The position numbers were made by a program, and so were the translations under genes. 64,000 nucleotides of DNA, from positions 124,578-188,577 of the forward strand of contig CAWKKS010000002.1 in NCBI GenBank assembly GCA_963850385.1. The letters are read 5' to 3'. Each line of letters opens with the position of its first letter. Position 1 is the stretch's first letter. Below, piece after piece: positions 1 to 64,000 of the stretch. The stretch is from Candidatus Dormiibacterota bacterium. GTDB taxonomy: Bacteria; Chloroflexota; Dormibacteria; Aeolococcales; Aeolococcaceae. A model generated the notes under the pieces. It searched no databases. It was not told where the DNA came from and worked only from the letters and a program-made list of their open reading frames with translations.

Positions 1-960
1 CTGGCAGCCCTGGTGGGCGGCGCGGTCATCACGGCACGTGCGCTGCTTCCGGCGACATGGCCGCGCCTGCAACTCGGCGTCTTCGTGGCTCTGACGTTCC
101 CGCCGGCGACCTACAACCTCTGGCACGGCCAGGTCAACACCGTCATCTTCCTGCTGCTGGCGCTGGCCCTGGCCGACTACCTCTCGGGGCATCGGACCAG
201 GTGTGGGGTCATCCTCGGCCTGGCCGCGGGTATCAAGATCGCCCCCGTGGTCCTGCTCGTGGTGCTGGTGCGTCGCCGGTGGTGGCGCGGTGCGCTGGCG
301 GGGCTCGCGACCACGGCCGCAACCGTCGCCGTCGGTATCGGCGTCCTCGGCTGGCCGGTGACGCGTCAGTACCTGAGCTCGGTGCTGCCCGTGCTCAACC
401 GTGACAACGGGTGGATCTACAACCAGACCTGGAATGGGGTGGTCAACAGGCTCGCCGGGCACTCCGTGGTGACAGTCCAGTCGCCGTCCCCCTGGCTGCA
501 CGGGCTGGCCACCGCCCTCTCGCTGGTGACGGTGGCGGCCCTGCTGGTTGCCGTGCGCGGCGGACAGCGGAGCCGTGCCGAGCGCGGCGCCGAGTTCGCC
601 TGCGGCGTGACCGTGATGCTGCTGGTGGGTAGCATCGCCTGGTACCCGGTCTACGTCCACCTGCTCATCGCCATCGCCGCCGCAGCTGCCTTGGCGCACG
701 AGCGGGGACACGGCGGGCGGGCACTTCTGGGCTGGAGCGTCGGCGCGCTCGTCGGCGTCGGCATCATCGGGGGCGCCGCCATCGCGGCCATCGGGGCAGC
801 GGGCATCCACGGCGTGCCGAGCGGACCGGCGTGGTGGCTGTTCCTCCAGGCGTGTTCGCTGCCCGCGGTGCTGGGGATCTGCCTCCTCGTGGCACTGACC
901 CGCACCCTGCAGGCAGGCACGACGCCGCCCGGACTCAGAGGCGCTGCGCTCGCGCGGTGA
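1..960 (+). CDS. GT87/DUF2029 family membrane glycosyltransferase (alpha-1,2-mannosyltransferase-like), 5' end outside the window
   Basis: Frame open from base 1; GQVN..FLL, AAGIKIAP and NQTWNG motifs; many hydrophobic helices. Confidence 0.8.
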   Translation: MAALVGGAVITARALLPATWPRLQLGVFVALTFPPATYNLWHGQVNTVIFLLLALALADYLSGHRTRCGVILGLAAGIKIAPVVLLVVLVRRRWWRGALAGLATTAATVAVGIGVLGWPVTRQYLSSVLPVLNRDNGWIYNQTWNGVVNRLAGHSVVTVQSPSPWLHGLATALSLVTVAALLVAVRGGQRSRAERGAEFACGVTVMLLVGSIAWYPVYVHLLIAIAAAAALAHERGHGGRALLGWSVGALVGVGIIGGAAIAAIGAAGIHGVPSGPAWWLFLQACSLPAVLGICLLVALTRTLQAGTTPPGLRGAALAR

Positions 961-1408
961 GACGTTCGGCGTCACGCCGCGCGTCGCGTTCCGCGATCGC
1001 CTGGCGCTTGTCCCAGAGCTTCTTGCCGCGCGCCAGCCCGAACTCGAGCTTGATGCGGTTGCCCTTGAGGTAGATGCGCAGAGGGATCAGCGTCAGGCCC
1101 TGCTGGGCCACCTTGGCGCCGAGGTACTCGATCTCGCGCCGGTGCAACAACAGGCGGCGGCGGCGCTGCGGCTCGTGGTTGCGCCGGTTGCCCTGGGCGT
1201 ACTCGGCGATGTTGACGCCGAGGAGCCACGCCTCCCCGTTCTCGATGCGGACGTACCCCTCGCGCAGCTGCGTCCGCCCATCACGCAGCGCCTTGACCTC
1301 GGTGCCGGTGAGCTCGATGCCGGCCTCGAAGGTCTCGAGGATGCTGTACTCATGCGTCGCCTGGCGGTTGCGCGCCAGCGCGGCGGGCGCGCTTGCCGAT
1401 CGGCTCAT
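935..1408 (-). CDS. smpB: SsrA-binding protein SmpB
   Basis: NRQATHEY..ETFEAGIELTGTEVKALR, GLARGKKLWDKR; ATG overlaps the fmt stop (ATGA). Confidence 0.97.
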   Translation of the reverse strand: MSRSASAPAALARNRQATHEYSILETFEAGIELTGTEVKALRDGRTQLREGYVRIENGEAWLLGVNIAEYAQGNRRNHEPQRRRRLLLHRREIEYLGAKVAQQGLTLIPLRIYLKGNRIKLEFGLARGKKLWDKRQAIAERDARRDAERLTARAQRL

Positions 1409-2325
1409 GGCGCACTGCCGAGTCGCCGGCCACGCAGGTAGGCGGCGGCGCTCATCGGCCGCCCGCCCGCCGGCTGTACGGTGGCGAGGCTGTAGACCCC
1501 GGCGGCGGTGGCCACCTCCGCCACCTCGCCGTGGACGCCCAGCACGGTCCCGGCCGCTGCGTCGAGGGCCACGGCGTCGGATGGGCCGCCCGCAACGATG
1601 CGCACCATCGACCCGGCGAGCGGCGCGGTAACGCCTGGCCACGGCTGCAGGGCGCGCACGCGGCGGTCGACCTCGACCGCGCTGAGCGTGCTCCAGTCGA
1701 CCAGGCCGTCGTCGCGGCCCAGCCGGGGTGCGTAGGTCGCCGCGCCGTCATCCTGGGCGGTGGCCGTCGCGGTTCCCAGCTCCACGCTGCGGACAACCGC
1801 AATCAACAGCCCGGCACCGAGCGTGGCCAACCGCTCGGTGAGAGCGGGCGCGGTGTCGGCGGCGCCGATCTCCGTCGCCTCGCGGGCGTAGACAGGCCCG
1901 GTGTCGAGGCCGGGATCCATGCGCATGATCGACACCCCGGTGTGCGTGTCGCCGGCGAGGATGGCCGCGGCCACCGGCGCCGCGCCGCGCCAGCGCGGCA
2001 GCAGCGACCCGTGGACATTGATGCCGCCGTGCGGTGGCCCGTCGAGGAGCGCGGCCGGGATGATCTGGCCATAAGCGGCCACAACCAAGGCGTCAGGAGC
2101 CATCGCGAGGATCTCGGCGACGCTGCCGGGCGCACGCACCCGGTCGGGACGAAGGACCGGGATGCCCAGCTCGGTGGCGGCGTCGGCAACGGGGCGCGGC
2201 GCCGGGCGACCGCGCGAGCCTGGACGGTCGGGCTGGGTCACCACCGCCGCGACCTCGTGCTGGCCGGCCAGCGCGCGCAACGACGGCAGCGCGAAGGGGG
2301 CGGTCCCGCAGAAGACGATGCGCAT
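1405..2325 (-). CDS. fmt: Methionyl-tRNA formyltransferase
   Basis: MRIVFCGTAPFA, VVTQPDRP, AAYGQI, INVHGSLLPRWRGAAP. Confidence 0.96.
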   Translation of the reverse strand: MRIVFCGTAPFALPSLRALAGQHEVAAVVTQPDRPGSRGRPAPRPVADAATELGIPVLRPDRVRAPGSVAEILAMAPDALVVAAYGQIIPAALLDGPPHGGINVHGSLLPRWRGAAPVAAAILAGDTHTGVSIMRMDPGLDTGPVYAREATEIGAADTAPALTERLATLGAGLLIAVVRSVELGTATATAQDDGAATYAPRLGRDDGLVDWSTLSAVEVDRRVRALQPWPGVTAPLAGSMVRIVAGGPSDAVALDAAAGTVLGVHGEVAEVATAAGVYSLATVQPAGGRPMSAAAYLRGRRLGSAP

Positions 2326-2357
2326 CAGTGGGTGCTGCCGGGGAGCGCGGGTCGACG

Positions 2358-2867
2358 TCAGCCGACGAGCTCGCCCTCGAGCACCTCGGCGTCCTCGACC
2401 GAGTCCCACCTGCGCAGGGTGCCCTCGATCACCTTGGTGGTGAAGAGGATGCCGTCGAGGTGGTCGACCTCGTGCTGGATGGCGCGCGCCAGCAGCCCGT
2501 CGCCCTTGACGCGGATCTCCTTGCCGTGACGGTTGAGGCCCCGGGCGACGACGCGCTGGCAGCGAGTGACGTCGCCGATCAGGCCCGGCACTGAGAGACA
2601 TCCCTCGACGCCGGTCTGCTCGCCCTCACAACGCACCATCTCGGGGTTGGCCAGCTGGTACAGCTGGTTGTCGACCTTGAGCACGATGACCCGCAGCGGG
2701 ATGCCGACCTGCGGAGCGGCGAGCCCGGCGCCGTGCGCCTCGATCATGGTCTCGACCATGTCGTCCATGAGCTTGCGGATGGTGTCGTCGACGCGCGGCA
2801 CACGCTTGGCCCGGGAGACGAGGATCGGGTCCTCGTCAGCGGCCAGGACGATGGGAAGAACGGCCAC
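2358..2867 (-). CDS. def: Peptide deformylase
   Basis: GAGLAAPQVG, EGCLSVPG, QHEVDHLDG; GAGGTG Shine-Dalgarno (SD) upstream of GTG. Confidence 0.97.
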   Translation of the reverse strand: MAVLPIVLAADEDPILVSRAKRVPRVDDTIRKLMDDMVETMIEAHGAGLAAPQVGIPLRVIVLKVDNQLYQLANPEMVRCEGEQTGVEGCLSVPGLIGDVTRCQRVVARGLNRHGKEIRVKGDGLLARAIQHEVDHLDGILFTTKVIEGTLRRWDSVEDAEVLEGELVG

Positions 2868-2875
2868 GAATCACC

Positions 2876-4931
2876 TCACGGTCCGGGGTCGACATCGATG
2901 CTCCAACCGCGACCGCGCGGCAGGTGCGGGAATGCCCTCTCGATCAGCTCGCCTCGGATCGTGACCTGCCAGCGGTACTCGCCGCGCAGGCGGTGGAGGA
3001 AGGCGGGAGTCGGCCCGAGGACGTCAAGGCCGGACCCGGCGCCGAGTTTACCAGACACCTCCGTGAACATCCGGCGCGCCTCGAGCTCGGCACGGGCATC
3101 CTCGCGGTGGCTGGTCGTGCACACCACCATCCGGGCGTAGGGCGGGAAGCGCAGGGCTCGGCGCACCCGGATCTCCTCGCGAGCGAAGGAGAGGTAGTCG
3201 TGCGTCACCGCGTGGCGCACCGCGTAGTGATCGGGGCTGTAGGTCTGCAGGATCACCCGCGCCGGCTCGTCGCCGCGACCGGCGCGCCCGGCCACCTGGG
3301 TGAGCAGCGAGAACGTCGAACTCGCCGCTGCGATAGTCGGGGAAATGCAGTGACACGTCGGCGTTGACGATGCCGACCAGCCGGACGTTGCCCAGGTCCC
3401 ACCCCTTGGCCACCATCTGGGTGCCGATCAGACAGTCGGCGCGGTGGTTGGCGAAGTCGTCGTAGATGGTGAAGTACGCGTCGCGGCTGCTGGTGGTGTC
3501 GCGGTCCATGCGCAGCAGGCGCAGCGCGGGGAAACGCTCGTGCACCTCGACCTCGAGCCGTTCGGTGCCCATGCCCAGACCGCGGATGGAGGGTGATCCA
3601 CAGGCAGGGCAGATGTCTGGAAGGCTGCGCGACGCGCCGCAGTAGTGGCAGTCGCAACGCCGGCGCGAGGCGTGGTAGACCAGCGAGACACTGCAGCTGT
3701 CGCACGACAGCGCCTCGCCACAGTTGCGACACACCACCACCGTGGCCGTGCCGCGGCGGTTGAGGAACAGGATCGACTGTCCACCGTCCTCGTGGCAGTC
3801 GCGCAGCGCGCGATCGAGCTCGAGCGAGAGGGGGCTGCGGTTGCCGGCACGGAGCTCCTCGCGGAGGTCGACGACCTCGATCGGCGGTAACGGCCGGCCG
3901 CTGATGCGCTGATCGAGCGTGACCAGCTCGAAGCCGCCGGTGTGGGCCGCGTAGAAGGTCTCGACCCGGGGCGTGGCGCTGCCCAGCACCACGGGCACGC
4001 GCTCGAGCCGTCCCCTCTCCAGCGCGACGTCGACGGCGTGGTACCGGGGGATGCGGTCCTGCTTGTAGGCGCCGGCATCCTCCTCGTCGACGACGATGAT
4101 CCCCAGGCGTGGCAGCGGCGCGAAGACGGCGCTGCGTGAGCCCACCACGACGTCGAGCTCACCGTCGCGCAGGCGCCGCCACTCGCGCGCCCGCTCGGCC
4201 TCGGTGAGGGCGGAGTGGAGCACCGCGACGCGGCCCGGGAAGCGGGCCGCGAACCGCCTGATGGTCTGGGGGGTGAGCGCGATCTCGGGCACCATGACGA
4301 TCGCCTGACGGCCGGCGGCCAATGTCGCCGCGATCGCGACCAGGTAGACCTCGGTCTTGCCCGCGCCGGTGACACCGTGCAGGAGCACGCGCCGGTGGCT
4401 GCCCGACGCCACCGCCTCGAGCAGCGGGGCGGCCGCGGCGCGCTGAGCGTGCGTCAGGGGTGGCGGCGTCTCGGGGACGGCCCCGTCGCGGGAGCGGGTC
4501 GCATCGACCGCGGCCGAGGTGGTGCGCGGTCCCCGCTTGCGGCCACCGGGGCGCGCCGACCGCACCCCCTTGGGAAGCATCGCGCGGATGACCTCACCAA
4601 GCGGCGCACAGTAGCGCTCCGCGATCCAGCGGGCGAGCTGCAGGGTCGTGGCGCTGAGGATGGGCGGCTCTTCGAGGACCGCGGAGAGCGACCGCGCCTC
4701 GCCGCCCGCGTATGCCTGCTCCGACCCCAGCACGTAGCCGACCACCTCGCGCGCCCCGAAGGGCACAAGGACGCGCGCCCCCGGCACCGCGCGCCCCACC
4801 AGGTCCACCGGCACCGCGTACGTGTACGTGTCCCGGGGCAGGATGGCGCCGGTGTCGGGAGTCACCGCGACATGCGCAGCGGGATCCGTCGCCGCAGACG
4901 TCTCGGGTGCCTCGATGCTCTGCGCCGTCAC
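2876..4931 (-). CDS. priA: Primosomal protein N' (PriA), interrupted by a +1 frameshift at about 3317-3320
   Basis: GVTGAGKTEVY, LGSATP, four CxxC motifs, GTQMVAKGWD; C-terminal LLTQVAGRAGR lies in the next frame; removing 1 nt gives 684 aa. Confidence 0.93.
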
Positions 4932-5626
4932 CGCCGGAGTCTCGCAGCCGGGCGAGCGCGCCGGTCCAGCCGCGCCTCGACGACGTCCAGCAGGGCTCGC
5001 GCGACGACGGGCTTGGGGCTGGCGGCGACCCGGGTCACCAGCCCCTCCGCGTCATACACGGCGACCTCGTTGTCGTCGCTCCCCATGCCGATCCCGGGTT
5101 TCGACACGTCGTTGAGCACCACCAGGTCGAGGCGCTTGCCGCGAAGCTTGGCCAGCGCGTTGCGCTCGGCGTCGTCGGTCTCGGCGGCGAAACCGACCAC
5201 CAACACGCCCTCGCGCAGCGGGTCATCCACCAGCGACCGCAGGATGTCGATGGTGGGGACCAGCTGGAGGGAGAGGGCGTCGCGCTTCTTGAGCTTTCGT
5301 TGGGAGACCTCGGCCACCCGGTAGTCGGCCACCGCGGCCGCCATCACCAGCACCGCTGCCGCGGAGAGCACGGCCCGCACGGCGGCGTTCATCTCCTCCG
5401 CGGTGTCCACCTCAACGACGGTGATCCCGGGGTGCTGCGGAGGCGGCGCCACGGTGGTGACGAGGGTGACCGTCGCTCCACGTTGGGCCGCGGCCAGGGC
5501 CAGCGCGTTGCCCATCTTGCCGCTGCTGCGGTTGCCGAGGTAGCGCACCGGGTCGATGGGTTCGCGCGTCCCGCCCGCGGTCACCACCACGGTGCGACCG
5601 GCGAGCGGTGAACCGGTTGCGGTCAC
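4928..5626 (-). CDS. coaB: Phosphopantothenate-cysteine ligase (CoaB), encoded separately from CoaC; start uncertain
   Basis: VVVTAGGTREPIDPVRYLGNRSSGKMG, AAAVADYR, GFAAET. Confidence 0.9.
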   Translation of the reverse strand: MTATGSPLAGRTVVVTAGGTREPIDPVRYLGNRSSGKMGNALALAAAQRGATVTLVTTVAPPPQHPGITVVEVDTAEEMNAAVRAVLSAAAVLVMAAAVADYRVAEVSQRKLKKRDALSLQLVPTIDILRSLVDDPLREGVLVVGFAAETDDAERNALAKLRGKRLDLVVLNDVSKPGIGMGSDDNEVAVYDAEGLVTRVAASPKPVVARALLDVVEARLDRRARPAARLRR

Positions 5627-5648
5627 CAGCGCGGCGCTCGGCGGCGTC

Positions 5649-6209
5649 TCACCCGGTCGTGTCGCGATGGGGGTCGAGGATGGCGGCGACGATCTGCTCG
5701 ACATCGGCCATCCGCCCCTCCCCCTCCGCGCCGCTGGCGAGCCGCCCGCGAACCGGACCAACCATCGTTGCCCCGCGGCTGCGCAGCGTGTCCACGTTGG
5801 CGCGGGTCGCGGGGTGCTCCCACATCGCCAACTCCATCGCGGGCGCGATGATCAGCGGGGCGCGGCTGGCCAGCAGCGCGGTGGTCACGGCGTCGTCGGC
5901 GAAGCCGTGGGCGAGGCGGGCGATCAGGTTCGCGGACGCCGCCACGACCGCGTGCACGTGCGCCCACGACGCCAGGTCGATGTGCCCCATGCCGTGACCG
6001 TCGCCGGCCGGCTGCCAGACCCGGCGCACCACGGGGTGACCGCTGAGGCTCTGCAGGGTGGTCGCGGTGACGAAGTGCCGCGCGCTCCGGGTCATCGCGA
6101 CGCGCACCTCGCAGTCCCGCTTGCGCAGCGCGGTGATCACGTCAAGGGCGCGGTAGGCGGCCACGCTGCCGCAGACATGGATGGCGACGTGCCGAGGCGG
6201 CTCGCTCAC
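5649..6209 (-). CDS. coaC: Phosphopantothenoylcysteine decarboxylase (CoaC flavoprotein)
   Basis: GSVAAYRA, HIDLASWA, APAMELAMWEHPATRANV, LASGAEGEGRM. Confidence 0.9.
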   Translation of the reverse strand: MSEPPRHVAIHVCGSVAAYRALDVITALRKRDCEVRVAMTRSARHFVTATTLQSLSGHPVVRRVWQPAGDGHGMGHIDLASWAHVHAVVAASANLIARLAHGFADDAVTTALLASRAPLIIAPAMELAMWEHPATRANVDTLRSRGATMVGPVRGRLASGAEGEGRMADVEQIVAAILDPHRDTTG

Positions 6210-6802
6210 CGCAGCGATTCCGCGCGGCGGCCACGCACGATGTCGAGGATCTCGGCGGCCGCACGGCCGACGTCGTCGTTGACCACACGGTGATCGTACG
6301 CTGCGCCATCGGCCAGCTCGGCGACCGCGTTGCTGACACGCAGCTCGACAGCCGCCTCATCCTCGGTGTCACGGGCCACAAGGCGGCGACGCAGCTCCTC
6401 CTCGGAGGGAGGCAGCAGGAAGATGAAGATCGCGCCGGCGACGCGGGGCCGGATCCAGGCGGCGCCCTGGACGTCGATCTTCAGGACGATGTCTTCACCG
6501 CGTCCCAGCGACTCGCGCACGCGCGCCTCCGCCGTGCCGTACAGGTGCCCGTGCACCTCCGCCCACTCCAGGAACTCGCCGTTCTCAGCCATGCGCCGGA
6601 ACGTCTGCTCGTCGACGAAGGAATAGGCGACACCGTCCTCCTCCCCCGGCCGGGGCGCGCGCGTGGTGTACGAGACGCTGTAGCGCAACGAGGGATCGAG
6701 ACGGCGCAGCTCGTGCAGGACGGTGTCCTTGCCGACCCCACTCGGGCCCGAGAGGACGATGAGACGGCCGGGTTGGGTGCTGACGCGCGGGCTGCCGGCC
6801 AT
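6206..6802 (-). CDS. gmk: Guanylate kinase
   Basis: LSGPSGVGK, SYTTRAPRPGE, EFLEWAEVHGHLYGT. Confidence 0.97.
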   Translation of the reverse strand: MAGSPRVSTQPGRLIVLSGPSGVGKDTVLHELRRLDPSLRYSVSYTTRAPRPGEEDGVAYSFVDEQTFRRMAENGEFLEWAEVHGHLYGTAEARVRESLGRGEDIVLKIDVQGAAWIRPRVAGAIFIFLLPPSEEELRRRLVARDTEDEAAVELRVSNAVAELADGAAYDHRVVNDDVGRAAAEILDIVRGRRAESLR

Positions 6803-7704
6803 CAGTCGGCCCGGGCGACCGAGAGCGCGGTGACGAGGTCCTCGGGCAGCGGCGCCGAGAACTCGCAGCGCTCGCCCGTGCCCGGGTGAAGGAAGCCGAG
6901 CCGCTGGGCATGGAGCGCCGGGCGCTGCAGAAGGGTGTCACCACGCCTGCCGTACACCGGGTCACCGGCGATCGGATGGCTGATGGAGGCGAGGTGGACA
7001 CGGATCTGGTGGGTTCGTCCGGTGTGCAGGCGCACCTCGAGGTGCGTGAAGCGGCGCAGGCGCTCGACGACGGTGAAATCGGTGACGGCCGGGCGCCCGC
7101 TGTCGACGACGGCCATGCGCTGACGGTGACCCGGGTCGCGCCCGATCGGCGCCTCGATGCGCCCGGTCGCCTCGCGGAAGGTCCCGTGCACGAGGGTCCA
7201 GTAGACACGGCTGAGCGTCCTGCGCTGCAGCTGCAGCGACAGCGAGCGATGGGCCGCCTCGGTCTTGGCCACGACGAGGAGCCCGCTGGTGTCCCGGTCG
7301 AGCCGGTGGACGATGCCCGGACGCTCGGCGCCACCCAGCTGCGACCACATGGTGCCTCGCTGCCTGAGCCCGTCGGCCAGGGTTCCCGCCCGATGCCCGG
7401 CCGCTGGATGCACCACCATGCCGGCCGGCTTGTCGATCACGGCGAGCAGGTCGTCCTCGTAGACGACCGCCAGGGTGACGAGCGGCCCATCGACCTCGGC
7501 GGACGGCACCGGTGGGGCAGGCACGACGACCTCCACGTCGTCGGTCGGGCGGACGCGCTGGCCGGACTTCGCCGGGCGGTGGTTGACGCGCACATGGCCA
7601 CCGGCGATGAGCGACTGGGCAGCACTGCGGCTGACCCTCGCCTGCTGCATGACCCGCAGGTCCAGCCGCAGGACGGTGGCGTGCGGACCAGCGGCGCCGC
7701 TCAC
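6802..7704 (-). CDS. rluD: RluA/RluD family pseudouridine synthase with N-terminal S4 domain
   Basis: DKPAGMVVHP, HRLDRDTSGLL, TGRTHQIRVH. Confidence 0.9.
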   Translation of the reverse strand: MSGAAGPHATVLRLDLRVMQQARVSRSAAQSLIAGGHVRVNHRPAKSGQRVRPTDDVEVVVPAPPVPSAEVDGPLVTLAVVYEDDLLAVIDKPAGMVVHPAAGHRAGTLADGLRQRGTMWSQLGGAERPGIVHRLDRDTSGLLVVAKTEAAHRSLSLQLQRRTLSRVYWTLVHGTFREATGRIEAPIGRDPGHRQRMAVVDSGRPAVTDFTVVERLRRFTHLEVRLHTGRTHQIRVHLASISHPIAGDPVYGRRGDTLLQRPALHAQRLGFLHPGTGERCEFSAPLPEDLVTALSVARAD

Positions 7705-8228
7705 GTGGAGGGGTCACCGCCGTGCGCGGCGGGGGCCGGCAGGGTGCGCAGGGTCAGGACACCGACAAGGATGCCGATGACGATGGCCATGTCGGCGACG
7801 TTGAAGACCGGCCAGCGCTGCAGGTCGATGAAATCGACGACATATCCCTGGACCACGCGGTCGACGGCATTGGCCAGCGCACCGCCGAGGACCATGCCGA
7901 GAAGCACCTGAGGGAAGAGGCCGGGGCCGAACCGCCGGCCGGCGATGAGGATGTAGCCCGCCACCGCCACCGCCACCGCCAGGAAGATGAACTGCAGCTG
8001 CGGGAAGGCCCCGAAGGCAGCGCCGCGGTTCTCGATGTGATGGATGGTGAGCGGTCCGCTGCTGGGCACCTGGTGACCGAGGCCGATGTTCTGGGTCACC
8101 ACCCACTTGGTCAGGTGATCGACCACGAACACCACCGCCGCGGTGCTGAGCAGCACTGCCAGCTGCTGCCTGCGCCCTGGCAACGACAGGCCGCGGTCCG
8201 CAGCCTCTGACATCGCCGGTTCGCTCAT
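7701..8228 (-). CDS. lspA: Lipoprotein signal peptidase II
   Basis: DHLTKW, NRGAAFG, GALANAVDR, VVDFID, FNVADMAI; start at 8228 or 8213. Confidence 0.93.
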   Translation of the reverse strand: MSEPAMSEAADRGLSLPGRRQQLAVLLSTAAVVFVVDHLTKWVVTQNIGLGHQVPSSGPLTIHHIENRGAAFGAFPQLQFIFLAVAVAVAGYILIAGRRFGPGLFPQVLLGMVLGGALANAVDRVVQGYVVDFIDLQRWPVFNVADMAIVIGILVGVLTLRTLPAPAAHGGDPST

Positions 8229-8256
8229 GGTGTGCTCAGGATAGCCTCGAGCCTGG

Positions 8257-8982
8257 TCATGCCCCGCCCCTCGGCCGGTCGCCGAAGAGCACGCGCCCGA
8301 GGCGAATGACGGTCGCGCCGTGAGCGATGGCAACCTCGAAGTCGTTGCTCATCCCCATGCTGAGATCGGGAAGAGAGAACCCCTGGTCGTGCTCGAGGAT
8401 CGCGCGAAGCTGGTGCAGGCGGGCGAAGCACGCGGACGCCGCCTCCGCCGACCCGGGCGGCGCGATCGTCATCAGGCCCTGCACCGCCATGGCGGGGAGG
8501 CCTCGCACGTGGGTCAGCAAAGCCGCGGCGGCCGCCGGCGTGACCCCGGACCGGCCCGCGATGCCCGTCATCTCCACCTCGACGAAGACCCGCAGCGGCG
8601 GCCCGTCCCCCGGGCGGTGCCGCGCCAGCACGCCGGCCAGCGCGGCGCTGTCGACGGAGTGCACGGTGTCGAAGAGGCGTGCCGCCGTGCCCGCCTTGTT
8701 GCGCTGGAGATGACCGACCATGTGCCAGCTCAGCGCCGCACCACGGTATGCGTCGATCTTCGCCTGCGCCTCCTGCACGCGGCTCTCGCCGACATCGCCC
8801 AGCCCAAGTCGCGCCGCCGCGGTCACCGCGTCGACGCCGTGCCCCTTGGTCACCGCCAGGAGCAGGACCGACGCCGGGTCGCGTCCGGCGGTCTCCGCTG
8901 CGCGCGCCACGCGCGCGCGCACCGCGCCCAGCCGCTCGGCGATCGCGTCGAGGGCGAGATCGGTCACCGGGTGCGGCGGCAT
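8257..8982 (-). CDS. yggS: YggS/PROSC PLP-homeostasis protein
   Basis: LLAVTK, GESRVQEA, WHMVGHLQRNK, GLMTI, LSMGMSNDFEVAI, IRLGRVLFG. Confidence 0.93.
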   Translation of the reverse strand: MPPHPVTDLALDAIAERLGAVRARVARAAETAGRDPASVLLLAVTKGHGVDAVTAAARLGLGDVGESRVQEAQAKIDAYRGAALSWHMVGHLQRNKAGTAARLFDTVHSVDSAALAGVLARHRPGDGPPLRVFVEVEMTGIAGRSGVTPAAAAALLTHVRGLPAMAVQGLMTIAPPGSAEAASACFARLHQLRAILEHDQGFSLPDLSMGMSNDFEVAIAHGATVIRLGRVLFGDRPRGGA

Positions 8983-9001
8983 GGGCGAGGCGCGCGCCGG
9001 C

Positions 9002-9541
9002 TCACTTGCCCATGTCGAGGGGTAGCTCGCGACCGTCGTCTGCTCCGCGGCGGCGGCGGCGCGGAGGCTCGGGTGGCCTGGTCCCCGGGGGGTTGGCGAG
9101 CACGTCCTCGATGGTTGCCCGCATCTGCTCGACGTCTCGGAAAGACCGGTACACCGACGCAAACCGCACGTACGCGATCTCGTCGAGGGTGCGCAGGTGC
9201 TGCATCACCATCTCGCCGACCTCACGGCTGCGCACCTCGGTGACGTTGCGCGAGCGCAGAGCGTTCTCGATGTCATCCACCAGGGCCTCGAGCTGAGCTG
9301 AGGCGATGTCGCGTTTGGTCGACGCGTTGACGAGCCCACCGAGCAGCTTGCGACGGTTGAACTCCTCGCGTCTGCCATCCTTCTTGACCACCCACAGGGG
9401 CACGGCCTCGACGCGCTCGTAGGTGGTGAAACGCTTGTGGCAGGAAAGGCATTCCCGCCGTCGGCGGATCGCCTCACCGGTCTCGGAGTCGCGTGAGTCG
9501 ACGACCTTGGACTCGGGCTGCGAGCAGTAGGGGCACTTCAT
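9002..9541 (-). CDS. nrdR: Transcriptional repressor NrdR
   Basis: MKCPYC..KVVDSR..IRRRRECLSCHKRFTTYE, ATP-cone domain, AYVRFASVYRSF. Confidence 0.98.
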   Translation of the reverse strand: MKCPYCSQPESKVVDSRDSETGEAIRRRRECLSCHKRFTTYERVEAVPLWVVKKDGRREEFNRRKLLGGLVNASTKRDIASAQLEALVDDIENALRSRNVTEVRSREVGEMVMQHLRTLDEIAYVRFASVYRSFRDVEQMRATIEDVLANPPGTRPPEPPRRRRRGADDGRELPLDMGK

Positions 9542-9552
9542 GACACGACCGG

Positions 9553-9579
9553 GCCGCCCCCCGCGTCGCGGGGGGCGGC
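9553..9579. other. Perfect 13-bp inverted repeat (hairpin) between ftsZ and nrdR
   Basis: GCCGCCCCCCGCG-T-CGCGGGGGGCGGC; no U-tract on either side. Confidence 0.75.
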
Positions 9580-9598
9580 AGCAGCTTGAAGCAGCGCT

Positions 9599-10699
9599 CT
9601 ACCTGCGATCGCGGAGGAACGCCGGGATGTCGAGGTCATCCGCGTTGGCCGGTGTGGCCGAGCGCCCACCGATGGTGAACGCCGGGGCCGCGGGGGTCAC
9701 CGGCCGCGCCGCCGGCTCGTACGCGAGGGTGCCGAGCACGTCGATGTGCCCGGTGAACCCGGTGGCGATCACGGTGATCTTCACCTCGCCCTTCATCTGC
9801 TCGTCGATGACGGTGCCGAAGATGATCTGGGCGTCCGGGTCGGCGAACTCGCTGACCAGTTGGGCCGCCTCGTTGACCTCGTAGAGGGTGAGGTCGGGCC
9901 CACCGGTGACGTTGAGCAGGATGCCCTTGGCGCCCGCGATGGTGGTCTCGAGCAGCGGGCTCGCCACCGCGTCGCGGGCGGCGTCGGCGGCACGCGTGTC
10001 CCCGTTGCCGAAGCCGATGCCCATGAGGGCGGCGCCCTGGCCCGACATGATCGCCTTGACGTCGGCGAAGTCGAGGTTGATCAGCCCGGGGAAGACGATG
10101 AGGTCGCTGATGCCCTGGACGCCCTGGCGGAGAACGTCATCCGCCAACTTGAACGCCTCGGTGATCGGGGTGCGCTTGTCGACCACCTGCATGAGCCGCT
10201 CGTTGGGGATGGTGATGAGGGTGTCGACGCGACCCTGCAGGTTGGCGATGCCGTCATCCGCGGCACGCTGGCGCTTCAGGCCCTCGAACTTGAACGGCTT
10301 GGTGACCACCCCGATGGTCAGCGCGCCCTGCTCGCGGGCGATCTCTGCGATGGCCGGCGCGGCGCCGGTGCCGGTGCCGCCCCCCATGCCGGCGGTGACG
10401 AACACCATGTCGCAGTCGGCGAGCAGCTTGGTCAGCTCCTCGCGCGTCTCCTCGGCCGCCTCGGCGCCGCGCAGCGGGTCACCGCCCGCCCCCAGGCCAC
10501 GAGTCAGCTTCGAGCCGATGCGCACCTTCTTGTGCGCGTTGCTCAGCTGCAGCGCCTGGTGGTCGGTGTTGACCGCGATGAACTCGACCCCCTTGAGGCG
10601 GCTCTGGATCATGCGGTTGACGGCGTTGCTGCCGCCGCCACCGACGCCGACCACCTTGATGCGCGCGTTTCCTTCCAATGTCCGGTCGAGGTCGTTCAT
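9599..10699 (-). CDS. ftsZ: Cell division protein FtsZ
   Basis: [42 protein letters not shown] tail; GAGGAG SD. Confidence 0.98.
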
Positions 10700-10835
10700 G
10701 GGCGTCTCCTCACGCTGCCTGCTCTTCGGACGCAGCGAAAACTTGCCCGCACGCGTCGTTTCATCATCGTTGCCACGACCGACGGGTTCATCCGCCGGCG
10801 CGTCGCCGTCGTCAAGCCCGTACAACTTCATCCGT

Positions 10836-12074
10836 TCAGAAAAGTTCACGCAACCACCGTCCAAATCGATCACCGACGTGCTGTCCATTGCCGTTCTGCG
10901 CCCTGCCGGTGAGGTCGACGCTGCGCCCCGACCGCCCGCGCGCGCCCCAGCGGAGCAGGCCCACCACGGTCGCGTGGTGTGGTCCGCTGATCTCATCGTT
11001 CATCCCGTGCACGCCGGTCGGCGCCGCCACGCGCGCCGGCAGGTCGGTGACCTGCTGGATCACCTCAACGAAGCCGCGCAGCAGGGCGCCCCCACCGGTG
11101 AGGACGATGCCACCGGGGAAGCTGCTCGGTGGTCCCGCCATCTCCACCTGCTCGGCGATCAACTGGGCCATCTCCCGAGCGCGCGGCCCGATGATCTCGG
11201 CGAGGAACCGCTGCGGCACGTTGACAGGCTCGTCGTAGCCCATCGGGAGGAGCTTCACCTCGGCGTCGGCGGGCAGCGTCAACTGCAGGCAGTGCCCGTA
11301 CGCGCGCTTGGTCGCCTCGGCGGTCTCCAGGTCACAGCGCAGCCCCACGGCGAGGTCGCCGCTGACGTGGTTGCCGCCCACGGGTATGACCGCGGTGTGG
11401 ATGATGCTGCCCTTGGCAAAAACTGCCACGTCAGTGGTGCCGCCGCCGATGTCGGCGACCACCACGCCACGGTCGAGCTCGTCCTCGCCGATCACCGCCT
11501 CGGCCGAGGCGAGCACCTGCAGGACCAGGTCATCGACATCGAGCCCGGCCTTGTGCACCACCTTGACCACGTTCTGGATGGCCGTGTTGGTGCCGGTGAT
11601 GATGTGGGCGTCGACCTCGAGCCGAGTGCCGGCCATGCCCAGGGCGTCGCGCACCCCCTGCTGGCCGTCGATGGTGAACTGCTGTGGCAGCACGTGGAGG
11701 ATCTTGCGATCCGATGGCACGCTGACCGCGCGCGCGGCCTCGACCGCACGGGTGACGTCGGCATCGCGCACCTCACGGTGACCCGCCGACACGGCGACCA
11801 CGCCTCGCGAGTTCTGCGAGGTGATGCTGGTGCCGGCGAGGCCGACCACCGCCGAATCGACGGGGACCCCGCTCATCTGCTCGGCGAGGTCCACAGCCTC
11901 GGCCACCGCCTCAGCCGCCCGGTCGATCTCGATGATCGCGCCCTTGCGAATGCCCCGCGAGGGCGCCTCGCCCACACCGAGGACACGCAACCCGGTGCTG
12001 TCCAACTCGGCGATGGCGCAGCAGACCTTCGTCGTTCCTAGATCGAGTGCAAAGACGCGGCGAGAACGGGTCAC
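10836..12074 (-). CDS. ftsA: Cell division protein FtsA
   Basis: [25 protein letters not shown]-terminal amphipathic RWLRELF; GGAGG SD. Confidence 0.96.
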
Positions 12075-12133
12075 ACTGGCCTCCGAGTATAGCCGGAGCC
12101 CTCACCTAAAGAAAGGGGTTGTCACGGGCAAAA

Positions 12134-12181
12134 CCGCAAGATGCTGAGTTTGCCGCCGGAGTATGCCACAAGATGTGGCCT
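12134..12181 (-). promoter_or_regulatory. Putative ftsA promoter (extended -10 TGgCATACT) with two NrdR-box-like sites
   Basis: AGGCCACATCTTGTGG (12166-12181) and ACTCAGCATCTTGCGG (12134-12149), 32 bp apart; -10 hexamer at 12160-12165. Confidence 0.6.
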
Positions 12182-12405
12182 GTCCCCGCCCAGGGCCGGG
12201 CCGCTTCAAATGCATCGAAACCACCCATCATCAGGGTGGGGTGGGCGCCCCGGTCAAGGCCGTCAGCCGGCCGCGCCGGTGGCCACGAGACCGCTCGCGG
12301 GCGGGGCCTCGCCGCCTGCACCTCCCGGCGAGACCCCACCGGCCGCAGCCCGGTCGGGCTGGGCAGGCGGGCATCATCGCACCGGCGGCGGCGGCTGTGA
12401 ACGGA

Positions 12406-13455
12406 TCAGGACGGCGGGGTCAGCACCAGCTTCCCGCGCTGCTCGCCGCGGACCAGCTCGGCGAAGGCGTCGGCCGCCTCGCCCAGCGGCCGCACCGAGT
12501 CGACGAGCGGGGTCAGCGTCCCCGTCGAGCACAGCTCGACCAGCCGGGCCAGCTCCGCGCGCGTCCCCATGCTGCTGCCGGCGACGGTCAGATGGCGCCA
12601 GAAGATCCGGTTGAGCTGGGCCGGCGGGTTGGCTCCCGCGGTGGCGCCGGAGACCACCAGCGTACCTCCCGGCCGCAGCGCGCGGAGCGAGAAGTCCCAG
12701 GTGGCCTCGCCCACGGTGTCGACCACCACGTCCACACCGCCATCGCTTGCCGCCAGCACCCGCTTCAGGTCGTCGCGCTCGACCGCGAACGCTGCCGTCG
12801 CGCCCAGCTCCAGCGCGGTGGCGCGCTTCTCCTCCGTGCGGGAGGTGGCGAAGACGGTCAACCCCGCGGCGGCGCCGAGGATGATGGCAGCGCTGGCGAC
12901 GCCGCCCGTGGCCCCGTGGACGAGGATGCGCTGCCCCGGCTGCAGAGCGCCGCGGACGAAGAGCATGCGGTAGGCGGTCAGGTAGGCGGTGGGCAGGCAC
13001 GCGGCCGTGGTCACGTCGACGGTGGCGGGGAGCGGCAGGATGTTGCCCACCGGGACCACCAGGCGCGCGGCGAGCGTGCCCGGGTACGGCGGCTCGCTGA
13101 GCAGGCCGATGTGCGGGCAGTGGAGCTCGTCGCGGTTGCGGCACGCGCTGCAGTGCCCGCAGGTCATCACGCCGTGCACGACCACCGTCGCCCCGACCGG
13201 CGGCGCACCCACCGGGTCAGTACCGTCGCCGTACTCGAGCACGGTTCCGGCGGCGTCACAGCCGAGCACCTGCGCCTCCTTGAGGGGGCGCGAGCCGACG
13301 CCGCGCAGCGTCCACAGGTCGTGGTGGTTGAGCGACGCCGCGCCCACCGCCAGGAGCACCTCGCCCGTTCCCGGCCTCGGGTCGGGCAGCTCGACGAGCT
13401 CGAGGTTGGCGAGCGGGTCGTCGCCACCGAAGCGGGCGGCGCGGACTGCGAGCAC
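12406..13455 (-). CDS. Zinc-binding alcohol dehydrogenase / quinone oxidoreductase (MDR family)
   Basis: SLNHHDL, GCDAAG, CGHCSAC, HGATGGVA, GSSMGT. Confidence 0.9.
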   Translation of the reverse strand: MLAVRAARFGGDDPLANLELVELPDPRPGTGEVLLAVGAASLNHHDLWTLRGVGSRPLKEAQVLGCDAAGTVLEYGDGTDPVGAPPVGATVVVHGVMTCGHCSACRNRDELHCPHIGLLSEPPYPGTLAARLVVPVGNILPLPATVDVTTAACLPTAYLTAYRMLFVRGALQPGQRILVHGATGGVASAAIILGAAAGLTVFATSRTEEKRATALELGATAAFAVERDDLKRVLAASDGGVDVVVDTVGEATWDFSLRALRPGGTLVVSGATAGANPPAQLNRIFWRHLTVAGSSMGTRAELARLVELCSTGTLTPLVDSVRPLGEAADAFAELVRGEQRGKLVLTPPS

Positions 13456-13511
13456 GGGCCAACGGTACCATCGCGCCCGTTGGTGGCCGAGGATGCCCTT
13501 ACCATCGCGAC

Positions 13512-14399
13512 ATGCGCATCGACAGCCTTTTCGCGCGGGGTGAACCACTCTTCTCGTTCGAGTTCTTTCCGCCCCGCGACGACGATGGCGCCGAGCGACT
13601 CTTCGCGACCATCGCCGCGCTGCGTGACCTCGAGCCGGCCTACGTCTCGGTCACGCACGGGGCCGGCGGCAGCGCGCGCGACGAGCGCACCGTACGCCTG
13701 GTCAAGCGCATCCGCGAGGAGACCGGTCTTCTCCCGATGGCCCACCTGACCTGCCGCGACTCGACGGTCGACGAGCTCGTCGGCGAGATCCGTCAGTACC
13801 AGGCGTTCGGCGTCGAGAACGTCCTGGCCATCCGTGGCGACCCTCCCGACGGCGCCGGGTCGTTCAGCGCACCGGAGGGTGGCCTGCGGTTCGCCAGCGA
13901 GCTGGTGCGTCTTCTGCGCGAGAACGCCGACATGTGCGTGGTCGCCGCGTGCTCACCGGAGAAGCACATCGAGTCCCCCACGCTCGAGCAGGACGTGGCG
14001 GCGGCACTGGAGAAGGTGCAGGCGGGTGCCAGCTTCCTGATCACCCAGTTGTTCTTCGACAACCGCGCGTACTTCGACTTCGTGGTGCGCGCGCGCGCCG
14101 CAGGGGTCTCGGTGCCGATCGTGCCCGGCATCATGCCGATCACCAACGTCGACCAGGTGTACCGGTTCACCGCCAAGATCGGCGCCTCCATCCCGCCGGC
14201 GTTGCGCGACGCGCTCAGTGACCGCAGCGACGACGCCGCGGCGGTGCTGCAGCTCGGCGTCGCCTGGGCGACCCTGCAGTGCAGTCAGCTGCTGCGCGCC
14301 GGCGCCCCGGGCATCCACTTCATCACCCTCAACCGCTCGCCGGCGACGCGCGCCATCCTCACCGCGCTGCGCATCGCCCGCCCGTGGGAGGGGGTCTGA
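13512..14399 (+). CDS. metF: 5,10-methylenetetrahydrofolate reductase
   Basis: SFEFFPP, YVSVTHGAGG, AHLTC, LAIRGDPP, ITQLFFD, GIHFITLNR. Confidence 0.96.
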   Translation: MRIDSLFARGEPLFSFEFFPPRDDDGAERLFATIAALRDLEPAYVSVTHGAGGSARDERTVRLVKRIREETGLLPMAHLTCRDSTVDELVGEIRQYQAFGVENVLAIRGDPPDGAGSFSAPEGGLRFASELVRLLRENADMCVVAACSPEKHIESPTLEQDVAAALEKVQAGASFLITQLFFDNRAYFDFVVRARAAGVSVPIVPGIMPITNVDQVYRFTAKIGASIPPALRDALSDRSDDAAAVLQLGVAWATLQCSQLLRAGAPGIHFITLNRSPATRAILTALRIARPWEGV

Positions 14400-14400
14400 C

Positions 14401-15546
14401 CTAACCCGTCCGCGTGGGCGCCGGGAGTGTGAACACCAGCGGGCTCGGTGTGGGACGTGGCGTCGGCGCCGGCGTCGGTGACGGGCCCGGCGTGGCGGGA
14501 TCGCTCGGCATCGCCGCGGCGGACCCTGCGCTGGACGACAACGCATCCGGCGTAGCACCGACCAGGGTGCTGCCGGCGATGTCGCTGCGCACACCGGCCG
14601 GTTCGCCGGGATGACCGCCGACCGCAGGGGCGGTGGGGTTCTCGAGATCAACGTAGCCGAACGTCGGGTGTGTGAAGTCCAGCCGGCCCTTCAGTGCCGC
14701 GAGCACGGCCAGCTGCCCCGGTATCGCGGTGACCGCGTCGCGGCTGTCGACGGCGCCGAAGGTCGCCTGCCAGCCGGTGGTCGTCCATGCCGAGAGGATG
14801 TTGGCGCTGCTGATCACGAAGGCGTCGATGGAGCAGCCATACACCGACGGCCACCTCCGGCTTGCACTGGCCAGCAGTTCGGCGAGCCCGGGGGGCAGCG
14901 CACGCTGTGCGCCGGGCCGATAGTCGAGCAGCAGCGGGATGCCCCGGCGGGCCGCCGCCGTGGACTGCGTGTAGGCAAGCGTGGCGCCGTTGCCGGCAAC
15001 GAACGTGCTGCTGGTGTCGTGGCGGAGCAGCACGTCGGGCTGCCACTCCCTCACCACGATCTGGACGGTCGACGGCAGCTGCGTGCTGACGGTCGCCTCG
15101 CGCACCCATGGCAGGCTGCTCACCCGCGCGCGGATCGCCTCGCCGTCGACGGTGAACAGGCTGGAGCCGGGGACTTTGGCCGCGGCGAGGACCGCGTTCC
15201 GACTCAACAGGTGATCACCGGTCACGGCGACGGTGTGGACGCGGAAGGTCGGGGCGGTGAGCAGCGCCGCGAGCACGCCGGCCTGGACCACCAGGCAGGC
15301 GGCGCCGATCAGCCGTCGAGCGCCTGTCCGGTGACGCAGGTCGGTGGCCACCGCCGGGCGTGGTCGCGGTCCGTGGCTGCGCCGCCGCGTCGACGGTTGG
15401 AGGGGGACCCCCACCGGCACATGGAAGCGCCGTCGGAGTCGCGGACCGTCGACGAGTGCAGCCGCGACCGCTCTGATCTGTGCACGACGTGAATCCGCCT
15501 CGGCGAGTGGGCGTGCGGAAGGGCGCTCAGTGGTGTTCTGTGGCAT
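14401..15546 (-). CDS. ftsQ: Cell division protein FtsQ/DivIB (POTRA domain) with Pro-rich C-terminal tail
   Basis: Single transmembrane (TM) helix, LPWVREATV, YVDLENP; last gene of the dcw block. Confidence 0.78.
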   Translation of the reverse strand: MPQNTTERPSARPLAEADSRRAQIRAVAAALVDGPRLRRRFHVPVGVPLQPSTRRRSHGPRPRPAVATDLRHRTGARRLIGAACLVVQAGVLAALLTAPTFRVHTVAVTGDHLLSRNAVLAAAKVPGSSLFTVDGEAIRARVSSLPWVREATVSTQLPSTVQIVVREWQPDVLLRHDTSSTFVAGNGATLAYTQSTAAARRGIPLLLDYRPGAQRALPPGLAELLASASRRWPSVYGCSIDAFVISSANILSAWTTTGWQATFGAVDSRDAVTAIPGQLAVLAALKGRLDFTHPTFGYVDLENPTAPAVGGHPGEPAGVRSDIAGSTLVGATPDALSSSAGSAAAMPSDPATPGPSPTPAPTPRPTPSPLVFTLPAPTRTG

Positions 15547-15638
15547 CGGTGGGGGACGTGGGCTGTGGCTGATGCGACCGGCGCGCCGGTGGGGCCATTA
15601 TGCGACCGATCCGGCGCTGGCGACCGTTCCCGGTGCGT

Positions 15639-17291
15639 TCAGGCAGCTCCCAGGTAGGTGTCCGGGAGGTCGTTGGCAAACAGCACGGCGTCGCCGGCCA
15701 CCGCGATGCGACCGATCACCGCGGTGGCCTCGGCCAGTGTGCGCACCACGTGGATGCGATCGTCCGCCAGGCCGCCGGCGCGCAGACCGTCACGCAGCGC
15801 CCGACCCGGGCGCGCCTCCATCACGATGACGTGGTCGCAGACACGCGCGGCGTGCTCGCCGTAGCGGCGGTTCTCGTCGTCCTCCACGGAGCCGAGCTCG
15901 ACGAGGCCGGGTGTGACCAGGATTCGCGACCGCGCATCGAGCTCGGCGAGCACCTCGAGCCCGTTGTGCACGCCCACCGGGTTGGCGTTGTAGCTGTCGT
16001 CGATGACCGTGATCGCGTTGCCCGTGACCACCGGTTGCAGGCGATGATCGACGGGCCGGAGTGAGCTGATGGAGTCGAGCGCCGGCTGCAGCGGCAGGCC
16101 GAGCCGGTGCACGGTGGCCAGGGCGGCGCTGACGTTCAGCACCTGGTGCCGCCCCAGGAGGGGCACCTCGACGTCGTGCTCGAGCCCTGCTGCCGGCCAC
16201 CGCCATGTGAATCGTGAACCGGTGCCGGTCACGCGCACACCGGCGGCGACGACGTCGAGCGCACCGCCCTGCCCATCGATGCCGTAGCGCACAACGGCGC
16301 GGCCGTCGGCACCGGCCCGGTCGGCGAGCAGCGCCGTCTGCTCGTCGCCCGCGTACACGACCGCAAACCCATCGTCCGGCAGCGCCTCGACCGTCTCATA
16401 CAGCGCGCCGGCGATGCGATCCATGGTGTCGAAGCGTTCCAGGTGCTGGGGGCCGACGGAGGTGATGAGCGCGTTCTGCGGCCGCACCAGAGCGCAGATG
16501 GAGGCGATCTCTCCCGGCGCGTATGCATCCATCTCCACAACGAAGGTGCGGTGGTGCGGCTCGAGGTCCTCGTTGATCGTCTTGGAGACGCCCATCAGGG
16601 TGTTGAAGCTCTTGGGGGTGGCCAGCGTCGACCCGTAGCGGTCGAGCATGTGCGCGAGGATGTGCTTGGTGGATGTCTTGCCGTAGCTGCCGGCCACGGC
16701 GATCACCAGTGGCGCCACGACGGACAGACGTTGACTCGCCTTGCGCAGGAATCCACGTCGCACCCGGGCCTCCGCCGGGGCGTTGACCGCGTTGGCCACC
16801 GCCAGGAACAGCATGGCCAGGGCGGTGACGCCGCCACCCAGCGCGATGGCGACCACCCCGCCCAACCACGGGGGCGCCAGGACCAAGGCGAAGCACGTCG
16901 CCGCCACCACCAGGAGCGCCAGCACCGCGGTGGTACCGAGCAGGCGTCTCATCCTTGGCGTGAGCACCAGCTCCTTCTTGGGCGCCAGCCATCGCCATGC
17001 CACCTGCGCCAGGACGGCTCCGCCGGCCCATGCTGCGGCAAGCGTCGCGCGGAGCCCGCCCCAGCCGCTCGCCAACAGGGCGACCATCGTGGCGAGCGCG
17101 ACCGGCAGACCCGCGGTCAGCACGGAGCGGTGGAGCAGCCAGGCTCGCGTCCCCCCCCATTCGTACAGCCGGCGCGCCTCGTACTCCTCGATCTGGTACA
17201 TCCGCGCCGCCACCGCCACGATGCGCGCGAACAGCGCCAGCCACAGCGCCCCGGCGAGCGCGATCAGCGCGGTGACCAGCAGGGCGTTCAC
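15639..17291 (-). CDS. murF: MurF-type Mur ligase with a long N-terminal multi-TM domain
   Basis: AVAGSYGKTSTK, VVEMDA, HQVLN, IDDSYNANP, VTPGLVELG; hydrophobic N-terminus of about 170 aa. Confidence 0.85.
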   Translation of the reverse strand: MNALLVTALIALAGALWLALFARIVAVAARMYQIEEYEARRLYEWGGTRAWLLHRSVLTAGLPVALATMVALLASGWGGLRATLAAAWAGGAVLAQVAWRWLAPKKELVLTPRMRRLLGTTAVLALLVVAATCFALVLAPPWLGGVVAIALGGGVTALAMLFLAVANAVNAPAEARVRRGFLRKASQRLSVVAPLVIAVAGSYGKTSTKHILAHMLDRYGSTLATPKSFNTLMGVSKTINEDLEPHHRTFVVEMDAYAPGEIASICALVRPQNALITSVGPQHLERFDTMDRIAGALYETVEALPDDGFAVVYAGDEQTALLADRAGADGRAVVRYGIDGQGGALDVVAAGVRVTGTGSRFTWRWPAAGLEHDVEVPLLGRHQVLNVSAALATVHRLGLPLQPALDSISSLRPVDHRLQPVVTGNAITVIDDSYNANPVGVHNGLEVLAELDARSRILVTPGLVELGSVEDDENRRYGEHAARVCDHVIVMEARPGRALRDGLRAGGLADDRIHVVRTLAEATAVIGRIAVAGDAVLFANDLPDTYLGAA

Positions 17292-18058
17292 CCGTGCTCA
17301 CCGCGCAGGAAGACGTCGACGATGCGTGCGAACCGGTCCGGCTGCTCGGCGTACGCAAAATGGCCGGCGCCCTCGAACACCACCAGCCCGGCGTCGGGGA
17401 TGAGCCGCTCCATGACGCGCCCGTCGGCGAGTGGCGTCTCCTCGTCACGGTCACCCCAGATGAGCAGCGTGGAAGCCGCCACCCTGCCCAGCCAGGGGCG
17501 CATGTCGGTGTTGACGATCCGCACCATGGTGGCGCGCAGCGTCCCGGACGCGGCGCGGTAGTCAGCGCTGCCTCGCTGCTGGGCGCGGCGCTCCGCCGAG
17601 GTCCGCACCGGCGCCGGCAGCCAGCCCCACCGCGAGGCCGCGCGCAGCAGCTTGAAGGTGCGCACCCGCACCTGGTGGCGCAGCCCGTGTCGTGGCCGGA
17701 TGCCGGCGCTGCCCGTCAGCACCAGGCGCCCCACACGATCGGGGTGCGCCACCGCGAGCGCGATGGCGACGCGGCCGCCGTTGGAATGCCCGACCACGTG
17801 TGCGCGGGCGACGCCCAGCCGGTCGAGCAGCCGGAGCACCCACGCGGCGTAGTCGTCGACGCCCCAGGCGCGCGCGGGCGCGGGGGTGTCACCAAACCCG
17901 GGGAGATCGGGAGCGATGGTGCGGTAGCCGGTGAGGCGCTGCGCCAGCGGCGTCATCAGCTCCTTGCTGGCGCCCCACCCGTGCAGCAGCAACAGGGTGG
18001 GGCCGGCCCCAGCGTCGAGCACAGCCGCGGGTGGGTCCTCGACGCCCTGGCCGGTCAC
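17288..18058 (-). CDS. Alpha/beta hydrolase
   Basis: LLHGWG, DLPGFG, GHSNGG nucleophile elbow, WGDRDEETP, AGHFAY. Confidence 0.9.
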   Translation of the reverse strand: MTGQGVEDPPAAVLDAGAGPTLLLLHGWGASKELMTPLAQRLTGYRTIAPDLPGFGDTPAPARAWGVDDYAAWVLRLLDRLGVARAHVVGHSNGGRVAIALAVAHPDRVGRLVLTGSAGIRPRHGLRHQVRVRTFKLLRAASRWGWLPAPVRTSAERRAQQRGSADYRAASGTLRATMVRIVNTDMRPWLGRVAASTLLIWGDRDEETPLADGRVMERLIPDAGLVVFEGAGHFAYAEQPDRFARIVDVFLRGEHG

Positions 18059-19245
18059 GGAACGGACTTGGCGCCGCCACCGCCGAGCATCCAGCGGTCG
18101 AAGACCGCCGTGCTCTGCGCACGGCGCTCATGACGGCGCCGTGCCAGCGCGATCAGCTCGTCGAGCAACTCGGTGAACGAGAGGCCGTCCGGCTCGAAGA
18201 GGTACGACGACAGCGACCCCGGCACCGGGTTGAGCTCGTTGACGACGAACGACCCGGCGGCGCTGTCGACGATGAAATCGACGCGGGCGACCCCCGCCGC
18301 CCCGACGGCGTTGAAGGCCGCCACCGCCGCTTGACGGATCCGTGCCGCCAGGTGCTCCTCGAGCGGGGCGGGGACGAGCCGCTGGGCCCCCTTCATCCCC
18401 GCCGACTTCGAACCACCCTGCTTGGAGCCGCCGCCGCGGTACTTGTCGTCGTAGGTGAGCAGGCCGCGCGTGGTCGGCTGCTCGAGGAGCGAGGGGCGCG
18501 TGCCCGCCTCATCGCCGAGCACCGCGCAGTTCACCTCGACGATCCCCTCCTGGGCCGCCTCAACCAGGCAGCGCTGGTCGTATGTCAGCGCAACCTCGAT
18601 GGCCTCGCGCAGCTCGGCCGTGTCGCCGGCCCGCGACACCCCGATGCTCGAGCCGAGGCTGATCGGTTTGACGAAGAGCGGATACGGGATCGCCGATTCG
18701 ACGCGGTCAACCATCCCGGCACCGCCGCTGCGCCATCCATCGCGGTCGATGAGGATGTCGTCGAGGACGGGCAGACCGGCCGCGCGGAGAACGGTCTTGG
18801 CCAGGTGCTTGTCCATGGCCACGGCGGAGGCGGCGACGCCGCTGCCGGTGTACGGGATGCCGGCCATCTCCAGCAGCCCCTGCAGGGTGCCGTCCTCGCC
18901 GAACCAGCCATGAACCAGCGGCATCGCCATCTCGATCTCCACGGGCTCGTCGCCGCGCCCGAAGATGCCGCGACGCGCGGACGAGGTGCCCTGCAGGGAG
19001 AGGGTGGCGCGGGTGGGGTCGATGACCGGCGTCACCGCGGTGCACTCGGGGAGGAGCGCGTCGACATCGGTGAACCGTGTCAGCTGACGCAAGGCGCTGC
19101 CGGTGAACCAGCGCCCGTCCTTGGCGATGTACACCGGCACAGCCTGGTGCGCCGGGGAGAGCGCAGCCATTGCCTGGTGCGCGGTGATCACCGACACCTC
19201 GTGCTCGACCGACCGGCTGCCGAAGATGACCCCGATCGAGCTCAT
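18055..19245 (-). CDS. ddl: D-alanine--D-alanine ligase family protein
   Basis: FGSRSVEHEVS, HGWFGEDGTLQG, FVKPISLGSSIG, EVNCAV, YDDKY, RVDF, NELNPVPG. Confidence 0.92.
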   Translation of the reverse strand: MSSIGVIFGSRSVEHEVSVITAHQAMAALSPAHQAVPVYIAKDGRWFTGSALRQLTRFTDVDALLPECTAVTPVIDPTRATLSLQGTSSARRGIFGRGDEPVEIEMAMPLVHGWFGEDGTLQGLLEMAGIPYTGSGVAASAVAMDKHLAKTVLRAAGLPVLDDILIDRDGWRSGGAGMVDRVESAIPYPLFVKPISLGSSIGVSRAGDTAELREAIEVALTYDQRCLVEAAQEGIVEVNCAVLGDEAGTRPSLLEQPTTRGLLTYDDKYRGGGSKQGGSKSAGMKGAQRLVPAPLEEHLAARIRQAAVAAFNAVGAAGVARVDFIVDSAAGSFVVNELNPVPGSLSSYLFEPDGLSFTELLDELIALARRRHERRAQSTAVFDRWMLGGGGAKSVP

Positions 19246-20159
19246 GAGCTCACCGTGGTCGCGGCCACCGCGGCCTCGCCGAGCAGGACGATCTCGCGCT
19301 CGAGCACCACCTGGAAGCGCGACGCCACCTCGTCGCGAGCTCGATTGACGAGCACGAGCACGTCGGCGGCCGTCGCGGCGTCGACGTTGAGGATGAAGTT
19401 GGCGTGCTTGGGCGATATCTGTGCACCCCCATGACGGAGACCGGCCAGGCCGGCCGCCTCGATGAGCCTGCCGGCGAAGTCCCCCGGGGGGTTCTTGAAC
19501 GTGCTCCCCAGGCTGCGCACACCATAGGGCTGCGTGCGCTTGCGCTCTGACTGCACGGCGGCGGTGCGCGCACGGACCGCCGACGAGTCATCGCGAGTGA
19601 CCGCGAAGCGTCCCCGGGTCACCACGTGGCCGGGGGCTTGCTTGAAGGACGAATCGCGGTAGGCGAATGCGCACTCGGCAGCGGCCATCCAGCGCACACC
19701 TCCGTCGGGCGCGACGACCTCGCACTCGACGAGGCTGCCGGCGACGTCGGCGCCGAATGCGCCCGCGTTGCCCCAGATCGAGGCGCCACAGCTGCCCGGG
19801 ACACCGATCCCCCACTCCATCCCGGACCAGCCCTGCGCGGCGAGGTCGAGCGCGGCGCGGGGCAGCATCGCCCCCGCGTTCAGCGTGGCAACCCCGTCGC
19901 CGACTTCGAGATGTTTGCTGGTCAACTTCACGACCAACCCACGCACCCCGCCGTCCTGGATGAGCGCGTTGCTGCCGGCCCCGAGCACGGTGAGCGGCAG
20001 CCGCGATTGCGCGCAGCGCTCCACCAGCTCGCCAACGAGCCCGAGGTCCTCGATGCGCAGGAAGAGGTCGGCGGGGCCGCCGATGCCGAACTGGCTGTGT
20101 CGCGCCAGCGGCTCGTCCCGCCGCAGCCCGGGCCACGCGGTCACCCACTCAGCGGACAC
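19242..20159 (-). CDS. murB: UDP-N-acetylmuramate dehydrogenase
   Basis: FGIGGPAD, LGAGSNAL, GVPGSCGASIWGNAGA, YRDS, GSTFKNP, HANFI. Confidence 0.96.
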   Translation of the reverse strand: MSAEWVTAWPGLRRDEPLARHSQFGIGGPADLFLRIEDLGLVGELVERCAQSRLPLTVLGAGSNALIQDGGVRGLVVKLTSKHLEVGDGVATLNAGAMLPRAALDLAAQGWSGMEWGIGVPGSCGASIWGNAGAFGADVAGSLVECEVVAPDGGVRWMAAAECAFAYRDSSFKQAPGHVVTRGRFAVTRDDSSAVRARTAAVQSERKRTQPYGVRSLGSTFKNPPGDFAGRLIEAAGLAGLRHGGAQISPKHANFILNVDAATAADVLVLVNRARDEVASRFQVVLEREIVLLGEAAVAATTVSS

Positions 20160-21546
20160 GAACGGGCTCCAGCGCGGCCACGAGGCGAAGGGCGAGCTTG
20201 TCGAATCCGCCCAGCGACAGCACCAGGACGACGTCCCCGGGCCGCGCGTCGCGGGTGAGCAGGGTGATGGCGTCGGTCGACGAGGCCACCACCTTGACCG
20301 GGATGCCGTCGACCTGCGCGGCGACGTCCTCGCTGCTCACTGTGGCGGCGGAGCCGCGCTCGCGCGCCTCCTCGATGGGGCCGAGCACGACGACGTCGGC
20401 GCCGGTGAAGCTGTGGCTGTACTCACCGAGCAGCGTGCGCGTCCGCGAGTAGGTGTGCGGCGTGTGGACGGCGACGATGCGCTGCCCGGGATAGCGCCGG
20501 CGCGCGGCGGCGATGGTGGCCTCGACCTCGGTGGGATGGTGCGCGTAGTCGTCGACGACGGTGACACCCTGAACCTCGCCGAGCACCTCGAATCGTCGTG
20601 CCGGTCCCCGGAAGGTGGCGCAGGCGGCGATGCAATCGTCCAGCGGCGCGCCCGCGTCGACGGCAAGGGCCAGCGCGGCGGTCGCGTTGAGGGCGTTGTG
20701 CGCGCCCGGGAAGGTCAGCGCCACCTCGTGGGCGGCGGCGGCAGCGTTGACGCTGAAACGCTGCACACCCATGGCATCGTCGCCGAGCCGCACGCGCCAG
20801 TCGGCACCGGCCGCGCACCCGTACGTCGTCACCCGACAGCTCGCCTGGCCGGCAAGGGCGGCACACTCGGGGTCATCGGCACAGAGCACCAGCAGGCCTC
20901 CGGCAGGCATCGAGCGCGCCAGCTCGACGAACGGTGCGCGGTACGCGTCGAGCGTCGGGTACACGTCGGGATGGTCGAGCTCGAGCCTGGTCACGCAGGC
21001 GGCGACCGGGTGGATGTGCAGGAACTTGGGGCGTGGGTCCCACGGCGCCGTCGTGTACTCGTCGCCCTCGAACACGAAGGGGCCGGTGCCCAGCCGGGCG
21101 GTTCCGCCGAGGTCGAGCGACGTCGCTCCCAGCCGATAGCCCGGGTCCATTCCGCACGCCGCGAGCATGTGTGCGAGCAGCGCCGACGTGGTCGTCTTCC
21201 CGTGGGTGCCACAGACGGCGATGCGGGAGCGGTCGGCGGTGAGGCGCGTGTAGAACTCGATCTCGCTGCTTGTGGGCAGCCCGCGGTCGCGCGCCGCCTG
21301 CCATTCCGGGTTGGTCACGCGGGTCTGGTTGCCAACCACCACCAGGTCGGGAACTCCCCAGCGCTCGAGGTTGGCCGGGTCGCTGCCGTCGACCCAGTCG
21401 ATGCCGGCCGCGGTGAGGATGTCGGAGATCGGTGGGTATGCCTGGTCATCCGAGCCGGACACCCGCCAACCCTGCTCGCGGGCCACCAACGCCGCGCCGC
21501 TGACCGCGTAGCCACAGATGCCGAGGAAGTGCACGTGGTCGCTCAC
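20149..21546 (-). CDS. murC: UDP-MurNAc ligase in the murC position (Mpl-like N-terminal/central domains, MurC-like C-terminal domain)
   Basis: HFLGICG, GTHGKTTT, EGDEY..KFLH, DDYAHHPTE, PHTYSRT. Confidence 0.8.
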   Translation of the reverse strand: MSDHVHFLGICGYAVSGAALVAREQGWRVSGSDDQAYPPISDILTAAGIDWVDGSDPANLERWGVPDLVVVGNQTRVTNPEWQAARDRGLPTSSEIEFYTRLTADRSRIAVCGTHGKTTTSALLAHMLAACGMDPGYRLGATSLDLGGTARLGTGPFVFEGDEYTTAPWDPRPKFLHIHPVAACVTRLELDHPDVYPTLDAYRAPFVELARSMPAGGLLVLCADDPECAALAGQASCRVTTYGCAAGADWRVRLGDDAMGVQRFSVNAAAAAHEVALTFPGAHNALNATAALALAVDAGAPLDDCIAACATFRGPARRFEVLGEVQGVTVVDDYAHHPTEVEATIAAARRRYPGQRIVAVHTPHTYSRTRTLLGEYSHSFTGADVVVLGPIEEARERGSAATVSSEDVAAQVDGIPVKVVASSTDAITLLTRDARPGDVVLVLSLGGFDKLALRLVAALEPVRVR

Positions 21547-22646
21547 GCGCGAATTCTCGCCCGCGAAGTCGCCAGCCGGCTGAGCAGCTCGACGACGCGC
21601 GCCGCGGCGTCGCGGCGCCCCAGCCTGCCGCTGGCTTCCGCCATCGTCAGCCAGGTGTGCGGGTCGTCGATCAGCGAACCGAGCTCGCCGGCCACCCGGT
21701 CCTGGTCGCACTCCTCGTCGGGGATGAGCCGGGCGGCCCCGGCCTCCACGTAGGGGGCGGCGTTGAAGCGCTGGTGGTCACCGGCGTACTGGTAGGGCAC
21801 CAGGATCATGGGGCGGCCCAGCGCGGCGCATTCGGCAAGCGAGGAGCCGCCGGCCCGCATCAGCACGAGGTCCGATGCGACGATGGCGGCGCCGACCTCG
21901 CGGATGAACGGTGCCAGCACCCAGCGCTCGCGCAACACCTCGGGCAAGCGAGACGCCGCCTCGGCCATCTCCGCCTCGTCGAGCACGCCCGTCTGGTGGG
22001 TGATGCGCAGCCGCGGGTACCGGCTGAGCAGCGTCGCCACGGAGCCGGCCACGGCCCGGTTGATCCGTCGCGCCCCCTGCGATCCGCCCATGACCAGCAC
22101 GCGTTCGCAGCGATCGCCCAGGGACCGCAACGGGGTGGCCAGCACCTCGGCGCGGATCGGGTTGCCGGTGTCGACGACGCGCGCGGCGGGCAGGTCGGCG
22201 GCGGTCTGCGCGAATGCCGCCGCGACCAGGGTGCCCCGGCGGGCCAGCAGGCGGGTGGCCCGACCGGGGACCGCGTTCTGCTCGAGCAGCGCGACGGGGA
22301 CGCGCAGGGAACGCGCCGCCAGCACCACCGGCACGCTGACGTAGCCGGCGCCCCCGACCACGACGTCGGCGCCGAACTCGCGGATGATCCGCCGCGCCGC
22401 CCGGATGGCCGCGGGCAGGAGCACGGCAAACCGGGCCACGCTCGCCGCGTTGCCGACGTCCAGCCCGGAGATTCGCAGCGTCTCCAGGCGGAACCCGGCG
22501 GCGGTCACCAGGCCCTCGGCGACGCCGCCATCGCGCCCCACGATGAGTACCTCACCGGATGGATCAGAGCGGCGCAGCTCCTGCGCCGTGGCCAGGACCG
22601 GCGTCAGGTGCCCACCCGTCCCGCCGCCGGCGATCAACGTGCGCAC
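21543..22646 (-). CDS. murG: Lipid II GlcNAc transferase MurG
   Basis: GGGTGGHLTP, GGYVS, LEQNAVPG, TGNPIR, GGSQGA, RAGGSS. Confidence 0.96.
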   Translation of the reverse strand: MRTLIAGGGTGGHLTPVLATAQELRRSDPSGEVLIVGRDGGVAEGLVTAAGFRLETLRISGLDVGNAASVARFAVLLPAAIRAARRIIREFGADVVVGGAGYVSVPVVLAARSLRVPVALLEQNAVPGRATRLLARRGTLVAAAFAQTAADLPAARVVDTGNPIRAEVLATPLRSLGDRCERVLVMGGSQGARRINRAVAGSVATLLSRYPRLRITHQTGVLDEAEMAEAASRLPEVLRERWVLAPFIREVGAAIVASDLVLMRAGGSSLAECAALGRPMILVPYQYAGDHQRFNAAPYVEAGAARLIPDEECDQDRVAGELGSLIDDPHTWLTMAEASGRLGRRDAAARVVELLSRLATSRARIRA

Positions 22647-23823
22647 GAACCGATACCCCCTGCCGGCGACCCTGAGCCGACACGTTGCAGAGAATGCCCA
22701 CCCCGGCCAGGGTCATCATCAGCGACGTGTTCCCATAGCTCACGAACGGCAGTGGGATGCCCGTCGTGGGGATGACCCCGGTGACCGCGCCGATGTTGAC
22801 AAAGGCCTGGATCCCGATCCACGCAGTGATACCTCCGGCGAGAAGCGCCCCGTAGGCGTCCGGCGCTCGCAGGGACGCGCGCACTCCTCGCCACAGCAGG
22901 AGTGTGAACGCCAGGATCACCGAGACGGTTCCCACCAGCCCGAGCTCCTCGCCGATGATCGCGAAGATGAAGTCGGTGTGTGCCTCGGGAAGCCACTGGT
23001 ATTTCTGCACCGAGTTGCCGAGGCCGACGCCCCCCAGGCCCCCGCTGCCGAGCGCGTAGAGCGCCTGGCAGGCCTGGAAGCCGGTGTTCAGGGGGTCGTC
23101 GCAGGGATGCGTGAAGGTGCTGAGCCGGCTCGAGCGGTAGGCCACCAACATGACCAGCAGGTAGCCCCCCACCATGACCACGCCGAGCAGGACGAGCATG
23201 TGGCGCTTGCGCACGCCGGCCAGCGCCAGCAGGACCAGCGCGGTGCCCGCGATGATGATGCTGCTGCCCAGGTCGCGCTCGAGGAGCACCAGGCTGATCA
23301 GAACGCCGACGAGCAGGCCGTAGTCGCGCACGCCGTGGACGGTGCGCACCGCGGGAGCGCGATCGACCAGCCACCTGGAGAAGAAGAGCACCGACACGAG
23401 GATGGCGATCGCCGAGGGCTGGACGGAGAGCGGCCCCACGGTGAACCAGCGTCTCGCCCCATTGGTCTCGGTGCCGAAGTGCGGCAGCAGCACGAGGATC
23501 AGCAGCGCGATGAGGCAGAGCGCCAGGACCGGGGCGACCCGGCGAAGGCGGTGGTAGTCGGTGCGGGCCAGGACGACGAGGGCCACCACGCCGATGGCCA
23601 TCCCGATGAGCTGGCGCAGGAAGAAGTAGTTGGCGTTGTCGAACCAGAGGAACCCCAGCGCCTCGCTGGCGCTGTAGACCATCACCAGGCCGAAGGCGCA
23701 CAGCGCGGCGATGTCGGTGAGCAGCCACCCGTCGACGCCGCCCAGGCTCAGGGTGCGCCCGCCCACCAGGGTCTCGCGCAGCCGCATCGCGGGCACGTTG
23801 AGCGGCCGGCTTCGCGCGGCCAT
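22564..23823 (-). CDS. ftsW: Lipid II polymerase FtsW (SEDS family)
   Basis: GLVMVYSAS, NGARRW, QPS, LPEAHTDFIF..IGEELG, LPFVSYG. Confidence 0.95.
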   Translation of the reverse strand: MAARSRPLNVPAMRLRETLVGGRTLSLGGVDGWLLTDIAALCAFGLVMVYSASEALGFLWFDNANYFFLRQLIGMAIGVVALVVLARTDYHRLRRVAPVLALCLIALLILVLLPHFGTETNGARRWFTVGPLSVQPSAIAILVSVLFFSRWLVDRAPAVRTVHGVRDYGLLVGVLISLVLLERDLGSSIIIAGTALVLLALAGVRKRHMLVLLGVVMVGGYLLVMLVAYRSSRLSTFTHPCDDPLNTGFQACQALYALGSGGLGGVGLGNSVQKYQWLPEAHTDFIFAIIGEELGLVGTVSVILAFTLLLWRGVRASLRAPDAYGALLAGGITAWIGIQAFVNIGAVTGVIPTTGIPLPFVSYGNTSLMMTLAGVGILCNVSAQGRRQGVSVRAHVDRRRRDGWAPDAGPGHGAGAAPL

Positions 23824-25175
23824 CAGTCCGTCCTCCGCGCTGCCATGGCGCGCACCGTCCTGGTGAACACCTCGCCCCGCTCCTCGAAGTCGCGGAACTG
23901 GTCGAAGCTCGAGTAGCCGGGAGCGAGCAGAACGACGTCGCCGGGTCGGGCCACCTCGGCGGCGAGCGCAATCGCCGCCGACTGGTCGGCGACCACGGCG
24001 CGCCCCGCATAGCCGAGCTCGGCGAGCGCACTGTCGAGCTCGGCGGCGGTGTCGCCGTTGAGGATGGCGAAGCGGGCGTGCCGCGCCACCGCCCTGGCCA
24101 GCTCCGCCGGCGCCACACTCTTGCTCTGGCCGCCGCCGATCCACACCAGGGGTCGGTCGAAGGACTCCAGGGCCCGCGTCGCAGCCTCGACGTTGGTCGC
24201 CTTGCTGTCGTTGATCCACAGCACCCCGTCGACCTCGCCGACGACCTCGAGTCGATGAGGGACCGCCGTGAAATCGCGCACCGCGGCGGCGATGTCGGCG
24301 TGATCGACTCCCGCGGCGCGGCCGAGCACCGTGGCGGCGAGCACGTTGAGGACGTTGTGCGCGCCAAAGAGCGGGATGTCGGCGACCGGCATCACCGGGC
24401 GCAGGTCGCCCCCCTCGACGGTGACCACGACGCCGTCGCTCACCGTGGCGCCGTCCGCGTCGAGCATCCCGGCACCGAAGTAGCGCACCGGCGCCGAGCT
24501 CGCCGCCGCCATCGCGCGTGTGACCGGGTCATCCCAGCCGAGCACCGTCCACGAGACCGCGTGCTCGACGATGCTCCGCTTGGCTGCGGTGTACGCAGCC
24601 AGGCTGCCATGCCGGTCGAGGTGGTCGGGGGTGACGTTGAGGACGGCCGCGATCTCGCACCGTGGCTCGTCGACCGACTCGAGCTGGAAGGATGAGAGCT
24701 CGAGCACAACCCAGTCGCCGCGCGCGACGTCGTCCAGTCGATCGAGCATCGGCTGGCCGATGTTGCCGCCGAGGTGGACGCGCCGCCCGTCACGCGCCAT
24801 CACCGCCGCACAGAGGCTGGTGGTGGTGGTCTTGCCGTTGGTGCCGGTGATGCCGACGATGCGACCGCGACAGCGCTCGAAGACCAGCGACATCTCGCTC
24901 CGCACCGGGATCCCCAGCGTGCGGGCGAGCTCCAGCTCGGGGGCCGTCCAGGGCACCCCCGGTGACGGACAGACGAGCACGGCGCCACGGACGACGTCGG
25001 TCTGGTACCCGCCCAGCTCGACGGTGACCCCCGCGGGCGCCTGCGTCGCCAGCTCGCGGCGCCTCTGGTCGTCGGCGTGGTCGACGATGACCACGTCGTA
25101 GCCCTCGCCGCCGAGCACGCGCGCACAGGCCAGGCCGCTTCGCCCCAGGCCGATGACCACGGCGCGGCCGCTCAT
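23823..25175 (-). CDS. murD: UDP-MurNAc-L-Ala--D-Glu ligase
   Basis: GITGTNGKTTT, GGNIG, LELSSFQL, DHLDRH, NDSKATN, SFDQF. Confidence 0.96.
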   Translation of the reverse strand: MSGRAVVIGLGRSGLACARVLGGEGYDVVIVDHADDQRRRELATQAPAGVTVELGGYQTDVVRGAVLVCPSPGVPWTAPELELARTLGIPVRSEMSLVFERCRGRIVGITGTNGKTTTTSLCAAVMARDGRRVHLGGNIGQPMLDRLDDVARGDWVVLELSSFQLESVDEPRCEIAAVLNVTPDHLDRHGSLAAYTAAKRSIVEHAVSWTVLGWDDPVTRAMAAASSAPVRYFGAGMLDADGATVSDGVVVTVEGGDLRPVMPVADIPLFGAHNVLNVLAATVLGRAAGVDHADIAAAVRDFTAVPHRLEVVGEVDGVLWINDSKATNVEAATRALESFDRPLVWIGGGQSKSVAPAELARAVARHARFAILNGDTAAELDSALAELGYAGRAVVADQSAAIALAAEVARPGDVVLLAPGYSSFDQFRDFEERGEVFTRTVRAMAARRTD

Positions 25176-26149
25176 GCCACCGCGCCGCGCGACCGCGCGT
25201 AGAGCACGGTCAGCAACGTGCCCGCGGCCGCCGCAGCCGCGAAGCACGCCACCAGTCGTCGCTCGCGCAGGCCCAGCTCCTCGAAGTGATGATGCAACGG
25301 GCTGGCGCGCAGCAGACGGCGATGGAACCTGCGGATCGCCGTCACGTTGACGATGACACTGAGGGTCTCGGCGACGAACACGATGCCCATGAGAGGCAGC
25401 AGCCAGAGGAGGTGCAGCTCGGCTGACACGGCCACCAGCGCGCAGCCCAGGGCGAGCGAGCCGGTGTCACCCATGAAGATGCGCGCGGGGAACCAGTTGA
25501 ACACAAGGAACGCGCCCAGGCTGCCGACCAGAGCGGCCGTGACGACCACGATGGGAAGCGCGTGTTGATGGATCGCCACCGCGAGCAGACCCGCGAAGAC
25601 GACAGCGCAACAGGTGGCGGCCAGGCCGTCGACACCGTCGGTGAGGTTGACAGCGTTGCTGACAGCCACGACGGCGAGGATGCTCACCACGATGATGCCG
25701 CCGCCGCGGAGGTCGGGGGTGCCGAGCCCCGGGAACGCCTGCCGCGTCGCTCCCGTGACGTCGAGGCCGATGCCGACGAGGACCCCGACGACGCCTTGGA
25801 ACACCAGCTTCTGGTACGCGCCGAGCCCGAACACGCCGCGTCCGCGCACGTTGTCGCGATCGTCGAGAAGCCCGATCAACGCTCCGGCGCTGAGCGCGAA
25901 CACCGCCACGAAACCGGTGCGGGTGCGGTCGAACAGCAGCCACGCCACCGCGGTGATCGCACAGAACAGGATGCCGCCCATCGTCGGGGTGCCCATCTTC
26001 ACCATGTGCGAACGCGGGCTGTACGACTGCACCCGCTGTCCCGCGCCACGCGTGGCCAGCTGCGAGGTCAGCCACGGGTACAGCGCCACTCCCGCGACAA
26101 AGGCCAGAACCCCCACCACCAGCGCATGCCTCACGGCGTGATCCGCCAT
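25172..26149 (-). CDS. mraY: Phospho-N-acetylmuramoyl-pentapeptide transferase
   Basis: GTPTMGG, NAVNLTDGVDGL, IFMGDTGS, PLHHHFE. Confidence 0.96.
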   Translation of the reverse strand: MADHAVRHALVVGVLAFVAGVALYPWLTSQLATRGAGQRVQSYSPRSHMVKMGTPTMGGILFCAITAVAWLLFDRTRTGFVAVFALSAGALIGLLDDRDNVRGRGVFGLGAYQKLVFQGVVGVLVGIGLDVTGATRQAFPGLGTPDLRGGGIIVVSILAVVAVSNAVNLTDGVDGLAATCCAVVFAGLLAVAIHQHALPIVVVTAALVGSLGAFLVFNWFPARIFMGDTGSLALGCALVAVSAELHLLWLLPLMGIVFVAETLSVIVNVTAIRRFHRRLLRASPLHHHFEELGLRERRLVACFAAAAAAGTLLTVLYARSRGAVA

Positions 26150-27894
26150 TGATCGATGGCCACCTGCGCGACCTGCTTCCAGACCGGCGCGGCCAGCGTC
26201 GAGCCGAAGCGGACGATGCCGGTCTCGTGCGGGTAGTTGAGCACGACCAACATGGTGAACTGCGGGTTCTTGGCCGGCAGGAAGCCGGCAAAGGAAACGA
26301 CCACGTCGCCGCCATAATGGCCATTGGTCGCCACGCTGGCGGTGCCCGTCTTCCCTGCCACCTCGCCCTTGAAGCCCGGGATCTTCGCCAGCGACCCCTC
26401 ACCCCCACGGTCGTCGACGACGCCCGTCATCATCTGGGCCAGCGTCGCGGCCGCGGAGGTGGAGATGACCCGCCTGGTGGTGGGCACCACCACCGCCGAG
26501 CGCCCGGTGGCCGGGTCGATGACAGCCTGCACGGCGTGCGGCTGCACCCACACCCCACCGTTGGCGACCGCGTTGATTGCAGCGAGAACCTCGACCGGGG
26601 TCACCTGGACGCGCTGTCCGAACGCGGCCTCGGCGAGGTCGAGCGAGCTGAGCCGGCTCTGCGGCGGAAGTGGTGCGTTCTGCTCGCCGAACAGGTCGAT
26701 GCCCGTCGGAGCCCCGATCCCGAACGCCAGGAGGTTGCTGTAGAAGGAGTTCGCACCCATCAGCTGACCGACCTTGATGGCGCCGTTGTTGAGCGACTCG
26801 TCGAGGACGGTCTGCATGGTGATCCTGCCGTGCGCGCGCCCGTCCCAGTCACGGATGGTGGCGCCGTCGATCGTCGTCGGCCCCTCGACGAAGCTGTACC
26901 CCGGGGTGATCGCGTTGTCGTTCAGCCCACCGGCGAAGGTGACCACCTTTTCAACCGAACCGGGCTCGTACACGTTGGCCACGGCGAGGTCGCGAAAGTT
27001 GGCCACCGGCGAGCTCCAGTACGAGTTCGCGTTGTAGGTCGGCGCCTGTGCCCACGCCTTGATCAGACCGGTCTTGGTGTCCATCATGATCAGCGTTCCC
27101 GACGATGCCTGGGCAGTCGCCACGCCCTGCGCGATCGCCTGCTCGGCCCAGTACTGCACCTCGGAGTCGAGTCCCAGCTGCAGGTCGTCACCGTTGTGCG
27201 CTGCCGACTGCGGGTCGTTGCTCAGCGTGATCGAGTTGCCGGCCACGTCGCGCACGGTCGACTGGTGGCCGTCGGAGCCGCGCAGCACGGCGTCGTAGTG
27301 CCCCTCCAGCCCGTACTGGCCGCTGCCGTCGTGGTCGACGTACCCGAGCAGGTTGGCCGCGAACGACGCGCCTGTCACCGGCGACGGCTCATACACGCGC
27401 TGCTCGGCGGGGACGACCACGATGCCGGGCAGCTCGAGTGCGGTGAGGTTGTCGCTCACCCGCTGGGACACTGCCTTGGCCAGGTAGACGAACCGGGTCG
27501 GCTCGGAGATGAGCGAGCCGACAGCCGTTGCGTCCTGGGAGAGGATCGGCGCCAGCTCACGCGCGACGCTCTGACGCGTGGACACCGGGATCAACCCGGG
27601 GTCGGCGTACACGTCGTACACGGTGCGGTTGCTCACCAGCACGCGGCCGTTGCTGTCGAGGATCCGGCCACGGGTGGCCGCGACGGTCACCGACTTCTGG
27701 TGCAGGGCGGCGGCTCGTGCCGCGAGGGTTGTGTGCTGCAACACCTGGATGTCGACGAGACGGGCCGAGAGCGTGATCGCCATGGCCACGAACGCGAACG
27801 CCAGCCAGGCACCGCGATGGCGGAAGTCCGGCGAGTCGGCGACGAACCAGCCCCGCACCCGCGGCGTGCTGTCCGGCTGACGGCGCCGGCTCAC
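26131..27894 (-). CDS. ftsI: Class B penicillin-binding protein FtsI/PBP2b
   Basis: RGRILD, YEPGSVEK (SxxK), SLNNG, KTGTA. Confidence 0.93.
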   Translation of the reverse strand: MSRRRQPDSTPRVRGWFVADSPDFRHRGAWLAFAFVAMAITLSARLVDIQVLQHTTLAARAAALHQKSVTVAATRGRILDSNGRVLVSNRTVYDVYADPGLIPVSTRQSVARELAPILSQDATAVGSLISEPTRFVYLAKAVSQRVSDNLTALELPGIVVVPAEQRVYEPSPVTGASFAANLLGYVDHDGSGQYGLEGHYDAVLRGSDGHQSTVRDVAGNSITLSNDPQSAAHNGDDLQLGLDSEVQYWAEQAIAQGVATAQASSGTLIMMDTKTGLIKAWAQAPTYNANSYWSSPVANFRDLAVANVYEPGSVEKVVTFAGGLNDNAITPGYSFVEGPTTIDGATIRDWDGRAHGRITMQTVLDESLNNGAIKVGQLMGANSFYSNLLAFGIGAPTGIDLFGEQNAPLPPQSRLSSLDLAEAAFGQRVQVTPVEVLAAINAVANGGVWVQPHAVQAVIDPATGRSAVVVPTTRRVISTSAAATLAQMMTGVVDDRGGEGSLAKIPGFKGEVAGKTGTASVATNGHYGGDVVVSFAGFLPAKNPQFTMLVVLNYPHETGIVRFGSTLAAPVWKQVAQVAIDQWRITP

Positions 27895-28379
27895 GGCGCG
27901 GCGCCCTGCGCCGCATGGACACCGAAGGCGCCACCGACGGCCGCCACGAACTGCTGAAGGGGGTCGGCGGAGCCGCCCTGCGACGCCAGCAGCGGAGCCG
28001 GCACATCGACCACCGGCTTGAGCTGCGCGTCCACGTACGACCAGTGGCCGGCCGGGCGCATCCCCAGCCGCTGTGCCGCTGCGACCACGCGTTCCGCGCT
28101 CTCCAGGCGTGCGAGGTCATCACCGAGCTGCGAGGCGTGGGTGCGCAGCTGCAGGTTCTGCTGCGCCAGCGCGGTGGCCTGGTAGGTGGCCTGCGTGGAG
28201 TGCGCGGTCTGGCTGACGTAGGCCACCCCCACGCCGGCCAGCGCCGCGATCAGCGGGAGCAGGGGCAGGGGGGTGCGCGGCCCGCCGCGGCGCAGGCGGG
28301 TACGACGGGAGGGTGTCTCGTCGAGCGGGACGCCGGCGAGGTCGTCGGCGGGGAGGGAGGGATGTTGGGTTCTGGGCAC
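27891..28379 (-). CDS. ftsL: FtsL-like cell division protein (TM helix plus coiled coil)
   Basis: Position between rsmH and ftsI; GGAG SD; ends in AERVVAAAQRLGM-type motif. Confidence 0.65.
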   Translation of the reverse strand: MPRTQHPSLPADDLAGVPLDETPSRRTRLRRGGPRTPLPLLPLIAALAGVGVAYVSQTAHSTQATYQATALAQQNLQLRTHASQLGDDLARLESAERVVAAAQRLGMRPAGHWSYVDAQLKPVVDVPAPLLASQGGSADPLQQFVAAVGGAFGVHAAQGAAP

Positions 28380-28446
28380 AGCCCGGGTCTCCGTGTGAGT
28401 TGGGACGTGAGCGGGAACGGGAACGGGACGGCTGCGGTGACGCGCC

Positions 28447-29454
28447 TTAGTGCTGCGCGTCGAGCTTCTCGGCGACACGCAGCCGGGCGGAGCGGGCTCG
28501 CGTGTTGCTGGCGAGCTCAGCGGCGTCGGGCTTGATCGCCTTGCGGCTGAGGAGGAGGAGAGAGGCCCGGTGAGCGCAGGTGCAGTGAGTCTGTTGGGGC
28601 GGACATAGACAGTTCTGTGCTGAGACGTGGAGTGCGTTCTTGACAATGGTGTCCTCAAGAGAGTGGAAGGAGACAACCCCAAGACGCCCACCGGGCCGGA
28701 GGATTCGTATTGCTGCCTGCAGTCCCCTGGTGAGGCTCTCCAACTCGTGGTTCACCTCGATGCGGAGTGCCTGGAAGGTGCGGGTGGCGGGGTGGATCCG
28801 CTTCGGCCAGAAACGCCGCGGGATCGTCCGTTCAACCACCTCGCGCAGCTCGACCGTCGTGGTGATCGCGGCGTTGGCGCGGCTGCGCACGATCGACGAC
28901 GCGATCGACGCCGCGAAGCGCTCCTCACCGTAGGTCCGGATGAGTGCCGTGAGGTCCTCAACCGACCACCCGTTGACGATGTCGGCCGCCGTGAGGTCGG
29001 CGCCTGTGTCCATGCGCATGTCGAGCGGACCGTCGGCGCGGAAGCTGAATCCCCGCCTGGGGTCATCGAGCTGGAGCGAGGAGATGCCCAGGTCGAGCAC
29101 GACCCCGTCGGCCGTGCCGATGCCTCGCTGCGCCGCGATGGCCTCCATGTCCGCGAAGTCGCCCTGCGCCACCACGACCGTGGCCGCATCGTCTGCGAAC
29201 CGCCGCCGCGCTGCCGCCACCGCCGCGGGATCGCGGTCGATGGCCAGGATTGTCCCGCCGGGACGAACGCGTTCGAGGAACGCTGCGACGTAGCCCCCGG
29301 CACCGAGTGTGCCGTCGACGTACGTGCGCCCCGGCCGGGGCTGCAAGCTCTCTATTAGGGGGTGTAGAAGGACCGGCCGGTGTCCAGGCGCTTCAGGCGC
29401 CGGACCACTGGGCGTGGCGGTGCTGTCGTCGTCCATGCCGGCCACGATCGACAT
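28447..29454 (-). CDS. rsmH: 16S rRNA m4C1402 methyltransferase
   Basis: HRPVLL, DGTLGAGG, DLGISS, LDMRMD, ATRTFQALRI, FHSLED. Confidence 0.97.
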   Translation of the reverse strand: MSIVAGMDDDSTATPSGPAPEAPGHRPVLLHPLIESLQPRPGRTYVDGTLGAGGYVAAFLERVRPGGTILAIDRDPAAVAAARRRFADDAATVVVAQGDFADMEAIAAQRGIGTADGVVLDLGISSLQLDDPRRGFSFRADGPLDMRMDTGADLTAADIVNGWSVEDLTALIRTYGEERFAASIASSIVRSRANAAITTTVELREVVERTIPRRFWPKRIHPATRTFQALRIEVNHELESLTRGLQAAIRILRPGGRLGVVSFHSLEDTIVKNALHVSAQNCLCPPQQTHCTCAHRASLLLLSRKAIKPDAAELASNTRARSARLRVAEKLDAQH

Positions 29455-29493
29455 GGAAGTCCTCGTCTGCTGTTGTTGTGATTGGGAGAACGG

Positions 29494-29943
29494 TCACGCC
29501 GAGGCGCCGGCGCTGGCCGGTCGGATGTTGAGCCGGTCGCCGAGCTCGGTGAACGTCTGGGGGTCGAGACCGCCGGCCTCCGCATCCCACACCGCCTCGC
29601 CCACCACCTCGACGACGTTGGAAACGCCGACGAACACCGCCCTGTCGTCGATGCGGGCGAAGCTGCGGTGCTCGGGCGTCAACAGGATCCGTCCCTGGGC
29701 GTCAACGTCGACCAGCCTGGCTCCGGCATAGAGGTGGCGCATGAACAGGCGCTCCTCCGACGAGCTCTGCGCGGTCAGCCGGTAGTTGCGCTCGTACTCC
29801 TGCCACTCGGCTGCCGGCCAGATCACGAGGCGGTTCTCCGCCCCCGGCGCGATGACCGCACCGCCGAGGTCGCGGCGGAACTGAGCGGGGAGAGCAACGC
29901 GTCCCTTGGGGTCGACGGCGTGGCGGAAGGTCCCATAGAACAT
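29494..29943 (-). CDS. mraZ: Transcriptional regulator MraZ
   Basis: VDPKGRVALP, DAQGRILL; head of the dcw cluster. Confidence 0.95.
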   Translation of the reverse strand: MFYGTFRHAVDPKGRVALPAQFRRDLGGAVIAPGAENRLVIWPAAEWQEYERNYRLTAQSSSEERLFMRHLYAGARLVDVDAQGRILLTPEHRSFARIDDRAVFVGVSNVVEVVGEAVWDAEAGGLDPQTFTELGDRLNIRPASAGASA

Positions 29944-29990
29944 GGGTCAGCGCTCACCGCCACGCTCAGACCGCCTGCGCACATTCCTTG

Positions 29991-30016
29991 CCCCACTTCT
30001 CACCACTGTGCCCCAC
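29991..30016 (-). promoter_or_regulatory. MraZ-binding direct repeats (dcw boxes)
   Basis: GTGGGG-caca-GTGGTG-agaa-GTGGGG with 10-bp period, just downstream of the promoter. Confidence 0.85.
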
Positions 30017-30028
30017 CGGGCTGGCGGA

Positions 30029-30057
30029 AAGGTAACAGTCTCAACTCGACGCGTCAA
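30029..30057 (-). promoter_or_regulatory. Sigma70-type promoter of the mraZ/dcw operon
   Basis: TTGACG-17 nt-TACCTT. Confidence 0.75.
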
Positions 30058-30191
30058 CGCGAACAGATGTGCGGTGCACTGACGGTGGAGCGCGACTCTG
30101 TTGGCGATCGAACGACAGCGGGTCATGCGGGGCGAGTGGTGGAGCGAGGTGGGGTGACGAGTCGGTGGTGAGCGCGGCGTAGAATCGCCCG

Positions 30192-30587
30192 GCAAGCCGG
30201 CCGGACGGCCGCGGGTGCTCGTCACCCGAGGAAAGTCCGGGCTCCACAGAGCAGGGCGCTGGGTAACGCCCAGTCGGGGCGACCCGAAGGAGAGTGCCAC
30301 AGAAATGACACAGCCGCGGCGGCCGCGGCAACGGTGAAATGGTGGGGTAAGAGCCCACCGGCGGTCGGGTGACCGGCCGGCCAGGTAAACCCCGCCCGGA
30401 GCAAGGCCGAACAGGGACGGACGGTTCGCCGCCCAGGGTTGCTCGCCCCATGTCCCGGGTCGGGCCGCTGCAGGCGCCGGGCAATCGGCGTCGTAGATGG
30501 ATGGCCGTCCCCCGTCGCCGGGGAGCGGCGGCCCGAGGGCCGTGAACGAGGCGGCGGGGACAGAACCCGGCTTACAGGCCGGCTTGC
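30192..30587 (+). ncRNA. rnpB: RNase P RNA (type A)
   Basis: GAGGAAAGTCCGGGC and ACAGAACCCGGCTTAC universal motifs; 5' GCAAGCCGGCC pairs with 3' GGCCGGCTTGC; TAGAAT -10 at 30180-30185. Confidence 0.97.
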
Positions 30588-30612
30588 ACGCTCCCCACCA
30601 TGGCCCGTTGCG

Positions 30613-31074
30613 CTAGAGGCCGAGCTCGCCCTGGCCGCGCGGGGAGGAATTTCCCTTCGCAAGCTGGCGCGCCACCGCGGCAACCGCCAGCGCGTCGACG
30701 CGCTCGTTGCCCGGCTCGCCGCTATGTCCGCGCACGTGCTCGAAGCGCACCCGCGAGTCGACGAGCGGGTCGATGGCCGGGTAGATGTCGAGGTTGGCCT
30801 TGCGCTTCCATCGCCGCGTCAGCCAGTTGATGACCCCGAGGCTGTCGGTGCGCACCACGATGCGCCACGACGGTTCGTCGCCGATGCGAGCGCGAACACG
30901 ACGCAGCGCTTCGCCAACCGCCTTCAGCTCCTCACGGTTGTTGGTGGTCATCGGCGACGCACCCGCGGCTTCATCGATGGACCCGTCCGGCCACTCGATG
31001 CGGTACGCCCAGGCGCCGGCACCGGGATTGCCCGAGCAGGCTCCATCGGTGTACACCACCACCGTCGCCGTCAC
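30613..31074 (-). CDS. rnhA: Ribonuclease HI
   Basis: YTDGACSGNPG, TTNNREEL, TDS, HVRGHSG..GNERVDALA. Confidence 0.94.
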   Translation of the reverse strand: MTATVVVYTDGACSGNPGAGAWAYRIEWPDGSIDEAAGASPMTTNNREELKAVGEALRRVRARIGDEPSWRIVVRTDSLGVINWLTRRWKRKANLDIYPAIDPLVDSRVRFEHVRGHSGEPGNERVDALAVAAVARQLAKGNSSPRGQGELGL

Positions 31075-31766
31075 GGGACCACGATACGGTCGCAGCCGGA
31101 ACACTGCACCACGTCCGCGGCAACGCGGATGCGGCGCACCTCGGAGTTGGCGAACGGGATGTGGCAGCCGCCGCAACTGTCGGAGACGATGTGCACGACC
31201 GCGGGTTGCAGGCGGCGCGCCAAGCGCTCGTACAACGCCAGGTCCGCCGCCGGAACGGACGCCCGCAGCTCCGCGCCGTCGTGGGCGTGGCGCTGCACCG
31301 CTGCGCGCAGGGCAACCGCCTGCTCGAGCAGGTCACCGGCGCCGGCTGCACGCTGCTGCTCGCGCTCGACGATGGCCGCGTTGGCGTCGCTGTCGGCGCC
31401 GGCTGCCGCTTCGGCGCGCTCCATCAGCGCGAGCAACTGCTCATCCTGGGCGTCGATGCGCTGACGGAGCACCAGCAGCTCCTGCTGCATGCCGAGGAGC
31501 TCCTGCGGGTTGCGCACCGACCCGTCGTAGAGGTGACGATCCAGCTCTTTGGCGCGCCTGCGCAGCACGTCCGCCGCAGCTTCGACCGCGGCGAGCTCGG
31601 CCTCGGCGGCGGTCTGCTCCCGGCGCCGGCGCCGTGCCTCACGGCGGCGGCGCTCCAGCTCGGGATCGGCGGCCACCTGCGCCTCCACCGCGGCGAGGCG
31701 CTCGGTGTCGACACGCAGGCGGGTGTCGATCTCCTGCAACCTCAGCAGGTCGCCGGCACGGCTCAC
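31071..31766 (-). CDS. Coiled-coil protein with C4 zinc ribbon (DUF164 / Rv2229c-like)
   Basis: LLRLQEID, long coiled coil, CGGC..CSGC. Confidence 0.88.
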   Translation of the reverse strand: MSRAGDLLRLQEIDTRLRVDTERLAAVEAQVAADPELERRRREARRRRREQTAAEAELAAVEAAADVLRRRAKELDRHLYDGSVRNPQELLGMQQELLVLRQRIDAQDEQLLALMERAEAAAGADSDANAAIVEREQQRAAGAGDLLEQAVALRAAVQRHAHDGAELRASVPAADLALYERLARRLQPAVVHIVSDSCGGCHIPFANSEVRRIRVAADVVQCSGCDRIVVP

Positions 31767-32239
31767 GTCCCGACCTCGACCAGGCGAGCGGTGTACCGGC
31801 GCGACCGCTGAACGGCGACATCGCACGCGAGGACCCGCCAGCCCCGCCGGCTGAGCCAGGGCGCGACCAGGTCGTCGCGCTGCATGCACTGGAGCACCAG
31901 CCAGCGCACGCCGCGTTCGGGAGCCTGCGCCGCGATGGCGAGCATCGAGGGCGCGCCGACACCGGCGATCACCACGGTGTCCGCCTCCCCGGGAGCCAGT
32001 GGCGCCAGCCCGGAGCCCCAGCGGACCTCGACGCGGTCGGACAGTGACCACGCGTGGATGTTGTGGCGCAGCTCGCGCAGCGGCCCCATCGCCACCTCGG
32101 TCGCGATCAACCGCGCCGTCGTGCGCGTTGCCAGCCCGGCGCACAGCGCGCCATGGCCGGCGCCGATGTCGGCCACCACGGCTGCGTCCGTCGGGACCAG
32201 GGAGATGGCGCTGCGCAACCTGGTTCGCAAAGCGGTCAC
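31763..32239 (-). CDS. trmK: tRNA (adenine22-N1)-methyltransferase TrmK-like, short form
   Basis: VADIGAGHG, GSGLAPL, VVIAGVG, LVLQ. Confidence 0.75.
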   Translation of the reverse strand: MTALRTRLRSAISLVPTDAAVVADIGAGHGALCAGLATRTTARLIATEVAMGPLRELRHNIHAWSLSDRVEVRWGSGLAPLAPGEADTVVIAGVGAPSMLAIAAQAPERGVRWLVLQCMQRDDLVAPWLSRRGWRVLACDVAVQRSRRYTARLVEVGT

Positions 32240-33264
32240 GACCCCGCCGCCTGTGACACCGCGACGAGCCCAGCCAACGTCTGCCGGGCCGCGCCGGAGT
32301 CGATGGCGGCTGCGCAGCGCTCGAGCCCCTCGGACAGGTCGGCGGACGTGCCGGCGGCGGCGAGCGCAGCCGCACCGTTGAGGATCACCACGTCGCGCGC
32401 CGGCCCCGGCTCACCGTCCAGAACCCCGCGGATCATCCTCGCGTTGGTGGCAGCGTCGCCGCCCGCGATGGCCGCTCGCGGTGCGGCGCGCAGGCCGAGC
32501 GCCTGCGGGTCGACCTCGAGTGGACGCAGACCCGACGCGGTGACCTCGTACCCGCTGGTGACGCCGTCGAGCCCGAGCTCGTCCAGCCCACCTGGACCGA
32601 CGAACACGAGCGCGTGCTCATGTCCAAGCATCTGCAGGACCCGTGCCATGGCCTCCAGCGGTGCTGTCCCCGCCACACCCAGGGCCTGGTGGCGGACGCG
32701 GGCCGGGTTGGCGAGCGGGCCGAGGACATTGAACACAGTCCGGATGCCCAGCTCGCGGCGGGGCGCCGCCGCATGGCGCATCGCCGGGTGAAAGGCCGGG
32801 GCGAAGATGAAGCCGATGCCTGTCTCCTCGACGCAACGGCGTACCCCGGCCGCGTCGAGCACCACCCTGACACCCAGCTCCTCGAGCACGTCGGCGCTGC
32901 CACAGCGCGACGACTGGGCCCGGTTGCCGTGCTTGGCGACGCGGCAGCCGGCGGCGGCCGCGACAAGGGCGGCGGCTGTGGAGATGTTGAAGGTATGGCT
33001 GCCGTCGCCGCCGGTCCCACAGGTGTCGACGGCACCCGGGCGCAGCTCGATGCGGGTCGCATGGTCGCGCATCGACAGCACCATCCCCGCCAGCTCGTCC
33101 ACGGTCTCTCCGCGCGTGCGCAGCGCCGCCAGCAGAGCACCGATCTGCGCCGGCGTCGCGGCTCCCTCCATGACCACGTCCATGACGGCGCGCGCCGTCG
33201 CGACGTCGAGGCAGCCGCCGCCGACGATCGTCTCGAGCGCGCTGCGCATCACCTCATCGGTCAC
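32236..33264 (-). CDS. trpD: Anthranilate phosphoribosyltransferase
   Basis: DTCGTGGDG..TFNIST, KHGNRAQSS..GSAD, RTVFNVLGPLANP. Confidence 0.96.
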   Translation of the reverse strand: MTDEVMRSALETIVGGGCLDVATARAVMDVVMEGAATPAQIGALLAALRTRGETVDELAGMVLSMRDHATRIELRPGAVDTCGTGGDGSHTFNISTAAALVAAAAGCRVAKHGNRAQSSRCGSADVLEELGVRVVLDAAGVRRCVEETGIGFIFAPAFHPAMRHAAAPRRELGIRTVFNVLGPLANPARVRHQALGVAGTAPLEAMARVLQMLGHEHALVFVGPGGLDELGLDGVTSGYEVTASGLRPLEVDPQALGLRAAPRAAIAGGDAATNARMIRGVLDGEPGPARDVVILNGAAALAAAGTSADLSEGLERCAAAIDSGAARQTLAGLVAVSQAAGS

Positions 33265-33312
33265 GAGGGCGCGACGGTATCACCGACGGGCCGGACATAT
33301 ACTCGGCCGCCG

Positions 33313-34128
33313 ATGACAGCCCGCAGCCTGACCCCGTTCGATCCCGAGGTCGTGCGTCCGTGGACCCTCGGCGAGGGCCGCCGGGGGGTGCTGCTGCTGC
33401 ACGGCTTCGCCGGGACGCCGCCGGAGCTGCGCGGTCTCGGCGAGCACCTGGCCGCCCACGGCTACCTCTGCCGTGGCCCCGCGCTGGCGGGGCACGCCCG
33501 CACGCCCGAGGCGCTCGAGGCCAGCACCCGCCACGATTGGCTCAGCTCGGCGCAGGCAGAGCTCGACGCGCTCGCCGAGCGCTGCGACACCATCATGGTG
33601 GTGGGCCAGTCGATGGGCGGCACCATCGCGCTCCACCTTGCCGCCACCGACCTGCGCATCGCCGCGGTGGCGACGCTGGCGGCACCGGTGTGGCTCGGTG
33701 GCGTGGCAGCGCGTGCCATACCGGTGGCGCGCCGGGTGATGCGCTGGCACCGCACCGGCAGTGACATCGACCTCTATGACCTGGAGGCCATCGACGACCT
33801 GTACTCGCACGGGCTGCGGCCGATGAGCGCCATCCACGAGTTCACCCTGCTGTTGCGCGCGGTGCGTGACCAGCTCGCGGCTGTCCGCGCGCCGGTGCTG
33901 GTGCTCCACGGAGGCCGGGACCGGACGATCGACCCGGCCAACGCGCTGGAGATCGAGCACCGGCTGGTGTGCAGTCGGCAGGTGGAACGCCGCACCTTCC
34001 CGCGCAGCGGCCACGGGATGAGCGTCGACATCGACCGCCACGAGATCAACGCGGCGGTGCTGCGCTGGTTTGAGCTGCACTCGTCGCAGCGGGTCGACCT
34101 CGCCGAGCTGGCCGGCGTCGGACGCTGA
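33313..34128 (+). CDS. Carboxylesterase / monoacylglycerol lipase-like alpha/beta hydrolase
   Basis: LLHGFAGTP, GQSMGG, HGGRDRTI, SGH. Confidence 0.9.
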   Translation: MTARSLTPFDPEVVRPWTLGEGRRGVLLLHGFAGTPPELRGLGEHLAAHGYLCRGPALAGHARTPEALEASTRHDWLSSAQAELDALAERCDTIMVVGQSMGGTIALHLAATDLRIAAVATLAAPVWLGGVAARAIPVARRVMRWHRTGSDIDLYDLEAIDDLYSHGLRPMSAIHEFTLLLRAVRDQLAAVRAPVLVLHGGRDRTIDPANALEIEHRLVCSRQVERRTFPRSGHGMSVDIDRHEINAAVLRWFELHSSQRVDLAELAGVGR

Positions 34129-34425
34129 TCAGCCGCCGAGCTCTTCGAGGAGACGGCGCGCCAGGTCGGGGTCGATGACCGGGTTGCTGGGCGGCCCCTC
34201 GTCGATCGGTTGGTGGCGACCGGCCCGCGGGCTGGGGTCACCGCGGTCGTGGTCAAGGCGCGTCGACCCACGTTGACTGTGCCCGCATGCCGCGCAGCGC
34301 AGCACGCTTGTGCTGCTGCCGGCACCCGCGTACTCGCGGTGCGACATGCGCAGTGGCGCGCCGCAGCGGGGGCACGGGCGCGGCGGTGTCCGATCACGAG
34401 GTCTCTGTGGGACATCGCGTTGCAT
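34129..34425 (-). CDS. Small hypothetical protein with CxxC..CxxC zinc ribbon
   Basis: CPRC and CAAC motifs; AAGGAG SD; fills the gap exactly. Confidence 0.6.
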   Translation of the reverse strand: MQRDVPQRPRDRTPPRPCPRCGAPLRMSHREYAGAGSSTSVLRCAACGHSQRGSTRLDHDRGDPSPRAGRHQPIDEGPPSNPVIDPDLARRLLEELGG

Positions 34426-34543
34426 GACCTCAGATCTCCTTCATCGACATTTACCGAGGCTTGCTGCGAGCGTGACCGAATGTCGTCGTCCCCAAGCGTA
34501 CGGTTCCGATCAACCGAAGGGGGACCTCACATCAGGAGACACG

Positions 34544-34717
34544 ATGGCAGCCCCGCACGAACAGGCCCTGGCCGATCAGCGCGAGAACGACGCCGCGCGA
34601 AGCTACCTGCGCGAACGGCGCCTCGCCACCGTGGTCGCCGAGGCGATCCGACGGGCGGATGCCATGTCCCGCCTCGACGCCAGCCTGCGCAGCGGTGGGA
34701 GGCGCCACCCCGCCTGA
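34544..34717 (+). CDS. 57-aa helical hypothetical protein
   Basis: AGGAGA SD before ATG; TACGGT -10 at 34499-34504. Confidence 0.6.
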   Translation: MAAPHEQALADQRENDAARSYLRERRLATVVAEAIRRADAMSRLDASLRSGGRRHPA

Positions 34718-34753
34718 TCCCTGTCGGCGCCGGCGTCACCGTACAGTGCCTCG

Positions 34754-35326
34754 ATGGCATCCCTGATTGACCGGCTGCGTGGTGCCGTCGACCCGCTGGG
34801 CAGCGTCCACCATGCACCCCCCGCGAGCCGGCGGAATGCCGCCGTCCTGCTTCTCTTCGAGGCCAGGACAGCCGGGCTTCCGCTGCTCTTCATGGAGCGG
34901 ACCGGGCACCTCCGCCACCACGCCGGCCAGATCGCCTTCCCGGGCGGAGGGTCCGAACCCGGTGACGTGGATGCTGTCGACACCGCGCTGCGCGAGGCCG
35001 GCGAGGAGGCGGCGATCCCGCGCCAGGCTGTCGAGGTGATCGGTCTGTTGCCGCCATTCCTGACTGCAACGTCAGACAACTGGCTCACGCCCGTGGTGGG
35101 GCTGCAGCGCGGCGACATCGAGCTGCAGCCCGACCCGTTCGAGGTGGCGCGGCTGTTCCACCTCGCTCTTGGCGACCTGATGGAGGCACGGCACAGGGTG
35201 CACGTGCTCACCCACGACGGGGTGTCGCGAACGGTGCACTTCTACGACATCGAGGGCAACACGGTCTGGGGGGTCACCGCGGGGATCGTGCATGAGTTGA
35301 TCACGCGCATCGCCGCGCTGGGCTGA
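34754..35326 (+). CDS. CoA pyrophosphatase (NudL/PCD1-type Nudix hydrolase)
   Basis: HAGQIAFPGG..ALREAGEE, VARLF, VWGVTA. Confidence 0.9.
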   Translation: MASLIDRLRGAVDPLGSVHHAPPASRRNAAVLLLFEARTAGLPLLFMERTGHLRHHAGQIAFPGGGSEPGDVDAVDTALREAGEEAAIPRQAVEVIGLLPPFLTATSDNWLTPVVGLQRGDIELQPDPFEVARLFHLALGDLMEARHRVHVLTHDGVSRTVHFYDIEGNTVWGVTAGIVHELITRIAALG

Positions 35327-35333
35327 CCGCGGC

Positions 35334-35986
35334 TCAGCGATATCTCGGGTGCACCACGAAGGGGTTCCCCTGCATCTCCTCGGCGATGGTGGTACGGCCC
35401 CCATGGCCGGGATGCACGACCGTGTCGGGAGGCAGCGTGTACAGGCGCTGCTCGATGCTGGCCATCAACTGCGGCCAGTCACCGCCAGGCAGGTCGGCGC
35501 GACCCACGCCACGGTGGAACAGCGTGTCCCCGCTCACCAGGTCGGTGCCCAGCACGAAGCACACCGACCCCTGGGTGTGCCCCGGCGTGTGCAGCACGGC
35601 GATGCGCAGCCCGTGCCAGTCGATCACCTCTCCGTCCACGAGCTCCTCGTCGATGATCACGTCCGGCGTGCCGGGCGGGATCCCGGGGAGGAACCGGATG
35701 CTCGGCAACTGCACCCGGTCGGCGGGGTGAAGCGCGACCGGGCAGCGATGCGCGGCCACCACCGCCGGCACCCCGTTGACGTGGTCGCCGTGGCCGTGGG
35801 TCAGCAGGATCCGCTCGCAGCGCCAGGACCTCTCCTCGAGCAGTTGCAGCGCAGCTGCGTGCTGCAGGCCAGGGTCGATGAGGACCGCGGCGTCACTGTC
35901 GCGGCGATGCAGGACGTAGCAGTTCTGGTCGTACATCGGATCGACGACCCGGGTGAGCTCGACGACGTCGCGCAGCGTCTCGGCCA

Positions 35987-35987
<1 letters not shown>
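35334..35987 (-). CDS. MBL-fold metallo-hydrolase (glyoxalase II-like)
   Basis: THGHGDH, HTPGHTQG, GDTLF, PGHG. Confidence 0.92.
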
Positions 35988-38533
<2,546 letters not shown>

Positions 38534-38561
38534 GGCGCGAGGATACCCGCGCGGAGCCGCT

Positions 38562-39617
38562 TCAACCCCCGCCGGAGCGGGCCGGGCCGGCGGCAGCCCA
38601 GTCCCGCTCGAAGGCGTCGGCGTAATACGCGGCGACGGTCGCGTTCTCGACGCGCAGCGCCGCCTCCAGCGACGCGCCCAGGCCGGCCGCGCTCCAATTC
38701 GACGACATGACCAGGGTGACCTGGTCGACAACCATCCCCTTGGCATGTCCCGTGGTGCTCCGCCGCGGGTCCATGACCCGGGCCGGCAGGCCTCTGTCCC
38801 GGAGCGCGGCGGCGTCGCCGTCCGAGGGATCTGTGCCGAGGAGGACGCGCACGTCCGCCCCGTCGTGGCGCAGCTCCATGCAGCGCTGCAGCAGCGGTCG
38901 AACCTCGTGGGCCCAGGTGTGGATGTAGGGGACGGTCACGAAGCAGCGCCGCCGTCGCGGCTCGAGAAGGGCCTCGATGGCGGTGCGCACCGCGCGCGCG
39001 TCGGTCGCCAGGTGCAGCCGGCGCGGTGAGAGCTCCAGCTCGAGCGGGGGCACTGCCGGCGATGGCGCCCCGATCGGCGGCGCCTCGGCCTCGGCTCCGA
39101 CGGCCCAGACTGCTGGTGGACTCACCGCGCTGCGCCAGGCCGCCGTGATCCTGGCGCGCGCGCTGGCAGCCAGCGTGGGTGCCCCATCAGCGAAGACCCA
39201 CCACTCCCGCGTCCCCGCCTGTGGGGGCGCCGCCGGGGGGAGCAGACCATGGCGATCCATCGGCGCGTCACGCTCGATGAGGTTGCCGGTGCCGACGGCC
39301 AGGCCGCCGCCGTCGGCGACGAGAAGCTTCCAGTGCGCCTCCTGGAGGCCGTTGTGACGGCGCACCCGGCACGGGACGATGACGCCGCGGTGCGACGCCG
39401 CCCTGAGCTCGTCGAGGCAGCCGCGGTTGGCGCCCCCATGGCCGTCGAGGAGCACCCGGACGCGCACGCCGCGCTCGACCGCGCGCGGGAACATCCAGCC
39501 GTAGCTCGGGCCGGCCTCATAGACCGCGACATCAAGCCGGTCCGCAGCCGAATCGATGAAGTGGCGCAGCAGGGTGCCCGCGGAGTCGGGCCCGAGCGCG
39601 CACGTGAGACGGGTCAC
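38562..39617 (-). CDS. Phospholipase D-superfamily protein with two HKD motifs
   Basis: HWKLLVAD and HAKGMVVD, followed by SSNWS; start uncertain. Confidence 0.85.
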   Translation of the reverse strand: MTRLTCALGPDSAGTLLRHFIDSAADRLDVAVYEAGPSYGWMFPRAVERGVRVRVLLDGHGGANRGCLDELRAASHRGVIVPCRVRRHNGLQEAHWKLLVADGGGLAVGTGNLIERDAPMDRHGLLPPAAPPQAGTREWWVFADGAPTLAASARARITAAWRSAVSPPAVWAVGAEAEAPPIGAPSPAVPPLELELSPRRLHLATDARAVRTAIEALLEPRRRRCFVTVPYIHTWAHEVRPLLQRCMELRHDGADVRVLLGTDPSDGDAAALRDRGLPARVMDPRRSTTGHAKGMVVDQVTLVMSSNWSAAGLGASLEAALRVENATVAAYYADAFERDWAAAGPARSGGG

Positions 39618-39817
39618 GGTGGCCCTGTGGTGACGGCGCTCGCGAGCATGCGCGGGCCACAATAGGCGCCATCGACGAGATTGAGGGATCCCACCCGCCT
39701 CCCCCGCCACCGCCGCCGTCCAGCAACTCCTCACCGGACACGCCGCCGGCGCGGGGGTTCGCGGGGGGGCCGCCACCGCCGCCGCCCGAGACACGGCGTC
39801 AGCGCCGCCGGCGGGGG

Positions 39818-40867
39818 GTGCCCGGGTCGATCGGTCTGCTGCTGATCGGGCTCATCGTCGGCGCCGGCATCGCGGTCGCCGCGCTGCACGACCGTGGGGG
39901 CGGCGGTGTCGCCGAGGTCCAGGTCAACGGCTCCCCCGCCAAGGCGCCGACCTCATCCACTGTCGACGTCGCCAACCGGCTCGGTCCGGCGGTGGGGACC
40001 ATCATCGCCACCATGCCGAGCTCGTCCGGGCTGGGCAGCGGCTTCGTGGTCGCCAAGGACGGGTCGGTGTCCTACCTGGTCACCAACAACCACGTCGTGT
40101 CAGGGGCGAGCAGCCTCCACGTGGTCATGCCCGACGGCCAGCAGTTCACCGCGACACTGGTCGGCACCGACAGCCTCGACGACATCGCCGTCGTCAGCGT
40201 GCCGTCCACCTCTCTTCCGCAGGCGACGTTCGGCACCTCGGCCAACCTCGCAGCCGGCCAGCCCGTGATCGCGATCGGGTCGCCGTTGGGCGACCAGGGG
40301 TCGGTGACCGTGGGAGTGATCAGCGCCCTGCACCGCACCATCACCGCCAGCGGGCAGGCGGGGTCCTCCTCGGAGACGCTCGAGGACGTGCTGCAGACCG
40401 ACGCGTCGATCAACCCGGGCAACAGCGGTGGGCCGCTGGCCGACACCGCCGGCAATGTCGTGGGGGTCAACGTGGCCACGGCCGGCAACGCCACCAACAT
40501 CGGGTACAGCATCCCGGCCGACCTGGCCCGCTACGTCGCGGAGACGCTCATCGCCCACCGCAAGGTGCAACACCCCTTCCTCGGGATCGCCTACTACACC
40601 AGCATCGACGCCATCGAGCAGGGCTCGCCCTTCAGCGGTCCCGGGGTCCTCGTCCACGGCGTCAGCGCCGGCACCCCCGCCGCCAGCGCTGGGTTCCGGG
40701 CGGGCGACATCCTCGTCGCCATCGACGGCGTGGCCATCGACAGGGGCCTCACCCTTGGCGGGCTGATCCAACCCCACAAGGTCGGCCAGACGATCACCTG
40801 CACGGTGCGGCGCGGAGGCGCCACCATCACCCTCACGGCGACGCTCGAGGAACGCCCCAGCGGGTGA
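39818..40867 (+). CDS. HtrA/S1C serine protease with TM anchor and PDZ domain (true start may be 39671)
   Basis: GSGF, TNNHVV, DIAV, TDASINPGNSGGPL, C-terminal PDZ. Confidence 0.93.
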   Translation: MPGSIGLLLIGLIVGAGIAVAALHDRGGGGVAEVQVNGSPAKAPTSSTVDVANRLGPAVGTIIATMPSSSGLGSGFVVAKDGSVSYLVTNNHVVSGASSLHVVMPDGQQFTATLVGTDSLDDIAVVSVPSTSLPQATFGTSANLAAGQPVIAIGSPLGDQGSVTVGVISALHRTITASGQAGSSSETLEDVLQTDASINPGNSGGPLADTAGNVVGVNVATAGNATNIGYSIPADLARYVAETLIAHRKVQHPFLGIAYYTSIDAIEQGSPFSGPGVLVHGVSAGTPAASAGFRAGDILVAIDGVAIDRGLTLGGLIQPHKVGQTITCTVRRGGATITLTATLEERPSG

Positions 40868-40870
40868 GGC

Positions 40871-41587
40871 TCAGCCGGGCTGCGCGCGCACCGTGGCCGG
40901 CACCCGGGAGCGCCGCGTGCTCCAGGCGGGGTGGCGGTCGACGAACTCGTACAGCGCGGCCGGGCGGCCTGGACCGTTCTTGACCACGCGACCGGTGGCG
41001 CGCACCAACCCCGACTGCTCCAGGCCCCGCCGGAAGTTCGAGGGCTCGTAGGCCACCCCGCTGATCGCCTCGAAGACGCGACGCGCCTGCGGCATGGTGA
41101 AGCGCTCGGGCAGCAGTCCCACGGCGATGTTGGACCACCACACCTTGCCGCGCAGACGTTCGACTCCGTCGCCGATGACGTCGGCGTGGTCGAAGGCCAG
41201 CGGCGGCAGCGCATCGACCGGGAACCAGCGCGCGGCGGAGTCGGCCTCACGAAGCACGGCGGCGTCGATCAGGCCAAGGTAGGCCACCGAGGGGATCCAG
41301 CCGCGCGGGTCCCTGGAGGGGTCGCCGTACGTCTGCAGCTGTTCCATGTAGACGGCGCCGACACCCGTCTTCTCGGTGAGCTTGCGCTGCGCGGTCTCCT
41401 CGGGTCGCTCGTCGGGGCTCATGAAGCCGCCGGGAAGTGACCACATCCCGGCGTGGGGCTCCTCCTCGCGACGCACCAGCAGGACGTGCAGCTGCCCGGC
41501 CACGGGGGCGAGCACGACCGGCAGGGCGTTGAGGCCTGCGGGTGCGGGGAACCCGGCGCTGTTGACGGCGCGCATCGGGTCGGTCAT
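40871..41587 (-). CDS. nrtR: NrtR-family Nudix/wHTH transcriptional regulator
   Basis: WSLPGGF, EQLQTYGDPSRDPRG, LAFDH, SNFRR, GRPAALY. Confidence 0.85.
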   Translation of the reverse strand: MTDPMRAVNSAGFPAPAGLNALPVVLAPVAGQLHVLLVRREEEPHAGMWSLPGGFMSPDERPEETAQRKLTEKTGVGAVYMEQLQTYGDPSRDPRGWIPSVAYLGLIDAAVLREADSAARWFPVDALPPLAFDHADVIGDGVERLRGKVWWSNIAVGLLPERFTMPQARRVFEAISGVAYEPSNFRRGLEQSGLVRATGRVVKNGPGRPAALYEFVDRHPAWSTRRSRVPATVRAQPG

Positions 41588-41614
41588 GACCGGGCCAACG
41601 TAGCAGTTGGCGCG

Positions 41615-41630
41615 CCGTGTCACGACACGG
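41615..41630. promoter_or_regulatory. Perfect 7-2-7 palindrome over the predicted nrtR -35 region
   Basis: CCGTGTC-AC-GACACGG; -10 TACGTT at 41597-41602 on the minus strand. Confidence 0.45.
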
Positions 41631-41722
41631 TTGCGGCCGGCGGGCGGGAGCGGCGTCTCGTGAACCGCCCGTGACAAACCCGCCACGCCCGGCCCCCGCC
41701 GGGCACGTACGCTTCGAACGCA

Positions 41723-42349
41723 GTGAACACGTCGAACACATCGGCTGCCGTCCGCCCCCTCGGGGTGCCCCGCGCGCCGCGCCGCCGGTTCATGCCCCCG
41801 GCCGCGGTCCGGATCGCCCAGGCCTGTCTGATGGCTCGGATCGCCAGCGCGGTGGTGCTGGTCATCGCCGCCAGCTCGGCCACCATCCCGACCGCGTTCA
41901 CCGTCCCCGGCGTCGGCCGGTTCGTCCTCCCCGGGGCGCCAACCTGGTCCTCGGCGGCGGTGTGGGTCGTCTTCGCGGCCATCTTCGAGGGGGCCCTGGT
42001 GCTCCGCCTCGGCCGCCTCCGGGCAGGCAGCCGCCGGGTCATCCTGCTCGTCGAGAGCCTGGTGATCGCGGCCAGCGGGCTGTACACGGCGGCCGGCCTG
42101 AAGGTCGCGCTGCTCCCGCTGGTGAGCGCCATCGCGGCGATGGTCCTGCTCCGCCTCGACCACGTCCGCCACTCGTTCGAGCGGGCCCGCGCCGAGCGCC
42201 GCGTCCTGTGGCAGGAGATCCCTGCGACGCTCTTCGACGGCTACGCCCTGCCCGACCCCACGGCGGTCAAGGAGGTCCAGCGGATCGGCTACCGCGTGGC
42301 CGTGGAGTCCGAGCGCGCCCGGGCCGGCTCGGAGATGTCCAGGGCGTAG
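41723..42349 (+). CDS. Hypothetical membrane protein (3-4 TM helices)
   Basis: 208-aa ORF with hydrophobic helices; TACGCT -10 at 41708-41713. Confidence 0.65.
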   Translation: MNTSNTSAAVRPLGVPRAPRRRFMPPAAVRIAQACLMARIASAVVLVIAASSATIPTAFTVPGVGRFVLPGAPTWSSAAVWVVFAAIFEGALVLRLGRLRAGSRRVILLVESLVIAASGLYTAAGLKVALLPLVSAIAAMVLLRLDHVRHSFERARAERRVLWQEIPATLFDGYALPDPTAVKEVQRIGYRVAVESERARAGSEMSRA

Positions 42350-42828
42350 CCCACCGCCGTCTCGCGATGGCCGGCCAGGACGAACGTGCCGTCGGCGAAG
42401 GCGACACATCCGCGGGCCTCGTAGAAGCGTCGCGCGCCGGCCCGCGCCAGCGTCCACACCTCCATGCGCCGGCACCCCCGCGCCCGCAGCTCGGCGACCG
42501 CCCGCTCCCAGAGCGCGGTGCCCACCCCGCGCCCCTGCTCGGCGGGAACAACATAGAGGGCGGCAAGCTCGCCGTCACCGCCGCGCAGCAGGCCGAGCCC
42601 GGCCAGGCCGATGATGCGTCCACCGCGCCGGGCCGCCAGGGTCCCGGCCGGGGCCACGCGTGCGCCGACCCAGCTGCCCTGTCCCTCGAGGGTGCCGTCG
42701 AAGACACCGTCGATCTCGGCACGGCTGAAGATGTGGGCATAGGCGGAGCGCCAGGCCGCGCGCACGGTCTCCACCCGTGCATCGCGCTCGCCGATCGCCT
42801 CGCTCCAGCCGATGGCGATGTCGCTCAA
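42289..42828 (-). CDS. GNAT family N-acetyltransferase
   Basis: LYVVPAEQGRGVGTAL, ARRFYEARG; TTG start overlaps the upstream stop. Confidence 0.88.
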   Translation of the reverse strand: MSDIAIGWSEAIGERDARVETVRAAWRSAYAHIFSRAEIDGVFDGTLEGQGSWVGARVAPAGTLAARRGGRIIGLAGLGLLRGGDGELAALYVVPAEQGRGVGTALWERAVAELRARGCRRMEVWTLARAGARRFYEARGCVAFADGTFVLAGHRETAVGYALDISEPARARSDSTATR

Positions 42829-43511
42829 CGGCCGAACGGGACCTCCTGGCCGGTCACCACGAGCTCGATGGAACGGGCCATCGCGGCAGCGAACTCGGCG
42901 CGCTCGCTGGCGGCGGCGGCGGCATCGAGTTGCCGGCCGGCCTGGCGGTTGCTGATCCATGGGGGCAGCCCGCGGCCGATCAGCTCGGTGTCCACCCGGG
43001 CGCTGACGTGGCAGTCGTCGACCTCGTCCACCTCGATCGACACCCGGTTGAGCACCGACTTGTTGTCGAGCACCTTCCACGTCTTCGCCCAGCGCCGGGT
43101 GCTGCCCCCGGGGGTGATCACCAGCCGGACCGGGTCGGTGACCAGGCTGGCGCCTGCCGTCGCCGCAACCCGGGTGAGGAGCTCGCGGACGGCCGCGTCG
43201 AGGTCGCGCGCGACCCATCCGACCAGCGAGGGCGCCCGGTTGTCGAGGTCGGGAAGCCCGGCCACCACCTCGCCACCCTCGAGGGCCAGCATCGTGGACG
43301 CGTGGCGCCGGCAATACGGGGTCAAGGCCAGCGCGGTGACGTGGTTGGGACACCACGCGGTGGGGCAGTGGCGCGAACGCTTGTCGACGTAGCTGCATCG
43401 CACGCCGTCCATGCGCCGGCAACCGCCGGCCGCACAGCGCTCGTGGCCGGCCGGTGCGGTCGGCGCCGGCGGCGCGGCAGTGGTCTCCTGGCGCGGGCGG
43501 CGGCGGAACAT
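42825..43511 (-). CDS. Hypothetical protein with Cys/His-rich N-terminal domain
   Basis: GGAGGG SD; six Cys and two His in ligand-like spacing. Confidence 0.7.
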   Translation of the reverse strand: MFRRRPRQETTAAPPAPTAPAGHERCAAGGCRRMDGVRCSYVDKRSRHCPTAWCPNHVTALALTPYCRRHASTMLALEGGEVVAGLPDLDNRAPSLVGWVARDLDAAVRELLTRVAATAGASLVTDPVRLVITPGGSTRRWAKTWKVLDNKSVLNRVSIEVDEVDDCHVSARVDTELIGRGLPPWISNRQAGRQLDAAAAASERAEFAAAMARSIELVVTGQEVPFGR

Positions 43512-43544
43512 GATTCCCTCCAGGTGGGACGGGCCTCACGCGCC

Positions 43545-43573
43545 ATGGTGATGGCGATGCAGAACCGCGTCAA
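43545..43573 (-). promoter_or_regulatory. Sigma70-type promoter for the Cys-rich protein/GNAT operon
   Basis: TTGACG-17 nt-CACCAT. Confidence 0.5.
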
Positions 43574-43662
43574 GCACACCAGCTCCCCCGCAGGCTCCGG
43601 AACCGCCGCGCGGGGCTGCGCCTCTTCGCCGCAGAGCGACCCGCCGGCTGGGCGGTGAGCAG

Positions 43663-44517
43663 TCAGGCGCTGGCGTGCACGAACAACCGGTAATGCTGGG
43701 GACCGCGCGCGTTCGGCGCTGTGGGCTGCGGCCCCTGCGTCACCACGACGTCGCGGAAGCCGGCAACCTTGCACATCCCGACCAGCGCCCCGCAGTTGGG
43801 CGCCCACCAGTTGGTGATGTCGCCTTGCAGTTGGTCGGTGGAGTACGACTCCCACAGCTCCACGTCGGCCCCGCCCGGCATCTCCATGGCCTCGGTCTCG
43901 ATCACGGCGACCTCTCGGGTCAACCGCCGCAACCGCTCCAGCGCCCCCACCGGATCCTTGAGGTGATACAGCACCCCGAGGAAGAGCACCACGTCGAAGG
44001 ACCCCAGCTCCTGGAGGTCCAGTGACGAGAAGTCGTCGACGACCGACTCGACCCTGCTCTCGAGCAGACCGTGGGCGAGGTCGAACCCTCTCTTCCCGGG
44101 GAGCTCATCCGGTCGCCAGATCTCCGGGACCGTCTCGTAGGGCTGGGGCGTGACGCCCTCGCGCCGGCAGCGCTCGACGTAGCCGTGCTGGGCGGGGGTG
44201 TCGAGGCACCAGACGAAGTGATCGAGCGCGACGACCCGCGCCGCGCCGCGCCGTTCAGCCTCGAACGAGTAGAAGCCGTCCCAGGCCCCGATGTCGAGCA
44301 CCGATCTTCCGCGGACGTCAGGGAACCGCATCGCCGTGAGCTCGTTGCGGAGATGCTCCGCGCTCTTGTACCCGGTGGTCACCACGCCGTGGCCGAGGTC
44401 GATGGAATGCCACCAGCCGTAGCTCGCCTGGTAGTCGTCCGCCAGCTTGCGGAGTTGATCGCGCTCCGGGTCAGCGGGCTGAGGCGGCGGCGAGGCGGAA
44501 CGCCTGAACAGGGGCAC
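43663..44517 (-). CDS. Class I SAM methyltransferase (CmoB/DUF1698-like); start uncertain
   Basis: WWHSIDL, VLDIGAWDGFYSF, FDVVLFLGVLYHLKDP, NWWAPN. Confidence 0.85.
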   Translation of the reverse strand: MPLFRRSASPPPQPADPERDQLRKLADDYQASYGWWHSIDLGHGVVTTGYKSAEHLRNELTAMRFPDVRGRSVLDIGAWDGFYSFEAERRGAARVVALDHFVWCLDTPAQHGYVERCRREGVTPQPYETVPEIWRPDELPGKRGFDLAHGLLESRVESVVDDFSSLDLQELGSFDVVLFLGVLYHLKDPVGALERLRRLTREVAVIETEAMEMPGGADVELWESYSTDQLQGDITNWWAPNCGALVGMCKVAGFRDVVVTQGPQPTAPNARGPQHYRLFVHASA

Positions 44518-44600
44518 GGGCAGCGGGATGATACCGGGACGGCCCGCGCCGACGCCCACTGGGACCGCTGCCGGGACCGCACGCCGGGTAAGGTGTCCCG

Positions 44601-45296
44601 GTGAACAGCATCACGCCCTTGGTGGAGGAGGTCTCGGCCCGGGCCCGAGCCTCCGCCGTGTTCGTCAAGCCCCGCCTGCGTGGCGTGCTCCACGAGCTGG
44701 CCTTCCCGGTGTCGCTGCTGGGTGGGGCGTGGGCCATCCTTCACGCCCCGGCAGGAAGCGCCCGCACCTCGACCGCGGTGTACGCGGCGACGCTGAGCGG
44801 GTGTCTCGGGGTGAGCGCGCTCTACCACCGCGGTCACTGGTCGGCGCGCGCCAAGGCCTGGCTGCGGCGCGTGGACCACGCCACCATCTTCCTGCTGATC
44901 GCGGGCACGTTCACCCCCATCGCGGTCATCGCCCTGTCCGGCTGGCTCACCACGGCGACGCTGGCCGTGGTCTGGGGCGGTGCGCTGGTGGGGAGCCTGC
45001 TCAGCCTGGCGTGGACCAACGCACCGGTGGCCGTCGAGGTCGGGCCGTACCTGGCTGTGGGCGGCTTCGGGGTGGTGCTCCTGCCCCGGCTGCTGACCAA
45101 CCTCGGCGTCGGGGGGGTCGCGCTACTCGCGCTCGGCGGCGCGGCCTACGTGGCCGGCGCGATCATCTACGCGCTGCAGCGCCCCAACCCGTGGCCGCGA
45201 ACCTTCGGGTTCCACGAGATCTTCCACACGCTGGTGGTCGCGGCCGCGCTCCTCCAATGGATCGCGATCACGCGGTGGGTGTTGCCCGCCGCCTGA
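44601..45296 (+). CDS. Hemolysin III / PAQR family membrane protein
   Basis: KPRLRGVLH, SALYH, RRVDHATIFLLIAGTFTP, GFHEIFH. Confidence 0.92.
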   Translation: MNSITPLVEEVSARARASAVFVKPRLRGVLHELAFPVSLLGGAWAILHAPAGSARTSTAVYAATLSGCLGVSALYHRGHWSARAKAWLRRVDHATIFLLIAGTFTPIAVIALSGWLTTATLAVVWGGALVGSLLSLAWTNAPVAVEVGPYLAVGGFGVVLLPRLLTNLGVGGVALLALGGAAYVAGAIIYALQRPNPWPRTFGFHEIFHTLVVAAALLQWIAITRWVLPAA

Positions 45297-46047
45297 GCGT
45301 GCCGCTCGCTCGGCGGGTGCGGCCACCGCGGGCTGACAACGCGAGCACCAGAACACCGTCCGCGACGGTGCGCCCAGCGCGACGGCGCTGACCGTCGTGC
45401 CACAGGAGACGCAGGGAAGGCCGGCGCGGCCATGAACCATCCGCGCTGAGCGGAAGCTGTCGGCGACGGCGGCGCGCTTCATCAGGTCGCGCGCGCGTCT
45501 GTACAACCCGGCGATGACCTCGTCATCGAGCGCGGCCGGGCTGGTGAACGGGTTGACCCGCTCGTACCAGAGCGCGTCGCAGCGGAAGATGTTGCCGATG
45601 CCCGCGCAGACGGACTGGTCGAGGAGCACCTCGGCGATGGTCGCCCGGCTGGATGCGTGAGCACGCCGTTGCACATCGGCGACGTCCCACCAGGGGGCGA
45701 GGATGTCCGGGCCGAGACCGCCACCGGCCGCGCGCGAGCTCACCAGTTCGCAGACCGGCGCCGCGAACAGCACCGCGCGGACATCGCCGAACCCGAGGAC
45801 AGCCGTGGTGAGATGCGCAGCTCGCCGAGCGCGCTGCGTGGTCGTGTACACGTGCCACGCGCCGGTCATGCGCATGTGCGAGTGCAGCGCGATCCCGCCG
45901 TTGAAGTGCATGTAGAGGTGCTTACCCACCGGCTCAACGCGCAGCAAGGTGCGGCCGACCAGCCGCTGCAGGGCGTCGGGACGCGCGGAGGAGACGGTCC
46001 GCCCGCCTACCCGCCGCTGCAGCTCGGTGGCGGCACGCCAGATCGTG

Positions 46048-46061
<14 letters not shown>
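45123..46061 (-). CDS. nei: Fpg/Nei family DNA glycosylase (endonuclease VIII-like)
   Basis: N-terminal PEGD, GKHL, HMRMTG, H2TH LLDQ..AGIGNIF, C4 finger CVSC..WCSRCQ. Confidence 0.92.
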
Positions 46062-50409
<4,348 letters not shown>

Positions 50410-50597
50410 TCCCGTGATGATCCCGCAACCGGTGTCGATCACCGGCGCCGGGCCCACGCCCGGTCCGGCCGGGCTTACCCGGCGCTGGGCGGCGGCGTGC
50501 CCGCCGGCCCCCGCGGGAGAGGCGACGCTGCACCTTCGCCCTCCCCCGCGGTCTTCTGTGGCAGCGACCCAGGGCGGCCCGCGCTCCGCGCTCGACG

Positions 50598-50807
50598 TCA
50601 TCCCCCCAGCCGACCGAGCGGCAGTGCCAGCTGAGCGCTGCGCGCTCGCCGCCGGCGCGGCGGCCGGTGCCGCTGGCCGGACGAGCGGCGCCACCCTGTC
50701 CACGGCTCCTCCGCGGTCACGGGGAGCACCCCCAGCACCTCCGCAAGCCGGCCGCGGTAGTGGCCGGGCGGGGGCCGGTCGATCGGTGTCGCCGTGGTCT
50801 GGCCCAT
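50598..50807 (-). CDS. Putative 69-aa leaderless protein upstream of lhr
   Basis: CAGGCT -10 exactly 6 nt before ATG; ends ..SAQLALPLGRLGG. Confidence 0.45.
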   Translation of the reverse strand: MGQTTATPIDRPPPGHYRGRLAEVLGVLPVTAEEPWTGWRRSSGQRHRPPRRRRARSAQLALPLGRLGG

Positions 50808-50823
50808 GCGGTGAGCCTGAGCG

Positions 50824-50853
50824 GGGCCGGCGACAGCAGCCTGTCGCCGGCCC
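50824..50853. promoter_or_regulatory. Perfect 13-4-13 palindrome in the divergent lhr / WYL intergenic region
   Basis: GGGCCGGCGACAG-CAGC-CTGTCGCCGGCCC. Confidence 0.55.
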
Positions 50854-50917
50854 ACGGTCAGAGGAGCCGCGCCGCACCGTCCGCGACCGCTGCCGCGCGG
50901 TCACGTAAGGTGCCCGC

Positions 50918-51595
50918 GTGCGCATCCGTCGAGGCCGACCCCCCGCCGTGGCGCAGGCGCCGCACATGTTCGAGACGCGCTGGCCGGCGACGCTCGCCAT
51001 CCTGGCCGCGATCGGGTTGTACCTGGCGCTGCCACCCACCCTGGTCCTCGGGCCGGTTTGGGTATTCCCTGCGCTGGAGGGCGCCATCCTGGTGCCGCTC
51101 ACCGCCGCCCGGCCGCACCGTCACCCCGGTGAGTCGGGCCCGAGCCGCATGGCGGCGATCGTGCTCATCGCGCTGGCCAACATCGGCAACGTCGCGTCGC
51201 TCGGCCTGCTCGTACACCTGCTCCTCGGCGGCCTGCACATCACTGGGCGCACGCTCATCCTCTCGGCCATCGAGATCTACCTCACCAACGTCATCGTCTT
51301 CGGGCTCTGGTACTGGGAGCTCGACGGCGGCGGCCCGGCCGCCCGACTCGCCAACCGTTCTCCGTACCGCGATTTCCTCTTCCCGCAGATGAACGCGCCG
51401 GACAAGGCGCCGCCGGGCTGGAGGCCGACGTTCGTCGACTACCTCTACGTGTCGCTCACCAACGCCACGGCTTTCAGCCCGACGGACACGCTGCCGCTCA
51501 GCCGCAAGGCCAAGTCGTTGATGAGCGTGCAATGCGTGGCCTCGCTGCTGACGGTCGCGCTGGTGGCGGGGCGCGCCGTCAACGTGCTCACCTGA
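50918..51595 (+). CDS. DUF1345 family membrane protein
   Basis: LTNVIVFGLWYWELD, DFLFPQ, WRPTFVDYLYVS..TAFSPTD. Confidence 0.88.
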   Translation: MRIRRGRPPAVAQAPHMFETRWPATLAILAAIGLYLALPPTLVLGPVWVFPALEGAILVPLTAARPHRHPGESGPSRMAAIVLIALANIGNVASLGLLVHLLLGGLHITGRTLILSAIEIYLTNVIVFGLWYWELDGGGPAARLANRSPYRDFLFPQMNAPDKAPPGWRPTFVDYLYVSLTNATAFSPTDTLPLSRKAKSLMSVQCVASLLTVALVAGRAVNVLT

Positions 51596-51597
51596 CC

Positions 51598-52569
51598 ATG
51601 GGGCAGCGATACGAGAGTGGTGAGAAGTTCCTCCGTGTCATCCAGCTCTTCCAGCGTCTGTCGGACACGCAGGCCGGCTTGACCACCCGCCAGCTCGCCG
51701 AGCAGCTCGAGGTGACCACCCGCACTGTCCAGCGCTACATCAGCACCCTGCGCGACAGCGCGGGCATCGACATCGAGGAGGTCGACGGCCGCTTCCGCGT
51801 CGGTTCTCGAAGTCGCCTTCCCGCGATGCAGCTCGACCACTACCAGGCCACGGAGCTGCTGCTGGCGGTCCGCGCCATGCAGCAGATGCGCTCGGAGCAG
51901 GAGCCGGCGCTGGTGGGGGCGCTCGCCCAGCTGGCGCGAGCGCTCAGCGTTCCCGTGGTGACGCGCTACCTGCAGGGGCTGATCGCCGCGTCGGAGAGGC
52001 GCCCCGCCACCGGCGAGCGCCACGCGGTGGAGCGCGTCATCGTCGACGCTTTTGTACGGCGCCTGCGCACCGAGGTCACCTACCGCGACGCCGAGGGTCG
52101 CGAGACGCGCCGAGTGCTCAGCCCCTACTTCCTCGAGCCGCGAGCCGAGAGCCGCACGCTGTACATCTTCGCCCACGACGACCTCTCCGGCGAGGTTCGC
52201 CCGTTCCGCATCGACCGGGTGCGCTCCGCGCGGCTCTTGAAGGAGTCGTTCACCGTGCCGGAGAGCTTCGACATCGACGCGGTGGTGAGCGGCTCGTGGG
52301 GAATCTGGCAGGCGCCCGGCCAGGATGACGTGGTGCTGCGCTTCGACAGCGCCATCGCCGAGCGGGCCCGCGAGGCCCTCTGGCACAGGGGCGCGGAGAT
52401 CACCGAGAAGGATGGCGGCGACATCGAGGCGCGGTTGCGCGTCGCCAGCGAGAGGGAGATGCGCTCGTGGGTGCTCGGCTGGGGAGGGTCGGTCGAGGTG
52501 GTCGCCCCGCCGTCACTGCGCGAGCACGTCGCGGCGTCACTACGCCAGGGTGCGCAGCGCTACAGCTGA
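51598..52569 (+). CDS. wHTH-WYL-WCX transcriptional regulator (YafY/DriD-like)
   Basis: LAEQLEVTTRTVQRYI HTH; YRD..RVLSPY..FRIDRV WYL domain; WVLGWG..VEVVAP WCX domain. Confidence 0.93.
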   Translation: MGQRYESGEKFLRVIQLFQRLSDTQAGLTTRQLAEQLEVTTRTVQRYISTLRDSAGIDIEEVDGRFRVGSRSRLPAMQLDHYQATELLLAVRAMQQMRSEQEPALVGALAQLARALSVPVVTRYLQGLIAASERRPATGERHAVERVIVDAFVRRLRTEVTYRDAEGRETRRVLSPYFLEPRAESRTLYIFAHDDLSGEVRPFRIDRVRSARLLKESFTVPESFDIDAVVSGSWGIWQAPGQDDVVLRFDSAIAERAREALWHRGAEITEKDGGDIEARLRVASEREMRSWVLGWGGSVEVVAPPSLREHVAASLRQGAQRYS

Positions 52570-52624
52570 GCGGACGCGACGAGCGGGGGGCCTGCACGGC
52601 GCGCCGATCGTCTACCGTTGGAGC

Positions 52625-53071
52625 ATGCCCGACAAAGTCGTCAAATCCGACCAGGAATGGCGTGACCAGCTCACGCCTGAGCAGTACGCCGTGCTCCGCC
52701 GCGGCGCCACCGAGCGCGCCGGCACCGGCCAGTACGTGCATGTCGAGGCGGCCGGCCAATACCTCTGCGCCGGCTGTGGCGCGGAGCTCTTCGACTCCAC
52801 CACCAAGTACGACTCGGGCAGCGGGTGGCCGAGCTTCTACGCACCGGCCGACCCCGAGGTGATCGAGAAGCACCGCGACTTCAAGATGATCGTGCCTCGC
52901 ACCGAGGTGCGCTGCGGGCGGTGCGGAGGGCACCTCGGCCACGTCTTCGAGGATGGGCCCGAGCCGACCGGCCAGCGCTTCTGCATCAACTCGGCCGCCC
53001 TCAAGTTCGCCAAGGCGGCATCCGCTGCCGCCGCCAGTGCGGACGGCACCCAACCGGAGCAGACCCCCTAG
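52625..53071 (+). CDS. msrB: Peptide-methionine (R)-S-oxide reductase
   Basis: TERAGTG, CAGC, KYDSGSGWPSF, CGRC..HLGHVF, RFCINS. Confidence 0.97.
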   Translation: MPDKVVKSDQEWRDQLTPEQYAVLRRGATERAGTGQYVHVEAAGQYLCAGCGAELFDSTTKYDSGSGWPSFYAPADPEVIEKHRDFKMIVPRTEVRCGRCGGHLGHVFEDGPEPTGQRFCINSAALKFAKAASAAAASADGTQPEQTP

Positions 53072-53361
53072 GGCGACTGCGCCTCGTCCTCGGGCTCGTC
53101 GGGAGCCCCATCGAGCTGACTCGATCGAAAGTCGGGGCGGTCGGTGCGACGCGGCGGCTCCCCGAGGCTCGGTGTGCTGGTCACCTCTGGCCCATCGTCA
53201 TCGCGACGCGAGGTGCCCGCGCTGACGTCGGCGGCCGGCGTCTCGCCGGCGCCGGGGCCGAGGCCGTCGTTGGACGGCAGCAGGCTGCGATCGGCGTCTC
53301 CGCGAGCACGCCGCGCCTCCTGCGCGATCGGGTCGCCCTCCGCTGGCTCCGAGCCCGACAT
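53068..53361 (-). CDS. 97-aa acidic, probably disordered hypothetical protein
   Basis: GGAGGTG SD; its stop shares CTAG with the msrB stop. Confidence 0.6.
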   Translation of the reverse strand: MSGSEPAEGDPIAQEARRARGDADRSLLPSNDGLGPGAGETPAADVSAGTSRRDDDGPEVTSTPSLGEPPRRTDRPDFRSSQLDGAPDEPEDEAQSP

Positions 53362-53432
53362 GATCGACACCTCCGCGACGCGAGCTGTGCAAGCCCGTGG
53401 GGCGTGCGTGGTCAGTTTGTCAGACTGGGGAG

Positions 53433-54302
53433 GTGTCCCAGCCAGGCGTGTCGCGCGAGGCGTGGAGCCTCTTCGAGCCCATCCACGCAATCGTGTATTT
53501 CGCCCCGGAGGCGCGTGCCCACTACGCCGCCGCCGGCCTGCGTGGTGGCTGGATGGGCTACTTCGCCTCGCGGTCGGCGCCCATGGGCGAGGTGACCGCG
53601 GACGTCGTCGCAGCGGTCTTCCACAACTTCCAACCCGCGATGGTGAGGCGGGCGATCCCCGATGCGTGGAGCTACTCGAGCCCCGCGCGAACCATCGAGG
53701 CGCGGCTGGCGGCGGCCGACGAGGCCTTGCGACGGCTGTGGGCGACGGCGTGCGACTCCGGGGAGGTGCGCGAGGCGGCCCAGCTTGCCCTCGAGGCGGC
53801 CGGCGCACTGCGTGCCGACGGCCGCCCGCTCTTCGCGGGCCATGCCGGGCTGCCCGTCCCGGGCGAGCCGCACCTGGCGCTCTGGCACGCCTGCACCCTG
53901 CTCCGCGAGCACCGCTTCGATGGACACGTCGCCGCCCTCACCGTCGAGGGCATCGACGGCCTGGCGGCCCTGCTCATGGCCGTTGCCGCCGGCCGGGGCG
54001 TGGACGCAGCCACCCTGCGACGGTTCCGCGGTTGGACGGACGATGAGTGGGCCGACGGCGCTGCTCGCCTCCGCGAGCGCGGCCTGCTCGACCGCACTGA
54101 CGTGCTCACATCCGCGGGGCGGCGGCTGCATGACGCCATCGAACGCGCCACCGACGCTCTCGCGGCTGGACCCTGGGAGGCGCTGCCAGACACCCGGCGA
54201 GCACGGCTCTTCGAACTGCTCGGCGGCCTGGCCGCACGACTCGAGGGCGAGGGCGGCCTGGTGTACCCGAACCCCATCGGGGTGGGGCGTCCGACCGTCT
54301 GA
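53433..54302 (+). CDS. SCO6745-family protein
   Basis: EPIHAIVYF, YFASRSAPMG, LREHRFDGH, IERATDALA. Confidence 0.8.
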   Translation: MSQPGVSREAWSLFEPIHAIVYFAPEARAHYAAAGLRGGWMGYFASRSAPMGEVTADVVAAVFHNFQPAMVRRAIPDAWSYSSPARTIEARLAAADEALRRLWATACDSGEVREAAQLALEAAGALRADGRPLFAGHAGLPVPGEPHLALWHACTLLREHRFDGHVAALTVEGIDGLAALLMAVAAGRGVDAATLRRFRGWTDDEWADGAARLRERGLLDRTDVLTSAGRRLHDAIERATDALAAGPWEALPDTRRARLFELLGGLAARLEGEGGLVYPNPIGVGRPTV

Positions 54303-54364
54303 GCGCGGCCCGAACGCGGGGCAGACGCTTGGAGCCGGCCGCAACGCGAGGGTGCACCGATCGG

Positions 54365-54436
54365 AGCGGGAGACGGGGCTCGAACCCGCAACTTCAACCT
54401 TGGGAAGGTTGCACTCTACCGTTGAGTTACTCCCGC
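54365..54436 (-). tRNA. tRNA-Gly (anticodon CCC); CCA not encoded (3' sequence reads TCCG)
   Basis: GCGGGAG acceptor stem, CAACC-TTCCCAA-GGTTG anticodon arm, GTTCGAG T-loop. Confidence 0.96.
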
Positions 54437-54476
54437 GCCGAAGCCTGAGTGTACCGTCGCGTCTGGCGCGTCGCGG

Positions 54477-56096
54477 TCAGCGCGCCGCCTTGCCAACCTC
54501 CACCACGTCGAGCTTGCCGTCGCTGTAGAGCTGACGGAGAACCTTCTTGTCCTGCTTGCCGACGCTGGTCTTGGGGAGCTCGTCGAGGAACGTCCAGCGC
54601 TCCGGCAACCACCACCGGGCGACCTTGTCCGTCAGGAAGGTGCGCAGCTCATCGGGGTCGGCGTTCGCGCCCGGCCTGAGCACCACCGCCGCGAGCGGCC
54701 GCTCCTCCCACTTGGCGTCCGCGACCCCGACGACTGCGGCCTCGGCGACGGCGGGGTGAGCTGCGAGGTGGTTCTCGAGCTCGACCGAGGAGATCCACTC
54801 CCCACCCGATTTGATGACGTCCTTCGAGCGATCGGTGATCTGCAGGTACCCGCGGGAGTCGATGACGCCGACGTCACCGGTGCGCAGCCAGCCGTCGTGG
54901 AAGCGCTCAGGTGCCTCCACGCCGTAATAGGAGCCGGTGATCCAGGGACCGCGGGCTTCGAGCTCGCCGACCGCCCGGCCGTCCCAGGGCAGCTCGGCGC
55001 CGTCCTCGCCAACGATGCGGAGGTCGACCCCCGGTACTGCCCGACCGGTCTTGGCGCGCCAGTCCATCTGCTCATCAACGGGCACGCCGGCGGGGGGAAA
55101 GGCGATGCAGCCCAGCGGGCTCGTCTCGGTCATCCCCCATGCCTGGATGAGCTCGATGTCGAGCTTGTCGCGGAAGGCCTCGATGAGCGCCCGCGGCACC
55201 GCCGAGCCCCCGCAGATGGCGCGCTTGATCGACGAGAGGTCCGCCTTGGTGGCCTGGGCGTACTGGAGCACCCCGTTGAAGATGGTGGGCACACCCCCGG
55301 TGAACGTCGGCCGCTCGGCGGTGATGAAGGCGCAGAGCGCCTCTGGCTGCAAGAACCGATCAGGCAGCAGCAGGGTGCACCCCAGCATCCACGCCACGTA
55401 GGGGATGCCCCAGGCGTTGACGTGGAACATCGGGACCACCATCAGCAGGCGCTCGGCCTCGTCAAGTCGGAACGCGCCCCACACCCCAAAGCAGTGCAAC
55501 CAGATGGCCCGATGGCTGTACACGACGCCCTTGGGGTCACCGGTGGTCCCGGTCGTGTAGCACATCGCCGCCGCCGAGGATTCGTCGATCTCCGGCCAGT
55601 TGTACGTCGCCGATTGGGCCGCGATGACCTCGTCGTAGCCGACGTGCTCGCCGAGCTTGCTGGTGTCGCCGTCGCCGACCACGATGACATGCTCGACGGT
55701 GGGCAGGTGCGCGCGGATGGCCGAGAGCAGGGGGACGAGCGACCCGTCGACGATGATCACCCGGTCAGCGGCGTCGTTGACGATGTGTGCCAGCTGCTGG
55801 GGAGTCAGGCGCAGGTTGAGCGTGTGGAGCACCGCTCCCATGCACGGGACCGCCAGGTATGCCTCGAGGTGCTCCTGGTTGTTCCAGGCCAGGGTGGCAA
55901 CGCGATCGCCCGGCTTCACACCCATCGCGGCCAGCGCGTTGGCCAGCTGGGCGGCGCGCTCGGCAACCTGCGCGTAGCCGGTGTGACGCGCCTCCCCGCC
56001 CCGCCAGGTGATCACCTCGCTGCCGGCGAACAGCCGCGCCCCACGCGCCATCAACGAGGTGACCGTCAGCTGGTACGGCTGCATCGTGCTTCTCAT
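54477..56096 (-). CDS. Long/medium-chain fatty acid--CoA ligase (AlkK/FadD-like)
   Basis: [41 protein letters not shown]; AAGGAG SD. Confidence 0.93.
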
Positions 56097-56203
56097 CTGC
56101 GGCTCCTTGGGGTGGGGCGCCTGCTCACGCAACTCGGCATTCTCGGCGAGCGCGGCGGCACGCGCAATCGCCGGCTCCGCGAGGTGCCTGCTAGGCTGGC
56201 CCG

Positions 56204-56482
56204 GTGGTCACAGCGTTCCTCCTCGTGGTCTGTGAGCCCGCCCACATCCACGAGGTCGCCCGTGGCCTCGCCGACACCGCCGGCGTCGCCGAGGTGTACA
56301 CCACCACCGGCTCCGCTGACTTCGTGGCGGTGGTCAGGGTCCCTGACCTCGACGCGCTGGCGACGCTGGTGACCGAGCAGATCACCACGCTCCCCGGGAT
56401 CACGCGGACCAACACCCACGTGGCGATCCGGTCGTACGGGCGGTCTGACGAGGCGGCCGCGTTCGACATCGGCGTCGACTGA
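56204..56482 (+). CDS. Stand-alone Lrp/AsnC ligand-binding domain protein
   Basis: EVYTTTGSADFV, ITRTNT; no HTH; leaderless TAGGCT. Confidence 0.85.
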   Translation: MVTAFLLVVCEPAHIHEVARGLADTAGVAEVYTTTGSADFVAVVRVPDLDALATLVTEQITTLPGITRTNTHVAIRSYGRSDEAAAFDIGVD

Positions 56483-56546
56483 GCCGGGCGTGCATGGCGC
56501 GGCGCTGTCCACGGATGGTCCGGGTGGGCCTGCTACGGTGGCCGTG

Positions 56547-56594
56547 ATGACACCGCTCGCGGGACGCCGGCCTGCGGACGCGGGCCCAGGGTGA
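56547..56594 (+). CDS. Putative 15-aa upstream ORF whose stop overlaps the recQ start
   Basis: TACGGT -10 (56534-56539), ATG 7 nt later, TGA overlaps the recQ GTG. Confidence 0.3.
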   Translation: MTPLAGRRPADAGPG

Positions 56595-58621
56595 CGGCGT
56601 CCACCGCCCCGAGCGAGGCGGCCTCCGCCGTTCTCGCGCAGGTCTTCGGCTTCGACAGCTTCAGGCCGGGGCAGGGCGAGATCGTGGCGGCCGCCGAGGC
56701 GGGCCGCGACCTTCTCCTGGTGGCGCCGACCGGCTCGGGCAAGAGCATCGGCTACTGGGTCCCGGGCATCGTGGCCGGCGGTCTCACGCTGGTCGTCTCG
56801 CCGCTGATCGCTCTGATGAACGACCAGGTGGCACGGCTGCGCTCGCTGGGTATCGCCGCTGCTGCGCTGCACTCGCAGGTCGACAGGCGCGACCAGGAGG
56901 AGGCGCTCGCCTCGGCGCGCGCGGGCGACCTCCGCTTCCTCTACGTCACCCCCGAACGCTTCGCCGTGCCCAGCTTCACGGCTGCCCTCGCCGGGCTGCG
57001 GGTCACCCGCCTGGCGATCGACGAGGCGCACTGCATCTCCAGCTGGGGTCACGATTTCCGCCCCGACTACCGCAGGCTGCGCGACGCGGCCGAGATGTGT
57101 GGACGCCCACCCGTCGGCGCTTTCACGGCCACCGCGACGCCGCGCGTCCGCGACGACATCGTCAGCTCGCTGGGCATGGCCGAGCCGGAGGTGCGGGTCA
57201 CCGGGTTCGTGCGCCCCGAGCTGCGCCTGCGCGTGCAACGGTGCCGGGGTCAGCAGCAGAAGAGGGCGGCGCTGCTGGCGGCCCTCAACGCGCTCCCCGG
57301 CCGGGCGATCGTGTACTGCGGCCGCGTCCGCGCCACCGAGGAGATCGCCGCGCTGCTCTGTGACAGCGGGCTGCGCGCCGTGCCCTACCACGGCGACCTC
57401 GACGCGGTCGCGCGGGCGCGCGCCCACTCCGGCTTCATCGACGGCACTGTCGAGGTGGTGGTGGCCACCTCCGCGTTCGGCATGGGGATCGACCTCCCCG
57501 ACATCCGCAACGTCGTTCACCTGGATTTCCCGGGCAGCATCGAGCAGTACTACCAGGAGGCCGGCCGCGCCGGCCGCGACGGCCAGCGCGCCGACTGCAC
57601 GATGCTGTACAGCCCGGCCGACCGCGACCTCCAGTCCTTCTTCATCGAACAGGCCTATCCCTCGCGGGAGGCGGTGCGCGACGTCTACCGCGCGGTGCTG
57701 CATGCCGGCCACTGGGACCTCGACGACTGGGAGCAGCGCCTGCCGGGTCGCGAGCGGCACGTCGTGCGCGCCTCCCTCGACCTGCTGCGCCGTGCCGGCG
57801 CGCTGCTCGACGGGGGCGACGTCGCCCGCCTGCGGGAGGCGCCGACGGACTTCGAGGCGCAGGCCGTGCTGCGTGAGCACGCCTATGCGCGGCTCCACCA
57901 GGTGATGGACTACGCGCGCAGCACCGGGTGCCGGCATGCCCGCATCGCCGACTACTTCGGCGAGGAGGGCGCCCCGCGTACGTGCCACTCCTGCGACAAC
58001 TGCCTGCAGCCGCCCCGCACCCGCACCGCGGTCCCGGCTGCCGACGTGGCCACCGCCCTCGCCTGCGTCGCCCGCTTCGACGGTCACCTGGGGGCATCGC
58101 GCCTCGCCGCACTGCTGCGCGGCGCCGACGATGCATGGACGCAACAGCGCGCCTGGGTGCGGGATGCGGCATTCTTCGGCGCGCTGCGTGCGTGGAGCTC
58201 CGACGCCGTGCGCGAGCTCCTCGGCGCGCTCATCGAGGAGGGCTGCGTGCGGCGCAGCAGTGGCGAGCGCCCTGTTCTGGCGCTCACCCCGCTGGGCCGC
58301 GAGGTTCTCGATGGCAACAGCGACGTCGACATCGACGTGGAGGCGGTGGCGGTGATGCCACCCGCCGCCGCGGGCGGCGATGAGCAACTCGACGATGCCG
58401 CCCGCGCGCGCTTCGAGCGGCTGCGCGGCTGGCGCCGCACCACCGCCCGGGCGGCGGAGGTGCCCCCGTTCGTGGTCTTCGGCGACCGCACCCTGCGCGA
58501 GCTGGCCCGCCGCAACCCCGGGACGGCGCGCGAGCTTGTCGACGTCCCCGGCATCGGGCCCGCGAAGCTCGAGCGCTACGGCGACGACGTGCTGCTCGTG
58601 CTGGCGGCTGAGCCGGCGTGA
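56591..58621 (+). CDS. recQ: RecQ family helicase with RQC and HRDC domains
   Basis: FRPGQ, PTGSGKS, DEAHCISSWGHDFRP, YYQEAGRAGRDG, VPPFVVFGD..GIGPAK. Confidence 0.95.
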   Translation: MTASTAPSEAASAVLAQVFGFDSFRPGQGEIVAAAEAGRDLLLVAPTGSGKSIGYWVPGIVAGGLTLVVSPLIALMNDQVARLRSLGIAAAALHSQVDRRDQEEALASARAGDLRFLYVTPERFAVPSFTAALAGLRVTRLAIDEAHCISSWGHDFRPDYRRLRDAAEMCGRPPVGAFTATATPRVRDDIVSSLGMAEPEVRVTGFVRPELRLRVQRCRGQQQKRAALLAALNALPGRAIVYCGRVRATEEIAALLCDSGLRAVPYHGDLDAVARARAHSGFIDGTVEVVVATSAFGMGIDLPDIRNVVHLDFPGSIEQYYQEAGRAGRDGQRADCTMLYSPADRDLQSFFIEQAYPSREAVRDVYRAVLHAGHWDLDDWEQRLPGRERHVVRASLDLLRRAGALLDGGDVARLREAPTDFEAQAVLREHAYARLHQVMDYARSTGCRHARIADYFGEEGAPRTCHSCDNCLQPPRTRTAVPAADVATALACVARFDGHLGASRLAALLRGADDAWTQQRAWVRDAAFFGALRAWSSDAVRELLGALIEEGCVRRSSGERPVLALTPLGREVLDGNSDVDIDVEAVAVMPPAAAGGDEQLDDAARARFERLRGWRRTTARAAEVPPFVVFGDRTLRELARRNPGTARELVDVPGIGPAKLERYGDDVLLVLAAEPA

Positions 58622-60075
58622 TCCAACACCCCTCGGCCAGCTTCGCCTTCACTGCCAGGTGCCGCATCGTCAACCGTCCGGGCATGCTCGGCCAGCTCAC
58701 CTCGGCGATCGGCGGCCTCGGTGGCGACATCCGCGGCATCGACATCGTGCGCGTCGACCGCGGCGCCATCGTGCGCGACGTCACCGTCCTGGCCGCCGAC
58801 GAAGGCCACGCGCAGCAGCTCGTGGAGACCATGAAGGCACTCGCGGGCATCGAGGTCCTCGAATACTCGGACCGCACCTTCCTCGCCCACCTCGGCGGCA
58901 AGATCGAGGTGGTGCCGCGCACGCCGATCCGCACCCGCGAAGACCTCTCGATGGTGTACACGCCGGGCGTTGCGCGCATCAGCATGGCCATCGCCGCCGA
59001 CCACGAGCGGGCTCGCAACCTCACCATCAAACGCAACTGCGTCGCCATCGTCACCGACGGCAGCGCGGTCCTGGGTCTCGGCAACGTCGGACCTGAGGCG
59101 GCCATCCCGGTGATGGAGGGGAAGGCGATGCTCTTCAAGGAGTTCGGCGGTGTCGACGCCTTCCCCCTGTGCCTGGCGACCCAGGACGTCGACGCGATCG
59201 TCGAGACGGTCATCAACATCGCGCCCGTCTTCGGTGGCATCAACCTCGAGGACATCGCCGGGCCACGGTGCTTCGAGGTGGAGGAGCGACTGTCGGGGCT
59301 GCTTGACATACCCGTCTTCCACGACGACCAGCACGGCACCGCGGTGGTGGTGCTCGCGGCACTGCTCAACGCGCTCGAGGTGGTCAGCAAGCGCATCGAG
59401 GAGGTCCGTGTCGTGTGCCTCGGTGTCGGCGCCGCCGGGACGGCGGTGAGCCGGCTGCTGCTGGCCGCCGGCGTCCGTGACATCGTCGGCGTCGACCGCG
59501 CCGGCATCATCCACGAGGACACCGCCGAGCTCAGCGACGCACATCGCTGGTACGCCGGTCACACCAACCCGCGCCGCATCGCCGGTGCGCTCGCCGATGC
59601 GCTGGCGGGCGCCGACGTCTTCATCGGGACCAGCGGCGCCGGCCTCCTCGACCCCGCGCTGGTGCGCACCATGGCCGACCTCCCCATCGTGTTCGCACTG
59701 GCCAACCCGCAGCCCGAGGTGCAGCCCGAGGCCATCGAGGCGGTCGCCGCAGTGACGGCCACCGGTCGCAGCGACTACCCCAACCAGATCAACAACGTGC
59801 TCTGCTTCCCGGGCTTCTTCCGCGGCCTGCTCGACAGCGGCGCGCGCCAGATCACCGACGGCATGAAGCTGGCGGCCGCGCGGGCCATCGCCGCCACCGT
59901 CGGCGAGGACCTCCATCCCGAGTACATCGTCCCCTCGGTGTTCAACCGGGCGGTGGCCCCGGCGGTCGCCGCTGCGGTCGCGGCCGAGGCGTCCCGCAGC
60001 GGGCTCTCTCGCGCGCTCGCCGAGCTGGTCGATCCTCTGCACTCCGGCAAACCGGCAGGCCGCCCGAGCAGCTGA
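58618..60075 (+). CDS. NAD-dependent malic enzyme with N-terminal ACT domain
   Basis: VYTPGV, MEGKAMLFK, INLEDI, DDQHGTA, GVGAAG, ALANP, NQINNVL. Confidence 0.93.
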   Translation: MIQHPSASFAFTARCRIVNRPGMLGQLTSAIGGLGGDIRGIDIVRVDRGAIVRDVTVLAADEGHAQQLVETMKALAGIEVLEYSDRTFLAHLGGKIEVVPRTPIRTREDLSMVYTPGVARISMAIAADHERARNLTIKRNCVAIVTDGSAVLGLGNVGPEAAIPVMEGKAMLFKEFGGVDAFPLCLATQDVDAIVETVINIAPVFGGINLEDIAGPRCFEVEERLSGLLDIPVFHDDQHGTAVVVLAALLNALEVVSKRIEEVRVVCLGVGAAGTAVSRLLLAAGVRDIVGVDRAGIIHEDTAELSDAHRWYAGHTNPRRIAGALADALAGADVFIGTSGAGLLDPALVRTMADLPIVFALANPQPEVQPEAIEAVAAVTATGRSDYPNQINNVLCFPGFFRGLLDSGARQITDGMKLAAARAIAATVGEDLHPEYIVPSVFNRAVAPAVAAAVAAEASRSGLSRALAELVDPLHSGKPAGRPSS

Positions 60076-60126
60076 CCGCCGCGGCGCCGAGGCCGTCTCG
60101 CCGGCGCCGTCCGCTAGGCTCGATCA

Positions 60127-61192
60127 GTGACCACGGCACCGACAGCAGCCGCCAGCATGACCGGAGCGACCCGATTCCTGGCCGCCGCCCACCGCCTGCC
60201 GGTCGATCGCACCCCTGTCTGGTTCATGCGCCAGGCCGGCCGCTGCCTGGCGGCCTACCGGGAGTTGCGCGAGACGTACGACATCCTGACCATCACCCGC
60301 ACCCCCGAGCTGTGCGCCAGGGTGACGCTGATGCCGGTGAACGAGTTCGGCGTCGACGCCGCGGTGCTCTACGCCGACATCATGCTGCCGCTGTTCGGCA
60401 TGGGGGTACCGTTCAGCATCGACCCCGGCCTCGGGCCGGTCATCCATGAGCCGGTCCGTGACGCCGCCGCGGTGCACGCTCTGCGCGTCGTCGACGCCGA
60501 GTTGGCCACGCCCGACCTCTTCGACGCCATCCGGATGATCCGCCGGGAGCTCGACGGACGCACCGCGGTGCTGGGTTTCGCGGGCGCGCCGTTCACGGTG
60601 GCGTCGTACCTCATCGAGGGCCGGCCGACCAAGGACTTCGCGCGCAGCAAGGCGCTCATGCACGGACAGCCGGTGCTCTGGCACGAGCTGATGGAGACGC
60701 TCACCGAGGTGACCATCCGGTATCTGCGGGCCCAGGTGGACGCCGGCGTGCAGGCGCTGCAGCTCTTCGACTTCGTGGATCGGCGTGCTCAGCGTTGCCC
60801 AGTACCGCGAGCACGTCCTCCCCTACGTGACCCGGATCTTCGGCGCGATGAACGGCACCGTGCCGACGATCCACTTCGGGACCGGCGCCGCCCACCTGCT
60901 CGAGGCCATGGCGGGCGCGGGGTCGGACGCCATGTCCGTCGACTGGCGGCTGCCCCTGGACACCGCCTGGGGTCGCATCGGCGACCTCGCCATCCAGGGC
61001 AACCTCGATCCCACGGTCTGCCTGGCGCCGTGGGACACCGTCGAGCGCGAGACCGAGCGGGTCCTCGCCGAGGCCGCGGGCCGGGCAGGGCACATCTTCA
61101 ACCTCGGCCACGGCGTCCTCGCCGACACCCCGTCGGACACGCTGCGCCGCATCGTCGACCTCGTGCACGAGCGCAGCGCGGTGCCCGCGTGA
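60127..61192 (+). CDS. hemE: Uroporphyrinogen decarboxylase, +1 frameshift at about 60772
   Basis: WFMRQAGR, YADIM, GFAGAPFTVASY; FDSW restored by deleting one T; QGNLDP and FNLGHG in the next frame. Confidence 0.93.
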
Positions 61193-62130
61193 GCGGGCGC
61201 TCGCGCGTCGGTGTCCTGCTCATGACGTTCGGTTCGGCCGTGACCTCGGCGGAGGTTCCCGCATACCTGCGCAGCGTCCGCGGCGGCCGTGAGCCGTCGA
61301 GCGAGCTGATCTCCGAGTTCGCGCGGCGGTTCGACGTCATCGGCCGGTCGCCACTCATCGACATCACGCTCGAGCAGGCGGCCGCGCTCGAACGCCGTCT
61401 CACCGAGCACGACGGAGTGGACAGCGCGGTGGTCGCCGCCGGCATGCTCCACTCCGAGCCGAGCATCGCCACCTCGCTGCGCGGCCTGATCGAGCGTGGC
61501 GCAATGCGCGTGGTGGCGATCGTGCTGGCCCCCCAGTACTCCCCGCTGATCCTCACCGGCTACGCTCGCGCGCTCGACGCGGCGGTGGCAGAGGTGGCGC
61601 CGTTGACCCCCGTGCGACTGGCCGGCGCATGGCACACCATGCCATCCTGGATCGCCTCGCTCGCCGAGCGCGTGCATGCTGCGCTGGACGGCTTCGACCC
61701 CGGCGCACGCGTGGCGGTGGTGTTCACGGCGCACAGCCTGCCGCGACCGGTCGTCGAGCGCGACCCCGACTACATGGTCCAGGTGCACGAGACCATCGCT
61801 GCCGTGGTCGCGAGCGCGGGCCTCGCCGCCGACCGCTGGCAGTTCGCGTTCCAGAGCGCAGGTCACACGCCTGAGGAGTGGTTGACACCGGACCTCGTCG
61901 ACGTGCTCCCCGGGATCCAGCGGTCAGGGGCGACCGACGTTCTCGTGGTGCCGGTGCAGTTCCTCACCGACCACCTCGAGATCCTCTACGACATCGACGT
62001 GGCCGCGGCCGAGCAGGCGCGCTCAGCCGGCCTGCGCTTTCACCGCATCGCCATGCCGAACGCTGGTTCGCGCCTCATCGACGCGCTGGCAGAGGTGGTC
62101 CACCGCGAGCTTGTCACGGTCCAGGCCTGA
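61189..62130 (+). CDS. hemH: Ferrochelatase (HemH/CpfC)
   Basis: LMTFGS, LAPQYS, FTAHSLP, FQSAG, FLTDHLEILYDID. Confidence 0.94.
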   Translation: MSGRSRVGVLLMTFGSAVTSAEVPAYLRSVRGGREPSSELISEFARRFDVIGRSPLIDITLEQAAALERRLTEHDGVDSAVVAAGMLHSEPSIATSLRGLIERGAMRVVAIVLAPQYSPLILTGYARALDAAVAEVAPLTPVRLAGAWHTMPSWIASLAERVHAALDGFDPGARVAVVFTAHSLPRPVVERDPDYMVQVHETIAAVVASAGLAADRWQFAFQSAGHTPEEWLTPDLVDVLPGIQRSGATDVLVVPVQFLTDHLEILYDIDVAAAEQARSAGLRFHRIAMPNAGSRLIDALAEVVHRELVTVQA

Positions 62131-62142
62131 GAGCTCGCCGGG

Positions 62143-62391
62143 CTACAGCTCGGCGTGCGGTGAGTCTGCGGCGAGCTCGTCGATGATCCCGTTGATGGCG
62201 TCGAGCCGCTCGGCGACAGTGCGGAGCACCGCAAGCGCCTCGGGCGGCAGTGCGCCGAACGACCCGTCCTCGAGCATCGAGACGTAACCCACCGCAACCA
62301 CCAGGGGCTGGCGGAGCTCATGACACACATGGCGCAGGTACGCCGACCCGGCCACCGCCGCGTCGGGTCGCTCCGGTAGGGGCTCGGCCAT
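62143..62391 (-). CDS. Stand-alone HisKA (DHp) domain protein, 82 aa
   Basis: CHELRQPL H-box, GYVSMLEDGSFG, IIDEL; no ATPase domain. Confidence 0.75.
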   Translation of the reverse strand: MAEPLPERPDAAVAGSAYLRHVCHELRQPLVVAVGYVSMLEDGSFGALPPEALAVLRTVAERLDAINGIIDELAADSPHAEL

Positions 62392-62490
62392 CGCCCGCGG
62401 AATGATAATCCGCCGGGCATGGGCCGCTCGACGTGGCGCGCCTGCGCAAGGTCGTCCGGGGCGGCGCGAACGCGTCGATATACTCGGCGC

Positions 62491-64000
62491 GTGCATCGGT
62501 GGGGACGCTTCGTGTACGCCCACCGCCGCCTCGTGCTGGCGCTCTCGGTGCTGCTCTTCGGCCTCTCGGTCGTGGCCATCGCCACCGGCGGCGAGCCACA
62601 GAACGCCAACAGCTTCGACTTCGAATCCGGGCGCGGCTTCGCCCAGATGTCGAGCGAGCTGCCCAAGAACGGGGTCAGCTTTACGGCGATCCTCAGTGAC
62701 CCCAGGCTGTCAGCGGATGAACCGCGCTTCCAGGGCGAGGTCAGCCAGGCGCTGGCGCCGCTGGCAGCGGATCCCCGGGTCGGAGCGATCCGCACGCCGT
62801 TCACCGTGCCCGCCGCCACGGCTGTGCAGCTGGTGTCGCGCGACCGGCACCGCGTCCTTGCCGCCGTGGCCCTGACCATCGACTTCACCGCCGCCCGCAA
62901 GCAGTTCGGCGAGCTGCGCGCAGAGCTCACGCCGCCGGCGGGGATGAGCGTGACGGTCACAGGCGACGTGGCGCTGGCCTACACGTTCGACAGCCTGCTC
63001 GCCGCCGACGTCGAGAAGGCGGAGATCGGTTCCTCGATCGTGGCACTGGCGCTCCTGTTGATCGTCTTCGGCACCGGCATCGCCGCACTCGTCTGCCTGG
63101 CGATCGGGCTTCTCTCGGTCACCGGAGGGGTTGGCGCCGCACTGCTGCTCGCGCACGCGACCGACGTGTCGACGTACGCCGTCAACATTGTCACGCTGAT
63201 CGGGCTCGGGATCGCCATCGACTACTCGCTGTTCATCGTCAGCCGGTTCCGCGAGGAGCTGGCCAACGGTCGCGACGTCGAGAGTGCGGTCGCGGTGGCC
63301 ACCGCGACCGCCGGCCGGGCCATCGCCTTCAGCGGCCTGACCGTGGCCATCGGCCTGGCCGCGATGCTGTTCTACCGCGGCACCTTCCTGGTGTCGATGG
63401 GCATCTGTGGGGCGATGGTGGTCGGCTTCTCGGTGGTGCTCGGGCTGACCTTCCTGCCGGCGCTGCTTGCGGTCCTCGGGCCGCGGGTGAACCGCCTCGC
63501 CGTGCCGGTGTTGCGTCCCCGCCCGTTTGGGGAGGGGGTATGGCACAGGATCGCGATGGCGGTGATGCGCCGCCCCTTGATGCTGCTGCTCCCGACCGTG
63601 GCCATCCTCCTCGCCGCCGGCACCCCGTTCCTGCACCTGCACCTGGCCAGCACGGACATCACCCAGCTGCCCCCGGATGCCGAGGCGCGCCAGGCAGCGG
63701 GCGTGCTGGCCGCGGACTTTCCCGGCCAGGGCACCAACGTTGTGCAGGTCGTCCTGCAGTTCGAGCAGGGCTCGCCGCTGGCGCCGGGCAACGTGGCCAT
63801 CGCCGATGGGCTCAGCCGCCGCCTCGCTGCCACCGCCGGCGTCGCCGCGGTGCACAGCTACGTCAACCTCGACCCACAACTCAGCCTGCCCGCCTACCAG
63901 CGCATGTACACGCAACCGGTGAGCTCCCTGCCTGCGGTCACACGTGACCAGCTGGCGCGCACGGTGGGGCGCGATATCGCAGTGCTCGACGTGGTCACGC
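62491..64000 (+). CDS. MMPL/RND family transporter, 3' end outside the window (absent from the ORF track because it has no stop)
   Basis: Leaderless TATACT + GTG; GLGIAIDYSLF..RFREEL, TAGRAIAFSG, LTFLPALL. Confidence 0.92.
   Translation, partial: MHRWGRFVYAHRRLVLALSVLLFGLSVVAIATGGEPQNANSFDFESGRGFAQMSSELPKNGVSFTAILSDPRLSADEPRFQGEVSQALAPLAADPRVGAIRTPFTVPAATAVQLVSRDRHRVLAAVALTIDFTAARKQFGELRAELTPPAGMSVTVTGDVALAYTFDSLLAADVEKAEIGSSIVALALLLIVFGTGIAALVCLAIGLLSVTGGVGAALLLAHATDVSTYAVNIVTLIGLGIAIDYSLFIVSRFREELANGRDVESAVAVATATAGRAIAFSGLTVAIGLAAMLFYRGTFLVSMGICGAMVVGFSVVLGLTFLPALLAVLGPRVNRLAVPVLRPRPFGEGVWHRIAMAVMRRPLMLLLPTVAILLAAGTPFLHLHLASTDITQLPPDAEARQAAGVLAADFPGQGTNVVQVVLQFEQGSPLAPGNVAIADGLSRRLAATAGVAAVHSYVNLDPQLSLPAYQRMYTQPVSSLPAVTRDQLARTVGRDIAVLDVVT

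Follow-up and report, generated by a model that had tools for sequence, protein, structure and literature searches.

The window analysed here is a stretch of 64,000 nucleotides (C2:124578-188577) from a Dormibacteria assembly of 2.49 Mb that has a G+C content of 70% and is 85.6% complete. On its minus strand, Pfam assignments give the gene order alcohol dehydrogenase, ftsA, ftsZ, nrdR, yggS, lspA, rluD and gmk, which agrees with the placing of nrdR directly behind ftsZ in the initial annotation of this DNA. The coordinates of the genes and of the smaller features discussed below are collected in Table 1. The ATG of ftsZ at 10831 lies 4 nt past the stop codon of ftsA, this start having been inferred from the ORF translation together with tblastn of relatives. 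The start of the yggS/ylmE-type gene is uncertain (about 8960); the gene occupies the same position in most close relatives.

The NrdR encoded at the locus is intact, with MKCPYCSQPESKVVDSRDS...CLSC providing the CPYC...CLSC zinc ribbon, and with Asp15, Arg17 and the ATP-cone in place. In the S. coelicolor NrdR, Asp15 and Arg17 are the residues that read C4 and G13 of the NrdR box (PMC13584703). The initial annotation had stated that there is no nrd gene in the window, and this holds: the only ribonucleotide reductase (RNR) gene of the assembly is nrdJ, of class II type (C2:468150-471027), which lies on the same contig about 330 kb away, and no small-subunit ribonucleotide reductase gene was found in the assembly.

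Table 1. Genes and candidate regulatory features of the ftsA-ftsZ-nrdR locus, in the direction of transcription (positions are those of the window)
Feature	Position	Strand	Basis or remark
Zinc-type alcohol dehydrogenase	12406-13548	(-)	Pfam
Probable NrdR box 1, AGGCCACATCTTGTGG	12166..12181	(-)	6/6 conserved positions (C4 A6 A8 T9 T11 G13)
Candidate distal extended -10, TGGCATACT	12160..12168	(-)	abuts/overlaps 3' end of box 1
Linker of 16 bp, CATACTCCGGCGGCAA	12150..12165	(-)	length kept, sequence not
Probable NrdR box 2, ACTCAGCATCTTGCGG	12134..12149	(-)	5/6 conserved positions, G at position 6
Proximal TATACT, probable conserved -10 of a near-leaderless ftsA mRNA	12086..12091	(-)	sequence comparison
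Shine-Dalgarno GGAGG	12080..12084	(-)	5 nt before the GTG start of ftsA
ftsA, 412 aa, GTG start	10836..12074	(-)	Pfam FtsA, SHS2_FTSA
ftsZ	9599..10831	(-)	Pfam Tubulin, FtsZ_C
12-bp GC hairpin in the 57-bp ftsZ-nrdR gap	9553..9579	(-)	RNA fold; no U tract
nrdR, 179 aa	9002..9541	(-)	Pfam Zn_ribbon_NrdR (PF22811), ATP-cone (PF03477)
yggS/ylmE-type PLP-binding protein, behind nrdR	8257..8960	(-)	Pfam Ala_racemase_N, residues 78-297 of a long ORF

A probable NrdR operator upstream of ftsA

Upstream of ftsA the minus strand reads GGGGAC AGGCCACATCTTGTGG CATACTCCGGCGGCAA ACTCAGCATCTTGCGG TTTTGCC. The two 16-mers that the initial annotation had described, one matching all six and the other five of the six consensus positions, can be read directly in this sequence, and both their starts and their centres lie 32 bp apart. 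A mutational study published in 2026 found that C4 and G13, spaced 8 bp apart, are critical to an NrdR box, that A6 and T11 are important, that a working box has at least 63% A/T between C4 and G13, and that the linker is 15-16 bp long, which places an integer number of helical turns between the centres and constrains the length of the linker and not its sequence (PMC13584703). Both boxes before ftsA have C4 and G13 with 8 bp between them (AGGC-CACATCTT-GTGG in box 1 and ACTC-AGCATCTT-GCGG in box 2), and the linker of 16 bp falls within the published range. Box 1 carries all four of A6, A8, T9 and T11 and box 2 carries three of them, which we accepted as a match. The A/T content between C4 and G13 is 5/8 in both boxes, exactly the published lower limit. 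When A6 was changed to G in both boxes of a synthetic site, the affinity fell 4-fold for the S. coelicolor NrdR and 10-fold for the E. coli NrdR (PMC13584703). The G6 deviation of box 2 is itself common to most genera of the window's family, and this box is flanked by conserved GCAAAC and TTTTGC.

The nrdJ operator of the same genome has the structure GGCCAACATATGGGGG-N16-CCCCAAGATGTGGGAT, with 32 bp from start to start, and its second box continues into TGGGATAAT. Box 1 of ftsA is identical at 13 of 16 positions to the reverse complement of nrdJ box 2 (ATCCCACATCTTGGGG). To score the ftsA sites we used a symmetrised weight matrix derived from the nrdJ upstream regions of 40 Dormibacteria loci, of which 32 contain a clear pair; these 32 pairs from relatives and the nrdJ pair of this genome went into the matrix. 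Because the ftsA sites were left out of it, circularity was avoided, and because the training sites were picked by the six conserved positions, the weight of those positions is partly built in. With promoters of nrdJ as the source, as the initial annotation had proposed, the ftsA boxes score like real sites, at 13.45 for box 1 and 10.7 for box 2, where the training nrdJ boxes have a median of 17.5, a 10th percentile of 13.1 and a minimum of 6.0. As single positions these values are reached 21 and 82 times, respectively, in the whole genome.

Pairs are far rarer. With a sum of at least 16, a score of at least 5 for each box and a spacing of 31 or 32 bp, only five pairs are found in 2.49 Mb, all of them at 32 bp: the nrdJ pair (34.35), those at C1:1340931 (27.25), C1:61769 (25.36) and C1:100197 (24.58), and the ftsA pair, which is the weakest of the five (24.15). 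A stricter matrix cut-off gave four pairs at 32 bp and a total of two over 28 control spacings between 20 and 49 bp, or about 0.07 pairs per spacing per genome. Counting instead the six conserved positions, with at least 11 of 12 matched at the 32-bp spacing, also left only four pairs in 2.49 Mb, and the paired pattern has a single match in the 64-kb window and none in 100 shuffles of it. One further pair, at C1:355344, passed a crude six-position filter and was dismissed as a chance occurrence, since it lies within coding sequence and failed the matrix.

Conservation of the boxes in the window's family

The regions upstream of ftsA were compared in 49 genomes of Dormibacteria, which in the genome collection used form a class within the Chloroflexota, and in 11 other Chloroflexota genomes; the threshold for a good single box was a score of about 11. 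The NrdR relatives with 69-93% identity to the protein encoded here all belong to Candidatus Dormiibacterota, and five named loci from that search overlap the compared genome set and so are not independent of it. Among the best NrdR relatives from beyond Dormibacterota (75 loci, L007-L081), ftsZ is nearby only in a few loci of Firmicutes type, and these relatives were unusable for footprinting.

The family to which the window belongs is represented by 17 loci from 14 genera. A strong pair with a score of 22.5-36.9 precedes ftsA in 14 of the loci and 12 of the genera; in these 14 loci the spacing of the boxes is 32 bp, once 31 bp. The pair starts about 107 bp upstream of the ftsA start (105-116 bp), or 86 bp upstream in one locus. 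One genus has its second box shifted by 1 bp, and one genus, with two genomes, lacks the boxes. The initial annotation had called for the conservation of both boxes and of their spacing to be examined, and both are kept in 12 of 14 genera while the flanks and the linker diverge. Over 11 genera of the family, the mean pairwise identity is 0.30 in the 30 bp upstream, 0.70 in box 1 (0.97 at its six core positions), 0.47 in the linker, 0.80 in box 2 (0.90 at its core) and 0.46 in the 30 bp downstream.

On this comparative evidence the two 16-mers are, with high probability, a real NrdR operator. The 16-mers could instead be a chance likeness, the site of another factor or part of an RNA element, and some features of the pair would fit such an origin: box 2 departs from the consensus at A6, it is conserved beyond what NrdR should need and has extended flanks (GCAAAC...TTTTGC), and the ftsA pair has the lowest score of the genome's five. 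We consider this very improbable, given that shuffled sequences and control spacings hardly ever yield such a pair, that the conserved positions are exactly the core positions of NrdR boxes and that spacing and motif match those of the nrdJ, smc and gua operators. An RNA element in the ftsA leader was rejected as a candidate, because the putative leader has a fold z of 0.0 and no Rfam match at E up to 1.

Complementary distribution of boxes before ftsA and nrdR

Within the window's family the gap between ftsZ and nrdR is 22-99 bp long, and in all 15 of 15 loci it contains no box that scores above 6.1. A second family of Dormibacteria (14 loci) has a good single box (about 11-16.5) before ftsA in 12 of the 14, located 8-30 bp upstream of a TATAAT or TATACT hexamer, with a weaker partner box 31 bp further upstream. 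This box covers the -35 region of the ftsA promoter, the ftsA leader is roughly 60 nt long and contains CCAGGAGG, and the ftsZ-nrdR gap (15-60 bp) is free of boxes; in one genome of the family nrdR is instead preceded by a box of its own. In a third family (7 loci) there is none before ftsA, and nrdR has a box in 7/7, with a score of about 19, located 27-28 bp upstream and continuing into GGGATACT. The same holds for a fourth family (5 loci), in which the nrdR box is found in 5/5 (14.5-18.4) at 39 bp upstream. A sister family in the same taxonomic order, which has no nrdR behind ftsZ (6 loci), has no strong ftsA pair, the best pair upstream of ftsA being one of 19.0 in which one box scores 5.0 and which lies 271 bp upstream. 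None of the 11 other Chloroflexota genomes has boxes before ftsA, and in the sole one among them where nrdR follows ftsZ, nrdR is preceded by a pair of its own (36.4).

By family, the boxes stand either before ftsA or directly before nrdR and never at both places; where nrdR follows ftsZ they are never missing from both, and among the compared genomes no ftsA operator was found where nrdR is outside the operon. This complementary distribution is the main support for the view that the ftsA operator is NrdR's autoregulatory site. From the sequence comparison, it looks as though the operator has shifted from nrdR to the front of the operon in which nrdR lies.

The ftsZ-nrdR gap and the expression of nrdR

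The 57-bp gap between ftsZ and nrdR in this genome contains no NrdR box and no TANNNT or other -10-like hexamer, which suggests that nrdR is expressed by read-through from ftsA-ftsZ; expression by this route would in turn make the operator before ftsA the autoregulatory site of NrdR. The hairpin in the gap belongs to a fold of -47.5 kcal/mol over 91 nt (z = -2.8), and its foot lies 12 nt (9542-9552) before the nrdR ATG at 9541. No terminator was called in the region 8000-12600. Similar GC-rich inverted repeats appear to be present in the gaps of most relatives, as judged by eye only. The hairpin could dampen read-through and so hold the level of nrdR below that of ftsA-ftsZ; alternatively, it could stabilise the 3' end of the ftsA-ftsZ message. 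It could also terminate the ftsA-ftsZ transcripts. In one genus (L091) a TATAAT-like hexamer lies within the gap.

Termination at the hairpin would mean that the operator controls ftsA-ftsZ only, with nrdR transcribed from a hidden promoter in the 3' end of ftsZ and no autoregulation. The strength of the hairpin at so short a distance from the nrdR ATG speaks for such an arrangement, as do the apparent inverted repeats in relatives; in two sister families a similar sequence follows ftsZ and is succeeded by a separate nrdR promoter, and nrdR was never found to be autoregulated in Proteobacteria (PMC5343134). The hairpin, however, has no U tract and drew no terminator call, there is no -10-like hexamer in the gap, and the complementary distribution makes little sense unless boxes at ftsA stand in for those at nrdR. 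The sister family that has no nrdR behind ftsZ also has no ftsA operator. We therefore judge control of ftsA-ftsZ alone to be quite unlikely, and we favour read-through into nrdR and probably into yggS as well.

Two candidate promoters before ftsA

The initial annotation had pointed to an extended -10 that overlaps box 1. Such an element is present in this genome, and the nrdJ operator has the same overlap of box and -10 (TGTGGGATAAT), the 3' end of the box supplying the TG of the extended -10. As a feature of the family the element fared less well, since the distal hexamer with A2 and T6 is kept in only 8 of 16 box-bearing family loci, corresponding to 5 of 13 genera. A Shine-Dalgarno sequence precedes ftsA in 7 of the 8 loci (4 of the 5 genera) that have the distal -10 and in none of the 8 genera that do not; a Fisher test by genus gives about 0.007, a value that is indicative only, as the genera are related. 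The co-occurrence fits the presence of a leadered distal transcript and a near-leaderless proximal one.

The proximal hexamer is of the TAYASW type (TATACT, TACACT or TATAGT) and is found in 18 of 18 family sequences, including those without boxes, at 11-14 nt before the ftsA start codon (11 nt here). Its distance from box 2 is 41-43 bp in 15 of 16 loci (42 bp here). The exception, L088, has 20 bp and so differs by 22 bp, or about two helical turns. If transcription is assumed to start 7 nt past TATACT, the centres of the boxes lie near -62 and -94.

A sigma-70 consensus scan of 8000-12600 reported no promoter at the boxes; the scan needs both hexamers and misses extended -10 promoters. We found no convincing -35 hexamer for either ftsA -10 in this genome. 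In some relatives TTGAC(A/C/G) occurs 10-12 bp upstream of box 1, inconsistently. A textbook leaderless arrangement is found at smc in this genome, namely TTGACG, 18 bp, GAGAAT, 7 bp and ATG.

From these sequence features we favour a two-promoter layout, in which a distal leadered promoter would be overlapped by the NrdR boxes and a proximal promoter would serve basal transcription. The distal -10 is absent from 8 of 13 box-bearing genera, which implies that NrdR must act elsewhere too, presumably at the proximal promoter. Two observations sit uneasily with simple repression: box centres at -62 and -94 from the assumed proximal start would be unusual for a repressor, and the rigid 41-43 bp distance hints at coupling through the face of the helix and disfavours a simple occlusion of the distal promoter.

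The rigid spacing leaves room for NrdR acting from upstream on the proximal TATACT, possibly as an activator or as a modulator dependent on the face of the helix. Nucleotide-replete NrdR would then turn ftsA-ftsZ-nrdR on and nrdJ off, and division would be held back when dNTPs are short, which removes the paradox of derepressing division at low dNTPs. In keeping with this, TATACT is invariant in the window's family and the distal -10 is not, and the one departure from the fixed distance amounts to about two helical turns. The box positions relative to the assumed start also resemble those of class I activators, as known for CRP. Activation of topA by NrdR has been reported in P. aeruginosa (PMC4409342). 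Against such a role, no contact between NrdR and RNA polymerase is known, and structural and biochemical work treats NrdR throughout as a repressor (PMC9110341, PMC12051234). In the second Dormibacteria family and in L088 a box covers the -35 region of the ftsA promoter, a layout typical of repressors, the second smc box contains a -35 hexamer, and the proximal start site is an assumed position. On balance we think such action from upstream unlikely.

Our preferred explanation, which we regard as probable, is that an operator for the cell's own NrdR represses the distal ftsA promoter, that read-through reaches nrdR and closes an autoregulatory loop, and that the proximal promoter sustains basal expression. 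NrdR loaded with dATP and ATP would bind both ftsA boxes as a tetramer, and this would reduce transcription from the ftsA upstream region, most directly from the distal extended -10 (TGGCATACT), with box 2 located just downstream of the predicted start site of that promoter. The proximal TATACT, uncovered by the boxes, would probably maintain basal expression of ftsA-ftsZ, so that NrdR would modulate these essential division genes and not switch them off fully. The proposal of the initial annotation that NrdR may regulate its own gene through the ftsA promoter and bring ftsA and ftsZ under its control thus gains backing from the matrix scores, the conservation of the boxes, a gap that contains neither box nor -10, and the complementary distribution.

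A wider putative regulon

The five pairs found with the matrix precede nrdJ, smc, an operon of an IMPDH-like gene and guaA, a small membrane ORF with an ArsA-like ATPase, and ftsA. The smc pair is present in 11 of 12 family loci, with a score of 28-35, about 80 bp before the start, and in one or two sister-family loci besides; the second smc box ends in TTGACG, which is the -35 hexamer. The pair before the gene for the IMPDH-domain protein and guaA is present in 13 of 13 family loci (15-31.5) and in 2 sister-family loci. The pair at the 139-aa basic membrane ORF with the ArsA-type ATPase was found in 10 of 16 family loci and in 2 of 2 sister-family loci, counts for which 900 bp were fetched per locus, so that some sites may fall beyond. 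In the genus without ftsA boxes, those before smc are missing as well.

With the same type of operator at the nrdJ, smc, gua and ArsA-like operons, NrdR in this family appears to co-ordinate dNTP and GMP synthesis, chromosome condensation and division. We put forward only tentatively, as a possibility with somewhat less than an even chance, that NrdR in these bacteria is a small cell-cycle master regulator which governs five operons through two-box operators and is not specific to RNR genes.

Comparison with known NrdR systems

About three quarters of bacterial genomes contain NrdR, which is described as a dedicated regulator of RNR (PMC13584703, PMC9110341). Proteobacterial NrdR regulons contain 3.2 genes on average (PMC5343134). 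In the literature searched, no NrdR box is described at ftsA, ftsZ, smc or guaB, and NrdR of Dormibacterota is not mentioned. The operator before ftsA resembles those of RNR genes, namely E. coli nrdAB, nrdHIEF and nrdDG and S. coelicolor nrdAB, in having two partially palindromic 16-bp boxes with C4/G13 and a central AT, in lying in what is probably a promoter region and in the presence of an encoded cognate NrdR with Zn-ribbon and ATP-cone. The 16-bp linker, which amounts to three helical turns from centre to centre, is likewise shared (PMC9110341, PMC12051234, PMC13584703). The two kinds of operator differ in that the ftsA boxes precede ftsA, ftsZ, nrdR and yggS and no RNR gene, and in that they do not overlap the -10 that is conserved in the window's family.

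NrdR often controls its own gene (PMC9110341). A close parallel to the arrangement described here is the nrdR-nrdJ operon of S. coelicolor, in which nrdR also lies within an operon whose promoter has a pair of boxes, resulting in negative autoregulation (PMC4409342). There, however, nrdR comes first and is paired with the reductase gene, whereas here it is the third gene, behind two division genes and a hairpin. A simpler layout, with a box directly before nrdR, is found in two sister Dormibacteria families.

The one experimentally supported NrdR target outside the RNR genes is topA of P. aeruginosa, which has a single box and is apparently activated (PMC4409342). It is similar to the present case in being a DNA-related target with an NrdR box that is not an RNR gene. 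In contrast to topA, a full two-box operator is found here, conserved in the family, and such operators precede four non-RNR operons.

Cytokinesis is coupled to the state of DNA replication in other bacteria by SOS-induced inhibitors of FtsZ of the SulA and YneA type, which act post-translationally on FtsZ after DNA damage. The control proposed here would be different in kind, being a direct transcriptional control of ftsA-ftsZ by a sensor of dATP and ATP. If our interpretation is correct, it would be the first direct transcriptional link from a dNTP/ATP sensor to the machinery of division and chromosome segregation. A full NrdR operator on genes for division and chromosome segregation is unexpected to a specialist; both the regulator and the operator are canonical, and what would be new is the class of targets and the changed location of the autoregulatory site. 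The ftsA operator would then illustrate how a regulon can grow when an operator is relocated from nrdR to the head of its operon. The organism need not be grown for the prediction to be tested, since heterologous sites are recognised by NrdR proteins both in vitro and in E. coli reporters.

The conservation of the ftsA site across the family suggests that cell division in these bacteria is probably wired to the nucleotide supply. This provides a concrete hypothesis for the gating of proliferation in an uncultured, slow-growing soil lineage. If the wider regulon is also real, nucleotide pools would set the entry into and exit from proliferation in the slow-growing and dormancy-prone Dormibacteria of soil.

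NrdR box pairs at other genes of the genome

Beyond the ftsA promoter, candidate NrdR box pairs were found on contig C1 of this genome at three further places (table), and each of them recurs among relatives. The pair that precedes an IMPDH-domain gene and then guaA is kept in all 13 of the 13 loci of the window's family and also occurs in the sister family. At smc the pair is kept in 11 of 12 family loci. The smc promoter is of the leaderless type, and its -35 hexamer, TTGACG, lies within the second box of the pair. The smc reading frame itself breaks after about 430 aa in this assembly and runs into low-complexity sequence, so that a frameshift or an assembly error is likely. The third pair, kept in 10/16 family loci and in both of the two sister-family loci, lies before an ORF of 139 aa which encodes a basic protein with a membrane anchor at its C-terminus and for which no Pfam match was found; behind this ORF lies a gene for an ATPase of the ArsA type, which carries an HSP20-like tail.

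Candidate NrdR box pairs and other features (G000, own genome; score, sum of the two box scores)
Feature	Position	Strand	Score	Placement
NrdR box pair, IMPDH-domain gene then guaA	G000:C1:61769-61816, outside window		25.36	upstream
NrdR box pair, smc	G000:C1:1340931-1340978, outside window		27.25	32-80 bp 5' of smc
NrdR box pair, 139-aa ORF	G000:C1:100197-100244, outside window		24.58	5' of ORF
Near-perfect 37-bp palindrome, ATACGAGATGTTGCATCCGAGATGCGAGATATCGTAT	G000:C1:969820-969856			
11-bp GC hairpin, GGGGTCTCGCC...GGCGAGGCCCC	window 12303-12337	minus		3' of alcohol dehydrogenase gene

The palindrome listed in the table holds two NrdR-like cores, which are 21 bp apart, a distance that is not an NrdR spacing. 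In the reductase gene nrdJ of several relatives (genome:contig G102:C104, G041:C31, G074:C16, G112:C17, G130:C6 and G147:C34), the catalytic domain is split into two matches that lie within open frames of 1245-2170 aa, an arrangement suggestive of intein insertions.

Sequence around ftsA

The hairpin beyond the alcohol dehydrogenase gene is kept in several relatives and, since a run of seven Ts follows it in one of these (L090), it is probably a terminator that shields ftsA from upstream transcription. Within the putative ftsA leader (window 12076-12100, minus strand), CUCCGG and CUCGGAG are able to pair around TATACT, and such pairing would mask the Shine-Dalgarno sequence GGAGG of ftsA. The same pairing potential exists in L090; the overall fold of the putative leader is not significant (z = 0.0).

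Other arrangements of nrdR

In a third Dormibacteria family (L105-L111), nrdR is served by a promoter of its own, in which a strong NrdR box lies about 27 bp 5' of the gene and continues into GGGATACT; a weaker partner, 31 bp downstream of this box, overlaps the start codon and first codons of nrdR. Genus g61 of the window's family (L097, L098) has small genomes of 1.9-2.0 Mb, from which the IMPDH-like gene is absent and in which the boxes at ftsA and smc have been lost. The nrdJ operator is retained, and G090, the sole g61 genome checked at the ArsA-like operon, has a strong pair there. In this genus, nrdR would be without any recognisable autoregulatory site.
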